DNA of 64,000 nucleotides from Corallochytrium limacisporum Hawaii (taxonomy: Eukaryota > Protista > Pluriformea). The stretch is taken from the NCBI GenBank assembly GCA_002811645.1, contig PDIP01000021.1:124001-188000 (forward strand). The letters are read 5' to 3'. This document shows, in pieces, positions 1-64,000 of this stretch. Below the pieces are notes generated by a model. That model was given only the letters and a program-made list of their open reading frames with translations, was not told where the DNA came from and did not search any database. Within the stretch, counting starts at the first letter, position 1, and every line of letters starts with the position of its first letter. Position numbers and translations under genes: made by a program.

Positions 1-326
1 GGCTCAGCCTTGCGAGCTAGCGGAGGCGACGGATTGGTTGCAGCCCCATTCTGGGGTGCCCTCGGTGGTGCACGCTTTTCCTTAGCAGACTGAATGGCCT
101 TATTAACACGGTCCTGGTAGCTCATCAGGGCGACGTTGCGCACGGCTTTCAAATCCGCTCCCGCGTTCTTTGCATCCTGAGTCTCAGCAACGGTCTTTGC
201 GCCCCAACGCAAATCCTTCTCGTCTGCTTCGTTCTCAAAATGAGGATCGGTGTCCCAGTCGTCTTCATCATGGGCAACCTTTTTGATTGCTGTCTGGCGG
301 TTGCCAGCTGCTGCACGCCATGCCAT
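1..326 (-). CDS. Cortactin/HS1-like protein, N-terminal part (runs off the window edge)
   Basis: Manual translation from ATG at 326 gives MAWRAAAGNRQTAIKKVAHDEDDWDTDPHFENEADEKDLRWGAKTV, matching the cortactin N-terminal acidic region ([25 protein letters not shown]). It is absent from the ORF track because no stop lies inside the window. Confidence 0.85.
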   Translation of the reverse strand, partial: MAWRAAAGNRQTAIKKVAHDEDDWDTDPHFENEADEKDLRWGAKTVAETQDAKNAGADLKAVRNVALMSYQDRVNKAIQSAKEKRAPPRAPQNGAATNPSPPLARKAE

Positions 327-1204
327 GGTTCTTGTCTGTTGCGTGATTTGACTCCTTCAGGTGATATGTAGGCGGTCTATGCTAACATTCACTGCTCTCC
401 AGCGTCTCCTGGGAACTTAGTACCTGAATCCGTGTCAGGGCGACGAGGGAACAGATCGCTTACAAACCACAGAGTCTCAGAATCATGACGCCAGTGGGTC
501 CCCAGAGTGTTCATTCAACCGTTCGAAAATGAACAAGCCACGAGCTGCCGCCATTCATATCCCCAGCATCGAGATCTTCAGACCAGACTGAACACACGAG
601 AAAATTGAAGATAACACCACACACACCCGTCTTGGACATCTCCCGAGGAGACCATTGGATACGGTACTCATTCTATGGTAGGCCCAAGATTGGTTTGTTT
701 GTACTTTCCAGCTGTCCTGTTTTCGTCTTCTCTCTAAATGTTGCTCACTTCCCTCTCCGGTCTACGGCAGAAGAGGTATGTTGTGTCTTGTGTCCACGGA
801 TTGCGCTGCCAATGAGCTGATCGCCCAAGAGGCAGGAGTGGACTGACCCACCCGCCGCCGCACAGAGACGGCAGGGGGAGTTGGGGCATTCGAGAATTTA
901 GAAATATGTATAAGGTACGGGGCACGCCTGCCGATCCCCCTACCAAGGACCCCCCTTTCCCCCCCCCCCCCAAGTCCGGCGAGCGATCGCTTTTCTGGCA
1001 CCAGACACGGGCCGGTCAGACCGTCCCTTCGAAATTGGGGCCACAGACCCTCCCACCCAGCCGTTTGGTACACCCGTCGTAAAGGCCGGTTGGTGGGTGA
1101 ATCAGATTTATTACCTTCATATATAATCAGTGCACTTCAAAAGACATGGCTTTGATTTACAGCTATAATTTATTCATTATAGTACGTGCTAATCCGTACG
1201 AAAA

Positions 1205-1834
1205 TCATAAGCTAATCATTCGCTCCCACCAGAGGGTTCCTAGGGCCGGGCACTCGGTGGTAATGCAGCCCCAGAGGGCATCAAGGCACTGCTGCGTACT
1301 CTTCTCAGTGACATCGCGGGTGCTTGTTGCCGCTGACAACCTCACGAAAGGTCCCTCTCCGCTCCTATCCAAATCCTCGAACGATGCTAACTGCACTTCC
1401 AACATGTCCGCCGACATGTAATGCTCCTTGCGGGCCATGAGCCGCTCCTTCAGTGTCGCCAGTCCGTTCCGGAAGTCCAGCCAAACAAAGACCACCTTTG
1501 AATCATCGTTTCCCCCGGGACGTCGCAATTGGTCCCTGTACTTCCTTTTCAGTGCAGAACAGGTGATCACCACTTCACGCTTACGTTCCACGTACAGACG
1601 CACGTCATTCTCCATCTCATCAAGCCAGGGCTGGCGGTCAGCGTCATTGAGTGGTTTTCCCGCTGCCATTTTGGCTACGTTGCCAGCACTGTGTCGTCGA
1701 TCTGCCTCAAGAAAGTCGCACTCCAGGCGCTCTGCTAACATTCTTCCTAGTGTGGTCTTACCGGAACCACAGACACCGATCACAATCCACACAAACGGCG
1801 GCCGTTCTAACTTACCCTCCAGGGTGGCGTCCAT
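1205..1834 (-). CDS. IDNK: Gluconokinase (GntK/IdnK family)
   Basis: P-loop GVCGSGKTT plus family motifs NVAKMAAGKPLNDADRQPWL, TCSALKRKYRDQL and RKEHYMSADMLEVQLASFE. Confidence 0.93.
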   Translation of the reverse strand: MDATLEGKLERPPFVWIVIGVCGSGKTTLGRMLAERLECDFLEADRRHSAGNVAKMAAGKPLNDADRQPWLDEMENDVRLYVERKREVVITCSALKRKYRDQLRRPGGNDDSKVVFVWLDFRNGLATLKERLMARKEHYMSADMLEVQLASFEDLDRSGEGPFVRLSAATSTRDVTEKSTQQCLDALWGCITTECPALGTLWWERMISL

Positions 1835-2116
1835 CCTGTAGGTTACATGTTTTCAGTGCTGTAACGATCGCCAAGTAAGGTGTGGTGGGCGACAATTCCT
1901 GCAGCCTAGTTTGCTGTTCTTTGTCCCAGGTAGCTTTATGCAAGAGAAACTATAAACATGGACCTATGCCAGTCTGGGCCACAGAAAATAGACAACAGAG
2001 TCCCTCTCCTCCGAGTGGGAGTGAGAGGGATAAGTTGAAAACGAATGATGTGACGAATGTAATGGCTTTGGTTGTGGTTTCCTTTGGTTGCGTATGTGCA
2101 CTCCTTTGTTCTGATC

Positions 2117-3364
2117 TCATGTTCGGAGCTCTCGCATGGCCCACGCTCGGTCATCCAAATCTTCTTTGACCTTTGCGTACTCTTGCACGAGTTCATCAAA
2201 GCCGAGGCCTGCGTTGGCGTAGACATCCATTGACCGTGTTAGTGTGTGCAGCGCCGCGTCTTCTTCTGCATGGAGGTGCTCCAGGACTCCAGCGATGGCG
2301 CGCAGACTCTCCGCAATTGCAGGATCAGCGCCATATGTTTCCCAACGGAGTTCTGCTAGAAGAGTGCGGTACTTAGCCACGAGCGCATCCGCCCGAGCGC
2401 GGAGGTACGCAAAGTGTGCGGCGTTTGCTGGCTTAAGTTGACCGTCGACGGCGGTAATCTTAAAACGCCGCAGCGCCAGAACCGCGCGGGCGAGATGCGC
2501 CACTTCGAGGACAGATTCGTGCTCGACAGCAGAGTGGGAACGCTGACAGTCTCGCAGAGAGCGGTGGTAGCGTTGGAGAGACCGATTTACTACGGTGGAC
2601 AAGGACCCAGTATCTATACCATCCGGGCCGTCGTTGCTCATCACGGCATCACTATGCTCTGCCTCCATTTCTGTATCATAGGTGTTGTCGTCCATGAAAA
2701 ATTCTACAAGGAGCGCATGCTGCGCTTCGATTCGCTCTGCCACCTTTCCGAGGAGTGTTCGAGTGACGTAGCTGCGGCAATGCTTTAAGGCGTTTGGATC
2801 GGTAGTGGTGACCGTAACCATCTCCGACACGGCTTCGCTGCGGAGGCCGAGTGACAGAGCCCCGATCCCTTGGCTCACACTGTCCTGTTGATTCTGTTCA
2901 TCTTCCGCTAAGCCATCCGCACTCAGAACATTACCATCTCTACCTTCCTTTCGCAAACTCTGGAACTGAGCCCACCGCTTGGCGGCCAGGACTTCCTGTG
3001 CAAGAGATGCATCCTCCGCATGGCTACCCTTCTGTTCTCGACAGTATCTGAGTTCACGGGACACTGTTGCTGCGATGATTTGCTGCTGGCAAAGGCCGTG
3101 CAGGGCCGAATCCCTCTGGCGCATGGCTTGGTTCAGTTCGGTTTTGAGCATCTTCAACTCCAGCACCTGTCGCCGGCACATTTCCCGCCAGGCTTGTATG
3201 CCGGCCTCAGATTTGAGGTCCTTTGGTATTGCCTTAGACTCATCATTGTCTCCTGACGACAGATCCAGGTTTTCAATCAATGCATCGACGGCACCAACAG
3301 GATCCAGTCCCAAGACCTGGTGCTGCCGATTGGTACAGATGCACCCTGCACTTATCTGCTCCAT
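2117..3364 (-). CDS. HAUS4: HAUS augmin-like complex subunit 4
   Basis: Coiled-coil protein whose C-terminus (YLRARADALVAKYR..ETY..Y..AGLGFDELVQEYAKVKEDLDDRAWAMREL) matches the HAUS4 pattern (DTYT..YEVLGEEFDRLVKEY..KRWALQEF). Confidence 0.75.
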   Translation of the reverse strand: MEQISAGCICTNRQHQVLGLDPVGAVDALIENLDLSSGDNDESKAIPKDLKSEAGIQAWREMCRRQVLELKMLKTELNQAMRQRDSALHGLCQQQIIAATVSRELRYCREQKGSHAEDASLAQEVLAAKRWAQFQSLRKEGRDGNVLSADGLAEDEQNQQDSVSQGIGALSLGLRSEAVSEMVTVTTTDPNALKHCRSYVTRTLLGKVAERIEAQHALLVEFFMDDNTYDTEMEAEHSDAVMSNDGPDGIDTGSLSTVVNRSLQRYHRSLRDCQRSHSAVEHESVLEVAHLARAVLALRRFKITAVDGQLKPANAAHFAYLRARADALVAKYRTLLAELRWETYGADPAIAESLRAIAGVLEHLHAEEDAALHTLTRSMDVYANAGLGFDELVQEYAKVKEDLDDRAWAMRELRT

Positions 3365-3576
3365 TCTCGACCTATTCTCCGCGGTCTAACTTATTCTTTA
3401 GATGATTTTGACTGTAGCTGTTTGATGTATTGCATGCTCTTGTTTGTTTTCTTTCCGAATCAACTCCTATTTCTACCAATTGTTGAACGTGTCACTCCAC
3501 GCCTGGATCTCCCAAAGTACCCAGCAGCTACCCCCAACGAGGGTCTCGGGACAACCAAACGCTGGGAGAAATTTCA

Positions 3577-3585
3577 CGCGCCAAA
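3577..3585 (-). promoter_or_regulatory. E2F-type site TTTGGCGCG upstream of HAUS4
   Basis: CGCGCCAAA on the + strand, about 210 bp upstream of the HAUS4 ATG in the divergent HAUS4/PIGB promoter. Confidence 0.55.
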
Positions 3586-3929
3586 AAAAAAATGGGCGAG
3601 CCGGCGTACACTCATATAGAAAATGGACCCCGGTGTCTTGACACTCGGGGTCTCTATTTTGAGGTCTCTTCGTGAAGAGAGGTGAGGAGGATGTGGGGAG
3701 GGGAGAAGGGGGGTGAGTCTCAAGCTGGGCGCTGGAGGGGAGACACTGACGGAGCGCGGGGGTACTTTGGATGCCTTTGTTTGCTGAGGGTTAGATGACG
3801 GAGACCTCGGACTGATCTAACCATATGGATGTAGTGTACTAATTATTTAGAGAAGGATTTCTAGACCCGCGTATCCCACCGTCACTGTAGAAATCATGAA
3901 CGCTAAGTGCTGCTCTCGATAACGAGCTG

Positions 3930-5990
3930 ATGGCGTTCGCAGACAGACCGGAGCTGCGCCGGCGAGGCCAACCTATTGCAACGGGAGCTACTGCTGATGA
4001 CTCCTCTTCCGAAGGGGACGAGGTTGTTCCACTTATGCGAGGACAGCAACGCGCTTTGGATGATCGGCGCATTGTGTCAGTTGTCACGCAGAAGATCAAT
4101 GATTTGCTCAACTATCTCATTCGGGAGAATCCTTTGCTGCTGATTTTGATCTTCCGGGTTCACAACGCCTTGTTCCTACAGACAAGTTTCGTAGCGGATG
4201 AGTATTGGCAGTCATTGGAAGTCGCACACGGCCTAGTCTACGGCTGCGGACTGATGACTTGGGAATGGGAGGAAGGCTTGAGGTCCTACACGTTCCCGCT
4301 GATCTTTGCCACACTTTATCAGATCCTGCGGTTCCTTGGCTTGGACTCAGCCTGGGCGCTGATCACTTTTCCACGTATTCTCAGTGGCATTGTTTATGGC
4401 TTCGCCGATTATGCAACTATGCAGCTGACCAGGCGCTTCTTCGGTAATACCGCTGGTGCGATTGCTCTGGTGCTCTCCTTGACCAACTGGTTCGCTTTCT
4501 TTGCTGGTCCCCGGACCTTAACAAACGGCTGGGAGACAGCATTGGTTGCTCAGACGCTGGTTGTTTGGATCTGGCCAGACGAAGTTGCGCCGGGTGCTTG
4601 GCAGAGAGTGCCACACCGGGACTCTGGCTCCACGCACGCGAAGGACTCGAAGGCGACGAAGAAAACTCCATCGGAGGCGGACAACGAAGATGTATCACCA
4701 TCGCTGCGATCGACTCAGAGCCGGGGTCATTGTTCCGCGTCTGACTGGCACCTTATCACCCGCACTGCACTGGCCGCTCTGTACTGCGGCTTAGCCACCA
4801 TGCTGCGCCCCACCGCCGCCATTGTCTTGGCCGTGCTCATGATTCAGCACGCCGTCTGCAGTCCATCCAAACGTGCGGTGCTTGCCATGATCGTGCTCGG
4901 GATCCTGCCAGTGGTTGTGATTTTAGTTGCGGCTCAGGTAGCCATCGATTCGTATTTTTATGGGCATTTCCCAACCTTCACACCACTGCGCTTTTTGACT
5001 GCCAACGTTGGACACGGTGGGCTGCTAAGCAGTCGATACGGTGTCCAAGATGCGCTGTGGTACGCCTATTCCGGACTGCCCCAGATTGCACCGCTTGAGT
5101 ATCCACTCGCGATGTTTGGATTCTCACTACTCGAGTTCAGTAGTCCACAAGCCGTACTGGGGCCCGTGGCACTGGTGTGGGTGGGACTACACTCTGCCAT
5201 TCGGCACAAAGAGCAGCGCTTCGCGATGCCTCTACTACCCATAGTGAATTGTTATGCTGCTTCGGTGCTGGCCCTAGGGCTGTCACGTACGTCCCGCAGA
5301 CTAGCGCAGAGAAAAACGAAGAAAAATACGCCAGAGCCATCTCAGTCACGGACATCGGCTAACAATACGGTCCTAACGCGGTTCCCTTTCGCTTCCAAGA
5401 ACTCTGTTGCATCCTTCCTACAGCGCTACCTGACCTACATCCTGTGTCTACTCATTTCCACGAACCTGGCAATGGGTTCGTATCTCTCCTTCGTGCATCA
5501 GCGCGGAACCCTGGACGCTGTGCACTATCTCCAGGGTCTCCACGAAAGCCAGCCACGGCGCGTGAAATCGGTGCTCTATGCCATGCCATGCCACTCGGCA
5601 CCGGCGTACAGCCATCTGGGACCGACCTGCGCTATTGATCAGCGGCATTTAGATTGCTCACCTCCGCGGCAGGGTACGGACGCATGGCGAGCGCTTGTAA
5701 CCCATGGTGAAGGGTCCGGCCCGGGTCAGTTCGAGGACGAGGCAGACTGTTTTCTGCGTGAGCCTGCAGCGTGGTGGACGCGGGAGTACGGGACCTCGGG
5801 GAGTGGCAAACCGCCGCCTACTCACATCGTTTGCTTCGACGGAGTTCGGGACAGACTTGAGCAGGTTATTCGGGACAGTGGCTACGAACTTGTCCAAAGC
5901 TTCTTGCACACCCATTTTCCAGAGCCGCGCAGGGGTGGACAGGTGTTGGTGTATGAAAGGAAGCACCAACCGAAGCTGGGAACAGGATGA
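3930..5990 (+). CDS. PIGB: GPI mannosyltransferase 3 (PIG-B/Gpi10, GT22)
   Basis: Motifs FVADEYWQSLEVAH, TWEWEEGLRSY, RTLTN, HKEQRF, HQRG, MPCHS and LDCSP, with multiple TM helices. Confidence 0.95.
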   Translation: MAFADRPELRRRGQPIATGATADDSSSEGDEVVPLMRGQQRALDDRRIVSVVTQKINDLLNYLIRENPLLLILIFRVHNALFLQTSFVADEYWQSLEVAHGLVYGCGLMTWEWEEGLRSYTFPLIFATLYQILRFLGLDSAWALITFPRILSGIVYGFADYATMQLTRRFFGNTAGAIALVLSLTNWFAFFAGPRTLTNGWETALVAQTLVVWIWPDEVAPGAWQRVPHRDSGSTHAKDSKATKKTPSEADNEDVSPSLRSTQSRGHCSASDWHLITRTALAALYCGLATMLRPTAAIVLAVLMIQHAVCSPSKRAVLAMIVLGILPVVVILVAAQVAIDSYFYGHFPTFTPLRFLTANVGHGGLLSSRYGVQDALWYAYSGLPQIAPLEYPLAMFGFSLLEFSSPQAVLGPVALVWVGLHSAIRHKEQRFAMPLLPIVNCYAASVLALGLSRTSRRLAQRKTKKNTPEPSQSRTSANNTVLTRFPFASKNSVASFLQRYLTYILCLLISTNLAMGSYLSFVHQRGTLDAVHYLQGLHESQPRRVKSVLYAMPCHSAPAYSHLGPTCAIDQRHLDCSPPRQGTDAWRALVTHGEGSGPGQFEDEADCFLREPAAWWTREYGTSGSGKPPPTHIVCFDGVRDRLEQVIRDSGYELVQSFLHTHFPEPRRGGQVLVYERKHQPKLGTG

Positions 5991-6111
5991 AGGAAAATCA
6001 CAGAGCATGAGAATGTAGCAGCATTAGGTAATAAAAAGAGAAACCAGGACCAATGCCTGTACAGAAAATTTGCATGGGCCTTAGACTGTCTTAAAGAGAT
6101 CGTAAGGAAGT

Positions 6112-6399
6112 TTAAAATACTTTTGGCTGGGGCCGCATGGCATCCACTCCCGCTACACCAGCAGCCTGAGCCTCATTCTCTGCCGCTTTAGTAACCTTCC
6201 GGCCCTTTCGGTAGCTGACCATTTGGCTCTTGAATTCGAAGAAGTCTGTGAAGGATGGGAGCAGATCAAACACTTCGGCCTCGATCAGACCCTCGTCGTT
6301 CTCTTTGGCACCATCTATGAACTGGGCCATATCATGTCCACCCGGGACACGACGGTTAGGTTCCTGTTCTACGTAAGATTCAACCAATTCCGTGTACGC
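6112..6399 (-). pseudogene. ARL2BP: 5'-truncated ARL2BP (BART domain) fragment
   Basis: AYTELVESYVEQE..DMAQF..EVFDLLPSFTDFFEFKSQMVSYR matches the second half of the BART domain (YISLVEKYIEEQL..DIFDMLLTFTDFLAFKEMFLDYR). No ATG precedes the homologous region: a C12 tract is followed by an in-frame TAA at 6421-6423. Confidence 0.65.
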
Positions 6400-6465
6400 C
6401 CCGGGGGGGGGGGGCAGGACTTAATTTGCGCAAGGTTTTGAGTATATCTAAGCAAGGTATAATGT

Positions 6466-8691
6466 TCAGAGAATCTGCTGCCTCTGCGACAGCTCGTGGA
6501 TGGCGTACTGTGCGCGGTACTCGGATGGACGAAGGCTGCAGATCAGACTGACCTTCTTGACAATCTCTGCTGCAACCCCGGGCGAACTGGCCTCGAAAGT
6601 GTAACTCTTGTACTTGGGATCCCGCCAGTAGATGAAATGGAAAACACAGGTCGTCTTCTTGTCAACATGCGAGGATGAGGACGGCGGAACAGCTGGAAAG
6701 TCGCCTGCTGAGGCCTTACCATCGCCAGAACCGACACCAATCCCACCGTTCGCGGTAACCGGGGCCCTCGAGGTGCTCTCCCTGCCTCCTTTGCGGCCGG
6801 TGCTGTGGGCTCGTGGGAAACCACTTTCAGCGTGAGGATCATCGGCACCATTGATATCGTCACTCTCCGCGACAGCGGAGGCACTACTGGCACTGTCCAG
6901 TCCACAGTGCACAATGCGGTCCATTTCGTAGGTCACCAGCGCAGCCTTCTTTGTGCCAAAGAGTCCAGAACTGCGGTTGACAGGACTGACCTGGACCTTG
7001 TCGCCATCGATGGCCATGATGTACTGTTCCTTGCCCAGGAACTTCTCTCGTGTGACCTGGTAGCTCTTGTACTGGTGAATGTTGAGCGAGTACTCCACAT
7101 CCCGCTGCGCATCATCATCCGGCTCTTCCTCCTGGATGTCCACACGCTTGCTGAATTTATGGATCAGTTTGAACTCTTCGACGCCAATGGCGGACAGTGT
7201 CTGGCGCAGGTCGAGTTCCGCACCCGGCGCATCGACCAACTCAAGAGAATGCTGACCGTACGGCAGCGCACGCTTCCGCAGGACCATCTGCAGTAGTTCC
7301 TTTAGAGTAATATCTTTCGACTCCACGGGCAGAATCGATGATCCGTGGGAGGGCAAGTAAATGCGAATGAACACTTTGCCGGCTTTAGATGCAGTGTTGG
7401 TGCGGGGACGTGCCTGGTTAGCCTTGTTCACGGCTGAGGCGGCGGCAGTGTTATTCGCACCACTAATCATGCTGCCTATTCCGCCGCCGATAATGGACGT
7501 GGCATTGCCACTACTAACAGCACGCCGCTGCGCTGCGGTCATTGCCGGAGGGGGTCCACCGGCTGTGGCTTGGGCCATGCCCGCGCCGCTGGCTGCTCCG
7601 GGCTTCTTCCACTTTGGATTCGGACAGATTGCCAGGAGGGGGAAACCAAATTTCGAGATGGGTTGCTTGTAGTCCAAGGGGGGGAAATCCATGTCCGGCT
7701 CACCGTCGTCATCGTCGCACATACGCAGACAGTAGGCATCCACGTTTTCCTCTGGCTTTGGTTCCCGTTCTTCGTCCCAATACTTGCTCAATGCTACACC
7801 AAGCACGTTGTGAACCATCGCGTTGGTTAGCAGAACCAGCCGCATTGTCCGTTGGTCTCTGGCCTGAGTGATGCTGATACCCTCGGGAACGTCCTGGAAG
7901 GTGAAGAGTACATTTAATTTTACCGTCCGCCGTGCGCCGACATGACCCTCACCACTGAAGCGCAAATGTGTCTGGAACGGATTCTCCCGTGGTCCATCTC
8001 TTGGATCTGGGGCGAAGAGGCGGCTGAGGCCGGAGCGAGGGTTGGGGTCCTTCCCTTCGCCCTTCGCTTCGTCCGCATTGGCTGCTGCGGGTGGTGTGCC
8101 CTTGATGGCTTGGGTTGTAGTATTTTCTTCATCATCTTCTCCATCACCATCGGCGCCCTTTGCATACCACAACCGCGCGCGCACTTGGGACTCCCTCAGG
8201 CGTCCAAAAAGATCGTCTCCAAGGGACTTTCCTGTGCCCGTTTTAGATTTAACAGCAGTGTCGGGGCCGCCGCCATTGGCCTTGCCATTTGCATCTTGAC
8301 CTGCGGTTGCTCTTGCTCCCGCTGCCGTTGAGGTCTCTGTCTCTTTGGCGTCGTTTGCTTTACCGTCGTGCTCTTGGTTGGCTCTTGACTGTTCTTTCTG
8401 TACGCCAGTTCCCCGGCCTCCCTGTGCGATGCCCCCTCGTTGCCCGGTCTCTCCCATACGCAGACCGGTGTCCTGGCTTTCTCCAATACTAATATCATTA
8501 CTGATCAGTGATGCTGTATATCCACTGGTTATTTTTCCCGGGCGTGAGTATCTGCGCAGTAGTTTCTGCCGGCCTGATCCAAACTCAAGAGCATCCGCGC
8601 CAAGGATGAAGCGCCTGCTGACGTCGTCCTGGGCCACAAAGGTACGGCGCAGATTCTCCACCAGAAGTTCTGCGTCGTCAACAAATGCCAT
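6466..8691 (-). CDS. MAPKAP1: TORC2 subunit SIN1/Avo1 (MAPKAP1)
   Basis: N-terminus MAFVDDAELL, CRIM motif YCLR..DGEPDMDFPPLD..PISKFGF, a Ras-binding-like domain, and a C-terminal PH domain (YKSYTFEA..AAEIVKKV). Confidence 0.92.
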   Translation of the reverse strand: MAFVDDAELLVENLRRTFVAQDDVSRRFILGADALEFGSGRQKLLRRYSRPGKITSGYTASLISNDISIGESQDTGLRMGETGQRGGIAQGGRGTGVQKEQSRANQEHDGKANDAKETETSTAAGARATAGQDANGKANGGGPDTAVKSKTGTGKSLGDDLFGRLRESQVRARLWYAKGADGDGEDDEENTTTQAIKGTPPAAANADEAKGEGKDPNPRSGLSRLFAPDPRDGPRENPFQTHLRFSGEGHVGARRTVKLNVLFTFQDVPEGISITQARDQRTMRLVLLTNAMVHNVLGVALSKYWDEEREPKPEENVDAYCLRMCDDDDGEPDMDFPPLDYKQPISKFGFPLLAICPNPKWKKPGAASGAGMAQATAGGPPPAMTAAQRRAVSSGNATSIIGGGIGSMISGANNTAAASAVNKANQARPRTNTASKAGKVFIRIYLPSHGSSILPVESKDITLKELLQMVLRKRALPYGQHSLELVDAPGAELDLRQTLSAIGVEEFKLIHKFSKRVDIQEEEPDDDAQRDVEYSLNIHQYKSYQVTREKFLGKEQYIMAIDGDKVQVSPVNRSSGLFGTKKAALVTYEMDRIVHCGLDSASSASAVAESDDINGADDPHAESGFPRAHSTGRKGGRESTSRAPVTANGGIGVGSGDGKASAGDFPAVPPSSSSHVDKKTTCVFHFIYWRDPKYKSYTFEASSPGVAAEIVKKVSLICSLRPSEYRAQYAIHELSQRQQIL

Positions 8692-9070
8692 AGCTATTGT
8701 TTATTTTATAAACACGAAATAATGACTTTCGAACGACACTAACGTTACATGATTTCAATTCGCCCTATAAGACCAAACGAGCAATACAACCACCTTCACA
8801 TTGCCTACCAGTGCCCTTGTGGCTATTGTCGTCACTATATTCTCTGAAATCTATATAATTGAGCCTTTACCATGTTCAGATATGTGAATACAAATACCAC
8901 ACGCATTGAACGCAGAACAATGACCAGGCTTGGAAACCCGAGCATCAAACGGTAGTACGCTGAGAGCGAGGAAAAACTGCTAAAAAGACGCCTCCCAACT
9001 ACCGCCCAGTGAGACTCCTGAGTGCCGGCCCCTCCTCCCCCCCCCCCCCCTCTCTGCCCCGGGAGTGTGG

Positions 9071-9098
9071 GTGTGTGTGTGTGTGTGTGTGTGTGTGT
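9071..9098. repeat. (GT)n microsatellite next to a poly-C tract in the SIN1/FBXW divergent promoter
   Basis: Uninterrupted GT dinucleotide run, with a C-rich run at about 9028-9050. Confidence 0.95.
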
Positions 9099-9685
9099 TC
9101 TTTCTGTGCGTGTGCCTTTTTCACTCTTTCCCCCGCCTTCTCCTTCTCTCGGGGTTTCGGGGTTTGTAGGAGAAAAAAAAAGTGACACCCTGTCCTTCTG
9201 CGGTCAGGTCACTCTCCGAGAAAAAAATTACTCAGACTCCTGTTTAGTAATGGAAGATATGACAAAATTGTAAGAAAGTTGCCCACTTTTTGCGATCTGG
9301 AACTTTGGGAGTCCATGGATGGAGGAGACTATGAAACCGGGAGGACGAGGAGAGAGGAGGGGGGAGAGGGGAAACTTGACAGTGAACCAGCGGGCACGAC
9401 GTGTTGGCATAGTGTTCACTCTGTGTCCATGTTGGGTCCTCTTTGTGAGCTCTGGAGCTTGATGGGACAGCTTGACAACAATATAGGATCTATGCAAACA
9501 GCAGAATGCTGTACAGGATTGAGTATCCTCCCGGGATCGCGTAGCCAGACTAGCTACTGAAAGAAGCGAAGCTGAGGTATGAAAACTTCTTCGGGGTGCT
9601 TGAAATCACTGGTTTTGAGCTAAGGATACGAACAAAACGGGTCGTGCTTGGACATCAATGAAAGCTTGGTCTATCGTGGCCCAAC

Positions 9686-11212
9686 ATGCTACCAGAGCTA
9701 GACAGGAAGTCTAGCGTATCTGTGCTGGATGACTTGTCATGGACTCACCGATACTCCTATTTGGGATCAACTAGTGAAGTAGCATGTGCTGACTATACAT
9801 CACCGCAGAGTATTTGGAAGATAAGCACTGCAAAAAGAAGTCTTCAAAGTCCACGGGAACGAAATGAAACGTGGCTTAAGCGGTCAAAGTCCCAGTCTAG
9901 TCTGGGGGAATATGTCGAGGACGAGCGGATAGACTTTGTGAGCGACCTGCCGGGAGAAATAGTGAGTTCTATTCTGCTTCGCCTGGACAATACTAGTTTA
10001 GCCCAGGCTGCTCAGGTTTCTAAGGCATGGAACGCAAGCATTAGGGACGGATTGTTATGGCGCCGCAAATGTATTAAGGACGGACTTTGGCCGATCCCCA
10101 GAACACGGACTACCTCTATGTTAAGCCGAGACGGATCCGCCGGCGACGTCACCAATGAGGGTTCCGATAGCCACACTGGCTCGTGGAGGAAAACTTACAG
10201 CAACAGACATCGTATTGAAAGGAACTGGTCTTCCGGACGACACAAGTCGGAAAGTTTTGACTCCAGTGTCAGAGCTTTGGGAGGTGGAGCACCAAGTATG
10301 GGATTTTCCATTTCACGGGGTGGCGATCTGCTCGCTCGGGCTTCCCTGGACGACGTTTTTGTGTACAACAGTAGTACCAAAGAACAGCTTGGTTCAACTC
10401 TGGAGGGACACACTGGTACAGTATGTGCGGTGCGTTTTAGCCATGACAACGCTTTCCTCTACTCTGCATCGGAAGATGATACTGTCCGAATATGGCGCAT
10501 GACGGACCGTGAATGCATCAAAGTCTTGAATTGCCGCCAAGGTGGCGTCGAAGACCTTGTTGTGGGCACGGATTGCTTGTTTACTGCTGGTGCTGACGGG
10601 TCTCTAGCCCAGTGGAATAGGGATGATTTGCAGCTACTAAAGCGCATAGAATGCAAGGCGGGACCTGCATATGCTCTTACTGTGAACAGATACATGGTAG
10701 CTGCCGGATATCAAGATGGCTTCATCAGGACCTGGAGTCTGAAGTCATCTCAACAAGTGCAGCAACTTGCCGGCCATGATGGTGCGGTCAAGGTTGTGTG
10801 CTTCAATGAAGACGGCAATCTGGTCAGTGGCTCCCAGGACGGTAAGGTTATCGTCTGGAGGGCTGAAAATGCCTGCTCCTTTGATGAAGATGCCAAGGAA
10901 TTCTACTGGTATGCAATTCTGTTCCACGGCTCTGCTATCATGGCCATGCAATGTGACCGTAACCGTATCATCACTGGTGCTATCCAAGGCAACACCAAAG
11001 TATGGAGCAACCACACGTACCGCCTCATTCGCACTCATGAGTTTGAAGATGGTACTCCCGTGTTGGGCCTGACTTTAGACGCCAATGGCTTCTACGCACT
11101 CACCGGAAATGTCCACAGCGTCAGCTACGATGTTGCCATCCCATGCACCTGCAAACAGAAGGACGTTGATATTGCAGAGGAAGAGCCGGATTATCGTCTG
11201 CTGGGTGCATAG
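9686..11212 (+). CDS. F-box/WD40-repeat protein (FBXW family)
   Basis: F-box DFVSDLPGEIVSSILLRLD..AAQVSKAW..LLWRRKC, followed by WD40 repeats (GHTGTVCAV..SASEDDTVRIW; GHDGAV..SGSQDGKVIVW). Confidence 0.92.
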   Translation: MLPELDRKSSVSVLDDLSWTHRYSYLGSTSEVACADYTSPQSIWKISTAKRSLQSPRERNETWLKRSKSQSSLGEYVEDERIDFVSDLPGEIVSSILLRLDNTSLAQAAQVSKAWNASIRDGLLWRRKCIKDGLWPIPRTRTTSMLSRDGSAGDVTNEGSDSHTGSWRKTYSNRHRIERNWSSGRHKSESFDSSVRALGGGAPSMGFSISRGGDLLARASLDDVFVYNSSTKEQLGSTLEGHTGTVCAVRFSHDNAFLYSASEDDTVRIWRMTDRECIKVLNCRQGGVEDLVVGTDCLFTAGADGSLAQWNRDDLQLLKRIECKAGPAYALTVNRYMVAAGYQDGFIRTWSLKSSQQVQQLAGHDGAVKVVCFNEDGNLVSGSQDGKVIVWRAENACSFDEDAKEFYWYAILFHGSAIMAMQCDRNRIITGAIQGNTKVWSNHTYRLIRTHEFEDGTPVLGLTLDANGFYALTGNVHSVSYDVAIPCTCKQKDVDIAEEEPDYRLLGA

Positions 11213-11420
11213 CTGTCGCTGTGGCTCTCATATACTATACATTGAGACATTTTCTTTCATATGACATTAAAAAGTTTGACATGCCCTATCTGAGTTACCT
11301 GAGTCACCCATGGCAATGTGTATCCCTTGTATTGATTTTCCTCCATTTGCGCCCCCGGTACCAACATCGCGGGGACCCCGCCCCTTCCCGGGAGGGGGAG
11401 AGAGAGGTCTTTAGTATTGA

Positions 11421-11428
11421 GCGCGAAA
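11421..11428 (-). promoter_or_regulatory. E2F-type site TTTCGCGC
   Basis: GCGCGAAA on the + strand, about 170 bp upstream of the ATG at 11595. Confidence 0.5.
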
Positions 11429-11594
11429 AGGTGGCCCTTCCTCGTACGGTAGCCAAGAACCTCCCTTTTCTTTTTGTAGGTAGGAACCCCAAGGCGACAA
11501 AGCTATTAGGGAGACCACGGTACACATCAGCTTTGCAGGTCACTTCCTTATTAGCACACCGTGCAATACGAAGTACACGAAGTGATTCAAAACC

Positions 11595-12938
11595 ATGGTG
11601 TCTCCATACTCAAACCCACTGGCTACGAAATTAATCCATGGCCACAAGAACTTTGGAAACGTGAGAGCCACCGCTGCGGAGAAACAGCCACCATTGTCAC
11701 ACTATGATCGGGATAACTTTTCAGCCGTATTGTATGCTAGTGGGCTACCAGAGTACCAAACACATCCGCTTCTGAAAGATGTATACAAAGAGGGCGATAA
11801 GTATCCAGTGTCGAAAGTAAAGGTACCGAAGCACGCCAACGGTACGAGGGAACGGAAGACAGCTGTAGATGCCTGTGCTCCAGACAACAGAGCGTATCTA
11901 CACGAATTCAACCATGGCATCACTGAACTTCGTAACAATTTGAAGGCGTCAGCGAGAGCTGGTAAGAATGGTACTGAAATAGCAAATGCACGTTTGCGAC
12001 TCCTGGCATCGTACATGAACATGGTGAGATTGATGGAGAAGGGGCGACGTGCTTCACCTGGCGAAAGGAAGAGACTTAGCGAGCCCCTGGCGAGTCTGCT
12101 CGCTGAGCTTCAGCTTACAGCTGCCACAGCGCCCCTTGCTACCGTCGGTCCTGGGCCCACACGGACACACTTTTTCCGGAATAATAATGCAATGGAGAGA
12201 GATATGTACAAGACGACAGCTCGATTCGAGCCTGCTAGTGGGAGGCCATCGAAGTTTAACTTGGTGCCAAGATGTCGTGGACAGGGACTGATTCAGCGAA
12301 CCAAACCGAGAGCTGCTCGAGCCACTCAGAAACAATCGAACAGCGTTGGGTTGCAGAAGACAAACAGACCATACAAATCGTCAAGAGGACAGAGAACTGT
12401 CCTCCCACAGACGAACAGGGGTACCGGAACGGTGTCCCCAAGGAAATCTCTAGGTCGGTTGAAGCTGGAGCCGAACACACATGACCTGCGGAATGATAAA
12501 GAGTTCGAGGAGTTGATTGAAAAGATCGAACGCATTGAAAACAGTACACAAGCAACCAAGGACCGCTTACGAAGATCAGATAGCGCCAAACCCCCCACCA
12601 TGAAGCGCAAAGTTGCGCGTAGCAGCCAACATGTTACCGAATCGGAGGACATGAAGCCAAAGACAACCCGGAAATGGTCCGTAAACTTCAGTCAAAAGTT
12701 TGTCAATGCACTCGATAAAGCGGCTGACGAACATCAAGCACATACCTGTCAGCGCTTTGTGACAGTGGACTACGTAAACGTTCCCTGGGATGACCTCAAC
12801 CGAGTGGCCGATTCCGTTGCCGACTATTTCATCTACGAAGAAGTCGATGAGCTGGAGAAAAGAATATCTGAAATGGCAGAAAACCTTGTCATGGAAGAAA
12901 TCGAGCTAATGGCCACCACCCCAACGACGATCGACTAA
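11595..12938 (+). CDS. Uncharacterised basic/coiled-coil protein with a possible Moonraker (KIAA0753/OFIP)-like C-terminus
   Basis: 447-aa ORF. The acidic C-terminal helix PWDDLNRVADSVADYFIYEEVDELEKRISEMAENLVMEE resembles the Moonraker end ([40 protein letters not shown]). Coding status is well supported; the identity is tentative. Confidence 0.55.
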   Translation: MVSPYSNPLATKLIHGHKNFGNVRATAAEKQPPLSHYDRDNFSAVLYASGLPEYQTHPLLKDVYKEGDKYPVSKVKVPKHANGTRERKTAVDACAPDNRAYLHEFNHGITELRNNLKASARAGKNGTEIANARLRLLASYMNMVRLMEKGRRASPGERKRLSEPLASLLAELQLTAATAPLATVGPGPTRTHFFRNNNAMERDMYKTTARFEPASGRPSKFNLVPRCRGQGLIQRTKPRAARATQKQSNSVGLQKTNRPYKSSRGQRTVLPQTNRGTGTVSPRKSLGRLKLEPNTHDLRNDKEFEELIEKIERIENSTQATKDRLRRSDSAKPPTMKRKVARSSQHVTESEDMKPKTTRKWSVNFSQKFVNALDKAADEHQAHTCQRFVTVDYVNVPWDDLNRVADSVADYFIYEEVDELEKRISEMAENLVMEEIELMATTPTTID

Positions 12939-13079
12939 GATCATTATTCAAACCCATACAGAAAATCTATGCCCCGTATCAACTCGCCTTAGCTCGGCCC
13001 CCCTCCCCACGCAACTTTGTTCTCGAAACACTTCCGGTTCCCTGAGTCATTTGCAGGCAACAGTGGGGTACAAGTTTAA

Positions 13080-13087
13080 GCGCCAAA
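13080..13087 (-). promoter_or_regulatory. E2F-type site TTTGGCGC upstream of TONSL
   Basis: GCGCCAAA followed by AATTCAA, about 180 bp upstream of ATG 13266. Confidence 0.55.
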
Positions 13088-13265
13088 AATTCAACGACAG
13101 CAATTGGTGGGGAGGGCTTCCACAGACCAGGTACCTCATACTTGCAAGGTCTCGCAATCTTGCACGAAACTTCAAACTGATCAGAGCCAAAGGCGCTGCT
13201 CAATACAACAAAAATCTTGTGAACATAGCCATGTGGGGCTCTTAGAAGTTCTATCTTTTTTCGAA

Positions 13266-16200
13266 ATGGGAAAGTCGTCAGACACAGCGAAGCTGTCCAT
13301 CGCACAGCTAAAGCAGCTCGCAGAGTCATGGGCTCGAAAAGGCAATCTCAAAGAGGAAGCGTGTACATTAAATATTTTGGGGCATAAGTATACAGAGAAA
13401 GGTAAGATGGCCAAGGCACTAGAATGTCACCGCAAGGAATTGATGCTGACACAGCAGTTTAAAGATATGGACCTTGGGATTCCGCACAGGAAGATCGCAG
13501 AATGCTTGGCTACCTTGGGAGAATTTAAGGAAGCCGTTCATCATGCCAAATTGTACGTGAGTGAAGAGAAACGAAGAGGTGATGATCTCGAACTTCAACG
13601 AGCCTGGCTTGTGATTGGAAACATTTACCAGGAGTGCGCAGTAGCCGACATTAACAACAGGTTGAGCGGGGCATATTTAAAGAAGGCTCTACAATGTCTG
13701 TCCAAGAGTATGTCAATTGCGGAAGTACTGACTCCGGCGCAGGGTATGTCAGGTGTTCTGCGACAGCAGACTATTTGTGATCTCTCCAACAATCTTGCAA
13801 ACGTATACGATCTGCTCAATAAGCCTATGGAAGCTGAATGGCACGCTAATGAAGCCATTGACAAGGCCCAAATCCTTGCGGACGATGAGCGTGAAATGAG
13901 ATCATACTTCACAAAGGGAATATGCATGGGAAATCAACAGTGTACAAAGAAAGCAATCGGTGCAATGACTGTTAGTGCAGATCTAGCCCGTCATCGTGGT
14001 GAATACTACACGGAGATCGAGGCCTTGTACCACCTGGCAACCCACTATCTGGCACAATTCCATCAATCGAAAGTGTCTGACGTGAGTCCACTCATTCAGA
14101 CGCGCGAAACTCTGCGAAAGGCATACCAAAAGCTGGGACGAAGAGATGATCCTCGAGAAATGAAGCCCCAAATCATCAAATTGTATCGTTCAAGCGGAAA
14201 ACTTGAGGAACTGTACGTCGAACGGAAGAGTGTAGGGAGCACATGCGAACTTCATGCCTGGGTTACTGGTAAATTGTATGAACAAATTGGTGATATCTAC
14301 TGGGATATCGGATGGAAAGAAAAAGCGATTGAAGCCTATGAGTCCGCGAAGACCCAGTATCAGGGAATTACGGGGTCATTGGCGACGGACCCAGTGTACA
14401 GAGTAAAGAAGCATTTGCTTGGAGTTCTGGGTAGCATAGGTATGGTCGCATGGGAGATCTCGAACCATGACAAGGCAATCGACTTCTATGCGCGCGCTGC
14501 GGCATGCGCAGAAGAGTCCGGGCAAGCACTGCAGAAAGCATACTATATCATCGATTGGGCACAGGCTGTGGAGGCCAAAAGTGAGGCTGACCAGGGCCTG
14601 GATGAGCTTGCGGCCAAAGACATCCTTGGTCCCGTCCGGGAGGCTCTTCAGACATTCATGCGGAACGCTCCATTGCCGCGGTCTCAGTACGACCAAGTTG
14701 TTGAAGGATACAGGGTCCTCGGCAGGATATACACAGCCCTTGCTCAGAGCAAGGCAGCGGAAAAGGCACATGCCAGGGCAGACGAAATGCAAACAGCTGC
14801 TTCTGAAGCGTTGGATGATGCAAACAGCCAGGACAACGATGACGATGAAGACGCGGATTTTGAGGCGGAAGAAGAAATCTTACACTATTCGTCCAGGCGT
14901 GGTCGCCATGTTGGGGACAAATACGTTCTTGAGCGAAACGAGAAAGGTGAGACCCCTTTGATAACGGCCGCTATTGAAGGAGACTTGGAGCGGGCAACAA
15001 TCTGTATATCCGAGGGAGCGGAGGTGAATGCCCGTGACTACGGCGGATGGAGTGCACTGCATGAAGCCTGCAATCACGGCAATCTGGATATTGTTGAGTT
15101 GCTCCTGGATCACGGAGCTGACATCAACCTCGATGGTGGAAATAATAGTACACCCCTCATATCGGCCGTACTTGGTGATCAGTTGGCGGTTGTTCATTGT
15201 CTCGTTCGACGAGGTGCGAATCTGGTGCGCAGGGACAAGGGTGGAATGCGCGCTGTTGACCTATGCAAAGATGACGATATTCGTAGAGCGTTAGTAAGGG
15301 CCATGTCAGAGCAGGGACTCATCCGCGAAGACAACGCCAGCAAGCTCCTAAAGGAGAACAACTTTGCTACCACTAATGCGTACTTGGACGAGACTGCCGT
15401 AAAACGTGCACGCATGGGTCCAAACCGCCTGCTTGAGGCACGCTCAAGACCCACTGAAGATATACTTCCAGACAATCAAACCTTTGAAAGGTGTGTGGAC
15501 CAGTGGGAAAGAGTTCTTGGAAAACGAAAGAAAGCAATAACAAGGATGTACAGCGACGGCAGTGATGACGCGGACGAGGAGACAGATCCTGTGGCAATCA
15601 GTAGATCGGCCAAGAAGCCACGGGACGACAAAGACAGAAAAAAGATGCCTTCAATGGACGTTATTTCCACTGATGTGGATGAAACATCAAGAAATCGAGG
15701 CCCGATGGAACACAAGCTACTTGGGAAGCCTGCATCTGCACTGGATCTCCTCCGGGCCAAACGTCAGGAGAGACAGCGGAAGATAGCAGCACCGAGCGGC
15801 TTGAGCGACCGCGATGTCTCGCGTGAAGAGCGGTTGAATGAATGGAAGCAGAAACGGGTGTCCTTTGACGGAAAAAGCCAAGGGCAGACACCCTTACGGC
15901 CAATGGAGAATCTGCCCCGGGCCACTGGCCAAGCAACAGCTGCCATCAAGTCCAAAATCTTGCGCGGAATCGCTCAAGGAACATGTCAAGGCTTGACAAG
16001 AGATTTCTCTGAGACGGTGGCAACTTCACCGTACAATGAGATGATCGAGATCATCTTCCCTGATGTTGACAAGTTATCATTGCGAGTGCAACGCCGAGAA
16101 ATTGCAAACTATGCCACTCTGAAAGCCTATCTTGCACAGGAAATCGGACTTGGACAGTACCTTGATGAAATCTCTACCTCAAATGGCAAGACCGTCACGA

Positions 16201-17246
16201 ATGCTACTGCTGCTGAGGTCTCTGCTCCGGAGTTCAAGGGGCCCCTTGAGTGCTGCTTGCGTCCCGGTCATCATCCAGAGGCCATCTATTGCATTTTCTG
16301 CAAGCTTCGGGATCTCACTCCGAATACGGACGTTTTCCGTCAGCTCGAGCAAATACCATCCACGCGGGCGTTCACTTTGACTGGGATTCCTCTGAGTGTT
16401 GGACAAATCCAAGGCGTTCTGGCGGCCTTGTCACATGCTAGCCATTGCGAGAAACTTGTCCTTGATGCGGTCATGTTGGACGAAGCGGTCATGAAAGCCC
16501 TCGCACGCATCATCCCAAAGTTCAGCAGATTGCGACACCTGTCTGTAGCACTGAACTCTGCTTCAGCCGCGAGTGTCCACAAATTGATTATTAGTGTAGC
16601 GAGCAGCATCAGCAGTGAAACTTTAGAGTATCTGGATGTTAGCGGCAACAGATTGGGCGAGATATCATGCCAGAAGGTCTTAACGGCAGTATTTGCGCGA
16701 TGTACGAATCTGCGCACTTTGAAGATGGCCAATTGTGCCATTAGCGATGACAGCCGCCTAAATCTGGCCATCATGACTGCACGGTCTCTACACAACCTGG
16801 ATATTTCAGACAACGACAGCACGCTGCTGGAATCCAAGGTCCTGATGTCTTGCATTGGCCAGTCATCGGTGCGAAGCCTGATCATCAATGGCTACGACCT
16901 CACTGCAGGCAATGATGCTCTGGAGCATCTGTCGGAAAGCAATTCCTTACATTCCATAGATATCCGCCGCTGTGAACTTCCTTCCGACGATGACCAATTG
17001 AGTCGGCTTCTTGGGAAGTTTGATGGAGCCCTGAAGAATATTAACACGGTTCATGCGGCTCACTGCCATATTGGATCAAAAAATGGCTTCATCACATGGC
17101 TGCAGAGGTACGTGAACGTCGACACAGAGCGTCAAGTTTTCCTTAGTATAGACTCTGGAATCACTGCAGACGATCTGACATCCTTGAAAGTGTCATTCGA
17201 GCCGCTTAGAGATTCGGACACTGTGCGCTTCACTCGCTCAACCTGA
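13266..17246 (+). CDS. TONSL: Tonsoku-like DNA repair protein (TPR, acidic tract, ankyrin, LRR)
   Basis: N-terminal TPRs (HRKIAECLATLGEF..ELQRAWLVIG), an acidic tract, ankyrin repeats RNEKGETPL..RDYGGWSALHEACNHG, and C-terminal LRRs (LEYLDVSGNRLG). The first in-frame ATG is 13266; the ORF track starts at TTG 13104. Confidence 0.9.
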   Translation: MGKSSDTAKLSIAQLKQLAESWARKGNLKEEACTLNILGHKYTEKGKMAKALECHRKELMLTQQFKDMDLGIPHRKIAECLATLGEFKEAVHHAKLYVSEEKRRGDDLELQRAWLVIGNIYQECAVADINNRLSGAYLKKALQCLSKSMSIAEVLTPAQGMSGVLRQQTICDLSNNLANVYDLLNKPMEAEWHANEAIDKAQILADDEREMRSYFTKGICMGNQQCTKKAIGAMTVSADLARHRGEYYTEIEALYHLATHYLAQFHQSKVSDVSPLIQTRETLRKAYQKLGRRDDPREMKPQIIKLYRSSGKLEELYVERKSVGSTCELHAWVTGKLYEQIGDIYWDIGWKEKAIEAYESAKTQYQGITGSLATDPVYRVKKHLLGVLGSIGMVAWEISNHDKAIDFYARAAACAEESGQALQKAYYIIDWAQAVEAKSEADQGLDELAAKDILGPVREALQTFMRNAPLPRSQYDQVVEGYRVLGRIYTALAQSKAAEKAHARADEMQTAASEALDDANSQDNDDDEDADFEAEEEILHYSSRRGRHVGDKYVLERNEKGETPLITAAIEGDLERATICISEGAEVNARDYGGWSALHEACNHGNLDIVELLLDHGADINLDGGNNSTPLISAVLGDQLAVVHCLVRRGANLVRRDKGGMRAVDLCKDDDIRRALVRAMSEQGLIREDNASKLLKENNFATTNAYLDETAVKRARMGPNRLLEARSRPTEDILPDNQTFERCVDQWERVLGKRKKAITRMYSDGSDDADEETDPVAISRSAKKPRDDKDRKKMPSMDVISTDVDETSRNRGPMEHKLLGKPASALDLLRAKRQERQRKIAAPSGLSDRDVSREERLNEWKQKRVSFDGKSQGQTPLRPMENLPRATGQATAAIKSKILRGIAQGTCQGLTRDFSETVATSPYNEMIEIIFPDVDKLSLRVQRREIANYATLKAYLAQEIGLGQYLDEISTSNGKTVTNATAAEVSAPEFKGPLECCLRPGHHPEAIYCIFCKLRDLTPNTDVFRQLEQIPSTRAFTLTGIPLSVGQIQGVLAALSHASHCEKLVLDAVMLDEAVMKALARIIPKFSRLRHLSVALNSASAASVHKLIISVASSISSETLEYLDVSGNRLGEISCQKVLTAVFARCTNLRTLKMANCAISDDSRLNLAIMTARSLHNLDISDNDSTLLESKVLMSCIGQSSVRSLIINGYDLTAGNDALEHLSESNSLHSIDIRRCELPSDDDQLSRLLGKFDGALKNINTVHAAHCHIGSKNGFITWLQRYVNVDTERQVFLSIDSGITADDLTSLKVSFEPLRDSDTVRFTRST

Positions 17247-17904
17247 GGTATGTATCACGCGCAAAACGAGTGACAAGATTGGCGTTGGTTCGTTCGCCCC
17301 TCTTGAATCTAAAATCTGTATTTTATCTTTTATTTTGATTGCAATCAAATTGCATCATTTTTTATATTGTATATACTTACGTCTGAAATATAATATCTGG
17401 TCCCGCCTGCATGTCCTAGTACTAGTACTACGATGTTATACCAGAAGACTGAACACCTACTTACAAGAGACATACTAAACTCGAAACTCTTGAAATTCCC
17501 GTATGTAAAATACAACCGCCGGTTGATCATTTGCTCTTGTGTTGCCTGGCCTCCTTGGCCATGACAGTGCTTTCAATAGTTGAATCCTCTGTCCATACTT
17601 CCGGGAGTTGGATCCCGGGCAGTCTTGCACCCTGTCAAGTGAGCTCATAGCAGGGACTCTGAACATGGATTCGGGGTTCAGGTTTACAAACGGGGATCGA
17701 GAACCCACTCTGCAATCAGAAACAATGAGGAATCTTCACGGCTTCAGAGATGTTAACCTACGGGAATTTTTAATACTATGACTTGCGTTAAACTAAACAG
17801 ACGTGGTTGTGGTAACATCCTATGTGCGGACATGGTCTCATGTAGCACAGCTACCGAGGGACCTTTCTCGAAGAAACACCACAGAGCATAACTGACAATC
17901 CTAC

Positions 17905-19110
17905 CTAGGCAAGAATACCCTTGGGCATTGGGCCCGAAAGAATGGCCTGCAGGCTGGTCTTGTCAGACACACGGTCGTAGACATGTACACCGTTACTGGT
18001 GTTTTTGATAATGAATCCACTATTCTTTGTCTCTATCTCAGGTAGTGGGCCACGAATACTGACGATGGTGCGCAAATTGCTAAGGTCCTCTTTAGCCAGC
18101 TCCTCAGCAATAGGCCAGACATCATTCATGGGGACACTAATGATCACAATGGAAGCTCGTGACAGAATCTTGAAATCTACACTAGCGTAGTCATCAGTGA
18201 AGCGGATCTCAGCATTGCCAAAGGCCAGGCTAGTGCCAGGTGCTCCACTGAGGCCGCTGGCACCGGTGCTGACGCCAATGGCAGTGGACCGGTAGTATTT
18301 GGCCGCTCTGTTGAGCAACAGCCCATTGCCACAGCCCAGGTGGACAATGATATCATTCGAGCGGGGTCGAATAGAGCCTAACAAGGTGTCAACCTTGTCT
18401 GTAGAGTTGATGAACTGTTCCATACGCATATTGTTAGGGCCAGTGGGAGCCATCATGGGCGATGATGTAGAGCCGCTCAGCAGCTCGTCACTGGAACAGT
18501 CCGCACTATAACTATCAGAGAGACTGGCAGTCTCAGAATCACACAAGGTTTCTCCCTCGCGTCCCTGATTGCTCATGCAGGAGTAGACCGAGCGCCGGGG
18601 GCTGGTGAGGGGACTGATGTCTTCCGCTTCTTCTTCAGCTACGCTTTCTGTAATACTGCACAAGCTGCTCCGACGCATTAGAGACGGGGGCATCTTGATG
18701 CTCCGTCGGACAACGCGAAGAGGAGGCTGCTTTGATGCACCGAGCTGTTCAGGCGACATGGCCTTGCTAACTGCAACAAGACGCTCCGCTCGTCCACGAA
18801 GCTTAATGATAAATTGCCCGAACCGAGTCAATGTCTGTACATACAGTGGTCTCAGAACGCTGCTGTAAAAAGCATAGAAAATGCCTGCAGGGATGCCAAT
18901 AATAATAAGCAGCGGCGATGCTATAATGGCAACAAAAATTCCGATAACTAGGAAAGGTAACATACCCAGCGCTAATGATGCCAAATGCCAATTTCTTGAT
19001 GTGGCCTGTGTGTATGTAGGTGGAATGGGACCGTACATGGACCGAGATTTGTTGGGACCAGCTGTCCGCTTCGGCATTCGCGCCGTGCGAACTTCATGGA
19101 AGTCCTCCAT
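17905..19110 (-). CDS. Membrane-hairpin protein with a degenerate class I SAM-methyltransferase-like C-terminal domain
   Basis: About 40-residue continuous hydrophobic stretch (LASLALGMLPFLVIGIFVAIIASPLLIIIGIPAGIFYAFY), a Ser-rich linker, then DIIVHLGCGNGLLLNRAAKYYRSTAIGV, resembling the DVVYDLGCGDGRIVIAAAK..GVGID type motif. Confidence 0.7.
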   Translation of the reverse strand: MEDFHEVRTARMPKRTAGPNKSRSMYGPIPPTYTQATSRNWHLASLALGMLPFLVIGIFVAIIASPLLIIIGIPAGIFYAFYSSVLRPLYVQTLTRFGQFIIKLRGRAERLVAVSKAMSPEQLGASKQPPLRVVRRSIKMPPSLMRRSSLCSITESVAEEEAEDISPLTSPRRSVYSCMSNQGREGETLCDSETASLSDSYSADCSSDELLSGSTSSPMMAPTGPNNMRMEQFINSTDKVDTLLGSIRPRSNDIIVHLGCGNGLLLNRAAKYYRSTAIGVSTGASGLSGAPGTSLAFGNAEIRFTDDYASVDFKILSRASIVIISVPMNDVWPIAEELAKEDLSNLRTIVSIRGPLPEIETKNSGFIIKNTSNGVHVYDRVSDKTSLQAILSGPMPKGILA

Positions 19111-22105
19111 GTTGATCTATGTGTTGAGTTTGATATTTGCTTTTGTGGCTCACGAACGTTTCATGTTCGCTCTTGTGTTCGTGTGCTTTGTGTTTGGATC
19201 GCTTTAATGAACAACTATAACTCTTCGATCAGCACATTTTCTTTCGGTGCAAACGGTGATTCAAATAACTTGCCTGCTGTGATAAACGTGACACTCATCT
19301 GAAAGCACGTTAGCCACCTTTCTCTCCGCCAACGGAAATGGTTCTGATTCTTGAAACACACTATCCGTCGTCTGTGTTCATGTGTCCCATCGAAGTGCAA
19401 ACAGCACACCCGAACCGAACCACCCGTGACCGGTAAGGTCCCCCTTTTCTCCTCGTCTCCCGCTCGTGCCCTCCTCCACACCCCCACTTGTTCCACTGCC
19501 TCTGCAGTCCCGTTTCTGTAAGTTTGCTTATCAGCTCCTCCTTTTCCTTTTTGTCCTGGAAGGAAAAATAGGACCACAAGGGAAAGAGTGGTAGTAGAGA
19601 AACAAAAAACGACACCATACGGTCTTTCCCCGTGGTCTCTCCCCGTTCGTGCAAAGACAGGGTCTGCGGGCCAGCCCAGGGTGAGGCCTTTGAACGACAA
19701 ATGCAGAAAAATGCCCGCTCAGGGCAGTATATTTACTATTAGTTCACGACTTCCAACTTTTCTTTTAAGGATGAGGATTCCAATGCTGGAATTTCTCTCT
19801 CGCCCACACCATCCGACCCGGAGTCGACTTTCTTCTGCATTCAATATTTCTACATTTTCTGTTCGGTTTCCCCGATTCCCGAAACTTTTAGCGATGAGAA
19901 AATTGGTAGTCAAAGTATTTCGCAGAGATTCTTCGTTGAAAAAGTTAGAACGGTAGGAACAAGAAAGGAGGTAAGAAGAGGTGCGGTTCACCTTTCCCCC
20001 TAACCTAACCTCCCTCTCTCGCGTGCAGCTTTTCTGATCCTTTTTCAGAAATCCATCCTCTGGGAGTTTGACCCCCAGCATACACAATACACCTGCGACC
20101 TCCGCGTGTAGCACATCGGTCCGAACTCGCCAGGCCCAAGGGAAAGCAGCTGTCTCGCACATTAGCAAAAACGAGAGAGCACACACACTCCGACACACAC
20201 TCCGAACCAATTGAAAAAAGTAATATGAGATGGACAAGTTGTTTCAGTATTGGGAATCCCGGAAAGGGAAGAAATATGGATCAGCACTGGCCAACGGTTA
20301 CTGAGATGGTGGGCAAGTGCGGATGGCTTTCCTCGATACCTATCAATCTTCAGGTGCTCCTATTTGAATATTAAGTATGCACGATATTTGGGCGATGAGT
20401 GTCCCCCTTTGAGAGAGCAACGTTCTCAAAAATCTGCATAAGATTAAAGGAGTGGCTGTCGTGATGGACCTCTCACACACGCGACCGCGAGTTGGATGCT
20501 AGAAGCCGTCCGCGCGGGGAGGGGGGGGGGTGTGCGTCAGGTCACGACACCGGCACTGTGAGGTCGTAAATGCCATTTAACTCTTCTGACTTCGACTTCA
20601 TTAAAATATGTTGAATATGAAGATTGAAACCTCAATGGTTCTGAGAATGTTGCAGACCACTCGTTGGAAATTTTCTTCCCTGCTGCGATCACGAAATGCC
20701 TGCTCGTCCTTTCACCTTTTTGTTCCGGATGGGATGGATGGCTCATGCTGCCAAGATTGCACACACTGGTTAGCATCTTCGCATCCTGATCCGTCCCAAA
20801 AAAAGGAAAAATAAACAGAAACACGTAGTCCGTTACGGACTCCACAACCATCCTGCTGCCACTGAGGTCCAAGAGAAAGTGGGTTTCTATTCCTTATACT
20901 CCTTAACCCGTACGAGTCTCCTGGGTAATGTCTCGCTGTCCTTCTCTCTTTGACTGACAGGAGATCAGTTTTTCCATGGCGGGTACTTCACGCTCAATTG
21001 CTAAGTTTTCCCGTGGTCGAGTCGCGTGCGTTCTTTTTCACGTTTCTTTACGAGCTCATCGTTGTTCCGTTCCCGTCCTTACTATTTGACCAAAGTGCTT
21101 GCTAAATGCTTCATGTCAGAGCACCAGAGATTTCCATCTCCCTTCACTGATCCTTTGCTTCTAAGGGGGCTTTGGTTGCAAGAAGACTTTTTTACCTGCT
21201 AAGACAGAAGAACAGGGGGACCTCGCGAGATCGCTGAGTCCTAATTTTAGCCTAGAGGGCTGATGTGTCAGCAAGCAAAGAAGTTTAGTTCTATCCCTAC
21301 CATTTCTCTTGTGGTCAGCGAATGCAGTTTTCCACGGGGCCCGGTCAAAAACTCACGGACAAACAGAAACCGATCGAATACAAAAGGGGGAAGGAGCACA
21401 AGACCGAGAATCGGGTCACCCATGCTGCATAGCAATCGTACGGTAACTGTCCAAAAACCACTCTCAGTGGACGAAGACTTTCGCGTTTCAGCATAGTAAC
21501 CTTTAATGAAAATTCTTATCGTGTCGGATGGGTCTGAAATGATTCAGATGCTTGTGGAATGGAAGACTGTGGTGGGGACATTTACAGAGGGAGACTTTGC
21601 CTCCAACAAAAATGCAACCAACCTGGTGAATAGAGTTGCTTTTCTAAGACACTCCCTTGCCAATTGCACGAAAACGGGGGCGGGGTCTCGGTGGGGGGTG
21701 AGGCGAGGGGGGACGTAGGGGGTTACGCGCGGGTCGGATGATGTGATGCAGTCCATAGAAAACGTACTCTTGGCCAGGAAATTGTATGGAAAATGGCCGG
21801 GGCTGAAAGCCTGTTGGTTTCATTTCGTGGATTTTTCTCAAAGTCTCAATCTGGCGTCTGTTTCAAGTTTTCGACATATCCAAGTAAAGGCAGTGTGTGT
21901 CCTGCTAAGAAAGGGGAATTGCCCCAGGCAACCCTCAGTGAGCCCATGAAATATGTATGAATGATACTTCAATTCCCATGCAGAATGCCGCAAGCAGGCT
22001 ATGGGGAGAGTGTGTGTCTGATAGTCAAACCCCCCCCTCCTTTACAACAAGTGTGACGCCCGGGGCCCCGGCTACTGTGACTGAATACCCAATCCCCCAC
22101 TCCCA

Positions 22106-22327
22106 NNNNNNNNNNNNNNNNNNNNNNNNNNNNNNNNNNNNNNNNNNNNNNNNNNNNNNNNNNNNNNNNNNNNNNNNNNNNNNNNNNNNNNNNNNNNNNN
22201 NNNNNNNNNNNNNNNNNNNNNNNNNNNNNNNNNNNNNNNNNNNNNNNNNNNNNNNNNNNNNNNNNNNNNNNNNNNNNNNNNNNNNNNNNNNNNNNNNNNN
22301 NNNNNNNNNNNNNNNNNNNNNNNNNNN
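22106..22327. other. Assembly gap (222 N) flanked by C-rich tracts
   Basis: Run of N; C-rich sequence lies on both sides. Confidence 0.99.
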
Positions 22328-25300
22328 ACCCCCCCCCCAGGGGAAGGGGGAACTCCCCTCTTGTTCATTGTCCTTCCCAACGCTTGTGCATTCTTTCACT
22401 GGGGATTTACAATATGCCATATGGCGATGAATAAATTTCGAGAACTGAGGGATATATTTCGATCAAATATCAATAGGGTCCCCCATTAAATAAGGGTAAC
22501 TGCGCTTTGGCCCTTATCAGTGTTTCAGCTTGTTTGCTCTGGGCGCCAAGACTTCGGAGCATGTGTGGCAGATGAATGTCGTGCTCTGCGTTCTTGAAAG
22601 GGAGGAACAAAAGGCCTCAAAAACTGAGATTGCCAGGCTAGTGATACCTCTTCTTTCACCTCACCAATCAAACTCCGAGGCCCGTCCATACTGAAAATAT
22701 TGAGTCTAGCAACTTGATTCGCACACCAATAAATACAATAAAGGGCCGAGACCACAATCGATTCTTACCATTACCTACCTGGTCTCCTGTGTTCCTGCAA
22801 AACACAGACCGCAAGCTTACCTTACACGAGTATCACGATTCACAGCGTCATTCGATCGTGGCTCCGTTCAAAACATTTAGACCTTCTATACCAATTGCTT
22901 GGCTCAGGAAACGTATGATCACCCCGCCATTCTGACGACCAAAAGGGGGATGGGCGCACACAATCTCGCCATCACCCGTGTTCCGGTGTCGGACGTTTGA
23001 CCGCACCCGATAGATATTGACTGAGAATACTGGGACCCTACAGAAGTTTGATTTTAAGCCAGTGAATTCCAAACCAATCTATCAAAAAGCGGCTTTGATA
23101 CGATTTTGTTGACACATGTGAAACACTCTCTCCAAGGTACTTGCGGAGCACATTCCTTTTTAGATGCCATCCATGCTGATTGATGTGATCGTAGGCAGCG
23201 CTCGCTGATATTAGGTGATCACCAACTCTCAGTTGACCATTGCGTGCATAGACTTCTTCCAACCAATGAAGACGAGGATACTTGATTCACCTACTCTACC
23301 GACATCCGTGCCGGATCACACCATCTTTATTGGTGAAAGGAGATGTAAATTGTGAACGTTGGGTGGAGGTATGTGCCACAGCTGTAGTAATAATGACGAC
23401 AAGCGAGAAGATATGTCCTTGCGATACCAATAAGATCACAGTCAAGCAGGATCGTTCATGTTGGAGTCATTTGACCTTTCGCTATCGAACTGTGGATATG
23501 ACCACTAATCTGTGGCAAGCAACGTACACATTCCATACCGTTCCAACGAATCTCATCTCAGACGCTATAGCACCTTTAGCTGATGTGTAGTTATCACTCT
23601 GTACCACGAACGTTCGCGACAGACCTGTTTTACAGCTGCAGACGGCATTTGAGATTTTGCTTTGCTGTGTGTCGGAGAGTGTGGGCACAATCTATGCCGG
23701 CATCAAGGTACCTACGAACCCGTTTCCCTGGGACATGTCACTCTCATTTCCTTCCAGGATGTCTTCACTACTCCATATCCGGCTCACACTTCTCTGTCGT
23801 CATTTCCAAGATTGGCACCGGACATCGAGCAGGTAATTAGCGTGGATATCATCACACCTTTGTCTTATTTCCAACTGGGTTCTACTTAAGTGAAAGCAAT
23901 TTTAGACTGTGGGCATGGCCCCGGAGATGAACCGGTCCCCCTTTTCTACCTGGATCAGAGACTGGATAGAAAAGCTGGGATACCTGCTGGATCGAGTGCC
24001 CTCAAGGTCACTCCCAACAGTTGACGTGCGCTCCGATCACCTACTACGCGTGAATAGGAACTCAGACAGTAGAGAGATTGTCTGGCGAAAGGGCTCATAG
24101 GACCCCAACATACAAACATGTTTCTCTAGTTTAATCTCAACTTCTCAAATTTTCGGAGAGCACGAATAGAAAAGGAAACAGCACCAGATAAACCCACATT
24201 CTCTCAATTGGGTATCGAAAGTATGATACTGTTGTACGGGGCCATGCACCCTAAATCACGTCAAAGCAAATGAGTGTTCGGGGTTGTCCATGAGGCACAA
24301 CAGCACAACAGCAGTCCAGCCCACTTCATGACGAAACTCGATCGTGTGTTCTTTGCAGGGTAAAGTGTGGTGGCCGTGGTCGGGTTTGATCCGCGTATTC
24401 AAATTCATCAATGACTGAGCGAAAAATGATCTCATTTCTGTAGAGGCAGACGGTCCGCCACCTCAAAATGATAATGTACGGATCGGTCACACCTCATGTT
24501 CTGCTGATGTACACAGAATACTGGAATATGAATGTGTGGGATGGACAGTGGGGCTTGCTCTGTGTCTGTTCAACCCCCGTGTTTGCCGTAAGATCTACAA
24601 TGGATTGGGTGAGACTTGTGTGGTGCCAAACCCAGTACTTTCCCCTTGCCTTCTAAGCAGGTCCTGCGAGGGCTCGGTCAGCAACTGTCTCATAGTCGGT
24701 TTCTCCGGGGAATATCATATCATTGGGATTTCTTCGAAATATCCCGAATCCCCACCATTCATTCACATACGCCCACTGTGTTGAGGGAAGTGATTCCACA
24801 AATATGAAAAGAGACACAATTCTTCCGTTTGCTTCTACATTGAACGAACTAAACACCCACAGAGTGCACACAATCGATCTCGTTGCTAACAGGTTTCTAA
24901 GCGAGTCCATGGATAAACCAGGGGTCTGCGGTGAGGGTGTCCGACTGTTAATCATTGCCAATGCGAGACTGAGTAATTCATTTGGGATCCATCACGGCGA
25001 ATTTCATACCACTAGCAATATAGCAGCAGCAAGCAAATATCTGACGCCTATGCCTAACTGTTGACGTGTTGGGAATGAAATCCTGTCTATTACTGTCGAA
25101 GGTTCATCGCACACTTGGACCGGATAGAGAGTTTGAAAGCCCCGAGTTGACCACGTAAAGAGATCCCAAGTTACGGAACCTGTTTCTCGCCCGCGACAAA
25201 CTTCATCAATTTTGACATGGGGGAGCACTTGCTCGTTTCCATGCATAGAACAGTGCTTTCCATCTTTTGTCCTGTCTCTTTCATGGCAGAAAACGAACGA

Positions 25301-28300
25301 CAAGGTCCGCCATCACGCCTTCGACACACGCGCTCTGTGCTATCACTTGCAATACTCATGTGGCGTGTTTTAGTCAATAGTGTATCGCAAAAGGTACCCA
25401 ACGTAGACTAATCCATCTGGAATTAATTAATGGAAAAACGTGAAAGCTTGGTCTACACTTAGATCAACCAGAAAATTACCCCCACGCACAGATGTACTTC
25501 CCAAAAGCATCAACATTGCATCCTAGATTTCTGCTGAGATCTAACCGAGATGCACACGCAGACACCAACCCTTCATCATCGTTCTTGGCATCCACAAAAA
25601 CTAGAGACACATCACAACACACACATCACCATCATCATCCAGGCGGAATGAATGAAAGATTGGCCCCGTGTGCGATGGCGAGACATGATGATGATACTGA
25701 CGTTGAGTCAGACTTGTGTATGATGCTCTAAAGTCGCTGCAATTGGAGAAAGAATAGGCAAGTGAGTGGGGTTATTTTCTTACTCAGGAACCTTTATTGC
25801 ATTAGTCGACATCGGGAGAAGTCCGCTATGTGTTGCCAAACAGTGAGATCATCGCGCCTAATGTTTGCTCTCTATGATAGTAGTTACTGGCAAATCCCTA
25901 AGAAAGTTGGAGATTTCTGAGTGAAGTGAGAAGAAGGAGGTAGACAAAAGACTCTTCAGCCTCGTTCTGGAGACATCGTGACCTTCAAAGTGGAGTTCAG
26001 CTAGAGGTCAACTTCGAGTACGAGCCGGAGGATTCTCAAATCTTCCCCTTACCTGGCGCCTTGCTTATTCGCTTGGCTCAGTAGCGGCGATCTCCGGGCA
26101 GATGGTTTGTTGGAAATTTGTTGGAGACATATCTGATGGTGGACAGGTAGCTTAATACATGCTAAACCGGCAGAGTATGTTCTGAACGGCGGAATCGCGT
26201 CCTGCACAATTTGGTCCTGAGTTTGCATGTTCTCTTTGGTCCACTCCGTTTCGACTGTCGTGCTCATTAGATCAGAACACAGGAGCCCCTTGAGTTACCC
26301 ACACTGGCCCCACAGTATGCAATCGCCGCTCACCCGGCTTCAGTGACAGGCAACCGGAATGTTCTTGATACTGAGACCCCTCTAACCCCGTCCGTTGGAT
26401 TCCTTTCCTGCTCTCTTCCTCTCCATCCTCCTTTCGAGTAAATTCTGCCTGCCAAAGACGACTCTCCACAAGAACCGCAGAGGAAATGACGTGCTTGGGA
26501 GCTCGGATGTGAATGGTTTCAACTAACTGCGGGTCTCACTCATTGGGACTATGTATTTCTGCCCGCAACACACAAAGGAGTACTTAACTTTCACACTTTT
26601 TTCCCATCCCCGGCCTCAAGGCCACGAGTATGTTTGGTGCTGCTTGGAGAAGTGAGTACCTGGTACTTATAGAGCAGCAGCCCAGATGCACTTTTAGTTG
26701 TGCCTTAGACTTTGGTGGGTGCAAACGTGTGTCGACCATTTCCTTCTCAGCAATGGAATGCCCTCCATTTAGTAGGGGGCATCATCATGAGAGGTGTGGT
26801 AGGTGTGGGTGTAATACATCTAGAACGCACCCACCACACTATGCGTACACGTTTTTGGATTCACTGTAAGATTGTGCGGATGTTTTGTAGCAGGTAACAC
26901 GAGACGGTGCCTAAAGATGTCATCGGAAGGAATCCTTTTGCCTGCAATCTTCTTCCAGACAGCGTGAAGGTCACCATAACCTTGTGTCAAAATTTGCGAG
27001 CGCCATTTGCTGTCTTCGTCAGCACTTGCCAATTTTCCCCCTCGTATGAGTACTGTAGCCAAGTACTGGTCCACCAGACCACTGGTACACATCTTCGAAA
27101 TCTCGTAAGAATATAATCACCTGTGTATTTCGACCAATCAGAGGCCGCTTGTCATAAAGTTCAAAGCCCTCAGTTGTAAACCCCGAATTACGCTTCGGCC
27201 GGTCAAGCTGAGAAAGGAACGAATCAGGGCGGTATCAAGCAAAGACGAATACTCTCGTGGAAACAGGAGTATGTGCGGCCAGACTTCACAGGCATCATCG
27301 TGCAGTGCAGTGTGGAGACCGTGAGTCCCCTCCTTGTTTTGCCCGCATTTCATTTATGAGTGTGTGCCACTCTCTATGATGTGCAGCATCTCTTCCACAC
27401 CCATCATCGGCCCCTCGCGAAAATCGATACTTTTGTACGTGGAAGAAAGGGGGAAAAACAGAAACGGAAGGAAGCAAACGGAAGGGGGTCTCTTGTTGTC
27501 CACGCATTCCTCATTTATGGTGTTTCTCTACGTGTTACGCGCAAGACAATGCTCCACCACCATTCATCACCCACAGGTGCATGGGTAAAAAATGATTCGG
27601 TCCTACTATTGTACCTTTTGTCAGTATGGAGCACCGCAGCTCTTGAGACCAACGCAATAAGCATGGACAAGCTTGCATGGATATTAGTACCCTACACACA
27701 ACCAACACGCAAATTTAACACCCAATCTCATTCACAGAGATTATCAAATCATCAGAGAGGGAAGGTAGATATTCAATGTACGTAAATTGGTCCAGCTACC
27801 GGCGCCATTGGTCAACACAGTGGGAGTGCAAAAAATTGCCGCAAGACTTGCGTTCTCATAGCAAAGAGCAAAGCATCTTCGTATCTCATAGCTTGCTGAA
27901 AAACTTCGCTAGATGAAATTTGAACACCCTCCTCCCTTCCTCTCCCTTGTCTTCATTGCCCGTAAGGGAACTGCTTATCTTCTAATTTCTAACTCTATCC
28001 AGTTCAACTGGCAAGAGTTAGAAACCCTCCCTGCTCTGTACAAACAGTATGGGGGTCCTCTTTTTCTAACTCGCAATCGCCGGGGGTCGTTCTGTTTGGA
28101 TATCGTGTGTTTGTTCGGAGGTAGCCAGTACAAATTGTATTATGGTACACTCCGGTCGCATGAGTCCTGCCTGCACTCGTTCTGTCTTCGGAGACTGTTG
28201 GGTTGGTGACCATAGCAAAATTCTAACTTCTCAGCTTGTCCCCACATTCCTGACCGCACAGTAGTAATAGATCCCTGTCTTTTTTCGGTGGCGAATTTCT

Positions 28301-29434
28301 CTTCTGTCCTATTTCTGTGCAGTCGGTTTTTCAATTGCGCGAAAAGAAATCCTTCTCGTCCAGTACTGCGATTTCGTGTTGCCGTGCAAAGGAATAACCA
28401 AAAGTTAGCCCACTACGCGGGGCAAAGGGTCTAGAGTGAGCAGTGAACAGTGTGAGATTCTGTTTCTATACTTTCTCCACCTCGCTTCTCTCCTGGCCTC
28501 CAGTTTTTACTGGGAATCCGAAGCACTGCAACGGTACTCCACCGAAGTACGGAGGTGCGAGAACGATGGGCTTGTGTGGGCCGGAGGTATACTGCCGCCA
28601 TATACCTGAGGGTTCGGTACACGGTGCCGCTCTTTCCGCTCTGATACATAACTGAATAATGGGACACAAGAAATGTGAGAGGACGGCTACCAGGAACAGC
28701 GTAAGAATGGAGGTACAGGGCTGGGCATCGAATGTATGGAGCGTGGTATTTGCTGCTGGTGTGAGTAATGGGTACGTGACTGATGATTTCAAACCGGGAA
28801 GAGAAATGGAAGGAAAAGAAAGATAGATAAATGTGAAGATATGTAGTTTCATAGAAAATTAGTAGAAAAAATTTGGATCGGTGGGAGAGTTCTGGCATGC
28901 AATGACGAAGGTGAGATATTTCCAGACTTCGCGGAATGTCGAGCGATTGGTGTAGGATAGAAGCTACAGGACACAGTGGATGGGATTTTTCCCATACTCA
29001 TCTATATAGCTTTCTAACTCAATCATGGCGGTTTGGTCCATGTCTTGCGAACACGGGCACCGGGGTCTAAATTGTTCGAAGACCAGGAGGCGCCCGCCTT
29101 CTGCAATTTCAAACTGACGGTATATTTAAATCCCCACAGGGATCTCGTGGCTGAGCTCCGCGTTTGGCTTACCCCCCCCCCCGACGCCCTTTTCCATATT
29201 GGCACAAGGAATATCGGCCCGGTCGTCACAAAGGATTAGATATCCGGATCTTGAGTTTAAAATAATAAAATCAGTACAATGATTGTAATTGAATACTATT
29301 GATTAATCACAGCCAGAGGGATGTTGCCATCCCCCCTCCCCGGGGCCCGGGGTGCGTGGTCTCCGTATTGCCTGTCACTGCTGGGGCCGGTTCAGCCCAT
29401 ATTATCCTTTTGCCGGTTCTTTATCTTTTTTGGT

Positions 29435-29435
<1 letters not shown>

Positions 29436-29470
<35 letters not shown>
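29436..29470. repeat. (GA)n microsatellite
   Basis: Uninterrupted GA run within the low-complexity region upstream of the gene at 30232. Confidence 0.95.
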
Positions 29471-29474
<4 letters not shown>

Positions 29475-30231
29475 AGAGGGAGGGAAAGAGAAGGAAGGAA
29501 AAGTTATTCTGCGTCAGCTGACAGTGAACCACTCCCCCCCGGGGGGGGGATCGGACCCCCATTTGCTACCAGACACGGGTTGTGATCGAACAAAAGTCAC
29601 CCCGGGATAGCACGGCAACTTCAACGCGCCTCCTTAGCGAAGCCCGGTAGTTTTTTTTTTTTTGGGCTTCAGTCCTGTTATTTTTGTGCGCGTGTGTGTG
29701 GGTTTTTCCTTTTGCCGGCAATCAGAAGATGAAGATGAAGGGGAGTCATAGGGGTAGCTAGACAACACCACGACACCACCACCAGTCCCCCACTTCTTCC
29801 CCCCCTCTTCTCTCCCCGCCCAAAACCACAATTTTTTTTTTTCTGGTGTGCCGGAGTGTCAGTTTCGCGATCTGTGCGCAGCAGCGCCTGGAGGAGGGTT
29901 CTACTCTCCTCCACTGCGTTTGGGGCCTTGGTGAAAGACGGGACCAAGAACACAAAAGAGAACAAGGAAGAAAAAGGTAAGGGAAAAAGAGAGGGAGAGG
30001 GGTCCATTGTGTGTTCTGAGAAATGGGGGGGAGGGAGAATCCGAACGCGCGAGAGTGGGGTGTTGAGTCGATGTATTAAGGAGCGGATGATGTGAACGGG
30101 GTCAGGAGACTCCTCAGTCTGCGCCAGATTGAGGTACTAAAGGGTCCAGAACTGTGTATGACAGAGGTACGATTGCGAAATCACATGAGAGGTCGCAGTA
30201 TTGAGTTTGGAGCCGATGCTCAACAGGAAAC

Positions 30232-31386
30232 ATGTCTGAGGACAAGAAGAAAATTGTTGTCGTTGGAGGCAACTACGGGGCACTTCGTGCTCTTCATGGC
30301 CTAGGAGATCTGTTTGATGTTACCGTCATTGAGCCTAAGGAATACATTGAGGTGACTCCTGGAACCATTCATGCGCTTTTCCAGCCGACCGAGGAGGATG
30401 TGGTGAAAGCTCAGAAGAAGATTTCTGCTCCAGTGACCGAATTTGACATGTATCAGAAGGCGAAGCATGTTGAACACGACTTTGTGAAGGAAATTACTGC
30501 CGAAGAAGTGGTCACTCTGGGAGGCAAATCTTTCAAATACGATTACGTAATTATCAACTCCGGCAGTACTGTATCAGGTCCCTGGAAGACCAAAAAGTCC
30601 GGGGGAAAGATTACATTGGAGGACCGCATTGAGGAACTCAAGGCCGAGTACAAGGAATACACGGCTGCTAAGTCCTTCTGCGTCATTGGCACTGGTGTCA
30701 CTGGGACTGAAATTTCTGGTGAGATCGCTGAGCGCCGACCTGACAGTGAAGTCCATGTCGTGACTGGCAGGGCCGGAGTCTTGCCGGGAATGAAAGAAAA
30801 ACTACGCAAGGAGGGCGAGGAGACTCTTAAAGCTTTCAAGAATGTCGTTTTGCACAAGAACATGAGGGGAACTGTGGAAGATTCTGACAGCACTGGACCA
30901 GTGACCGTTAAGATCAGCGACGATGAAAAGGAAGAGAGTATCACTGTCGACAAAGTTTACGTCGCCACTGGTATCAAGCCCAACACCAGCTTTGCCAAGA
31001 ATGACTTCCTGCAGGAGAGCCTCGACGACAAAGGATATCTTAAGGTGAACCAATTCTTCCAGGTTGGCGGTCATGAGAATATCTTTGCCGTTGGCGACTG
31101 TGCCTCTGTGGAGGGAGTCAAAGACCCCAAGATGATGAAGTTGGCCGTCGACCACGGAAATATGCTCAACAGCATTCTGTCCTCTCTTGCCAAGAAGGGC
31201 AAGCTGCCATCCAAGGGATGGCACGGTGAAGATTGGTCTGCCATGCTGGTCAGCATTGGGCCCTCTCAGGGTGTTGGACACATTCGATTCATCAACTTCA
31301 CCGGTTGGTGGGGCCATGGTTCCTCCCTGATGATGCGGATTAAGCTCGGTTTCCTTGGTTCCACAATTAGCCGCCTCAAAGGCTAG
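30232..31386 (+). CDS. FAD-dependent NAD(P)H oxidoreductase, AIFM2/FSP1/AMID-like
   Basis: Two Rossmann motifs (IVVVGGNYGA; VIGTGVTGTEISGEI), plus YDYVIINSGS, ATGIKPNT, NIFAVGD and C-terminal MLVSIGPSQGVG. Confidence 0.88.
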   Translation: MSEDKKKIVVVGGNYGALRALHGLGDLFDVTVIEPKEYIEVTPGTIHALFQPTEEDVVKAQKKISAPVTEFDMYQKAKHVEHDFVKEITAEEVVTLGGKSFKYDYVIINSGSTVSGPWKTKKSGGKITLEDRIEELKAEYKEYTAAKSFCVIGTGVTGTEISGEIAERRPDSEVHVVTGRAGVLPGMKEKLRKEGEETLKAFKNVVLHKNMRGTVEDSDSTGPVTVKISDDEKEESITVDKVYVATGIKPNTSFAKNDFLQESLDDKGYLKVNQFFQVGGHENIFAVGDCASVEGVKDPKMMKLAVDHGNMLNSILSSLAKKGKLPSKGWHGEDWSAMLVSIGPSQGVGHIRFINFTGWWGHGSSLMMRIKLGFLGSTISRLKG

Positions 31387-31510
31387 GATGGAATGCCCTC
31401 AACATTTAAATAGACTCCGTAGATCGTCACATGTACATTCGGAACAGTTTCGTTTGGGTGATGATATTTTGATGTTGATATGGATTTAAGGATTTGTGGT
31501 GTTATAAGGC

Positions 31511-34381
31511 TCATTCCTCCATGGCTTCCACCGATTGGCGGTAGAACACCCCATCGGTGAGGTCGCGCACAATGTCGTGCTTCTGCAGAAGATCGCTGTC
31601 GTAGAAGCGTTGCAGATTTGAAACATGCAGCTCATTCTTGACATTGCGCTCGAAAGTGCTGATAGGTACCTCGGGTCGCTCGTTGCTGCCCATTTGATGG
31701 TTCAGGGTAGTAGCCTTGCGGAGCATACGCTTCAGTGTGTAGACCAAGAGCTGGTTCACATCCTGGTTGTAGGTCACATAGCGGTACAGGGTTGCGCTGC
31801 GTCTCAGATCACGACGCACGCTGTTCTTTTGCGTACTCATGAAGCTCTCTAGAATGACCTTGATGGCTTGGTTGATGTCGTCCATGTTGACTGTATCACG
31901 GAGATGCATCTTGGCATGGGCTTCACTGATACGTAAGATAGCCTCGAAGTGACGCACGCTGACGGGCACACTGGCAGTGCGGGCAGCCTCCTGACGCAGC
32001 TCAGCGTAGAACTTCACCATACGGTCCTCATCGATGAGATCACTGCGAGGCTTGACGTTCTGCCTGGCGTACTGAATGTACTTGCGGAGCATGTCCTGAG
32101 GGATAATGTCAGGGTCCACATCGGCCTCTTCTTCAAACTTTTCACCATTCTGTTCAGCTTCTTGTCTTCGCATGTCCTGCTGGCGCTTGGCCTCTGGATG
32201 GGCTTTAGCGTGTGAATCAACCACAAACTTCGCCAGAGTCGCATCCAATTCCTCGTCGGCAGTGTCACGCACCACACACAGAATGTCAAAGCGCGACACA
32301 ATGGGGTCAGTCAGGTCGACGTTCTGACTGAAGGTCAGACTGGGGTTGTACCGTCCGTTGATGGGGTTGGCAGCGGCAATGACAGCGCAGCGGGCCTGCA
32401 GGGTGGTGACGATTCCAGCCTTGGAGATAGAGATACCCTGCTGTTCCATGGCTTCGTGGATGGAAGTACGATCTTGGTCGTTCATCTTGTCGAACTCATC
32501 AATCAGGCACACGCCCTGATCAGCCAGCACTAGAGCACCTCCATCTAGGGTCCATTCACGGGTGTTGATGTCCTTACGCACACTGGCGGTCAAACCGACA
32601 GCCGATGCTCCTTGGCCCGTGGCAAAGACGGCACGAGGCGCAGTCTTCTCCACATACTTGAGGAACTGAGACTTAGCAGTTCCGGGGTCACCGAGCATTA
32701 GAATGTTGATATCTCCACGGACCTTGTGCTTGCCATCGCCCTGTTTCGGTACACCACCGAATAGAGAGAGGGCAAGGGCCAACTTGATGTCTTCGTGGCC
32801 ATAGATGGAAGGCGCAATGCTCTTCACAATACGCTCACCAATGCGTGGGTGGCGGGCAAGCTCCAGAATCTCTCGATGGTCCTCATCGGTCAGTCGGTGG
32901 CTCATGTACTGATCTTCTCGCTTCTCAACATAGTTGGCTTCTAGAACAGTTGCAAAAACGGGGAAACCATTGCGATTGTTCAGGTGAGGGTCAAAGTTAT
33001 TGCTGTAGACCGCGACAATAACGACCTCATCACCGGGCTTCACACAGTCAACAAGATCGTCTTTCAGGATGACCTCTTTCTGCCGAGGCAGGCGACCAGG
33101 AGGAACGGAACCAGGACTTTCCTGCAGAGTCACAGTCTGGTAGTTGCTGTACAGAGTTTTTTCCTGGTTGGTGCTGAAAGGTCCCTTTTGTTGGCAGAAC
33201 GGACAGTTTCCAATGCGCAGCTCTTCCTGTCCGGAGGTCATATAGGGTCCAAGGACCTCCTTACACGATTGACAGTCAAGGTATACCTGCTTAAGCTGAG
33301 GCAACACACTGCTGCGACGAGTAATCACACCAGAAGTCTGCAGAAGTTCGTTCAAGTTGCTTTGGCGCAGTTCTCGCAGTGCTTCTGTATGAATCAAGTC
33401 TCGGACCCGAACATGAATCTGTTCGTGGACGTTACGGTACTTTGGGAACAAAGTGAGTAAAACGTCCATGGCAACTTGATCAAAGAGCTCCAGGAATCCA
33501 GTGGGGGCATCAACCAAAAAAAGACCAAGCACGGCATTGAAGTTAATCAGATGACGGTACTCGACTATGAGAGATTCACCGTTGGCACTTGCCATCTCGG
33601 CCAGTTTTTGGTAATAATAAGGAATGCGACGAGTTGACGTCTTGCCTTCCTCAGCCTCGGGGTCATAGCTGTTCAAGAAGCTACGCAAATTCTTCTTGAT
33701 GGCCTTGCTGGCCTCTTTTCGCTGGATCCAGTCACGTGCCGGTTCACGATGTGGGTTGAGCTGCATTTGAGCGTCCTCGTCCCCATCTTCCTCCTCATCG
33801 TCGTCCCGGTGAGTCAGATCAGGGGCATCAAAGTCAGTGGAAGGAGCACTGCTGGGGAAGGCGCCACCGGTGCCGGCAAAGGGGTCCTGAGCCGGAGCAA
33901 GATCTCGGTCAATGTTGGTGGATTCGTAGTCGCCAGCCTTCAGGCGCTTTACCTTGCGACTGGTGGCAAGGGCACGCTCAGCACGCTCCATGTCACGGAT
34001 CTGTTCCTCTTCCCCGTCACTACTGTCAGCACCCCCAAAGTATTTGGTGGGGCCCTTCTTGCGCTTGCCCAGACGGCGGTCACGACGTGCGAGTTCCTCT
34101 TCGACAGCACGTCGGTCGCCAATGTCCATTTCTGAGTGTTCCTCTGCGTCTGCAGCGCTGGCTTCATAATCGTCCTGGGACTCATTCTCGTCGGCGTCAA
34201 AGTTTTCGTCAAGATCTTCGCCTTCCGATTCAGAGTTCTCCTCAATGCGGGCGGCCTCGTCCTGACGCATCTGTTCAAGCTCAGCTTCGTCTTCAACATC
34301 GTTGAAACCAACCTCGACAGCCTCTGTATCGTTATTACCGACGTCGCCACGGTTGGGCGTGGGATGCCGAGAATTTGCCAT
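31511..34381 (-). CDS. MCM2: DNA replication licensing factor MCM2
   Basis: Acidic N-terminus, C4 zinc finger, LQESPGSVPPGRLPR, Walker A GDPGTAKSQFL, IDEFDKM and SRFD arginine finger. Confidence 0.98.
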   Translation of the reverse strand: MANSRHPTPNRGDVGNNDTEAVEVGFNDVEDEAELEQMRQDEAARIEENSESEGEDLDENFDADENESQDDYEASAADAEEHSEMDIGDRRAVEEELARRDRRLGKRKKGPTKYFGGADSSDGEEEQIRDMERAERALATSRKVKRLKAGDYESTNIDRDLAPAQDPFAGTGGAFPSSAPSTDFDAPDLTHRDDDEEEDGDEDAQMQLNPHREPARDWIQRKEASKAIKKNLRSFLNSYDPEAEEGKTSTRRIPYYYQKLAEMASANGESLIVEYRHLINFNAVLGLFLVDAPTGFLELFDQVAMDVLLTLFPKYRNVHEQIHVRVRDLIHTEALRELRQSNLNELLQTSGVITRRSSVLPQLKQVYLDCQSCKEVLGPYMTSGQEELRIGNCPFCQQKGPFSTNQEKTLYSNYQTVTLQESPGSVPPGRLPRQKEVILKDDLVDCVKPGDEVVIVAVYSNNFDPHLNNRNGFPVFATVLEANYVEKREDQYMSHRLTDEDHREILELARHPRIGERIVKSIAPSIYGHEDIKLALALSLFGGVPKQGDGKHKVRGDINILMLGDPGTAKSQFLKYVEKTAPRAVFATGQGASAVGLTASVRKDINTREWTLDGGALVLADQGVCLIDEFDKMNDQDRTSIHEAMEQQGISISKAGIVTTLQARCAVIAAANPINGRYNPSLTFSQNVDLTDPIVSRFDILCVVRDTADEELDATLAKFVVDSHAKAHPEAKRQQDMRRQEAEQNGEKFEEEADVDPDIIPQDMLRKYIQYARQNVKPRSDLIDEDRMVKFYAELRQEAARTASVPVSVRHFEAILRISEAHAKMHLRDTVNMDDINQAIKVILESFMSTQKNSVRRDLRRSATLYRYVTYNQDVNQLLVYTLKRMLRKATTLNHQMGSNERPEVPISTFERNVKNELHVSNLQRFYDSDLLQKHDIVRDLTDGVFYRQSVEAMEE

Positions 34382-34681
34382 GGTTGCTCAAATGTTGTTC
34401 GAGGTCTGCTTGCAAAAACTCTCTGTATGTTTGGATTGTTATGAATACTAAAGACTTAGGACCTTTAAGATAACTGCGGTCGATCCATCAAGTAGCCTCA
34501 AACACAAACGCATACCTCTTTCACCAAAAGCAACAACATGCCCAAAGTCTGCTTTATGCAAACTAGCCACCACACTTCCAACTCAAGAGCAGAAAACACC
34601 ATTCACACCGTTCTGGAGCATGCACAGCCCAAGGGCCGAAACGTAGAGAACTGGTGTCTCCCCTCCCTCCCAAGTTCAATC

Positions 34682-34788
34682 TTTTCGCGCGCAAAGGATT
34701 CCTGCCTGTTCCTGCCTCACACCCGGTCGTGAGGGGGCCCCCGAACCCCTCTCCCCTTTCTACAAACGCGCGCGAAAAATGTATTGAA
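34682..34788. promoter_or_regulatory. Pair of inverted E2F-type sites upstream of MCM2
   Basis: TTTTCGCGCGCAAA at 34682-34695 and GCGCGCGAAAAA at about 34768-34779, 300-400 bp upstream of the MCM2 ATG. Confidence 0.65.
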
Positions 34789-34968
34789 GGGCGGGAGTCT
34801 CTTTTCAAGCCACTTTGAGGTAGAAAGCATGGTATCATGGAGAATGAAGCGATTGAATGAACTGAAACCATGAGCTGAAACCATCATATGGGCGTGCCTT
34901 AACAGGGCCCGATTGATTCGAAATGTGATGACGTTTTACTTCTATGATACCTGCAATATAACGCTGCG

Positions 34969-36852
34969 TTAACGCTGCTGCATGTAGCGGTAACCGGCGT
35001 AGCCAAGAACGATACCGATCCCAAGGCCGATAGTGAGTTTGACGAAGAAGGAAGAATCGGACTCCGGGGTCGCTACCTGAAGCGAGGCCCGGCGAGGATT
35101 TTGTGCGAGGACCACAATAGGTGCAAAGATGTCGCTAGAGGCGGTCTCATCATTTTTCACGCTAATGGTTTGCGGTGAAGGCATACCGAGTTCCCGGAAG
35201 TATTCTACAGGCTGCATGATGTAGTCCTGGTTGACCGGACCGAGATCCTTTTTAGTTGCAAAAAAGATGCTCGCTTTGCCAAGAGCATCGATCTGCTCAT
35301 GGAGCTTAGCGACGTGCTCAAAGGAGTGAGGGTCATTGATGTCGTACAGGAAGCACACAACATCGCACTGCTCCATGAATTCATGATTCTTGATCAGTTC
35401 CTGGTCTTGATCGTTCTCTGCAGGAATCTCATGCAGTACCAGATAGCGTTCTGCACCATTCACACTGACGGCGTTCACAGCACTTTGTTTCTTGCCCGTA
35501 GACACGTGTTTATCATTGAAGGGTTTCTCCAGTAGAGCACGCACCATGGATGATTTCCCGCTGCCTGATGCACCAAAGAGGTAGGCCTGGAACACACTGC
35601 GAGCGGTCTTTCGCTTAGCAGCATCAACCCGCTTACTACGCAGTACTTTGATAGCAGTCTTCGCCTCCTCTTGCCCAGTGTACCCGAGGTATGCTAAGTA
35701 CTCCATTGTTGTTTCCGGTTCCAACAGCGTAGTCTTGGCCCATTGAGCGAGAAATCCAGCCAAAGTAATCCATCCTTTCTCGTTGGTCACTGTTGTGTTG
35801 GTGTAGTCAGTCCATGGATTTCCAGGAGAGGTGCTGAAGAGATTGCTCAGCTCATCGGGGCTCAATGCACCGTCACGATCCTTATCGTGGGCCATAAAGA
35901 GGTCAGTAAAAAATTGATATCCCTTGGGACTAAGTTCAATGGGCTGATCCGGTGAGGCGTGAAGCTGCGGGTAGAGGAAGTCATCCCTCAATCGCAGGTC
36001 ATCACCGTACCCAAACTTACGGAGTACAGTCCATGTGGTTTCCAGCCGTCCCCTCTGGATGAAGAGCTTGTGGAGGAAGACAAATCCTTCAACAGTGATA
36101 TGGCCGCTCTTGTTAATCCCCTCGGGAATGTTCTCTTGGATAACGTCCCGAATTCCCTGTAATTCTTTTGGCTGTAATGGCTGATTAAAGCAGCGAGTCT
36201 GGAAAATGTTCAATTCGTCATCGTTCAACGCCTCATCCTTGTCAAGATCACAGAGCTTGAAGATTCGGCACAGCGCACTACGACATTCCTCCTTGAGGAG
36301 GTGATTCGCCGCGTCATAGAGCGGTGCCGTTGGGTGCAGGACAGCCTTTTGTGCATAGTAGAACACTTCACTAATGTTCATAAGTGTCTTGGCACTGCAT
36401 TCGATGCAAGTTTCAACCTCTCGGTACTCGTTGAGAACAGGCAAAACCATTTCTTCAAGAAAGTCATCTCCGTTGTCATTCTCAGCGCGCGTATCAATCT
36501 TGTTGCCCACTAGAACGATCGAGACTAGTTCATTCCCCAGGATCCGACGAATGTACGGCAGCCAATATGTACTGACCCTGGTAAATGTGTCACTACGGCT
36601 GACATCGTAGACAATGCAAATAACATTGGCATTCTTTATGGACTCCTCAAGAGTTTCTTTATCGCTCGGACTGGACGATGTGTCCATGATATAAGTTGTC
36701 ACACGCTCTGGAGTGACCTCTGGTGGGATGGTCAATTCTTGAACAACCGGTGGTACGTCATCTTGGAACTGCTCGCGCATCAAGGATGTGATCAAGGACG
36801 ATTTCCCGACCTTGGGGTCGCCGACCAAGACTATGCGAACTGAACGTTTCAT
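34969..36852 (-). CDS. RHOT1: Mitochondrial Rho GTPase Miro/Gem1
   Basis: GTPase (GDPKVGKSS), two EF hands (DLDKDEALNDDEL, DKDRDGALSPDEL), second GTPase (GASGSGKS) and a C-terminal TM anchor. First ATG is at 36852. Confidence 0.97.
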   Translation of the reverse strand: MKRSVRIVLVGDPKVGKSSLITSLMREQFQDDVPPVVQELTIPPEVTPERVTTYIMDTSSSPSDKETLEESIKNANVICIVYDVSRSDTFTRVSTYWLPYIRRILGNELVSIVLVGNKIDTRAENDNGDDFLEEMVLPVLNEYREVETCIECSAKTLMNISEVFYYAQKAVLHPTAPLYDAANHLLKEECRSALCRIFKLCDLDKDEALNDDELNIFQTRCFNQPLQPKELQGIRDVIQENIPEGINKSGHITVEGFVFLHKLFIQRGRLETTWTVLRKFGYGDDLRLRDDFLYPQLHASPDQPIELSPKGYQFFTDLFMAHDKDRDGALSPDELSNLFSTSPGNPWTDYTNTTVTNEKGWITLAGFLAQWAKTTLLEPETTMEYLAYLGYTGQEEAKTAIKVLRSKRVDAAKRKTARSVFQAYLFGASGSGKSSMVRALLEKPFNDKHVSTGKKQSAVNAVSVNGAERYLVLHEIPAENDQDQELIKNHEFMEQCDVVCFLYDINDPHSFEHVAKLHEQIDALGKASIFFATKKDLGPVNQDYIMQPVEYFRELGMPSPQTISVKNDETASSDIFAPIVVLAQNPRRASLQVATPESDSSFFVKLTIGLGIGIVLGYAGYRYMQQR

Positions 36853-37199
36853 GTTGGACACCACAACCGATCAATCCCGCATGTTCGGTCTAGTTTTCCA
36901 TATTGCATATGATGAATAAACTCTTTAAACATAGTCATCCCCTGCATATCTAATATAGCCTTCCACCGGACCAACAAGTTTGTCTATTGAACAGTGAGAG
37001 CGGGGTTTTGCATCGGCGGGGTGTTGTTGTGCCCTGGAGACCGAGAGGAGAAGCAGGGAGCACCGCAGGTGCACACTGCCCGTGGGGAAGTTGGGAGGGA
37101 GGGAGAGTTTGGTGACGCACTGACTGGTGCAAACCACCGGGTCCCCCCTCCCGGTGTTGGTGTGTGACTGTTTTCCCTTCCCTTTGACAATGATTTTCT

Positions 37200-37208
37200 T
37201 TTGGCGCG
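37200..37208 (+). promoter_or_regulatory. E2F-type site TTTGGCGCG upstream of Miro
   Basis: Exact consensus about 350 bp upstream of the Miro ATG. Confidence 0.4.
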
Positions 37209-37387
37209 CGGTGGAATATTGATCGAATTCAAAGTCTGAAACGCAGACGAACGCAGAGGTTTGGTTGGTGTAAGGTGCAACCCCAATATTTTAAGATAAG
37301 TAAAGGTCAGTGTGTATTCATGGGTCAGACCTTTCTGACGATCATATCACGAGCTCATGGAATTTGAAGAATCTAATGGTGTTTCGA

Positions 37388-39280
37388 TTACGCAGCGGGC
37401 ACGGTCTTGGCTGTGCGCGCCACTGTCGTCGGACCCGTGCTTTTGTTCTGACTGCGCATGGCAAGCATGTAGTTCACGGCGATTTGCTTGAGCTCGTTCA
37501 AAGCTACAGGTCCAATGACCAGAACGGCCACTGTCAGAATGCGGATTGAGCGGAAGATTGCAACTGGTGCCATAAACGGGCTCTCAGCGGTGGCTTTGTT
37601 AAACTCCCGGCGGACTCCCAAAATAGCCACCGAGAAGAAGTGGATTACCAGCTTCATAGGGTTTGGATCCAAAATTGAAAGAAGGGAGACAGGCCCTGCC
37701 AGATTGTTGCCACCCATCTTAAAGTAAGCAAAGCAAGCTTGCCTGAGAGCATCAAGGTCGTCGCTCGCCGCACTGAAGAGGGCATACAGTGCCTGGGCAA
37801 GGACATTGACGACAAACGAATGATTGTGGGTGCGCTCCAACTGCCAGTTTGTTACCACATTGGAAACTTCGCCTGCCTCAAGGGGCGCTGACTGCCGCAC
37901 ATTGGCATCAAGCACCTTCATGAACACAGCAACGTCATTAAAGGCCACAGACATACCACCTCCAGTGAGGGGATGGCGCATGTTGAAGGCATCTCCCACC
38001 AAGATAGCACCAGGGATCTGCCTTGGCCTTGTGCTAAGATAGTTGTTCGGCATGGTTCGGAGCTTTTGGTCTTTCAGAGCCTCAATTACTGAATTCTTAT
38101 AGCCAGTAGGCATTGCAGGAATTACAACTCGTTCGAAGTATTCCTTTAGACTCATGTTGGCCTCATCGCACTCCTTGACATCGGCCAGAATGCGAGTTTC
38201 ATTGCCACCAATCTGGTACAACAAGATCGGAGAGTCGGCGAGGATCACTTCCGCAAAGCCCTGCTCTGTTGGCGTAGCGTTGTGCAATTCCAGTGCGACA
38301 AATTTCGACTTGGCAACTGGTTTTGTACTGCCCAGAAAAACTGATCTGAACTTTGAAAAGCATCCGTCGCAGACTACTGTAAGTGGTGTCCTAATTTCGT
38401 ACTTAGTTGCTTCCCCAGACTCATCCCGAACTTTAATGATGGCTCCAGAAACTTCTGTCTGGTGTTCATCCTTCCACGCAAGATCTGTCACAACAGCCTC
38501 GAAGAGGTCCACGTTTGCTTGCGATGCAGCCTTGTGCCGCAATTTCTGAATGAAGCTACCATGGTGGAAGGCCATGGCCCGTTCTGCTTCGTAGCCCTGC
38601 TCTGTTACTCCGCCAGCGCGAGGATACGCCAAACGGAGCTTCTCTGAACCGTTCCTGACATAATAGCCCTTGTGAATGATACCATCGATACCATTCAGAC
38701 AGTCTCCCATATCCAGGTCAATTGCCAGGCTCCTTACACCGCCAGGCTGCAACAACTCTCCAACAATTCGATCTGGCTTATCCAGAGAGCGCTCCACCAA
38801 CAAAACCGAGTAACCCCGCTTGCCAAAGTTGTATGCCATAACACAACCGGCTATTCCTGCCCCAATGACGATAACATCATACTTGTCTTTCTTCGACAGA
38901 ACCTCGGATACCGGCGTGCTTGTGGGGCGGACATTATGAGAGGGCAAACCACCAGTGTCACTGTTTTGCCCGATAGTGCTCAGTATCTTGGCTTCCTTGT
39001 TACTAATGCTGATGTCACCATCTCCAAGCCATTCGGCATCTTGAGTCGCCCACTGCGTCAAAAGATGAATGCCGACCGCTACTAATATAATCGCAAATAT
39101 CGCTATGTAGGACATATTTACATACGTGCGTCCCATGCATGGAGAGAACTTACATTGAGTGCATTGCATATGCAGAGGGATCCGTATCTGATTCAAGTAC
39201 CATTGGGGCTCCTGTATAGGAGGAGACCCTGGACCATCAGTTCGCACGGGCTGCCATGGAACCTGTGAAATTCTTCCCAT
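37388..39280 (-). CDS. SQLE: Squalene monooxygenase (epoxidase)
   Basis: GAGIAG, PDRIVGELLQPGG, FHHGSFI, CDGCFSKFR, GDAFNMRHPLTGGGM and NVLAQALY. The true start may be ATG 39115 (MSYIAIF), just before the TM anchor. Confidence 0.97.
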   Translation of the reverse strand: MGRISQVPWQPVRTDGPGSPPIQEPQWYLNQIRIPLHMQCTQCKFSPCMGRTYVNMSYIAIFAIILVAVGIHLLTQWATQDAEWLGDGDISISNKEAKILSTIGQNSDTGGLPSHNVRPTSTPVSEVLSKKDKYDVIVIGAGIAGCVMAYNFGKRGYSVLLVERSLDKPDRIVGELLQPGGVRSLAIDLDMGDCLNGIDGIIHKGYYVRNGSEKLRLAYPRAGGVTEQGYEAERAMAFHHGSFIQKLRHKAASQANVDLFEAVVTDLAWKDEHQTEVSGAIIKVRDESGEATKYEIRTPLTVVCDGCFSKFRSVFLGSTKPVAKSKFVALELHNATPTEQGFAEVILADSPILLYQIGGNETRILADVKECDEANMSLKEYFERVVIPAMPTGYKNSVIEALKDQKLRTMPNNYLSTRPRQIPGAILVGDAFNMRHPLTGGGMSVAFNDVAVFMKVLDANVRQSAPLEAGEVSNVVTNWQLERTHNHSFVVNVLAQALYALFSAASDDLDALRQACFAYFKMGGNNLAGPVSLLSILDPNPMKLVIHFFSVAILGVRREFNKATAESPFMAPVAIFRSIRILTVAVLVIGPVALNELKQIAVNYMLAMRSQNKSTGPTTVARTAKTVPAA

Positions 39281-40120
39281 GAATCCTACTCACGACCCTC
39301 TACAGCGGTGTTATAAACAATTGGCTACTCCTCTGTCAGAAACCGAATTGGCCCGCTTCGTCCATCTCCTTGCCCACGACTTAGGGCGCCTTCTCCTCTC
39401 AGAGGAAAAGTGTCAATATGCTCCCTGGGGCCCCCAAAAAGGGTGGTCGGTGCGGCAGCACCACACCGCCACATGCGTTTTCCATAAGCAGATATCATAC
39501 CAATTTTCCTTCCTTTCCTAGTTGAGCCAGTTCCTACCTTATAGTAAATGTACCAGTGAAGTTTTCAATAGTGAATGTATTGTGCTCGACGCTGATTGGT
39601 CGACCCGTCCACAGGGCCACCCTCTCGCTCGATCGAGCGGGAAGGATGACTGGTGGGAGGTGATGGGAGCGAAAGGGGGGCGAAGGGAAACGTTTGGTCC
39701 ACCTAGGAGGAGAAACTTTTCTCAACACATTTCGGTACATCCTAGCTTTTGGAACGACCCACAGTGGGAATTACGCATTACACAACAGTCTTTGTCGTGT
39801 GATACGTTGATGAACCTAAATATTGCCATAACTCTGACAGAAATGCCCCGCTTGACGCGGCGGAGATGTCCTTCCTCCTTGGTTAGATGCATGCACATGC
39901 ACCCCAAGATTTATGGGGGAACGGAAACTTGCAGCGACGACAATCGCGCAGGGAGAAGTGAGCTGCTTTCCGCGAAGGCAGACGATGATGGACGATGACA
40001 AATAATGAGCGGTCGTCGCTCTCCGTACTTTCATTCAGGTATTGTAAAATCAATATATTTAAATCAATATTTGAGTAGTTGTCAATACTGTATCCAATAA
40101 TACGGGGTTGTTCCCGGTGC

Positions 40121-40774
40121 CTAGCACTGTGGCCAGGAAGGTCCACCGCACGCACCGGATATGATGAAGTACAGAGTTAATAAGCCCACGATGCCAAGAA
40201 TGATCATAATCTTCTGGTTCTTCCACCACATTTGGCGCTTGAGTTGAGTGCTCTTTGTTTTGAAAGTGAAAGCCTGGCTATTGAGCGCTTCCGAGCGATC
40301 AACGAGTTCATCCAGGCGGTCTCCACGGTCCATAACCCGCTCAATGTTGTCAACCATGATCTGCCGTACATCATCAATATGCCCACGGACCTGTGCAAGC
40401 TTGTCAGCATCAGCATTGTGGCTATAGAAGTCCATACGCTCTGCAAGGAAGATGCTGAACTCGTTGTTCATTGCCAATGGAGCAGCGTTCATCATCCTAT
40501 CCTCGTACTGCGCAACAAATTTTTCTTTGACTTCTTCCAACATAGCAAACGGCTTCTTTCTTCCAAATTCCTCTTCTGCTACACACAAGTAAGTAATTCC
40601 GTCCGACTTAATATAGTGGAATTGGTGCTCCTGATGTTCGTATGTACGCCGATCATCTCCGTGGGGCAAACGATCGAGCACTCTTCTCACAACTTGAGGC
40701 GCGTTTCCTCCCTTTGCGGCATATTCAGCAAGAACAGAAGGCCCTCGCGCAACACAGGCGTACGCGATCGGCAT
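40121..40774 (-). CDS. VAMP7: Longin R-SNARE VAMP7
   Basis: Longin domain, R-SNARE motif (VRQIMVDNIERVMDRGDRLDELV), MWWKN and a TM helix ending CGG..W..C. Confidence 0.96.
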   Translation of the reverse strand: MPIAYACVARGPSVLAEYAAKGGNAPQVVRRVLDRLPHGDDRRTYEHQEHQFHYIKSDGITYLCVAEEEFGRKKPFAMLEEVKEKFVAQYEDRMMNAAPLAMNNEFSIFLAERMDFYSHNADADKLAQVRGHIDDVRQIMVDNIERVMDRGDRLDELVDRSEALNSQAFTFKTKSTQLKRQMWWKNQKIMIILGIVGLLTLYFIISGACGGPSWPQC

Positions 40775-41551
40775 GTTTCTGTTCTGTCTATCTACTCTAT
40801 AAGTTCACAATATCCAACTCGCTCACGCTGGTAGCCGATCTTATCCGTCACCGCGGCCAAAATGAGGCTCCAATGGACTCTCCAGATGACAGTGACAACA
40901 CTTCAGCACTCTAATGTGTAGAAGATGGTGCGAAAATGGCTCTCGGACCCATCCTTAATACCCAGATGTGCACTCCTCTTCTGTCCCCGAAGGGACTTGG
41001 CTTGACGCAACACGGCACCGAATCCCGGGTGCATTCCTTCCCATTTCAACGTCATTCACGGTACATTCATTATGGGACGCGAAAACATCCCCGGAATAAG
41101 CTAATTCAAAAAATTACTATGTATTTCGACAGTAGGGGACCATTTATGTGAAATAAGTGCGATTCCGCTCACGGTGTATAATCTGGTTTTCGGTACTCCG
41201 GACTTCCTATCCCACTGCTTGCAAAGGCAAATGAAGAGCGTCGAGCCGCCGGGGCGAGACAGGACCCCTGCACTCGGTACCTGAAAATTTTCTCTGCTTC
41301 CTCCTCCTTTGGGTCGGCTCGACGGGCATATATGGACGAGAGTGAGTTGGTCACATTAGTACCGGTACGGATAAAGACGCCGCTGTCTCACTCTCACAAT
41401 TTCCTTCTCCTTGGCCCATGGTTCAGGGTATTTAGAAAGTCTGGGTTATTGAGTTCTTGGTTTATAACCCACAAACTTATAAATCTTTGCGAACCGAAGA
41501 ATAATACAAACCCAATAAAGACAGCGGGAATATATACGAAGCATGGACTAG

Positions 41552-42613
41552 ATGCCCGAAGACATTAGGATGCGTCCTCAGGGTAATTACAGCCCGAATA
41601 ATATTCGTGCAGATATTGACGTCTTTGAAGAATGGGATGAAGAAGATGATAGCCCAGGTTGGCTTAGCAAGGCAATAGAAATTGGGTCATGGGGACTAGT
41701 GGTCTTTGTGGTGTGCATTCTTATGTATGCGTGGATTGCCTTCGCGGCCGTTATCATTTTCCCCTATTCCTCTGTTGTGGGTGCAATGGTTGCGTTTGTA
41801 CTGCATAGCTTTGTCATTTGGCTGGCATTGATATCATATGTCCGCTGCGTGCTCACGAAACATGACAGAGTCCCCATAACATACAAGGTTCCTCCAGGCC
41901 TCCTCTCTGGCGACCAAGCTCCCCAGGATGCTGAAGAGCAAGCACGTCAGGATGAGTGGCACAGAAACATGGCCCATAGTATAGAGACTCGAGCGAAGGA
42001 TGGCTCCCTGCGATTTTGTGAAAAGTGCAGAGTGGTGAAACCCGATCGAGTTCACCACTGCTCGTTGTGTGGAAGGTGTGTGCCGCGCATGGATCATCAC
42101 TGTCCGTGGATCAATAATTGCGTTGGCTACAGGAATCATAAGTTCTTCAACCTATTCCTGTTTTATGTGTTCGTTCTTTGTGCATATGTCTTCTTGTGCA
42201 CAGTGGGTATGGTATTTAACACCTTTGGCGGGAATCCCCACGACGGCAAGGACCACGACAAGTATCCTTTCTCTCTCAATGCACTGATACTGTGCATTCT
42301 ATCCTTCATGTTCCTGTTTGCAGTTGGAGGCTTGCTACTCTTCCATATTCAGCTGACAGTAACAAACCAGACCACATTGGAGAGCATGCGCCGGCCAAGG
42401 TTCACTTCTAAAACCTATCGCAAGAATGGGTTCGATATGGGATACTATCGCAATTTCAAGTTCATAATGGGCAATACCCCTTGGCTGTGGCTGGTTCCCG
42501 TAGGGGGCATGTCTGGCGACCCATTCCAGTACGATATTTGCCGGTCTGAAGATGAAGAAACCGGCCTAATGAACTCACTTCAGGCAGAGGAAGGAGTTCC
42601 CATGTCCCTCTAG
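41552..42613 (+). CDS. DHHC palmitoyltransferase (ZDHHC2/15/20, Pfa3-like)
   Basis: CEKCRVVKPDRVHHCSLCGRCVPRMDHHCPWINNCVG, NQTTLE, FDMG..NF and four TM segments. Confidence 0.96.
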   Translation: MPEDIRMRPQGNYSPNNIRADIDVFEEWDEEDDSPGWLSKAIEIGSWGLVVFVVCILMYAWIAFAAVIIFPYSSVVGAMVAFVLHSFVIWLALISYVRCVLTKHDRVPITYKVPPGLLSGDQAPQDAEEQARQDEWHRNMAHSIETRAKDGSLRFCEKCRVVKPDRVHHCSLCGRCVPRMDHHCPWINNCVGYRNHKFFNLFLFYVFVLCAYVFLCTVGMVFNTFGGNPHDGKDHDKYPFSLNALILCILSFMFLFAVGGLLLFHIQLTVTNQTTLESMRRPRFTSKTYRKNGFDMGYYRNFKFIMGNTPWLWLVPVGGMSGDPFQYDICRSEDEETGLMNSLQAEEGVPMSL

Positions 42614-43270
42614 CCGCGACATCTACTTGCATTCGTAAACAACACCGTATGCCTTTCATCAAACATAGCGTAATACAATAGACCATCGTAAGCTTCATGT
42701 CCATGATTGTCGACCTTAAAATCGCGTGGATGACGTGCGTGGCTAAGGCGCATCTAGCAAAGGCGCCTCTCGTCCTCCCCGCGCCCTCCCTGCGCAGTTC
42801 AAGCCCATCCTTCCGCAACGGTGGCAGAACTGACCCGTCTCTCTGAGATCTTCTTTGTCCGCCCTCTCTCGCGGTGCTCCGACTCCTAAATACTCATTTG
42901 CCTTTGGAACCGATCCCTCCCCTCCGCCCTCCACTCCCCCTTTTTTCTCTTTCTCTCTTTCTCTCTCGTCTATGGTTTTTTTTCCACACATTGGCATAAT
43001 GTCCAAGTGGCGTGTTTTATTTTTAGCAACAGAGGCCCACCTACGGAAATCAGTGACTACCGATAGGCATCGTCCATCCAATGCCTGAAGGAGCTGAGGG
43101 AGGTATAATTCGTAATTGAGATTGACGACATGATCTGGTACTTGGTGTACCGGTCGGATTATATTTGTGCACTCTAAAGACAGCCAGATATTCACCCCGG
43201 CCGGAACCAAGTGTTATAAACGCCATGCATTGAACCAAGGTAAGAGAACCCCATCGAAATAGTACTCAAA

Positions 43271-43837
43271 ATGCATAGACACAGAGTTGGTATGTTCCAC
43301 GGCCATATGGGCCCACGTAGGCCGGATCAAAGCCTAAATTTTCTCAGCAACAATAATATGGCCGTTGCTCACGGTCAGATGGTACCTTGTGTTGCCCTCG
43401 TGGGTGCAGCCAGCCCAATTGCGTATAATCTACTAGGAATCCTCCTGTCTACCAGTGGACCGGCGTTCCAATTGGTGCTGTGCGACCCCTTCGCTCAGCG
43501 TAGTGAGCTCCAGGCTATCGCTGCAGAAGCATCAGATCTCTACAGTGAGCGCATGCGGGGAATTTCAATACATCAGGACCCAATCGCCTTGTCGCAGTTT
43601 GCGGATGTCATTATCTGCATCCACGGACGAGTCACAGAAGACATTTTGCAGCACTGCCTTCAGAGCAGGAACACACGGGCAAGAATTATTACCCTCGAAC
43701 ATGCAGGCATGTTGCCTATGGGAGTACACCAAGCAACTAATGTAGTTATTGTTCCACCAGGTCGCAGTGATCTTGCCCGTCTTCACAACGCACATGAAGT
43801 AATTGAACAAAGCTTGGTTCAGCCGATAGGGGTGTAA
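43271..43837 (+). CDS. Short protein comprising only an MDH1/MDH1B-like NAD-binding (Rossmann) domain
   Basis: VALVGAASPIAYNLL..LVLCD..ELQAIAAEASDL..MRGISI..ADVII aligns with the MDH1 (VTGAAGQIAYSLL) and MDH1B N-domain. No catalytic C-terminal domain follows. Confidence 0.6.
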   Translation: MHRHRVGMFHGHMGPRRPDQSLNFLSNNNMAVAHGQMVPCVALVGAASPIAYNLLGILLSTSGPAFQLVLCDPFAQRSELQAIAAEASDLYSERMRGISIHQDPIALSQFADVIICIHGRVTEDILQHCLQSRNTRARIITLEHAGMLPMGVHQATNVVIVPPGRSDLARLHNAHEVIEQSLVQPIGV

Positions 43838-43930
43838 CGCTTCGATTGTATGGTAAAAAAATATATATATCATGGTATGAACACGTTTAGTCATGAATAT
43901 GCAACAATTGTACGAAGGCCCAGAATGCAC

Positions 43931-44554
43931 TTACTGGTACTCCTCATCCTCCACCTCTTCTTCCTCTTCTTCCTCCTCCAGGGCATCCTCGGGGATGCTG
44001 TAAAAGCGTAGAATTCCTTTGTTGGGATCCTTAAGAAGCAGGTATTTGCCCTCTTCGTACTTCATGCACATATCAACGATGGCACGCAGGATACCCCAGC
44101 AGTTGTTGAACTTCAAATTGATCTGTTCAGCAAACTCCTTGGGCTTCCACGACTGAGTGCCAAGAATAACATGTGACCGATTGTCATTTGGGTTGACACG
44201 GCTGACATAGCCCAGCTTTAGCTGGTCAGCTCCACTCAGAAGGGCACCAATGGTCCAGCGGGCCAGCTTGTTAGAGTTGTTCTTTAGCTCAGTGGCCAAA
44301 ACGGCACCCTTCTGAGAATCGATTTTCTGACGCCAGTCCATGCCGCCAAGCTTAGGATCGAATTCGTTCAGGGCCTTAATACTCAGGAACTGAGGCTCGC
44401 CGCCAGATCCAGGGATGAAGCCGTCAACCTCTGTGCGAGCAATCAGGTCAACACCATCACCAAGATCCCACTTTCGGTACCGATACCCAACAGAGGCCAG
44501 TTCATCGTCCTCTTCGGCAAAGATGTTGGATTCGTCAAAGCTGTGGATACCATC
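43931..44554 (-). CDS. EIF3D: Translation initiation factor eIF3 subunit D, exon 2
   Basis: [37 protein letters not shown] and LLKDPNK. Begins after acceptor CAG; the ORF-track extension to 44686 is intronic. Confidence 0.95.
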
Positions 44555-44823
44555 CTGTGTTTGAAACAGTGAAATGAAGAAAACAAAATCAAGAATGTTA
44601 GTCATCCCAATCGAGGAATTACGGAGAGGAAAGATACGAGATAGGAAGAACTGTGTCACGACTGGAGGTGAAAAGAGGTTCCACATCAGGTGTAGAAAAA
44701 TTACAAAGATTTCCGCATGGTATTATCGGTTGTCCCTATTCTACGATAACGTTCATCACCTTGGCCACCCAATACTCCCAATCACTGAACCGTTCTGCGT
44801 CTCGCTCAGTTTACAGTACTTAC
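44555..44823 (-). other. 269-nt U2-type spliceosomal intron in eIF3d
   Basis: Donor CAG|GTAAGTA, branch point TGACTAAC (44604-44597), pyrimidine tract and acceptor ACAG. Removing it joins NFSQQVLKQ to [12 protein letters not shown] in frame, colinear with eIF3d. Confidence 0.93.
44681..44764 (-). ncRNA. Intronic box C/D snoRNA, snR64/SNORD74(U74)-like
   Basis: Box C GTGATGA (44759-44753), guide ATAGGGACA (44739-44731) before D' box CCGA (44729-44726), C'-like ATGCGGA, box D CTGA (44689-44686) and a short CCA/TGG terminal stem. The guide is complementary to conserved LSU rRNA UGUCCCUAU. Confidence 0.8.
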
Positions 44824-45795
44824 CTGTTTAAGAACCTGTTGAGAAAAGTTCTGGTTGATGTAGGTAGCCTCCACAGCAAGCTTGGCGAAAGAGTTCACGC
44901 CGTCGTTCTCGTCGGTGGGTTGGTCGTAGGCGGTCTCGTTAACTGTGATATAGTCGAACATACTGTTATCACGTTTGTCAAAGAAGACCTTGTTGTCGCG
45001 GCGGCGAACTACCAGATCCCAACTGTTTACACTGCGGGGGCAAGCCATGATGGCAGCCAGAATAGCGTCTGTTGCAAAGACACGTGCAATCCCAGCGCTA
45101 GCGAGATCGCGAAGGTTGGCGTCATCACTAGTGGTGACCTTGTGGAAGACTCGATTGTATTCTCGGAGCTTGACCTCGTTCTTGGTCGTAACACGGTCGT
45201 AAGCCTTGTTGTAAACATCGATACTACCCATGCTAGTCACCTCTTCAGGCTCTGAGACATCCAGATTGAGTTTACCCAGGCGACTGAATTCGATTTCCTC
45301 GAGCATTTTCCATTCTGGTTTGACATCCACACTTGCCTCACGAGGCTTCTGCGGCTCACGCCACTTGCTACGATAGCCGCCATAGCCACGCTTTCCACCA
45401 CGATCAAGTTTCTGCATACCACGTCCACCATAACCGCGATCCTGAGCACCACCACGGCCACGACCACGACCGCGACCGCGTCCGCGGAATCGAGATCCAA
45501 ACTTGGGTGCACTGCGGGTGTCAACCAACTGGAACTCAGAGTCATCATCTGCATAAGCATAGGAGAAGACACCAGTGCCGGCTCCGTACTGTGTATGGCG
45601 ATTCCATCCCGCGCGACCACCGTACTGTGCACCGTACCAATCGGCAACCCGTCCGAGGCGGTCAGCCTTGCTGAACTGTTGGTAAGGCACATCCGCGAAG
45701 ACATCAGGCAATTTCGTGGGTCCCCATCCCTGTTCGTTTTCGGGCGTGACAGGCAGCTCAAAAATAGGCTTGCCGTCCTGATTCATACCGGGCAT
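44824..45795 (-). CDS. EIF3D: Translation initiation factor eIF3 subunit D, exon 1
   Basis: GWGP, PYQQFSKADRLGRVADW, FHKVTTSDD, ATDAIL, RSVNSWD and EATYINQNFSQQVL. First ATG is at 45795. Confidence 0.95.
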
Positions 45796-46591
45796 TCTTA
45801 CTACTTCTACTAGAAACGAAGGCCCTTCCCTTGGCAATACACAATATTAAACAACGAATAACTACCAGATCATAAATATATCCTTAAATACCACTATATT
45901 CCTGTGATACGTCATGTCAGAATACGACAACAGATTCACACTCTCAGTATTCTGTGGTCGCTGTATTTCAGGCGACTCTTTGTAAATTAACATTTTGCAA
46001 GCTTACAGAACCGCGTTTCCACATATGTCTGCTTTCCATGGCTCAGGTTTGTAGCAAGTGGCTCAAGCGCGAAGCTAGACCAACTGTTGGTAACACCTTC
46101 CGCCTGCTGGCTCCGGCCCCCTTTCGCACACCGCGTGGTGTGCACCATCCCCAGTTATCTGCCCAGGCTTGTCATACTCTGAAGCCCGGTGTGCCTGCCG
46201 TGGAAGGTTGAGACCACTAGTCACACTCCGTACATTCACTATAGAAATAGAGATTTCGTAGCCTCCTTAGCGGTGCGAGAAACGAAAAACACTGCGGTGG
46301 GGCCGTCCTCGCCCTGGCTACATTCACTACAGGGCTTTTTCCATAACCTGGCAGCCAGTCACATGCCTTCACCTGTTTTGGTGGAGCAGGGGCAAAAGGT
46401 AGCTTGTAGAAAATATTGATTCACAGTAAGAGACCGACCGGGAAGGCGTCTTTGGGCGCTGAGACCTGGAGTGATCGCTAACCAGGCTACTGTTGCATTG
46501 GCATCCACCATCTGCAGGTCATATGCATGGGTTTATCTTCTACATGAAGGAAGGTGTTTTATTTGAAACCTGTACTTGTTGTTGCGAGGGC

Positions 46592-47170
46592 CTATTCCTG
46601 GGCTTGCTGCACCTGCTTCTGCTGTTCTCCATCACCACGGGTTTGTCCACCGCGTCCGCCACGGCCTCCCCGTCCTCCACGGTCACCACCACGTCCACGG
46701 TCACTACCGCGTCCACGACCACGTCCAGAGTAAGGACGATCGCCGCCTCCACGACCACGACCTGAGTAAGGACGGTCACCGCCACCACGGCCACCCTGGT
46801 ACCCACCTCGGCCACCTCGGCCGCCACGTCCTTGGTAGTCTCCGCGACCCCGGTATCCACCACGGCCTCCGTACCCACCGCGCTCAGCAGCGCGTGCTGC
46901 CCGCATCTCTGCTGCTTTTTCTTCTGCCTGCTGAGCGACACCAAGGGTTTCATCGGGAACACGCAAATACTTAATGTTGTTACCACGAATCATGCACTCT
47001 GGAAGACGCCAGAAGCGATCGCCGTCCTTTGAGGTACAGATCACTTCACGCAACACAATATTCATCCAATTGTCACATGCTGCCAAATGACCATTGTATG
47101 TTTCGCCATTCTTTAATTCTACGAGCATGGGATGCCCTTGTGCGGAACGAAGGATTGAAAGCGGAAGCAT
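46592..47170 (-). CDS. LSM4: U6 snRNA-associated Sm-like protein LSm4
   Basis: [43 protein letters not shown] plus an RGG-rich tail. Confidence 0.98.
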
Positions 47171-47524
47171 TTCTATACGTGTGTATACAGGTTTATGCTG
47201 TTGTTCCTATTCCAAGCTATGTCTCAGATCATAGTGTCACCTCCGGTTGCCTATATGTCTCGGATTAGTTGTACACTGCAGTATTAACGAGCACAGTCCG
47301 TTTCCCATTCTCAAATAGCCACCTTCTGTTACATCGTGTGTGGTTGTTTTGTTGCAAGAAGCAATTTCCCTACCTCCGGCTCCGATTAATACAGATGGTG
47401 TTGTACGCATGGAATGACCAAGGTGCTCCCTCTCCGTGCCGCCGTTGCCTTACTGAAAGTACTACAGGACTGTGTGGTTAGGTACATTCACTACAGAAAG
47501 ACCCGTGTGGAAGGGGGGAGGCGG

Positions 47525-47532
47525 GCGCGAAA
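47525..47532 (-). promoter_or_regulatory. E2F-type site TTTCGCGC upstream of the CENP-K-like gene
   Basis: GCGCGAAA on the + strand, about 155 bp upstream of ATG 47688. Confidence 0.55.
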
Positions 47533-47687
47533 ACCTCAAAAGTAAGAACTACAGAGGTACCTTGAGACCCTTCGCGGCCTGTCGGTACTTAAGGAGCTAT
47601 AGTGGTCACAGCTTCCAACTCAGACCCGAATCATGTTAGGGATGGCCTTTGTGGGACGGACGAGTTGGTTCCAGAACAAACGAAACA

Positions 47688-48680
47688 ATGGAGAGCCGAA
47701 AAAGAAAGCGCAGTGGCGCACATCGTGTCGAGAGCATTGCTATCGAGGCCAAAGCTATACTAAGCGGTCTGGAAGACCATAGTTCCAAAAAAGAAATTAG
47801 CATCCAGGCCAAAAGAATAGGGTCTGGTTCTAGCCTGCAGAATCCTAAGCGCCCACACATGGACGAGTCAGAATTGTTCTATAATTACGGTCCGAAGTTT
47901 CACAAGTTCTTGACCGAACTTGAGGACGATCTAGTGGTGACTAGTGCTGCTCTAAAAGCCAGAAAAGCAGAAAATAACACCTACAACAAATCGACCATTG
48001 GAATACTAAATGGTTCAAGATCTCTTAAGAATATGAAATTAAATCTTGACACCATGGTGTACAGTGAAGTTGCTGAGGCTCTGGAAAGAGGAAGCAAAGA
48101 TCGACTACACGAAGATATGATGCCACCAATCGTCGCCTCGCAACTATCTGCCAACTGTTCAGACTCAGACGATGTCAAAATGTCAGATACCCTACTCAGG
48201 GAGGTGCGAAGGGCCACCAATGCAGACCATGCCAACCTCGACGAGATCCGAACATTGTCTGTTCTCCTTGATGACCACATTCAGGCATGTCTAATTCAGG
48301 ATGGGCAACTCGTCAAGGAGATTGCAACGGAAGGACGTAAGACTTCCTCGGTGCTGGTCCGCGAGGTACGAGAGCAAGAAACGAAGTTGATGAAAGAGAG
48401 TGTTGATCTCATGCGAGCGATTCATACGATAATTCAGACTTACAACGAAACATCTGGAGTCGATACCAAGTCTCCACTGGCGCTCAAGATCCTTCAACGT
48501 GCCATCAACCCAGTGCTCGAGGGAGTGAAACGCGGGAACGGGCACGAAGATGTAGTCGATGTCAGGGAACTGACGTCATCGGGACTGTCTCGGGTTGACA
48601 ATATTTTGCTGCTTCGTGGTGTAACAGAAACCTGCGATGACGATCCGATGAAGCAGCGGTTATCCCTGACATTCGGTTGA
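47688..48680 (+). CDS. CENPK: Probable divergent centromere protein K (CENP-K/Sim4/Mcm22 family)
   Basis: Coiled coil ending LKILQRAIN..VDV..DNILLLRGVTETCDDDPMKQRL, matching the CENP-K end (LHEMLEILIN..YVKI..VELLLRNGIALRHPEDPTRIRL). First ATG is at 47688. Confidence 0.6.
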   Translation: MESRKRKRSGAHRVESIAIEAKAILSGLEDHSSKKEISIQAKRIGSGSSLQNPKRPHMDESELFYNYGPKFHKFLTELEDDLVVTSAALKARKAENNTYNKSTIGILNGSRSLKNMKLNLDTMVYSEVAEALERGSKDRLHEDMMPPIVASQLSANCSDSDDVKMSDTLLREVRRATNADHANLDEIRTLSVLLDDHIQACLIQDGQLVKEIATEGRKTSSVLVREVREQETKLMKESVDLMRAIHTIIQTYNETSGVDTKSPLALKILQRAINPVLEGVKRGNGHEDVVDVRELTSSGLSRVDNILLLRGVTETCDDDPMKQRLSLTFG

Positions 48681-51600
48681 TATTAAAAATGATCTAGCTA
48701 AGAGTCTTTAGTACATTTGCTGAATGTTGTTGGTAGGGTACTTGCAGCACATGGAATGTTTTAAGTGCTAAAAATCTCAATGTTCTTGCCATGGTCAGTG
48801 ACTTCGTCGTCTCGGGTTTGGTACGCTGGTGTCAATATCAAGGATTTCCACAGATAACATTCCATTCATTGCTATTGGAGCCCAGTCATTGTTCGGGCCT
48901 TCCAACCGAATATGCTACTATCCGTGTCTCTTGACCCGTGGCCATTCCAGTACATACACAAGACCTGCCATCTCGAGCCACCTTCCCATCCCGAAATGTT
49001 CCGGGGCTGTGGTCCAGCGCTCCCACATCCACCTACCGACCGCGCAACGAACGGTAAAACCTTTGGGTGGGAACGGGGGAGACGAAGGATAGCGCAGAGA
49101 CGAATTCCTAAGGACGACCGAAACGATGTATAAGATGGCACGGGTGGGCTGGAACAGGTCCCAATAGTATGCAAATATGTTTAGAATCTAGAAATATATT
49201 TAATCTTTCAAAAAGGGGGGGGGGCTCTTTTGGCAGTTGGAGAGTTGCGATTGAATGCACACTTCATGCTCCTCACCGATGTGTGCAGAATTTTAAAACT
49301 GTTACGCGAGTGACCCCCTATACTTTCGTACCAGATACCAGGATCGGAGAGGCTCCCAGATGGAGCGATCGTGCGTGAGAAGTGGTTGTGTGTTGAATCG
49401 TTTGACCCCCACGCCCAAGCTGCCTCTGCCGATGAATGTGTTTGAGCACATGGGAGTAAGGTACTGTCCGCTGTAAGGCATTCAATTCGTTGTCCATGTA
49501 ACTCTAAGAAAGACAAAAGAGGAAGGCCAATGACGATGCACAGGAAGAAGACACAGAGTGCGATTCTGACCTCACCGGGGGACCCGTCATACTGTCCGGG
49601 TGATTGTCGAATGTGAGCTAGTTGCTTTCCCTTGCCACTCAGGTCTGAATCTATTTCCCACACATCTGGAATCGTTAGCGCCCATCCAAGCAGATCTACC
49701 TTATTGCTCACGGTGGAGCTACTGCCTCGGAATGATAGACAAAATGGAATGGTTCAATTCGAATCACGGACGGCTCCTTTCCAGACGACCCAGAACCATG
49801 TCTCCCCTGTGACTTTCGTCACGAACTGGGTGGTGGGTAGGGAAGTTCCACCAAAAGAGATGGAGCGACTGACTTCGATCGAATGCCGGGGTCGAAGGGA
49901 TATGTCTGCTGGCGTAGGAGTGACTTTCTGGAAATGAGATCTATGAATTTTATATGGGAATTCTCAGCTATACCTGGCAGCAGTCAGCCGTGTGAAAGAA
50001 TTGGAGTCTCGATGAAGCCAGTGGTTTTACCAAAAGAAAAACTCCCCAAATAGAAAGTATTAGCAAAATGGGCGCGCAGCTTTCTGAATCCCCCCGGTGA
50101 GCCACTGTTGGATCTTTTTATAACAGTTAGTTGCCCCACAGTGGTGTTACTCTTGATCATGTGCCAAGGTTTGGCCTCGGTTCCGAGTTTTGTGAAGGGC
50201 TACTGAAAGACTGCAAATCTCCGCTCTAGAGACTCTCTGTGTTGGAGCGACCCAGAACACTGGGGATGTAAGTAACGAAGTACCCTCTGTCGACGGAACA
50301 GGGAAACACCCCGCTCTAGTGAAGAGTGGAGGCACAATTTCGCTTGCCTTATGCACTGGGGAAATACCATGGAGTAGAATCAAATCACCTAAGACATAGT
50401 ATTTGGACGTTGTCGTTTGGTGTATACATGTTGCCGAGCGGGAACGGAGCCGGTACTCTACGGGTGAATTCTGGTTCCTTTTGCCCTGTATACTCAACAT
50501 GCACAAGCATCCAACTGGTCATCTGAAGGCGCGGCAGGACAATTTGTTTCTAACGTGATTTCCCTGGCATCCGCACTTTGGTCGGGGGATGCGCAGTTGC
50601 GTCTGATTGGCCACAAAATTTGTAGTGGCGACGCAATTCCAATTCCAATACCTAACAGATTTTCGCAACCCTGTCCCTAATCCTCAAAAATGCAAACTCT
50701 ATAGCATCCCTCTCTCGTCAACTCTTTGCACACTGACACATCACCACCAATGCATTGAAATCGAATTCGTGTCAGCTACAAACACAGTCTCATGTTTACA
50801 TGAGCATGCGCTACGCCGCTATCCGACCCCGCCTTGTTGAGGGTGTCAAAGGAGAGTCTCTTAGGGTGTAGAGAACTTTGACAATGCCTAAGTACCTCAG
50901 ACGAGAGGTAGACCCACCGGGTAGTACTTTACATATTGCTTTGCCGACACCAATTTTTCTTTCCTTTTCTGTTGCGTGCCAAGTACACCTAGAGATCGAA
51001 ATCAGTGCGTGACTTGCAGCAAACCCGCAATTGATCAACACCGGCAGAAGGGAGAAAAGGCACCTTAGTGATCGAAGCCTGCTCGACCATTGGAAAGCGC
51101 ATTTGATGAGCCAGATTGGTGGCGGAACGATCAGGCGTGGATGCCCTGCGGGGGGCTCAGCTCACCGATATCCGCAAAGCCAGTAACTACTGAGTGGAAT
51201 ATCTTCAGAGACACAACGCTGCTTCCCCCCCTCCTTTCCAATTATCATCCGATGTAACTCGCAATTTATGAAGAAGCTATACATGCGCGGGTTGCTCAGC
51301 TTCCCACCGGAGCCTAAGCAATCTGAGCAAGGGGAAGGTTCCTGGTCCAGGGACTGGACAGTGGTGAATCTGACCTTGTCGCTGACAAGATGACCTCCAC
51401 AGCCACCATCTTCCGTAATTCCGTCAGTGTCATGCTTTGACTGCTATTGACTACCGAGCATCACCCGTGAGGCAGCCCCGGATGCCTTCCCCCCTCCTGC
51501 GTCCCTGCTTGCGCTGCCCGCTTCCCCCCCCCCTTTTCCCTTTCCCTACCCCCCCCCCTACTTTCTCTTCTTTACCATTCCCTTTTTTGTGAGTTGCGTC

Positions 51601-52101
51601 TCTTATCACAGTCGCAACTTGGTTTCCTTGCGTTTGAGAGGGCTTCCGTTTTTCCTCTGACCCTTCTGTCTCGAATCCTGATTGCACGGCCCATACTTTG
51701 TTCCCCCCGTTCCTCTAGCGAGCCCCACGATCAAAGAAACTTGCTAGACGGAATCGCTCGCGAATTAACCGCCCCCACCGCCCGGGAAAAGAGGGGAAAC
51801 TAATATTGGGCACGGCAAAGGAATGCGTACACGGCGATGAGAAAGACTTGAGGCCTACAATGCTTCCTGAGGGAACACTGGAGTGACAATGTCTTATTGT
51901 GCTTGTGGACAGTAGAAGCTTGCAGCTTTCCATTGGATTAACAAGAGGGAGCATGTACCAAGGCACTACGTGGAAGAAGGCACAACGCGACAACACAGAG
52001 GAATCGATGGTATAAGAACAACCTTTGAAAACTTCTAGAAGGCTAATCATTATTGTGAGAACAATGGCAACCATATAGAATACATTCAATGTAAGAATGT
52101 T

Positions 52102-53190
52102 ATGAAAGTGAAACCTGTAACCATGAAACTGTCACGAGCAGTTGATGAAATCTTTAAAAGCTGTGTTGGCCAGATCCGGTCCAGCGTAGGCGCAGACGAT
52201 ACGCCGTGCAATGGCTTTGAATGGACCGTTGTACTTGTACAATCCGTCTTCATAGCGTTTGGGCTGACGAGCCTACGCGATGGAGAGGCAGATTTAAACC
52301 AGTACCTGAACCTTAGAAACAAAGGGTTCGCCACTATCAAACTTACACACCCGAAACTCGGAAAAGCGGCCATTGAGAACGAACTGGTGTGCGAGATCCG
52401 GTTAACGAAAGACACTCATGGAATCCACATGTGGGCTAAGAGTTTCGCAACACGGAAATCAGACGAGAAACAGCCAACTCAAATTGAACGAGCCGACTCT
52501 GTGCGCTATCATCTGAGCTGCCGCAATGTGCTCCGAGACGATGCAGGGCCTTTGCGCCATATCCAGGAGAAGGGTGCCACTGCACTTTTCCGGGATGCTG
52601 GTGGTATTGAGCAGTCCATCAAAGACACAATTTGCATGCCGCTGTCTCTAGTTGCAGCTGACTGTTGTAATACAAAGTATCTTGCAAGTCTTCGTGACTT
52701 GCCTGTTGAAGCAAAGCTGCAGGTCCTCGCCAAACTCGACGTAGCATCGCTGGTCGAAATGAGTCGGGTCAATCGGGAGTTTAGAGCAGCTGCCAAAGAT
52801 GAAAGGCTTTGGTATCGGATGTATTTTATGGTTTTCTTGCAGGACAAGATTCTTCCCTTCGATGCCATGAAGTCTTGGAGGTCTGCATTTACAAGCAGAT
52901 GGACAGAACTAAGCCGACGGGATCGCAGCAAACGTCTGCGTCGCTATCCCAGTCGCCGATCACCACCGCCTCTCGGTGTGACCCAACTGTTCCAGCGGCC
53001 ACCAATGGCACAAGGTCCTTTCGCGCAGCCCCACTATCCTCCGCCTCATCCCACCATGATGCAGGTCGATCCCCGTCATCAGAGGCCTTCACAATTTGGC
53101 ACAGTCCCCGCTGCTTGGAGCAAAGCTGGTAGCAGTAACGTCCGTGGTCCTCAAGGTCGTGTTTACGGTTTCATGCCTCCGCCGATGTAG
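52102..53190 (+). CDS. FBXO7: FBXO7-like F-box protein (FP domain, F-box, Pro-rich tail)
   Basis: IKDTICMPL..SLRDLPVEAKLQVLAKLDVASLVEMSRVNREFRAAAKDERLW matches FBXO7 ([36 protein letters not shown]). An FP-like helix lies upstream and a Pro-rich tail downstream. Confidence 0.75.
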   Translation: MKVKPVTMKLSRAVDEIFKSCVGQIRSSVGADDTPCNGFEWTVVLVQSVFIAFGLTSLRDGEADLNQYLNLRNKGFATIKLTHPKLGKAAIENELVCEIRLTKDTHGIHMWAKSFATRKSDEKQPTQIERADSVRYHLSCRNVLRDDAGPLRHIQEKGATALFRDAGGIEQSIKDTICMPLSLVAADCCNTKYLASLRDLPVEAKLQVLAKLDVASLVEMSRVNREFRAAAKDERLWYRMYFMVFLQDKILPFDAMKSWRSAFTSRWTELSRRDRSKRLRRYPSRRSPPPLGVTQLFQRPPMAQGPFAQPHYPPPHPTMMQVDPRHQRPSQFGTVPAAWSKAGSSNVRGPQGRVYGFMPPPM

Positions 53191-56100
53191 CCTTGATGAC
53201 AGCAATTTGGAATAAAGGTGATGCACATGCTATGTACAGTATATCGATAAATCCAAGCATTTGTACATGTCAATCCGATGCGATGATGAATGTCTGGATG
53301 CAGGTGGATTGGCTATGGGTCAGACAACCCGTCCCACCTGCTCTTACCGGCTTACCCCATTCCCCCCCCCCTTTTCTTTCCGGCCCGCGGGCCCCCGCGG
53401 GCCCCTTTTCTCCGTTGTCGTGTTTGTCAAACGACCGCCGCCATGCCAAGGGTTCGGCCCGCCAAACCAACTCCTATTTCCTACTGTAGCGCGCCCGAGC
53501 GACCAACGACAGACAACTAGGTCACTCTGCTAGCTTATCAGTGTGTACCCCGCGAGGGGGTTTAGATTGGGGATGCGGAAAATGTCCCCAAGAAGAGTGG
53601 CTCACTTTTTTACTTGAGCAGCGGTCGAGGTCAGAAAATGGATCCCGATCCAGACTTTAAAATGTCTATAGACTTGTGCCCAGTTCTCCTTCGCCTGAAG
53701 ACTGTGTTGGGTAGTGAATGGAACCGGTGCTGCCACAACTTGCATAAACCAGCAACAGCCCGGCCAATGGGTCCCATCCGTCCGATAACACTCAGCTAAA
53801 TCCATTCTGCTACGCCGCCGATGTCCTGTCCAAACGGTCCCCGGCTCGCTCTCTGACTTATGCATTACAAGAATCTGCAGAAGTTTGCCCTGCGAGTACT
53901 CCTCCATCTCCCAAGCTGTCGGGGGAAAGCTCGTACTATGCAGAATGCTTACTCGGGTGGACGCGTAGGGCTTTTCGACATCTGCATGCAACCAGGAAGC
54001 CCGCAGCGTCGGCAGCAGAGAGCACCGGACTTGGGAACAAGGGGATAGGCAGGAAGTGGAACAAGTCCGGGATACCATGAGCTGTGAAAGATAGGAAGGC
54101 GTAGTCTTCATCTGCCAGTTTTAATTGTGCTCCACATATGAGATCTGTGGGAGGGGGGTTGGCAATTCGATCCCCGGTGATCGTCCGTGTGGACCCTGCC
54201 CGGCAGTACCTTGAAATCATCCAGATATTAAATGCGAGTACCCAAGTGCTAGTACCTTGGGAGGCATGTAGTACGTTTCGATGGCTTCATCATGAGCCAG
54301 AATGCTGAATTTTCCATTCGACTTGTGGGTTGGCTTGTGGTTGTGAGCAACAGTTCCCAAGTCACCAGGGCGTGGACACTATTGGTACTATCCTACCAGG
54401 GAGTAATGAATTTATGGAAGAGTGAACTGTGGAACATGTACATCTTCTGAATCAAATTGCTTCTCTCTGGTGCGAAAGGAGCCTGGAACCTGGAGGTCAT
54501 ACCGATTGCATTCCAACGGTTATCCTTTCATCCAGGCATGCCAGTTGCCTTCGAAAGCTGATGCGTAGCGCCAGCAGCGGAACACTGAGCAAGGAGGTGG
54601 AGTGCTTCTCAATACATACATCGCAACTGCAAACACCCTAGCCAGTGCTCCCCGCACAGGAATGGATCTTAAAATATATTTTTTCGTCCTGATCCCGCCC
54701 ATTCTTTTGTACTTTGCGGTGACAGTGTTTCTGTGATCTCTTGTCCAACACTCAGAACGCGCAAAATGCTGAACGGAGCGCATCATATAATTATGCAGGG
54801 AATTCATGTAACTGGGACGAACCCATTCGTAGAAGCATTGTGGCTTCCGAGAGAGCGCACAGAACACACCTGGATATCATCTAAATAGAAAATACATATT
54901 TTGCTGGAAACGGGGTACAGAACCAGTCAGAAATAAGCGAAAGAAGTGTAAAATGGACCCCAGACAACATAATGAAGGCTTCTTGTGTCATAGCAGTCTA
55001 ACTGGGAATTCTGATGATGATCACGGACCATCGTCGACAAAACTGTGGCATGACCGTGAAATTGCCTGCCCTGGCATTACGGCCTCTATATAGCTCACAT
55101 ATAAGGGTCTTTGGACATGTATAGACGTACCTGTAGATGCCCGCTGAGACACGCTGATCAGGCAGTTACACTTAAAGGGCATTTTGCAGGCGTGTATGCG
55201 GGATTTCGGCCAAGGGACCAAGTTCTTCGGAGTGCATGCACTGTACAAGCCGCAATTCGCCGCCATACCCACAGCGTCTGTCTTCCCACTCTACACACAT
55301 AGTTGCGACCACGGAAAGTCCATCTCCGTGGCCTACAAATATAACCGCTGCCCACCATTGTCGGAGATATATGTTGAATTTCATGTGACGTAGTGTGCAT
55401 AGTTCAAGGTTTAACGCGAACAATATTAACAAACTAGCAAAGGGAGTGGCCAGAATTCCCTGAGCACATAACTGTCCGCAACTCTAGGCATATCACAGAC
55501 ACGGATCTACTAATTCGCTACCCTGGTGAGCAATTAACAGCTTGCACTGCGCCTGCGCTGTTCCCTATTCCGCAACTGTCTCTTCGCATTTTCTTGGAGA
55601 GTAAGAGAAGCGAGATAAAACTCTGCTATGTGAGTGAGAAACAGGAGGATATCCTTTTCGACTGGTTCGATAATTTGGACATGGTATGGACAGATTGTTC
55701 GGTCGCCAATTTCTCAGTGCGGTGGTACGGCGAGGGGAAATTGCCAAAATAAAGAGGCTATCAGGCGAAGAGGATAGAATTGTTGCATGACTCGCCCACT
55801 GATTTAGTACTAAATTGCTACTGCCCCCCCCGGGGGGCTAGTGTCATACCCTTTTCCATTCCTGAACTGTGCAACACAGGAGTCCCCTGAATGTCTGAGA
55901 TTGGAGACGGCATGAGCGGTGTGAGGTGCTTACTATGGACTTCCTTGGACATGTTCCTATTCACAGCTACGCTGCTGTGAGAAAGCGTGTTGAACGAGAA
56001 ATCACGGGACAGGTCCGATTGGTTCTGCTCTACTGCTGAGGTGGACTAAAATCTCGGACTAACAAAGCGAACATTCGAAACTGAGCCTATCGAGCACCAA

Positions 56101-58917
56101 TGTCCGTCCCGGAGCGTAAGTTTACGCAAAGCGGAAAATAAGGACGTGTCCACAACAGACCTGAATGCTCTCGCGAGCGTTTAAGATCAGCAGAATTCCT
56201 TGTGTCCTGCCCCCGTGACTCCAACACATCAAGTAAAGTGTGGTACTATTGCAGGATGAGCTGTACAAAGCCGAGCTGTCCCCTTCCAATCTCCGAAGTG
56301 CGGCCGGAGCAAAATTCCCGGACGGCGTTCACCAGTTCACAGCACGCTCCCTGCAAACCACTCGGGAGCGGGAGCGGGAGCAGGGGGGCGGGATGTCCTC
56401 CCTGAGCCCTCCTCGTGCAAATGCAAAGCAAGCGCCGACGGAACGTACTTCCGCCCTCATAAGGAGTATAAGAGTACGGTGCAAGCAACGAGATAGCGGA
56501 CTTGCTATATGCCGCAAAGTCGCCTACCTCTTGTCTTCCCAGGTTCTCGGCTGTTTATATGTCATGCAAAGATCCCCCGGTTGCGGGGCAGTGTATGTAT
56601 ACTGCATTGTAAGGGGCTCGAAGGCGGCCATGAATAGAAAAACTGTGATGTTCTTTGTGGGGCCCGTGGTCAGGTTTGTCGACTTGCGAATCTCTTCCGG
56701 AGGCGAAGAGAATTTCCGTTGCCGGTCGAGTTTCTGCCCATGTTCACCTGGAAATCAATTGTCCCGAGTGTCCCATATCTGTTCTACGACCCTCGTTCCA
56801 TCATCAATACGGACAGTGAATGGACGGACTCGATATATTTAGGATGAAGTGGACGTGGCACTGTCCCAGCCGTCCAGATATTCAAGCTCATTCTCACTTG
56901 TTAGCAACTCACACGAATGAAAGTTTTGTATGCAGGCCCCTACCTTAATCGCATACCAACAATGGGTGCACAGTGCACATAGATTCGGACTAAAGTTTGC
57001 GTGGAACAATTCCATTGATGGTTGAATCGTGGGTCCAACCAGAAGGGGACTGCTCATGACGCTCCACCCCGTAGAAATTGTTTGTGTTCGGTACCTTCCA
57101 TGAACATCTCATCGGCCCAATAGACTGATGATCGGGGATCATGTGCGGTGAATTTATGTAGGGTGCGCTAGCATTTTAATCGGGGATCAGTTGTTGGGGT
57201 CAGTGTTCACTGGTGGATCGTTTATCTCCAACTACCCTGATTATGACAACACAGCCATCCACTTTTGATACATATTCGCCGGGAGAATAAATTTGGTACC
57301 GCACCTCTACAGATCCTTTCCAGTGAGCACCACCGTGAAGCAAATATGGAAGGTTGTGCAAGCCGATGCGCGAGTTCAAAAGGGCAAGCGGCCTGCAATT
57401 TGTGGGTGCAGGTGCTTCGAATCTCACACAGCAGAAAGAAAATGATGCAGAACAGCCTCAATCACAGCGCGAGCAGGAGTTTGTTCCACGTCAAGGTAGA
57501 TACGCCTTTATAGTTTAGCCTCGTCGGTTCAGGCGGATGTGTCCATCCCTGTTTCTTTCTACCGTGGTCCGATGGGGTAGTGATTGTTGCTGTTTCTCTT
57601 CCGGTGCATACTTTGTCCATACCCACCTTCCTTCTTCAAACTGCGGTCTCTCCGCCTAGGAGTCCGAGGCGTCGAAATCTAGCTTGCGGACTTGCCATTT
57701 GTGTCGCCCGTGCGCCATCTACCTCCCATTTTCAGAAACCCACTCGAACCGGGAATTCCCGATAAATGTGGCAAGCATCAAAATTTTATTATAGCAACCC
57801 TATCAGCGTTCATATCCGTCTGTAGTTTGGGAAGCAATGTAAACATACTGCGTACAGAGGCCATGCAGCCCTAAGGACAACCCCACCAAACTAGCCCAAG
57901 TGAGGCTGCCAGACACCACTCGACAGGAAAAAAGTTGTTAAAGTTGCAAAAAGGTGGTGAGAGTGGAAAGTGATAGGTGGAAAGCCGACTCTGCGAAGCG
58001 GTGCTGACTGCATAGTCGGAGAAAGTTGCGAGAGCCTCATGAGTCGCCAGCAGAAATTACAGAGGTGACCGCAAACGGACGTCAGTCAACCGAATTGGAT
58101 ATTCCAGACCTCTACTGAAGAAAGTCGATCTTCACCTCTGGACATCCCGGAAGCAGTGAGCCACTTGCGTGCGTGCAGATGACCCTGACAGTATGCTGAA
58201 ACGACTACTAGTTTTGGCATAATAAAGCGAGAGTGTCGAAGACAATGGGAACGGTGAAGCGACTGATAGAAAGATTTGATGGCAAGTTTCACACATCGCT
58301 TCATGCTTTCACACACCTCTAGTCTGGGATTCCGCCGATACTCATCTACAGTTCACAACTAATCAAAAGTAGAGCAAAACTTTTTACAAATGCAATTTTA
58401 GATCTTAAGTAATATGAATACTCATCTGTCACATGCTGCAATGGAGTGCACATGGTGGCTCACCAAACCCAAGAAATTTCTTGTAGTGTAGAAAGGAGGA
58501 TCTTGGTGCAAGATCACAACAGATTGCGGTGCGGTATATTCTCAAGTGCCACACTCCCCGCCTGCTCAACTGGCTCCTTTGGCGCAGAAATTCAAATGGG
58601 TGTCATGAGGGGTATGCCAGTCCATATCATAGGTACTACAAAATCTGAGCTGACAAGACTTTGCTAAGGTAGTACGCACGGATTCTTGCTTTGTGCTGGG
58701 GCCACCATTCACCGCTGGCAGGTGAACATCCAGGCCAGATATGCACCACTACAGACAACCCATCCTTATGAAATGTTCGCCGACGAAGTCGACTGTTTGC
58801 TTATAGAACCACACGGTAGTGAAGACGGAGAAACAAGCTTCGAATATTTCAAATAATATATTAATCCTACATGAATACAAAAATATGAATCAGAGGGAAA
58901 TAGAGGGGCAAATTGGC

Positions 58918-61900
58918 TCAGTAGCGGTCTCGATTGCGGCTTCTTCCGCCACCCCCACCTTGGCGGCCACCGCCACCTCGACGACTGCTGGCCTTACTGC
59001 GTCCACCACCTCCTCCAGAGCGACCGCCTCTTCCGCGGCTGTCATAGTCATCATCACCACGGGCCATTTCGTCATGGCCTCGTTTTCGGTTGTCCTTTTC
59101 CCTGGGTGGAGGAGGGGGAGGAAGGTCATCGCGGCCACCACGGCCACGATCACCAGGAGGCAGTCCCATGCGATCATCCAGAGAACCACGGCCCCGGTCA
59201 CCGCCACGACGATCGTCACGACGGTCATCCCTCCTTTCTCGGTCATCACGTCGGTCATGCATGTGTGGTACATGGTGTCCTCGTCGCTCATCGCGATCCA
59301 TACGATCATCACGGCGGTCCCGATAATGGTCACGGTCATGGTCACGGTCACGGTCACGGTCACGGTCACGGTCACGGTCACGGTCACGGTCATGGTCACG
59401 GTCACGGTCACGGTCACGGTCACGGTCACGGTCACGGTCACGGTCACGGTCACGGTCACGGTCACGGTCACGGTCACGGTCACGGTCACGGTCACGGTCA
59501 CGGTCACGGTCACGGTCACGAGGATCACTTCGTCTGTCGTCGCGACCTCCCCGCTCCTCTCTGGGCTTCGGGGATGGTCCACGACCATTTGCTTGGGACA
59601 TGGGCGCTCGGTCTCGGCGATCTGCACCACGGTTGCGATCCCGCGCATCGCGATCCGACTCCGTCCGCGCCGGTTGGGATGCACGGGACTTTGCTGCAGA
59701 CGTCTCTGCAGCCGTCATTGGCTTACTTGCCATAGGTTCCACCAACGTGGGTACTAGGTATGGTGCACGTGGAAGCAATTTCTCCCCTTTTGTGCGTTTT
59801 AACTCGTTCCGTGTGATATACTTGTAGTGATCCTTGCGGCTTCTGAGCGCACCCAGACAGCTGATGGCCATAGGCTTTAAGTCATCGTTGCGCTGGCTCA
59901 ATTCCTCAAACATAGTGGTAAAAACCTCTGCGTGGTCTGACAATGCTGGGAATGAGCCAGTAACGGCCCGAAGAATCAGCATTGTGTTCTTTCGCTCCAG
60001 CTTTGCGCCTGATGACAGACCACAGTACAGATTGTCTGCAACAATGTCTTGCCATCCCAGGACCTTGTCGCAGAATTCCATGTACGAGAGTCCTATCATT
60101 TTACCATCCCTGGGCACTAAGAACCCTTTCTTGTCCGCGTCCTTGTCATAGTGCTTGGCGTCAATGTGCCAGCGCATGACCTGCTTTAAGATTTCGTTCA
60201 GAAACAATCCGAAGCGGGTGGATTCGTTATGGGTGCGACTGGAAATTATGGGTTTCAGCCCATCACTGAAAACACAATCCAAAAAGTCGATCGCACTGAA
60301 GTTGGGGGTCCCGTTCCAGATCAGCAGGATTGCGAAGCGAGCGCAGAAGATGGCGTCTGCTGCACTGAAGAAAACGCGAGGGTATATGCAGCTCTGCAGG
60401 AAGGCGATGACGCTCTCCCGGGCCTCATTACCAACAAAGAAGGTGTCCCCCCCGATCTGGAGACGAAGGGCAGTTCCTTTATGGCGGCGGCTGTGCTCTG
60501 CCTTCTCCTGCTTCAGCGTCTCCACTTCACTCTGGATGCGTCTGGCACCTTTGGGTTGTCTCTGGAGCTGCTGTTCCCGTGATTTGATGGCTCGCTCGTA
60601 TAGAGCGCCGCTGAAGGCGACATCAGTCAGATTGAGCGACCAAAACGTAAAGTACAACCGCGGACTGATGTGCGTCCAGAGGTCTTCTGGTTCCATGCTC
60701 TGAATGGCGGATGCGTACTCAGTTTCGTAAACTTGATCTGCCGCTGCCACGTGCTTGCGCTCACGCTCGTCTTTAGCACCAGATGATCCGTCTTTGTCTG
60801 TTTTCATGTCGCTCTCGGTCAGTTGAGCCTCCGCAGCACATACCTCATGATGGATACGCCGGCGCGATAGGAAGAAAGCCGTATCGGTTGAGAGATTGTA
60901 GTCGGTGGAAAGTTCGATGGCAGTGGGGAAGACACCGATGTAACTCTGTGGCTCCAGACGACGGCAGAGGAAATCGATGTACAATATGAGGGTGTCCTGG
61001 CAATCGTCATACAGATTGGCTACGTTCACAGGGTCCAGATCTTGCTCTTGCTCTGAATACACTAGTGCTTCACGTTGTTGCGAGAGCAGAACAGCTAAAG
61101 TAAGAGCCAAGTTGGAGCTCATTAGTGCCTTCTTGAGTCGATCTGCCTTGCGCGCCACCGATTTTGACTGGTTAGTTGCAACTTCTGTCCGCAAGACATC
61201 CCCCGCACTGAGCATCAGAACCTTCTCAAACGTACCCGCTTGATCTTTCCGCAGCAGCAAGTCATCTACACCTGCTCCCGTCACTAGCAAGCCCTCTCTG
61301 ATGGCCCCGGTCATATTCTCCAATAGCTGCATCAAAATGATGGTATCGAATGCCTGGTGCTCCTTCAAGACATTGGCAATATACTGCAGGACACCTGGGA
61401 TCTCTACAACATAGTCGCGAATGGCAGCAGCGCAGAACTTCGCCAAATTTGTACCTGCAGTGTAGTCTTGCTTGTCGCGATTTGCTAGTGCTTCGATGGT
61501 CATGCAGATCAAGGCATCGAAGGAGACAGCCGGCAAGAATCTCAGAGAGCTTACGATTGGCGGAATAAAGTTCTCGTAACTCTGGATCTGGGACAGTAAC
61601 CGGCCGAACAAGATTCCCGGATGTCCTGTTGCGAGCTTGCCCATGGTTCGGCCACCTGTGGTTACCTGATTATCTCCGCTGAGGGTGTTGAGAAATCGTC
61701 GTGATGGCTTAAGCATTAAAACCTTACGAAGCTGGATCTCCGGACTCGTGCTGTCATCCAAGAATTGGTTCCACTTGCAGAATAGCCGGTATCGGCTCTG
61801 GTACGTCATCAACGTTAGGAGATCCCACAGCTCTTCATACAGGCCGCATGAAACTTCAAGAGTTGCAAAGAATGGAAGAATCGCGTGCTCTACCAACGCA

Positions 61901-63438
61901 TCCAAGACATCTTTGCATTTTGCGATTTCATCGCTGGTCAGCTTCTCTTGGGCAGGTTTTTTCATTCTGCTATCCACGACGTATGATCTATAGAAAGCGA
62001 TGACCAGGCGGATGCAACGGGCAACAAGCAAGGGATCATGTTCAATTAGATGTCCAAGCTGCAACAGCCAACGAATGATATGTCCTTCTCCTACAAAGTC
62101 CTTCCACGAAGACACTGTATCCGGCCAAGAGTCTTTGAGGACGACTCCAAATTTTTTGTGCTTCAAAGAAACTTCTTTGACAAGAACACCAGGTGGTGCG
62201 ATAGCCTTGTACAAAGGATTCAAGCAATACCGGCACACTTCACATACTGCAATGGCCAGTGGTGGGTATGGCAAAGCCACGCCCTCCGGCAAGGATTCGA
62301 TCAAGGACAGCGCGGTTTCGAACTCGTAAATATTCCACAACGCCTCGGCTACCCCCAGTCGTTGATTTGCACCATCCATGGTCAATGACCTCAGTAGTAC
62401 CTCCTCTCGCTCGACATCACCTGGCTCAAGCTTGTTACTCGCCGAGGCCATAGACGAAGGCGGTGCTGGTTGCGCAGGGGCTGCTTCTGTGTCCATCTTT
62501 GACTCATCTGTCTCCTGTGTCAGCGCTGGGGGAGCATCACTGGTCAGATTTGACAGTGTAGAGGCTGCTTGACGTGCATCCTTTAGTCGCAGCTGCATGA
62601 ACTTCTGTGCCTCAGAATCCGTCGGAGACAGGTGGGGCAAGATGTCACCCATATTGATACATCCTGCCCGGATCAAAAATGCCACCATGATGAACAAAGG
62701 TTCTTGTTCTTCATAGCCGAGTCGGTGTGTCATGGCAGTCTGGCATCGGAAGCCAACCATCTGCGCTAGAGTGCTCTTATCGTTCTGAAAATGATTTAAA
62801 ACCTCGATGTAGAATTCAATGCGCTTGGTGTTGATCTCGGCCGCCTGTAGAATCACATCCACGACTCTGTTCGGATCTAGAAAGAAGTATCCAACTAATG
62901 ACTCGATTTGCTCTACCATGATCTGTGGGGTTTGCTTCAGACCCGGTGAAGGTTCCGATAAGAGGTCGGTGAGGAGCTTGCTATATCCTTCACTTTCTTC
63001 TCTCAGTAGATTGTATTTTTGTTGCTTGTAGAACGCCTTTGTTCGCATCCTCACAAGGACCTTTTTGAAAGACTTTCCATCTGTGATGTCTGCCGCTTCC
63101 ACTAAGTCTTCATTTGCTTCCTCCTTTACAACTGTTGTTGGCAACCCGCACACTTCGATCAGGTACCGCAAGAACTCTGCCGCAGCTGACCTGAAATTAG
63201 CATGCTCTTTACCTGAGTAGAATTGGAACAAGGTACTTAGAGCGCTACAGACCAATGCCGCCACTTCTGCGTCTTTGATAATGTCTGCCTTAAATTGGTC
63301 CCGCCACAAGCCCTGAGGATCAGACTTGATATTCTGGTCAAGGTATTCTTGCAACTGAACAAGAACATGTTTCTCGTCGTCCAAGTCAGCGCTGTTCTTG
63401 CCTGCCTTTGCAGCATAATTTATTAGCAACTTATCCAT
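58918..63438 (-). CDS. THOC2: THO complex subunit 2
   Basis: YKQQKYNLLREESEGYSKL, SLVGYFFLDPNRVVDVIL, QIQSYENFI, LYFTFWSL, FLQSCIYPR..DAIFCARF and an RD-rich tail. Confidence 0.96.
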   Translation of the reverse strand: MDKLLINYAAKAGKNSADLDDEKHVLVQLQEYLDQNIKSDPQGLWRDQFKADIIKDAEVAALVCSALSTLFQFYSGKEHANFRSAAAEFLRYLIEVCGLPTTVVKEEANEDLVEAADITDGKSFKKVLVRMRTKAFYKQQKYNLLREESEGYSKLLTDLLSEPSPGLKQTPQIMVEQIESLVGYFFLDPNRVVDVILQAAEINTKRIEFYIEVLNHFQNDKSTLAQMVGFRCQTAMTHRLGYEEQEPLFIMVAFLIRAGCINMGDILPHLSPTDSEAQKFMQLRLKDARQAASTLSNLTSDAPPALTQETDESKMDTEAAPAQPAPPSSMASASNKLEPGDVEREEVLLRSLTMDGANQRLGVAEALWNIYEFETALSLIESLPEGVALPYPPLAIAVCEVCRYCLNPLYKAIAPPGVLVKEVSLKHKKFGVVLKDSWPDTVSSWKDFVGEGHIIRWLLQLGHLIEHDPLLVARCIRLVIAFYRSYVVDSRMKKPAQEKLTSDEIAKCKDVLDALVEHAILPFFATLEVSCGLYEELWDLLTLMTYQSRYRLFCKWNQFLDDSTSPEIQLRKVLMLKPSRRFLNTLSGDNQVTTGGRTMGKLATGHPGILFGRLLSQIQSYENFIPPIVSSLRFLPAVSFDALICMTIEALANRDKQDYTAGTNLAKFCAAAIRDYVVEIPGVLQYIANVLKEHQAFDTIILMQLLENMTGAIREGLLVTGAGVDDLLLRKDQAGTFEKVLMLSAGDVLRTEVATNQSKSVARKADRLKKALMSSNLALTLAVLLSQQREALVYSEQEQDLDPVNVANLYDDCQDTLILYIDFLCRRLEPQSYIGVFPTAIELSTDYNLSTDTAFFLSRRRIHHEVCAAEAQLTESDMKTDKDGSSGAKDERERKHVAAADQVYETEYASAIQSMEPEDLWTHISPRLYFTFWSLNLTDVAFSGALYERAIKSREQQLQRQPKGARRIQSEVETLKQEKAEHSRRHKGTALRLQIGGDTFFVGNEARESVIAFLQSCIYPRVFFSAADAIFCARFAILLIWNGTPNFSAIDFLDCVFSDGLKPIISSRTHNESTRFGLFLNEILKQVMRWHIDAKHYDKDADKKGFLVPRDGKMIGLSYMEFCDKVLGWQDIVADNLYCGLSSGAKLERKNTMLILRAVTGSFPALSDHAEVFTTMFEELSQRNDDLKPMAISCLGALRSRKDHYKYITRNELKRTKGEKLLPRAPYLVPTLVEPMASKPMTAAETSAAKSRASQPARTESDRDARDRNRGADRRDRAPMSQANGRGPSPKPREERGGRDDRRSDPRDRDRDRDRDRDRDRDRDRDRDRDRDRDRDRDRDRDRDRDRDHDRDRDRDRDRDRDRDRDHDRDHYRDRRDDRMDRDERRGHHVPHMHDRRDDRERRDDRRDDRRGGDRGRGSLDDRMGLPPGDRGRGGRDDLPPPPPPREKDNRKRGHDEMARGDDDYDSRGRGGRSGGGGGRSKASSRRGGGGRQGGGGGRSRNRDRY
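59328..59520. repeat. Coding hexanucleotide microsatellite (GGTCAC)n, about 32 units, encoding poly-(RD) in THOC2
   Basis: Near-perfect tandem array with two GGTCAT variant units (His in place of Arg). Confidence 0.97.
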
Positions 63439-64000
63439 AGTGACCCTATGTTTGGTCAGATCAAGTGCCCGTCCGCATATCTACAGAGCACTCGATCATA
63501 TCATGTCCACTCTGTCTTACTGCAAGGAGAAACTTCGTATCAAATTTTAACGCTATCTTCAAGACAATTAATACCACCACAGGGTACGTAGCAATGAGCT
63601 GCAAATTGTCCTGCAGTGTACCTGCGATAAACGGAAGTCCTAAGTCCTGCGCCTCCCATGAATGAGACCATGAGGGGCGTTTTACTTTGGGGTTCAGAAC
63701 AGACACTCCCAACAAAAACGGCACCAAGCGAAAAGGAGAAAAATTGCGCCGGTAGGGGGACAATCCGGCGACCTCGTCAGACAGTCTGTACGGACGGGGG
63801 ATACAATTAAAGAAAATTGGAGAGACAAATCACAAGGCTACTTTGAAGCGACAACAAACGAGCATTAAGGCGGGACAAAAGAGGGTGCGTCGGCGTCGTA
63901 TTGCGCATGTATTCAATTAGTCCCATATGATGTGATGTGGAATGTAGAGACTGTGATTTCGGTTCGAAATGATCTACCAGCTTGTTGTCAGTGCTGCTGC

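Follow-up and report, generated by a model that had tools for sequence, protein, structure and literature searches.

A probable box C/D snoRNA in the single eIF3d intron of Corallochytrium limacisporum, predicted to target a conserved LSU rRNA methylation site

The window analysed here, a stretch of 64,000 nucleotides of the Corallochytrium limacisporum Hawaii genome, has a GC content of ~0.50 and contains ~1 intron per 20 genes. The intron lies in the gene for eIF3d. This gene is on the minus strand and is seen as two open reading frames, each corresponding to one half of the protein, which are interrupted by one 269-nt intron (44555-44823). The features of the gene are listed below.

44824-45795, minus strand: eIF3d exon 1, 324 codons, ATG at 45793-45795, ending ...QQVLKQ; Pfam PF05091 (eIF-3_zeta), E=2.5e-102, profile positions 1-334
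44555-44823, minus strand: spliceosomal intron of eIF3d, 269 nt, phase 0, GTAAGT...GACTAAC...CAG
44818-44823, minus strand: 5' splice site GTAAGT
44597-44603, minus strand: branch site GACTAAC, 84 nt past box D of the snoRNA candidate and 43 nt ahead of the 3' splice site
44555-44557, minus strand: 3' splice site CAG
43931-44554, minus strand: eIF3d exon 2, 207 codons plus stop, starting DGIHSF...; Pfam PF05091, E=7.9e-88, profile positions 340-532

The two exons were searched separately, not as a joined spliced model. The Pfam eIF-3_zeta profile leaves off at position 334 and resumes at position 340 across the intron. Both exons align end to end with the eIF3d of other species and no residues (0) are missing at the junction; on this protein evidence, the intron is judged to be real. 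The closest homologues are those of the ichthyosporeans Chromosphaera, Sphaerothecum and Creolimax (49% identity). A metagenome scan with exon 2 gave no match.

Introns are scarce in this organism. The published genome comprises 24,115,307 bases in 287 sequences (GC 51.2%), with 7,535 genes and 380 introns of mean length 181 nt, median 94 nt and third quartile 178 nt; exon-junction-complex and SR proteins have been lost along with the introns (Grau-Bove et al. 2017, PMC5560861). With its 269 nt, the eIF3d intron exceeds the third quartile of this annotated set. A count of all introns in the assembly by GTAAGT...ACTAAC...CAG patterns fell below the reversed-pattern controls, and the published figure of 380 is used instead. 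The initial annotation described a single intron in about 20 genes, and this agrees with the published rate of 0.05 introns per gene and with a splice-signal scan of the window, which returned one extra, unsupported signal set in a gene-less gap. This set (GTAAGT...TCTAAC...YAG, 329 nt) is found at 50268-50596 on the plus strand, within the gap 48700-52100. C/D boxes are absent from it, Rfam gives no match at E<=1 and the fold has a z of -0.9; the signals are probably due to chance, a spliced non-coding transcript being conceivable.

Within the eIF3d intron there is a candidate box C/D snoRNA. The intron, C/D boxes and guide described previously are all present in the sequence, on the minus strand and at the same positions:

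44681-44764, minus strand: box C/D snoRNA candidate, predicted mature RNA of 84 nt, with ends placed from the stem
44760-44764 and 44681-44685, minus strand: terminal stem CCAAG / UGUGG, 4/5 pairs, one G-U
44753-44759, minus strand: box C, GUGAUGA, perfect RUGAUGA consensus
44730-44752, minus strand: first spacer ACGUUAUCGUAGAAUAGGGACAA, 23 nt, between box C and box D'
44731-44739, minus strand: D' guide AUAGGGACA, 9 nt, complementary to LSU rRNA UGUCCCUAU
44726-44729, minus strand: box D', CCGA, a CUGA variant that keeps GA; one unpaired A between guide and D'
44712-44717, minus strand: C'-like box UGCGGA, 4/6 matches to UGAUGA, 8 nt past D'
44690-44711, minus strand: second spacer, 22 nt, ending UUUUUCUACAC, ahead of box D; doubtful or orphan guide
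44686-44689, minus strand: box D, CUGA, perfect

The candidate has the hallmarks of the class, namely RUGAUGA near the 5' end, CUGA near the 3' end and a terminal stem, and extends over 74 nt from the start of box C to the end of box D. Though weak, the stem falls among those of the genome's other intronic snoRNAs, which score 2-6 of 6. Antisense elements of box C/D RNAs are at least 9-10 nt long, end 1-2 nt before D or D' and place the target at the fifth nucleotide; the D' guide has this form, with its 9 nt at the lower length limit. The internal boxes are less regular: D' keeps the GA of the consensus, and the argument for the C'-like box is its symmetric spacing alone. Degenerate internal D'/C' boxes are common in eukaryotes.

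These features bear on the main alternative to a functional snoRNA, which is that the motif is a chance C/D-like arrangement or the relic of a decaying snoRNA, giving no stable or guiding RNA, in an intron that persists on other grounds, for instance because splicing enhances or regulates eIF3d expression. The guide of 9 bp, the non-consensus D' and the degenerate C' speak for such an origin, and the fold of the region is not stabler than shuffled sequence (z +0.64). Against it stand the perfect C and D boxes and the symmetric spacers of 23 and 22 nt.

The rDNA unit of this genome (5.9 kb) is located on contig C219, minus strand, with SSU at 4150-5941 and LSU at 1-3455. Each position of the unit was tried as the partner of the fifth nucleotide upstream of D'. 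The D' guide has one in-register match in the whole unit with 9/9 Watson-Crick pairs (positions 2-10 upstream of D'); the next best has 6 pairs. The LSU stretch that the guide needs had been predicted from the intron, and the LSU rRNA of this genome contains it exactly (CCCACUGUCCCUAUCUAC, G000:C219). The predicted methylation target is the first C of UGUCCCUAU, at C219 position 1038; it is this C that pairs with position 5 upstream of D' in the unique match, as the initial annotation had deduced from the D'+5 rule.

Past a 1-nt bulge, the remainder of the 23-nt spacer pairs further through GUAG and CGUUA, for a total of 9+4+5 bp. When the spacer is compared with the 5.9-kb rDNA unit by RNAduplex, the best duplex is at the same site (-22.4 kcal/mol). 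This extended pairing is a mild plus only, because 7/150 shuffled spacers do equally well.

Counting yeast 25S rRNA from helix 69, we take the first C of UGUCCCUAU to be position 2337; fourteen neighbouring known modifications then presumably fall on the right bases. Yeast snR64 is assigned to 25S C2337 (PMC2806949), while U74/SNORD74, hosted by GAS5, is assigned to 28S C3820, for which the site-specific primer reads GATTCCCACTGTCCCTACC (PMC6856654). These two guides, Arabidopsis snoR44 and Plasmodium PFS15/16 are tabulated as guides of the homologous site (PMC2656528). The proposal that the target is the snR64 and U74/SNORD74 site is borne out by these assignments (PMC2806949, PMC6856654). 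By prediction, the eIF3d RNA directs methylation of the LSU cytidine that corresponds to yeast Cm2337 and human Cm3820. Since the target methylation is pan-eukaryotic, a guide for this site is expected in this genome.

The second spacer is less informative. In register, it forms 8 bp with LSU GUGUAGAA, or 11 bp with AGAAAAGUUAC that start only at position 5; the candidate target nucleotides are the A of GUGUAGAA and the A of UCAGAAAAG. We know of no methylation at either. The duplex energies are not above those of shuffled spacers (14/150), and UUCUAC of the second spacer can pair internally with GUAGAA of the first. A second guide had been called doubtful on account of the 8-nt match and the internal pairing, both of which are found; as neither candidate target is convincing and the energies lie within the shuffles, a functional D guide is rejected and the second spacer is regarded as orphan or vestigial.

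Box C/D frames are readily found by chance. A scanner requiring RUGAUGA, CUGA 45-140 nt further on, at least 4/6 stem pairs and 9 nt complementary to rRNA that end 0-1 nt ahead of D or of an NNGA D' is expected to return ~0.75 frames with a 9-nt in-register rRNA guide per 64 kb of simulated sequence, both strands counted. A C/D motif with a 9-nt guide is not significant alone, because about this many arise by chance in each window. The scanner returned two matches in the window, the eIF3d intron candidate and one inside the coding sequence 34969-36864. The latter (35903-36005, minus strand; 9-nt in-register LSU match, D' TTGA) is clearly spurious. This background, with a spurious frame in the same window, is a reason to consider a chance motif in the intron as well; the placement and target of the candidate reduce that chance. 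Sense placement within a 269-nt intron, out of 128,000 nt scanned, contributes a factor of ~0.002, and a target among the ~1% of rRNA positions known to be methylated contributes a factor of ~0.01; with both restrictions, the joint chance expectation is roughly 1e-5.

Nor was another guide for the conserved site found in the 24-Mb genome by box/guide patterns and the SNORD74 model, which also speaks against a chance motif or relic. The pattern TGATGA N8-40 TAGGGACA has 6 genome matches, which is the chance level, and the boxes are in register only in the eIF3d intron copy. The pattern TAGGGACA N1-3 CTGA has 3 matches, all of them coding-looking and without snoRNA boxes. Several loci were rejected as second guides for the site: L007 lacks an in-register D' or D, and L052-L054 are coding-like without snoRNA boxes, L052, the strongest with a 12-nt match, lying in a long open frame.

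Other introns of the genome also carry snoRNAs. The assembly searched contains 24,109,830 bases in 286 contigs, and the pattern GTAAGT N30-60 TGATGA N50-80 CTGA has 26 matches in it, against 12 for the reversed control. At least 8 of the 26 are convincing snoRNA introns; they are 189-302 nt long, have in-register rRNA guides of 11-15 bp, and show CTAAC 42-122 nt past box D (mostly 42-60 nt) followed by a pyrimidine-rich tail to YAG. Four of these introns are in genes or open reading frames as follows:

G000:C223:81599-81719 (L043): snoRNA intron in exportin-5; the Pfam profile continues across the intron
C33:125026-125142 (L026): snoRNA intron in a PTEN/voltage-sensor-type phosphatase
C11:221576-221714 (L025): snoRNA intron in an M16 peptidase
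C186:587734-587849 (L040): snoRNA intron in an unnamed ORF

The rRNA guides of these four snoRNAs are 12-13 bp long (11 bp for a second guide). Other snoRNA introns are flanked by short open frames and look like non-coding hosts. At two loci, second matches are located ~100-200 nt downstream of the first snoRNA intron, one SNORD33-like (L047 1793-1872, 30.5 bits in Rfam) and one SNORD49-like (L037 1800-1879, 20.6 bits); these loci resemble non-coding hosts with stacked snoRNA introns.

The eIF3d intron follows the layout of the convincing snoRNA introns: box C lies 58 nt past the 5' splice site, and CTAAC 84 nt past box D. This agreement with at least 8 other introns is a further point against chance or decay. 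The eIF3d guide, at 9 bp, is the shortest among the intronic snoRNAs found (11-15 bp in the others). Genome-wide, there is no excess of C boxes 5-29 nt from the splice site (6 versus 9 in the control); the stereotyped placement at 30-60 nt recalls the distance rule that holds for intronic snoRNAs in vertebrates. The case for the snoRNA rests on the sense placement in an intron, the pan-eukaryotic target, the failure to find a rival guide and the at least 8 similar snoRNA introns. Set against these, a chance motif or relic is an unlikely account of the candidate.

Exportin-5, the PTEN-type phosphatase and the M16 peptidase show that snoRNA hosts are not limited to translation. The earlier suggestion that such introns couple translation-factor expression to rRNA modification therefore fails as a rule.

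Rfam is of limited help at this locus. At gathering score there is no match in the window; in 601 nt searched at E<=10 there is no match to SNORD74 (RF00284) or snR64, and the only match, Afu_191, is noise (14.8 bits against a gathering score of 60). The lack of a family match is compatible with a chance motif. Rfam is insensitive here, however, and its silence on the eIF3d RNA weighs little because clear intronic snoRNAs of the same genome also fall under gathering score (at best 30-35 bits for their families). Among the intronic snoRNAs checked in the genome, the eIF3d RNA is the least family-like. The description "snR64/U74-like" thus holds for target and register, which are shared, and not for sequence homology, in view of the missing Rfam match (E<=10, 601 nt). 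Judged from its boxes and guide, the eIF3d snoRNA is very probably isofunctional with snR64 and SNORD74 without being demonstrably homologous; guides that serve one site can originate or relocate independently of one another.

The best match to the SNORD74 model genome-wide (23.3 bits) is elsewhere, at L010 1501-1586, minus strand (G000:C174:53714-53799). This is a canonical box C/D RNA (AUGAUGA, CUGA, AUGAUCA, CUGA) with a second C-box-like element ~70 nt upstream. It is rejected as a guide for the conserved site as its guides do not pair there; no rRNA stretch of at least 9 nt is complementary to it in register, and it may be an orphan snoRNA.

Guides for this site differ in genomic context between eukaryotes. 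To our knowledge, S. cerevisiae is without eIF3d. Yeast snR64 has the same target nucleotide (25S Cm2337, PMC2806949) and belongs to the same RNP class as the eIF3d RNA. In contrast to the intronic eIF3d RNA, it is independently transcribed, monocistronic and not intronic (PMC2656528); the statement in the initial annotation that it comes from a polycistron is incorrect. Human SNORD74 is, like the eIF3d RNA, an intron-released box C/D RNA for the same LSU cytidine (28S C3820 within ...CCCACUGUCCCUA..., PMC6856654). As had been stated, it comes from GAS5 and not from eIF3d (PMC6856654). GAS5 is a non-coding multi-snoRNA gene, and the human D' box is CUGA where the Corallochytrium one is CCGA; no homology between SNORD74 and the eIF3d RNA is detectable with the RF00284 model at E<=10. 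In human U74, too, the guide presumably ends ...UAGGGACA, with a single unpaired nucleotide between it and box D'.

Arabidopsis snoR44 and Plasmodium PFS15/PFS16 are likewise listed for the homologous site; PFS15/PFS16 are intronic (PMC2656528), with hosts that differ from eIF3d, and snoR44 belongs to the clustered organisation found in plants, unlike the single-intron eIF3d RNA. As these RNAs guide the homologous site, the modification is pan-eukaryotic while the genomic context of its guide moves freely.

The exon blocks of five eIF3d genes were mapped on their own loci in order to compare intron positions. In the sponge Dysidea avara, an intron of 322 nt (GTAAGT...CAG) separates ...QQVLKR from GDQKY, and in the glomeromycete Ambispora leptoticha one of 88 nt separates ...NQVVNE from PEKYD. 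Position and phase 0 are identical in the three species (VLKQ/DG in Corallochytrium, VLKR/GD in Dysidea avara and VVNE/PE in Ambispora leptoticha). With ~12 introns in the sponge gene, ~6 in the Ambispora gene and ~1,600 possible positions, coincidence is estimated at <1% for each. In Nematostella, Sphaeroforma and Cryptococcus, eIF3d has no intron at this position, the coding sequence reading through. Because the exact position and phase are common to the sponge and the glomeromycete, the eIF3d intron is old; by this comparison, it has escaped loss while all the other introns of the gene were lost. An intronless eIF3d, 49% identical to that of the window, is found in a 376-kb ENA metagenome contig from an intron-poor eukaryote (L022 1501-3057).

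Host and snoRNA are not an old combination, because the sponge and glomeromycete introns at this position are without a snoRNA (no C box and no guide). With Rfam, the eIF3d genes of Sphaeroforma, Nematostella, Cryptococcus, Dysidea and Ambispora gave no snoRNA match, and eIF3d is rejected as an old conserved snoRNA host. It follows from the sponge and the fungus that an intron can persist at this position without cargo, which is one more point for an intron kept on other grounds.

Persistence of snoRNA-bearing introns is known from intron-poor fungi (RPL7, NOG2), for which host-snoRNA coordination has been proposed (PMC8476143). As in eIF3d, the introns of RPL7 (snR59-snR39) and NOG2 (snR191) are at conserved positions and have outlasted massive intron loss (PMC8476143); the lineage, hosts and snoRNAs are different, the present case being eIF3d in a holozoan protist. 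The association in eIF3d also looks younger than the RPL7 and NOG2 cases, since two other species keep the intron position without a snoRNA. The idea that snoRNAs preserve introns has already been published for fungi and is not new here. The arrangement of a snoRNA in an intron is well known from yeasts and animals; its novelty is confined to this lineage and this host gene. No paper mentioning both Corallochytrium and snoRNAs was found in the literature.

Taken together, we consider it very probable that the eIF3d intron contains a functional box C/D snoRNA guiding the conserved Cm. Its expression, processing and methylating activity are modelled on the known pathway of intronic snoRNAs. The snoRNA would be transcribed within the eIF3d pre-mRNA, and the C/D kink-turn would recruit Snu13, Nop58, Nop56 and fibrillarin; once the intron had been spliced out and debranched, exonucleases would trim it to the protected particle. 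The spacer before D' would then pair with LSU UGUCCCUAU, and fibrillarin would 2'-O-methylate the first C (the Cm2337/Cm3820 equivalent). Fibrillarin is encoded in the genome (359 bits). Apart from the rDNA unit, weak SSU and LSU rRNA matches (179 and 217 bits) are found on contig G000:C286, which is presumably the mitochondrial genome.

A real, expressed C/D snoRNA could also have a main role other than methylation of this site, either through a lineage-specific or non-rRNA target of the second spacer or as an rRNA-folding chaperone by way of the 18-bp interrupted complementarity, the 9-nt register being incidental; the pairing of the whole first spacer with rRNA, best at this site, the two second-spacer matches in LSU and the apparent presence of orphan C/D RNAs such as L010 lend this some colour, but it is highly improbable given that the second-spacer matches are not above shuffles or on sites known to be methylated, that the D' register falls exactly on the conserved Cm and presumably matches that of U74, and that chaperone-only C/D snoRNAs are rare.

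The history of the gene may be reconstructed as follows. The ancestral eIF3d gene had roughly a dozen introns, of which only this ancient opisthokont one was kept. The snoRNA cargo is likely to be the reason for retention. The initial annotation had proposed that surviving introns persist as snoRNA delivery vehicles; the old intron position and the at least 8 other C/D introns are in favour of this, while the part that makes the snoRNA the cause of retention goes beyond these observations. A stronger version, in which the introns and spliceosome of Corallochytrium survive principally for snoRNA delivery, is rather doubtful. If it were true, snoRNA release would be the purpose of a substantial share of the ~380 introns and of non-coding multi-intron hosts outside the annotation; mobile snoRNA genes would have taken over old introns such as that of eIF3d, which would then have been protected from the reverse-transcriptase-mediated loss to which neighbouring introns fell.

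Taken alone, the eIF3d snoRNA is an ordinary annotation. With it, a lineage without snoRNA annotation gains a probable guide for a pan-eukaryotic rRNA methylation. It is also a clean example within a single gene: animal eIF3d has about a dozen introns, and the sole survivor here is ancient and now probably bears a snoRNA. Corallochytrium can be transfected. Together with the other snoRNA introns of its genome, this makes it a useful, compact system for asking if non-coding cargo protects introns, a question addressed so far mainly in fungi (PMC8476143).
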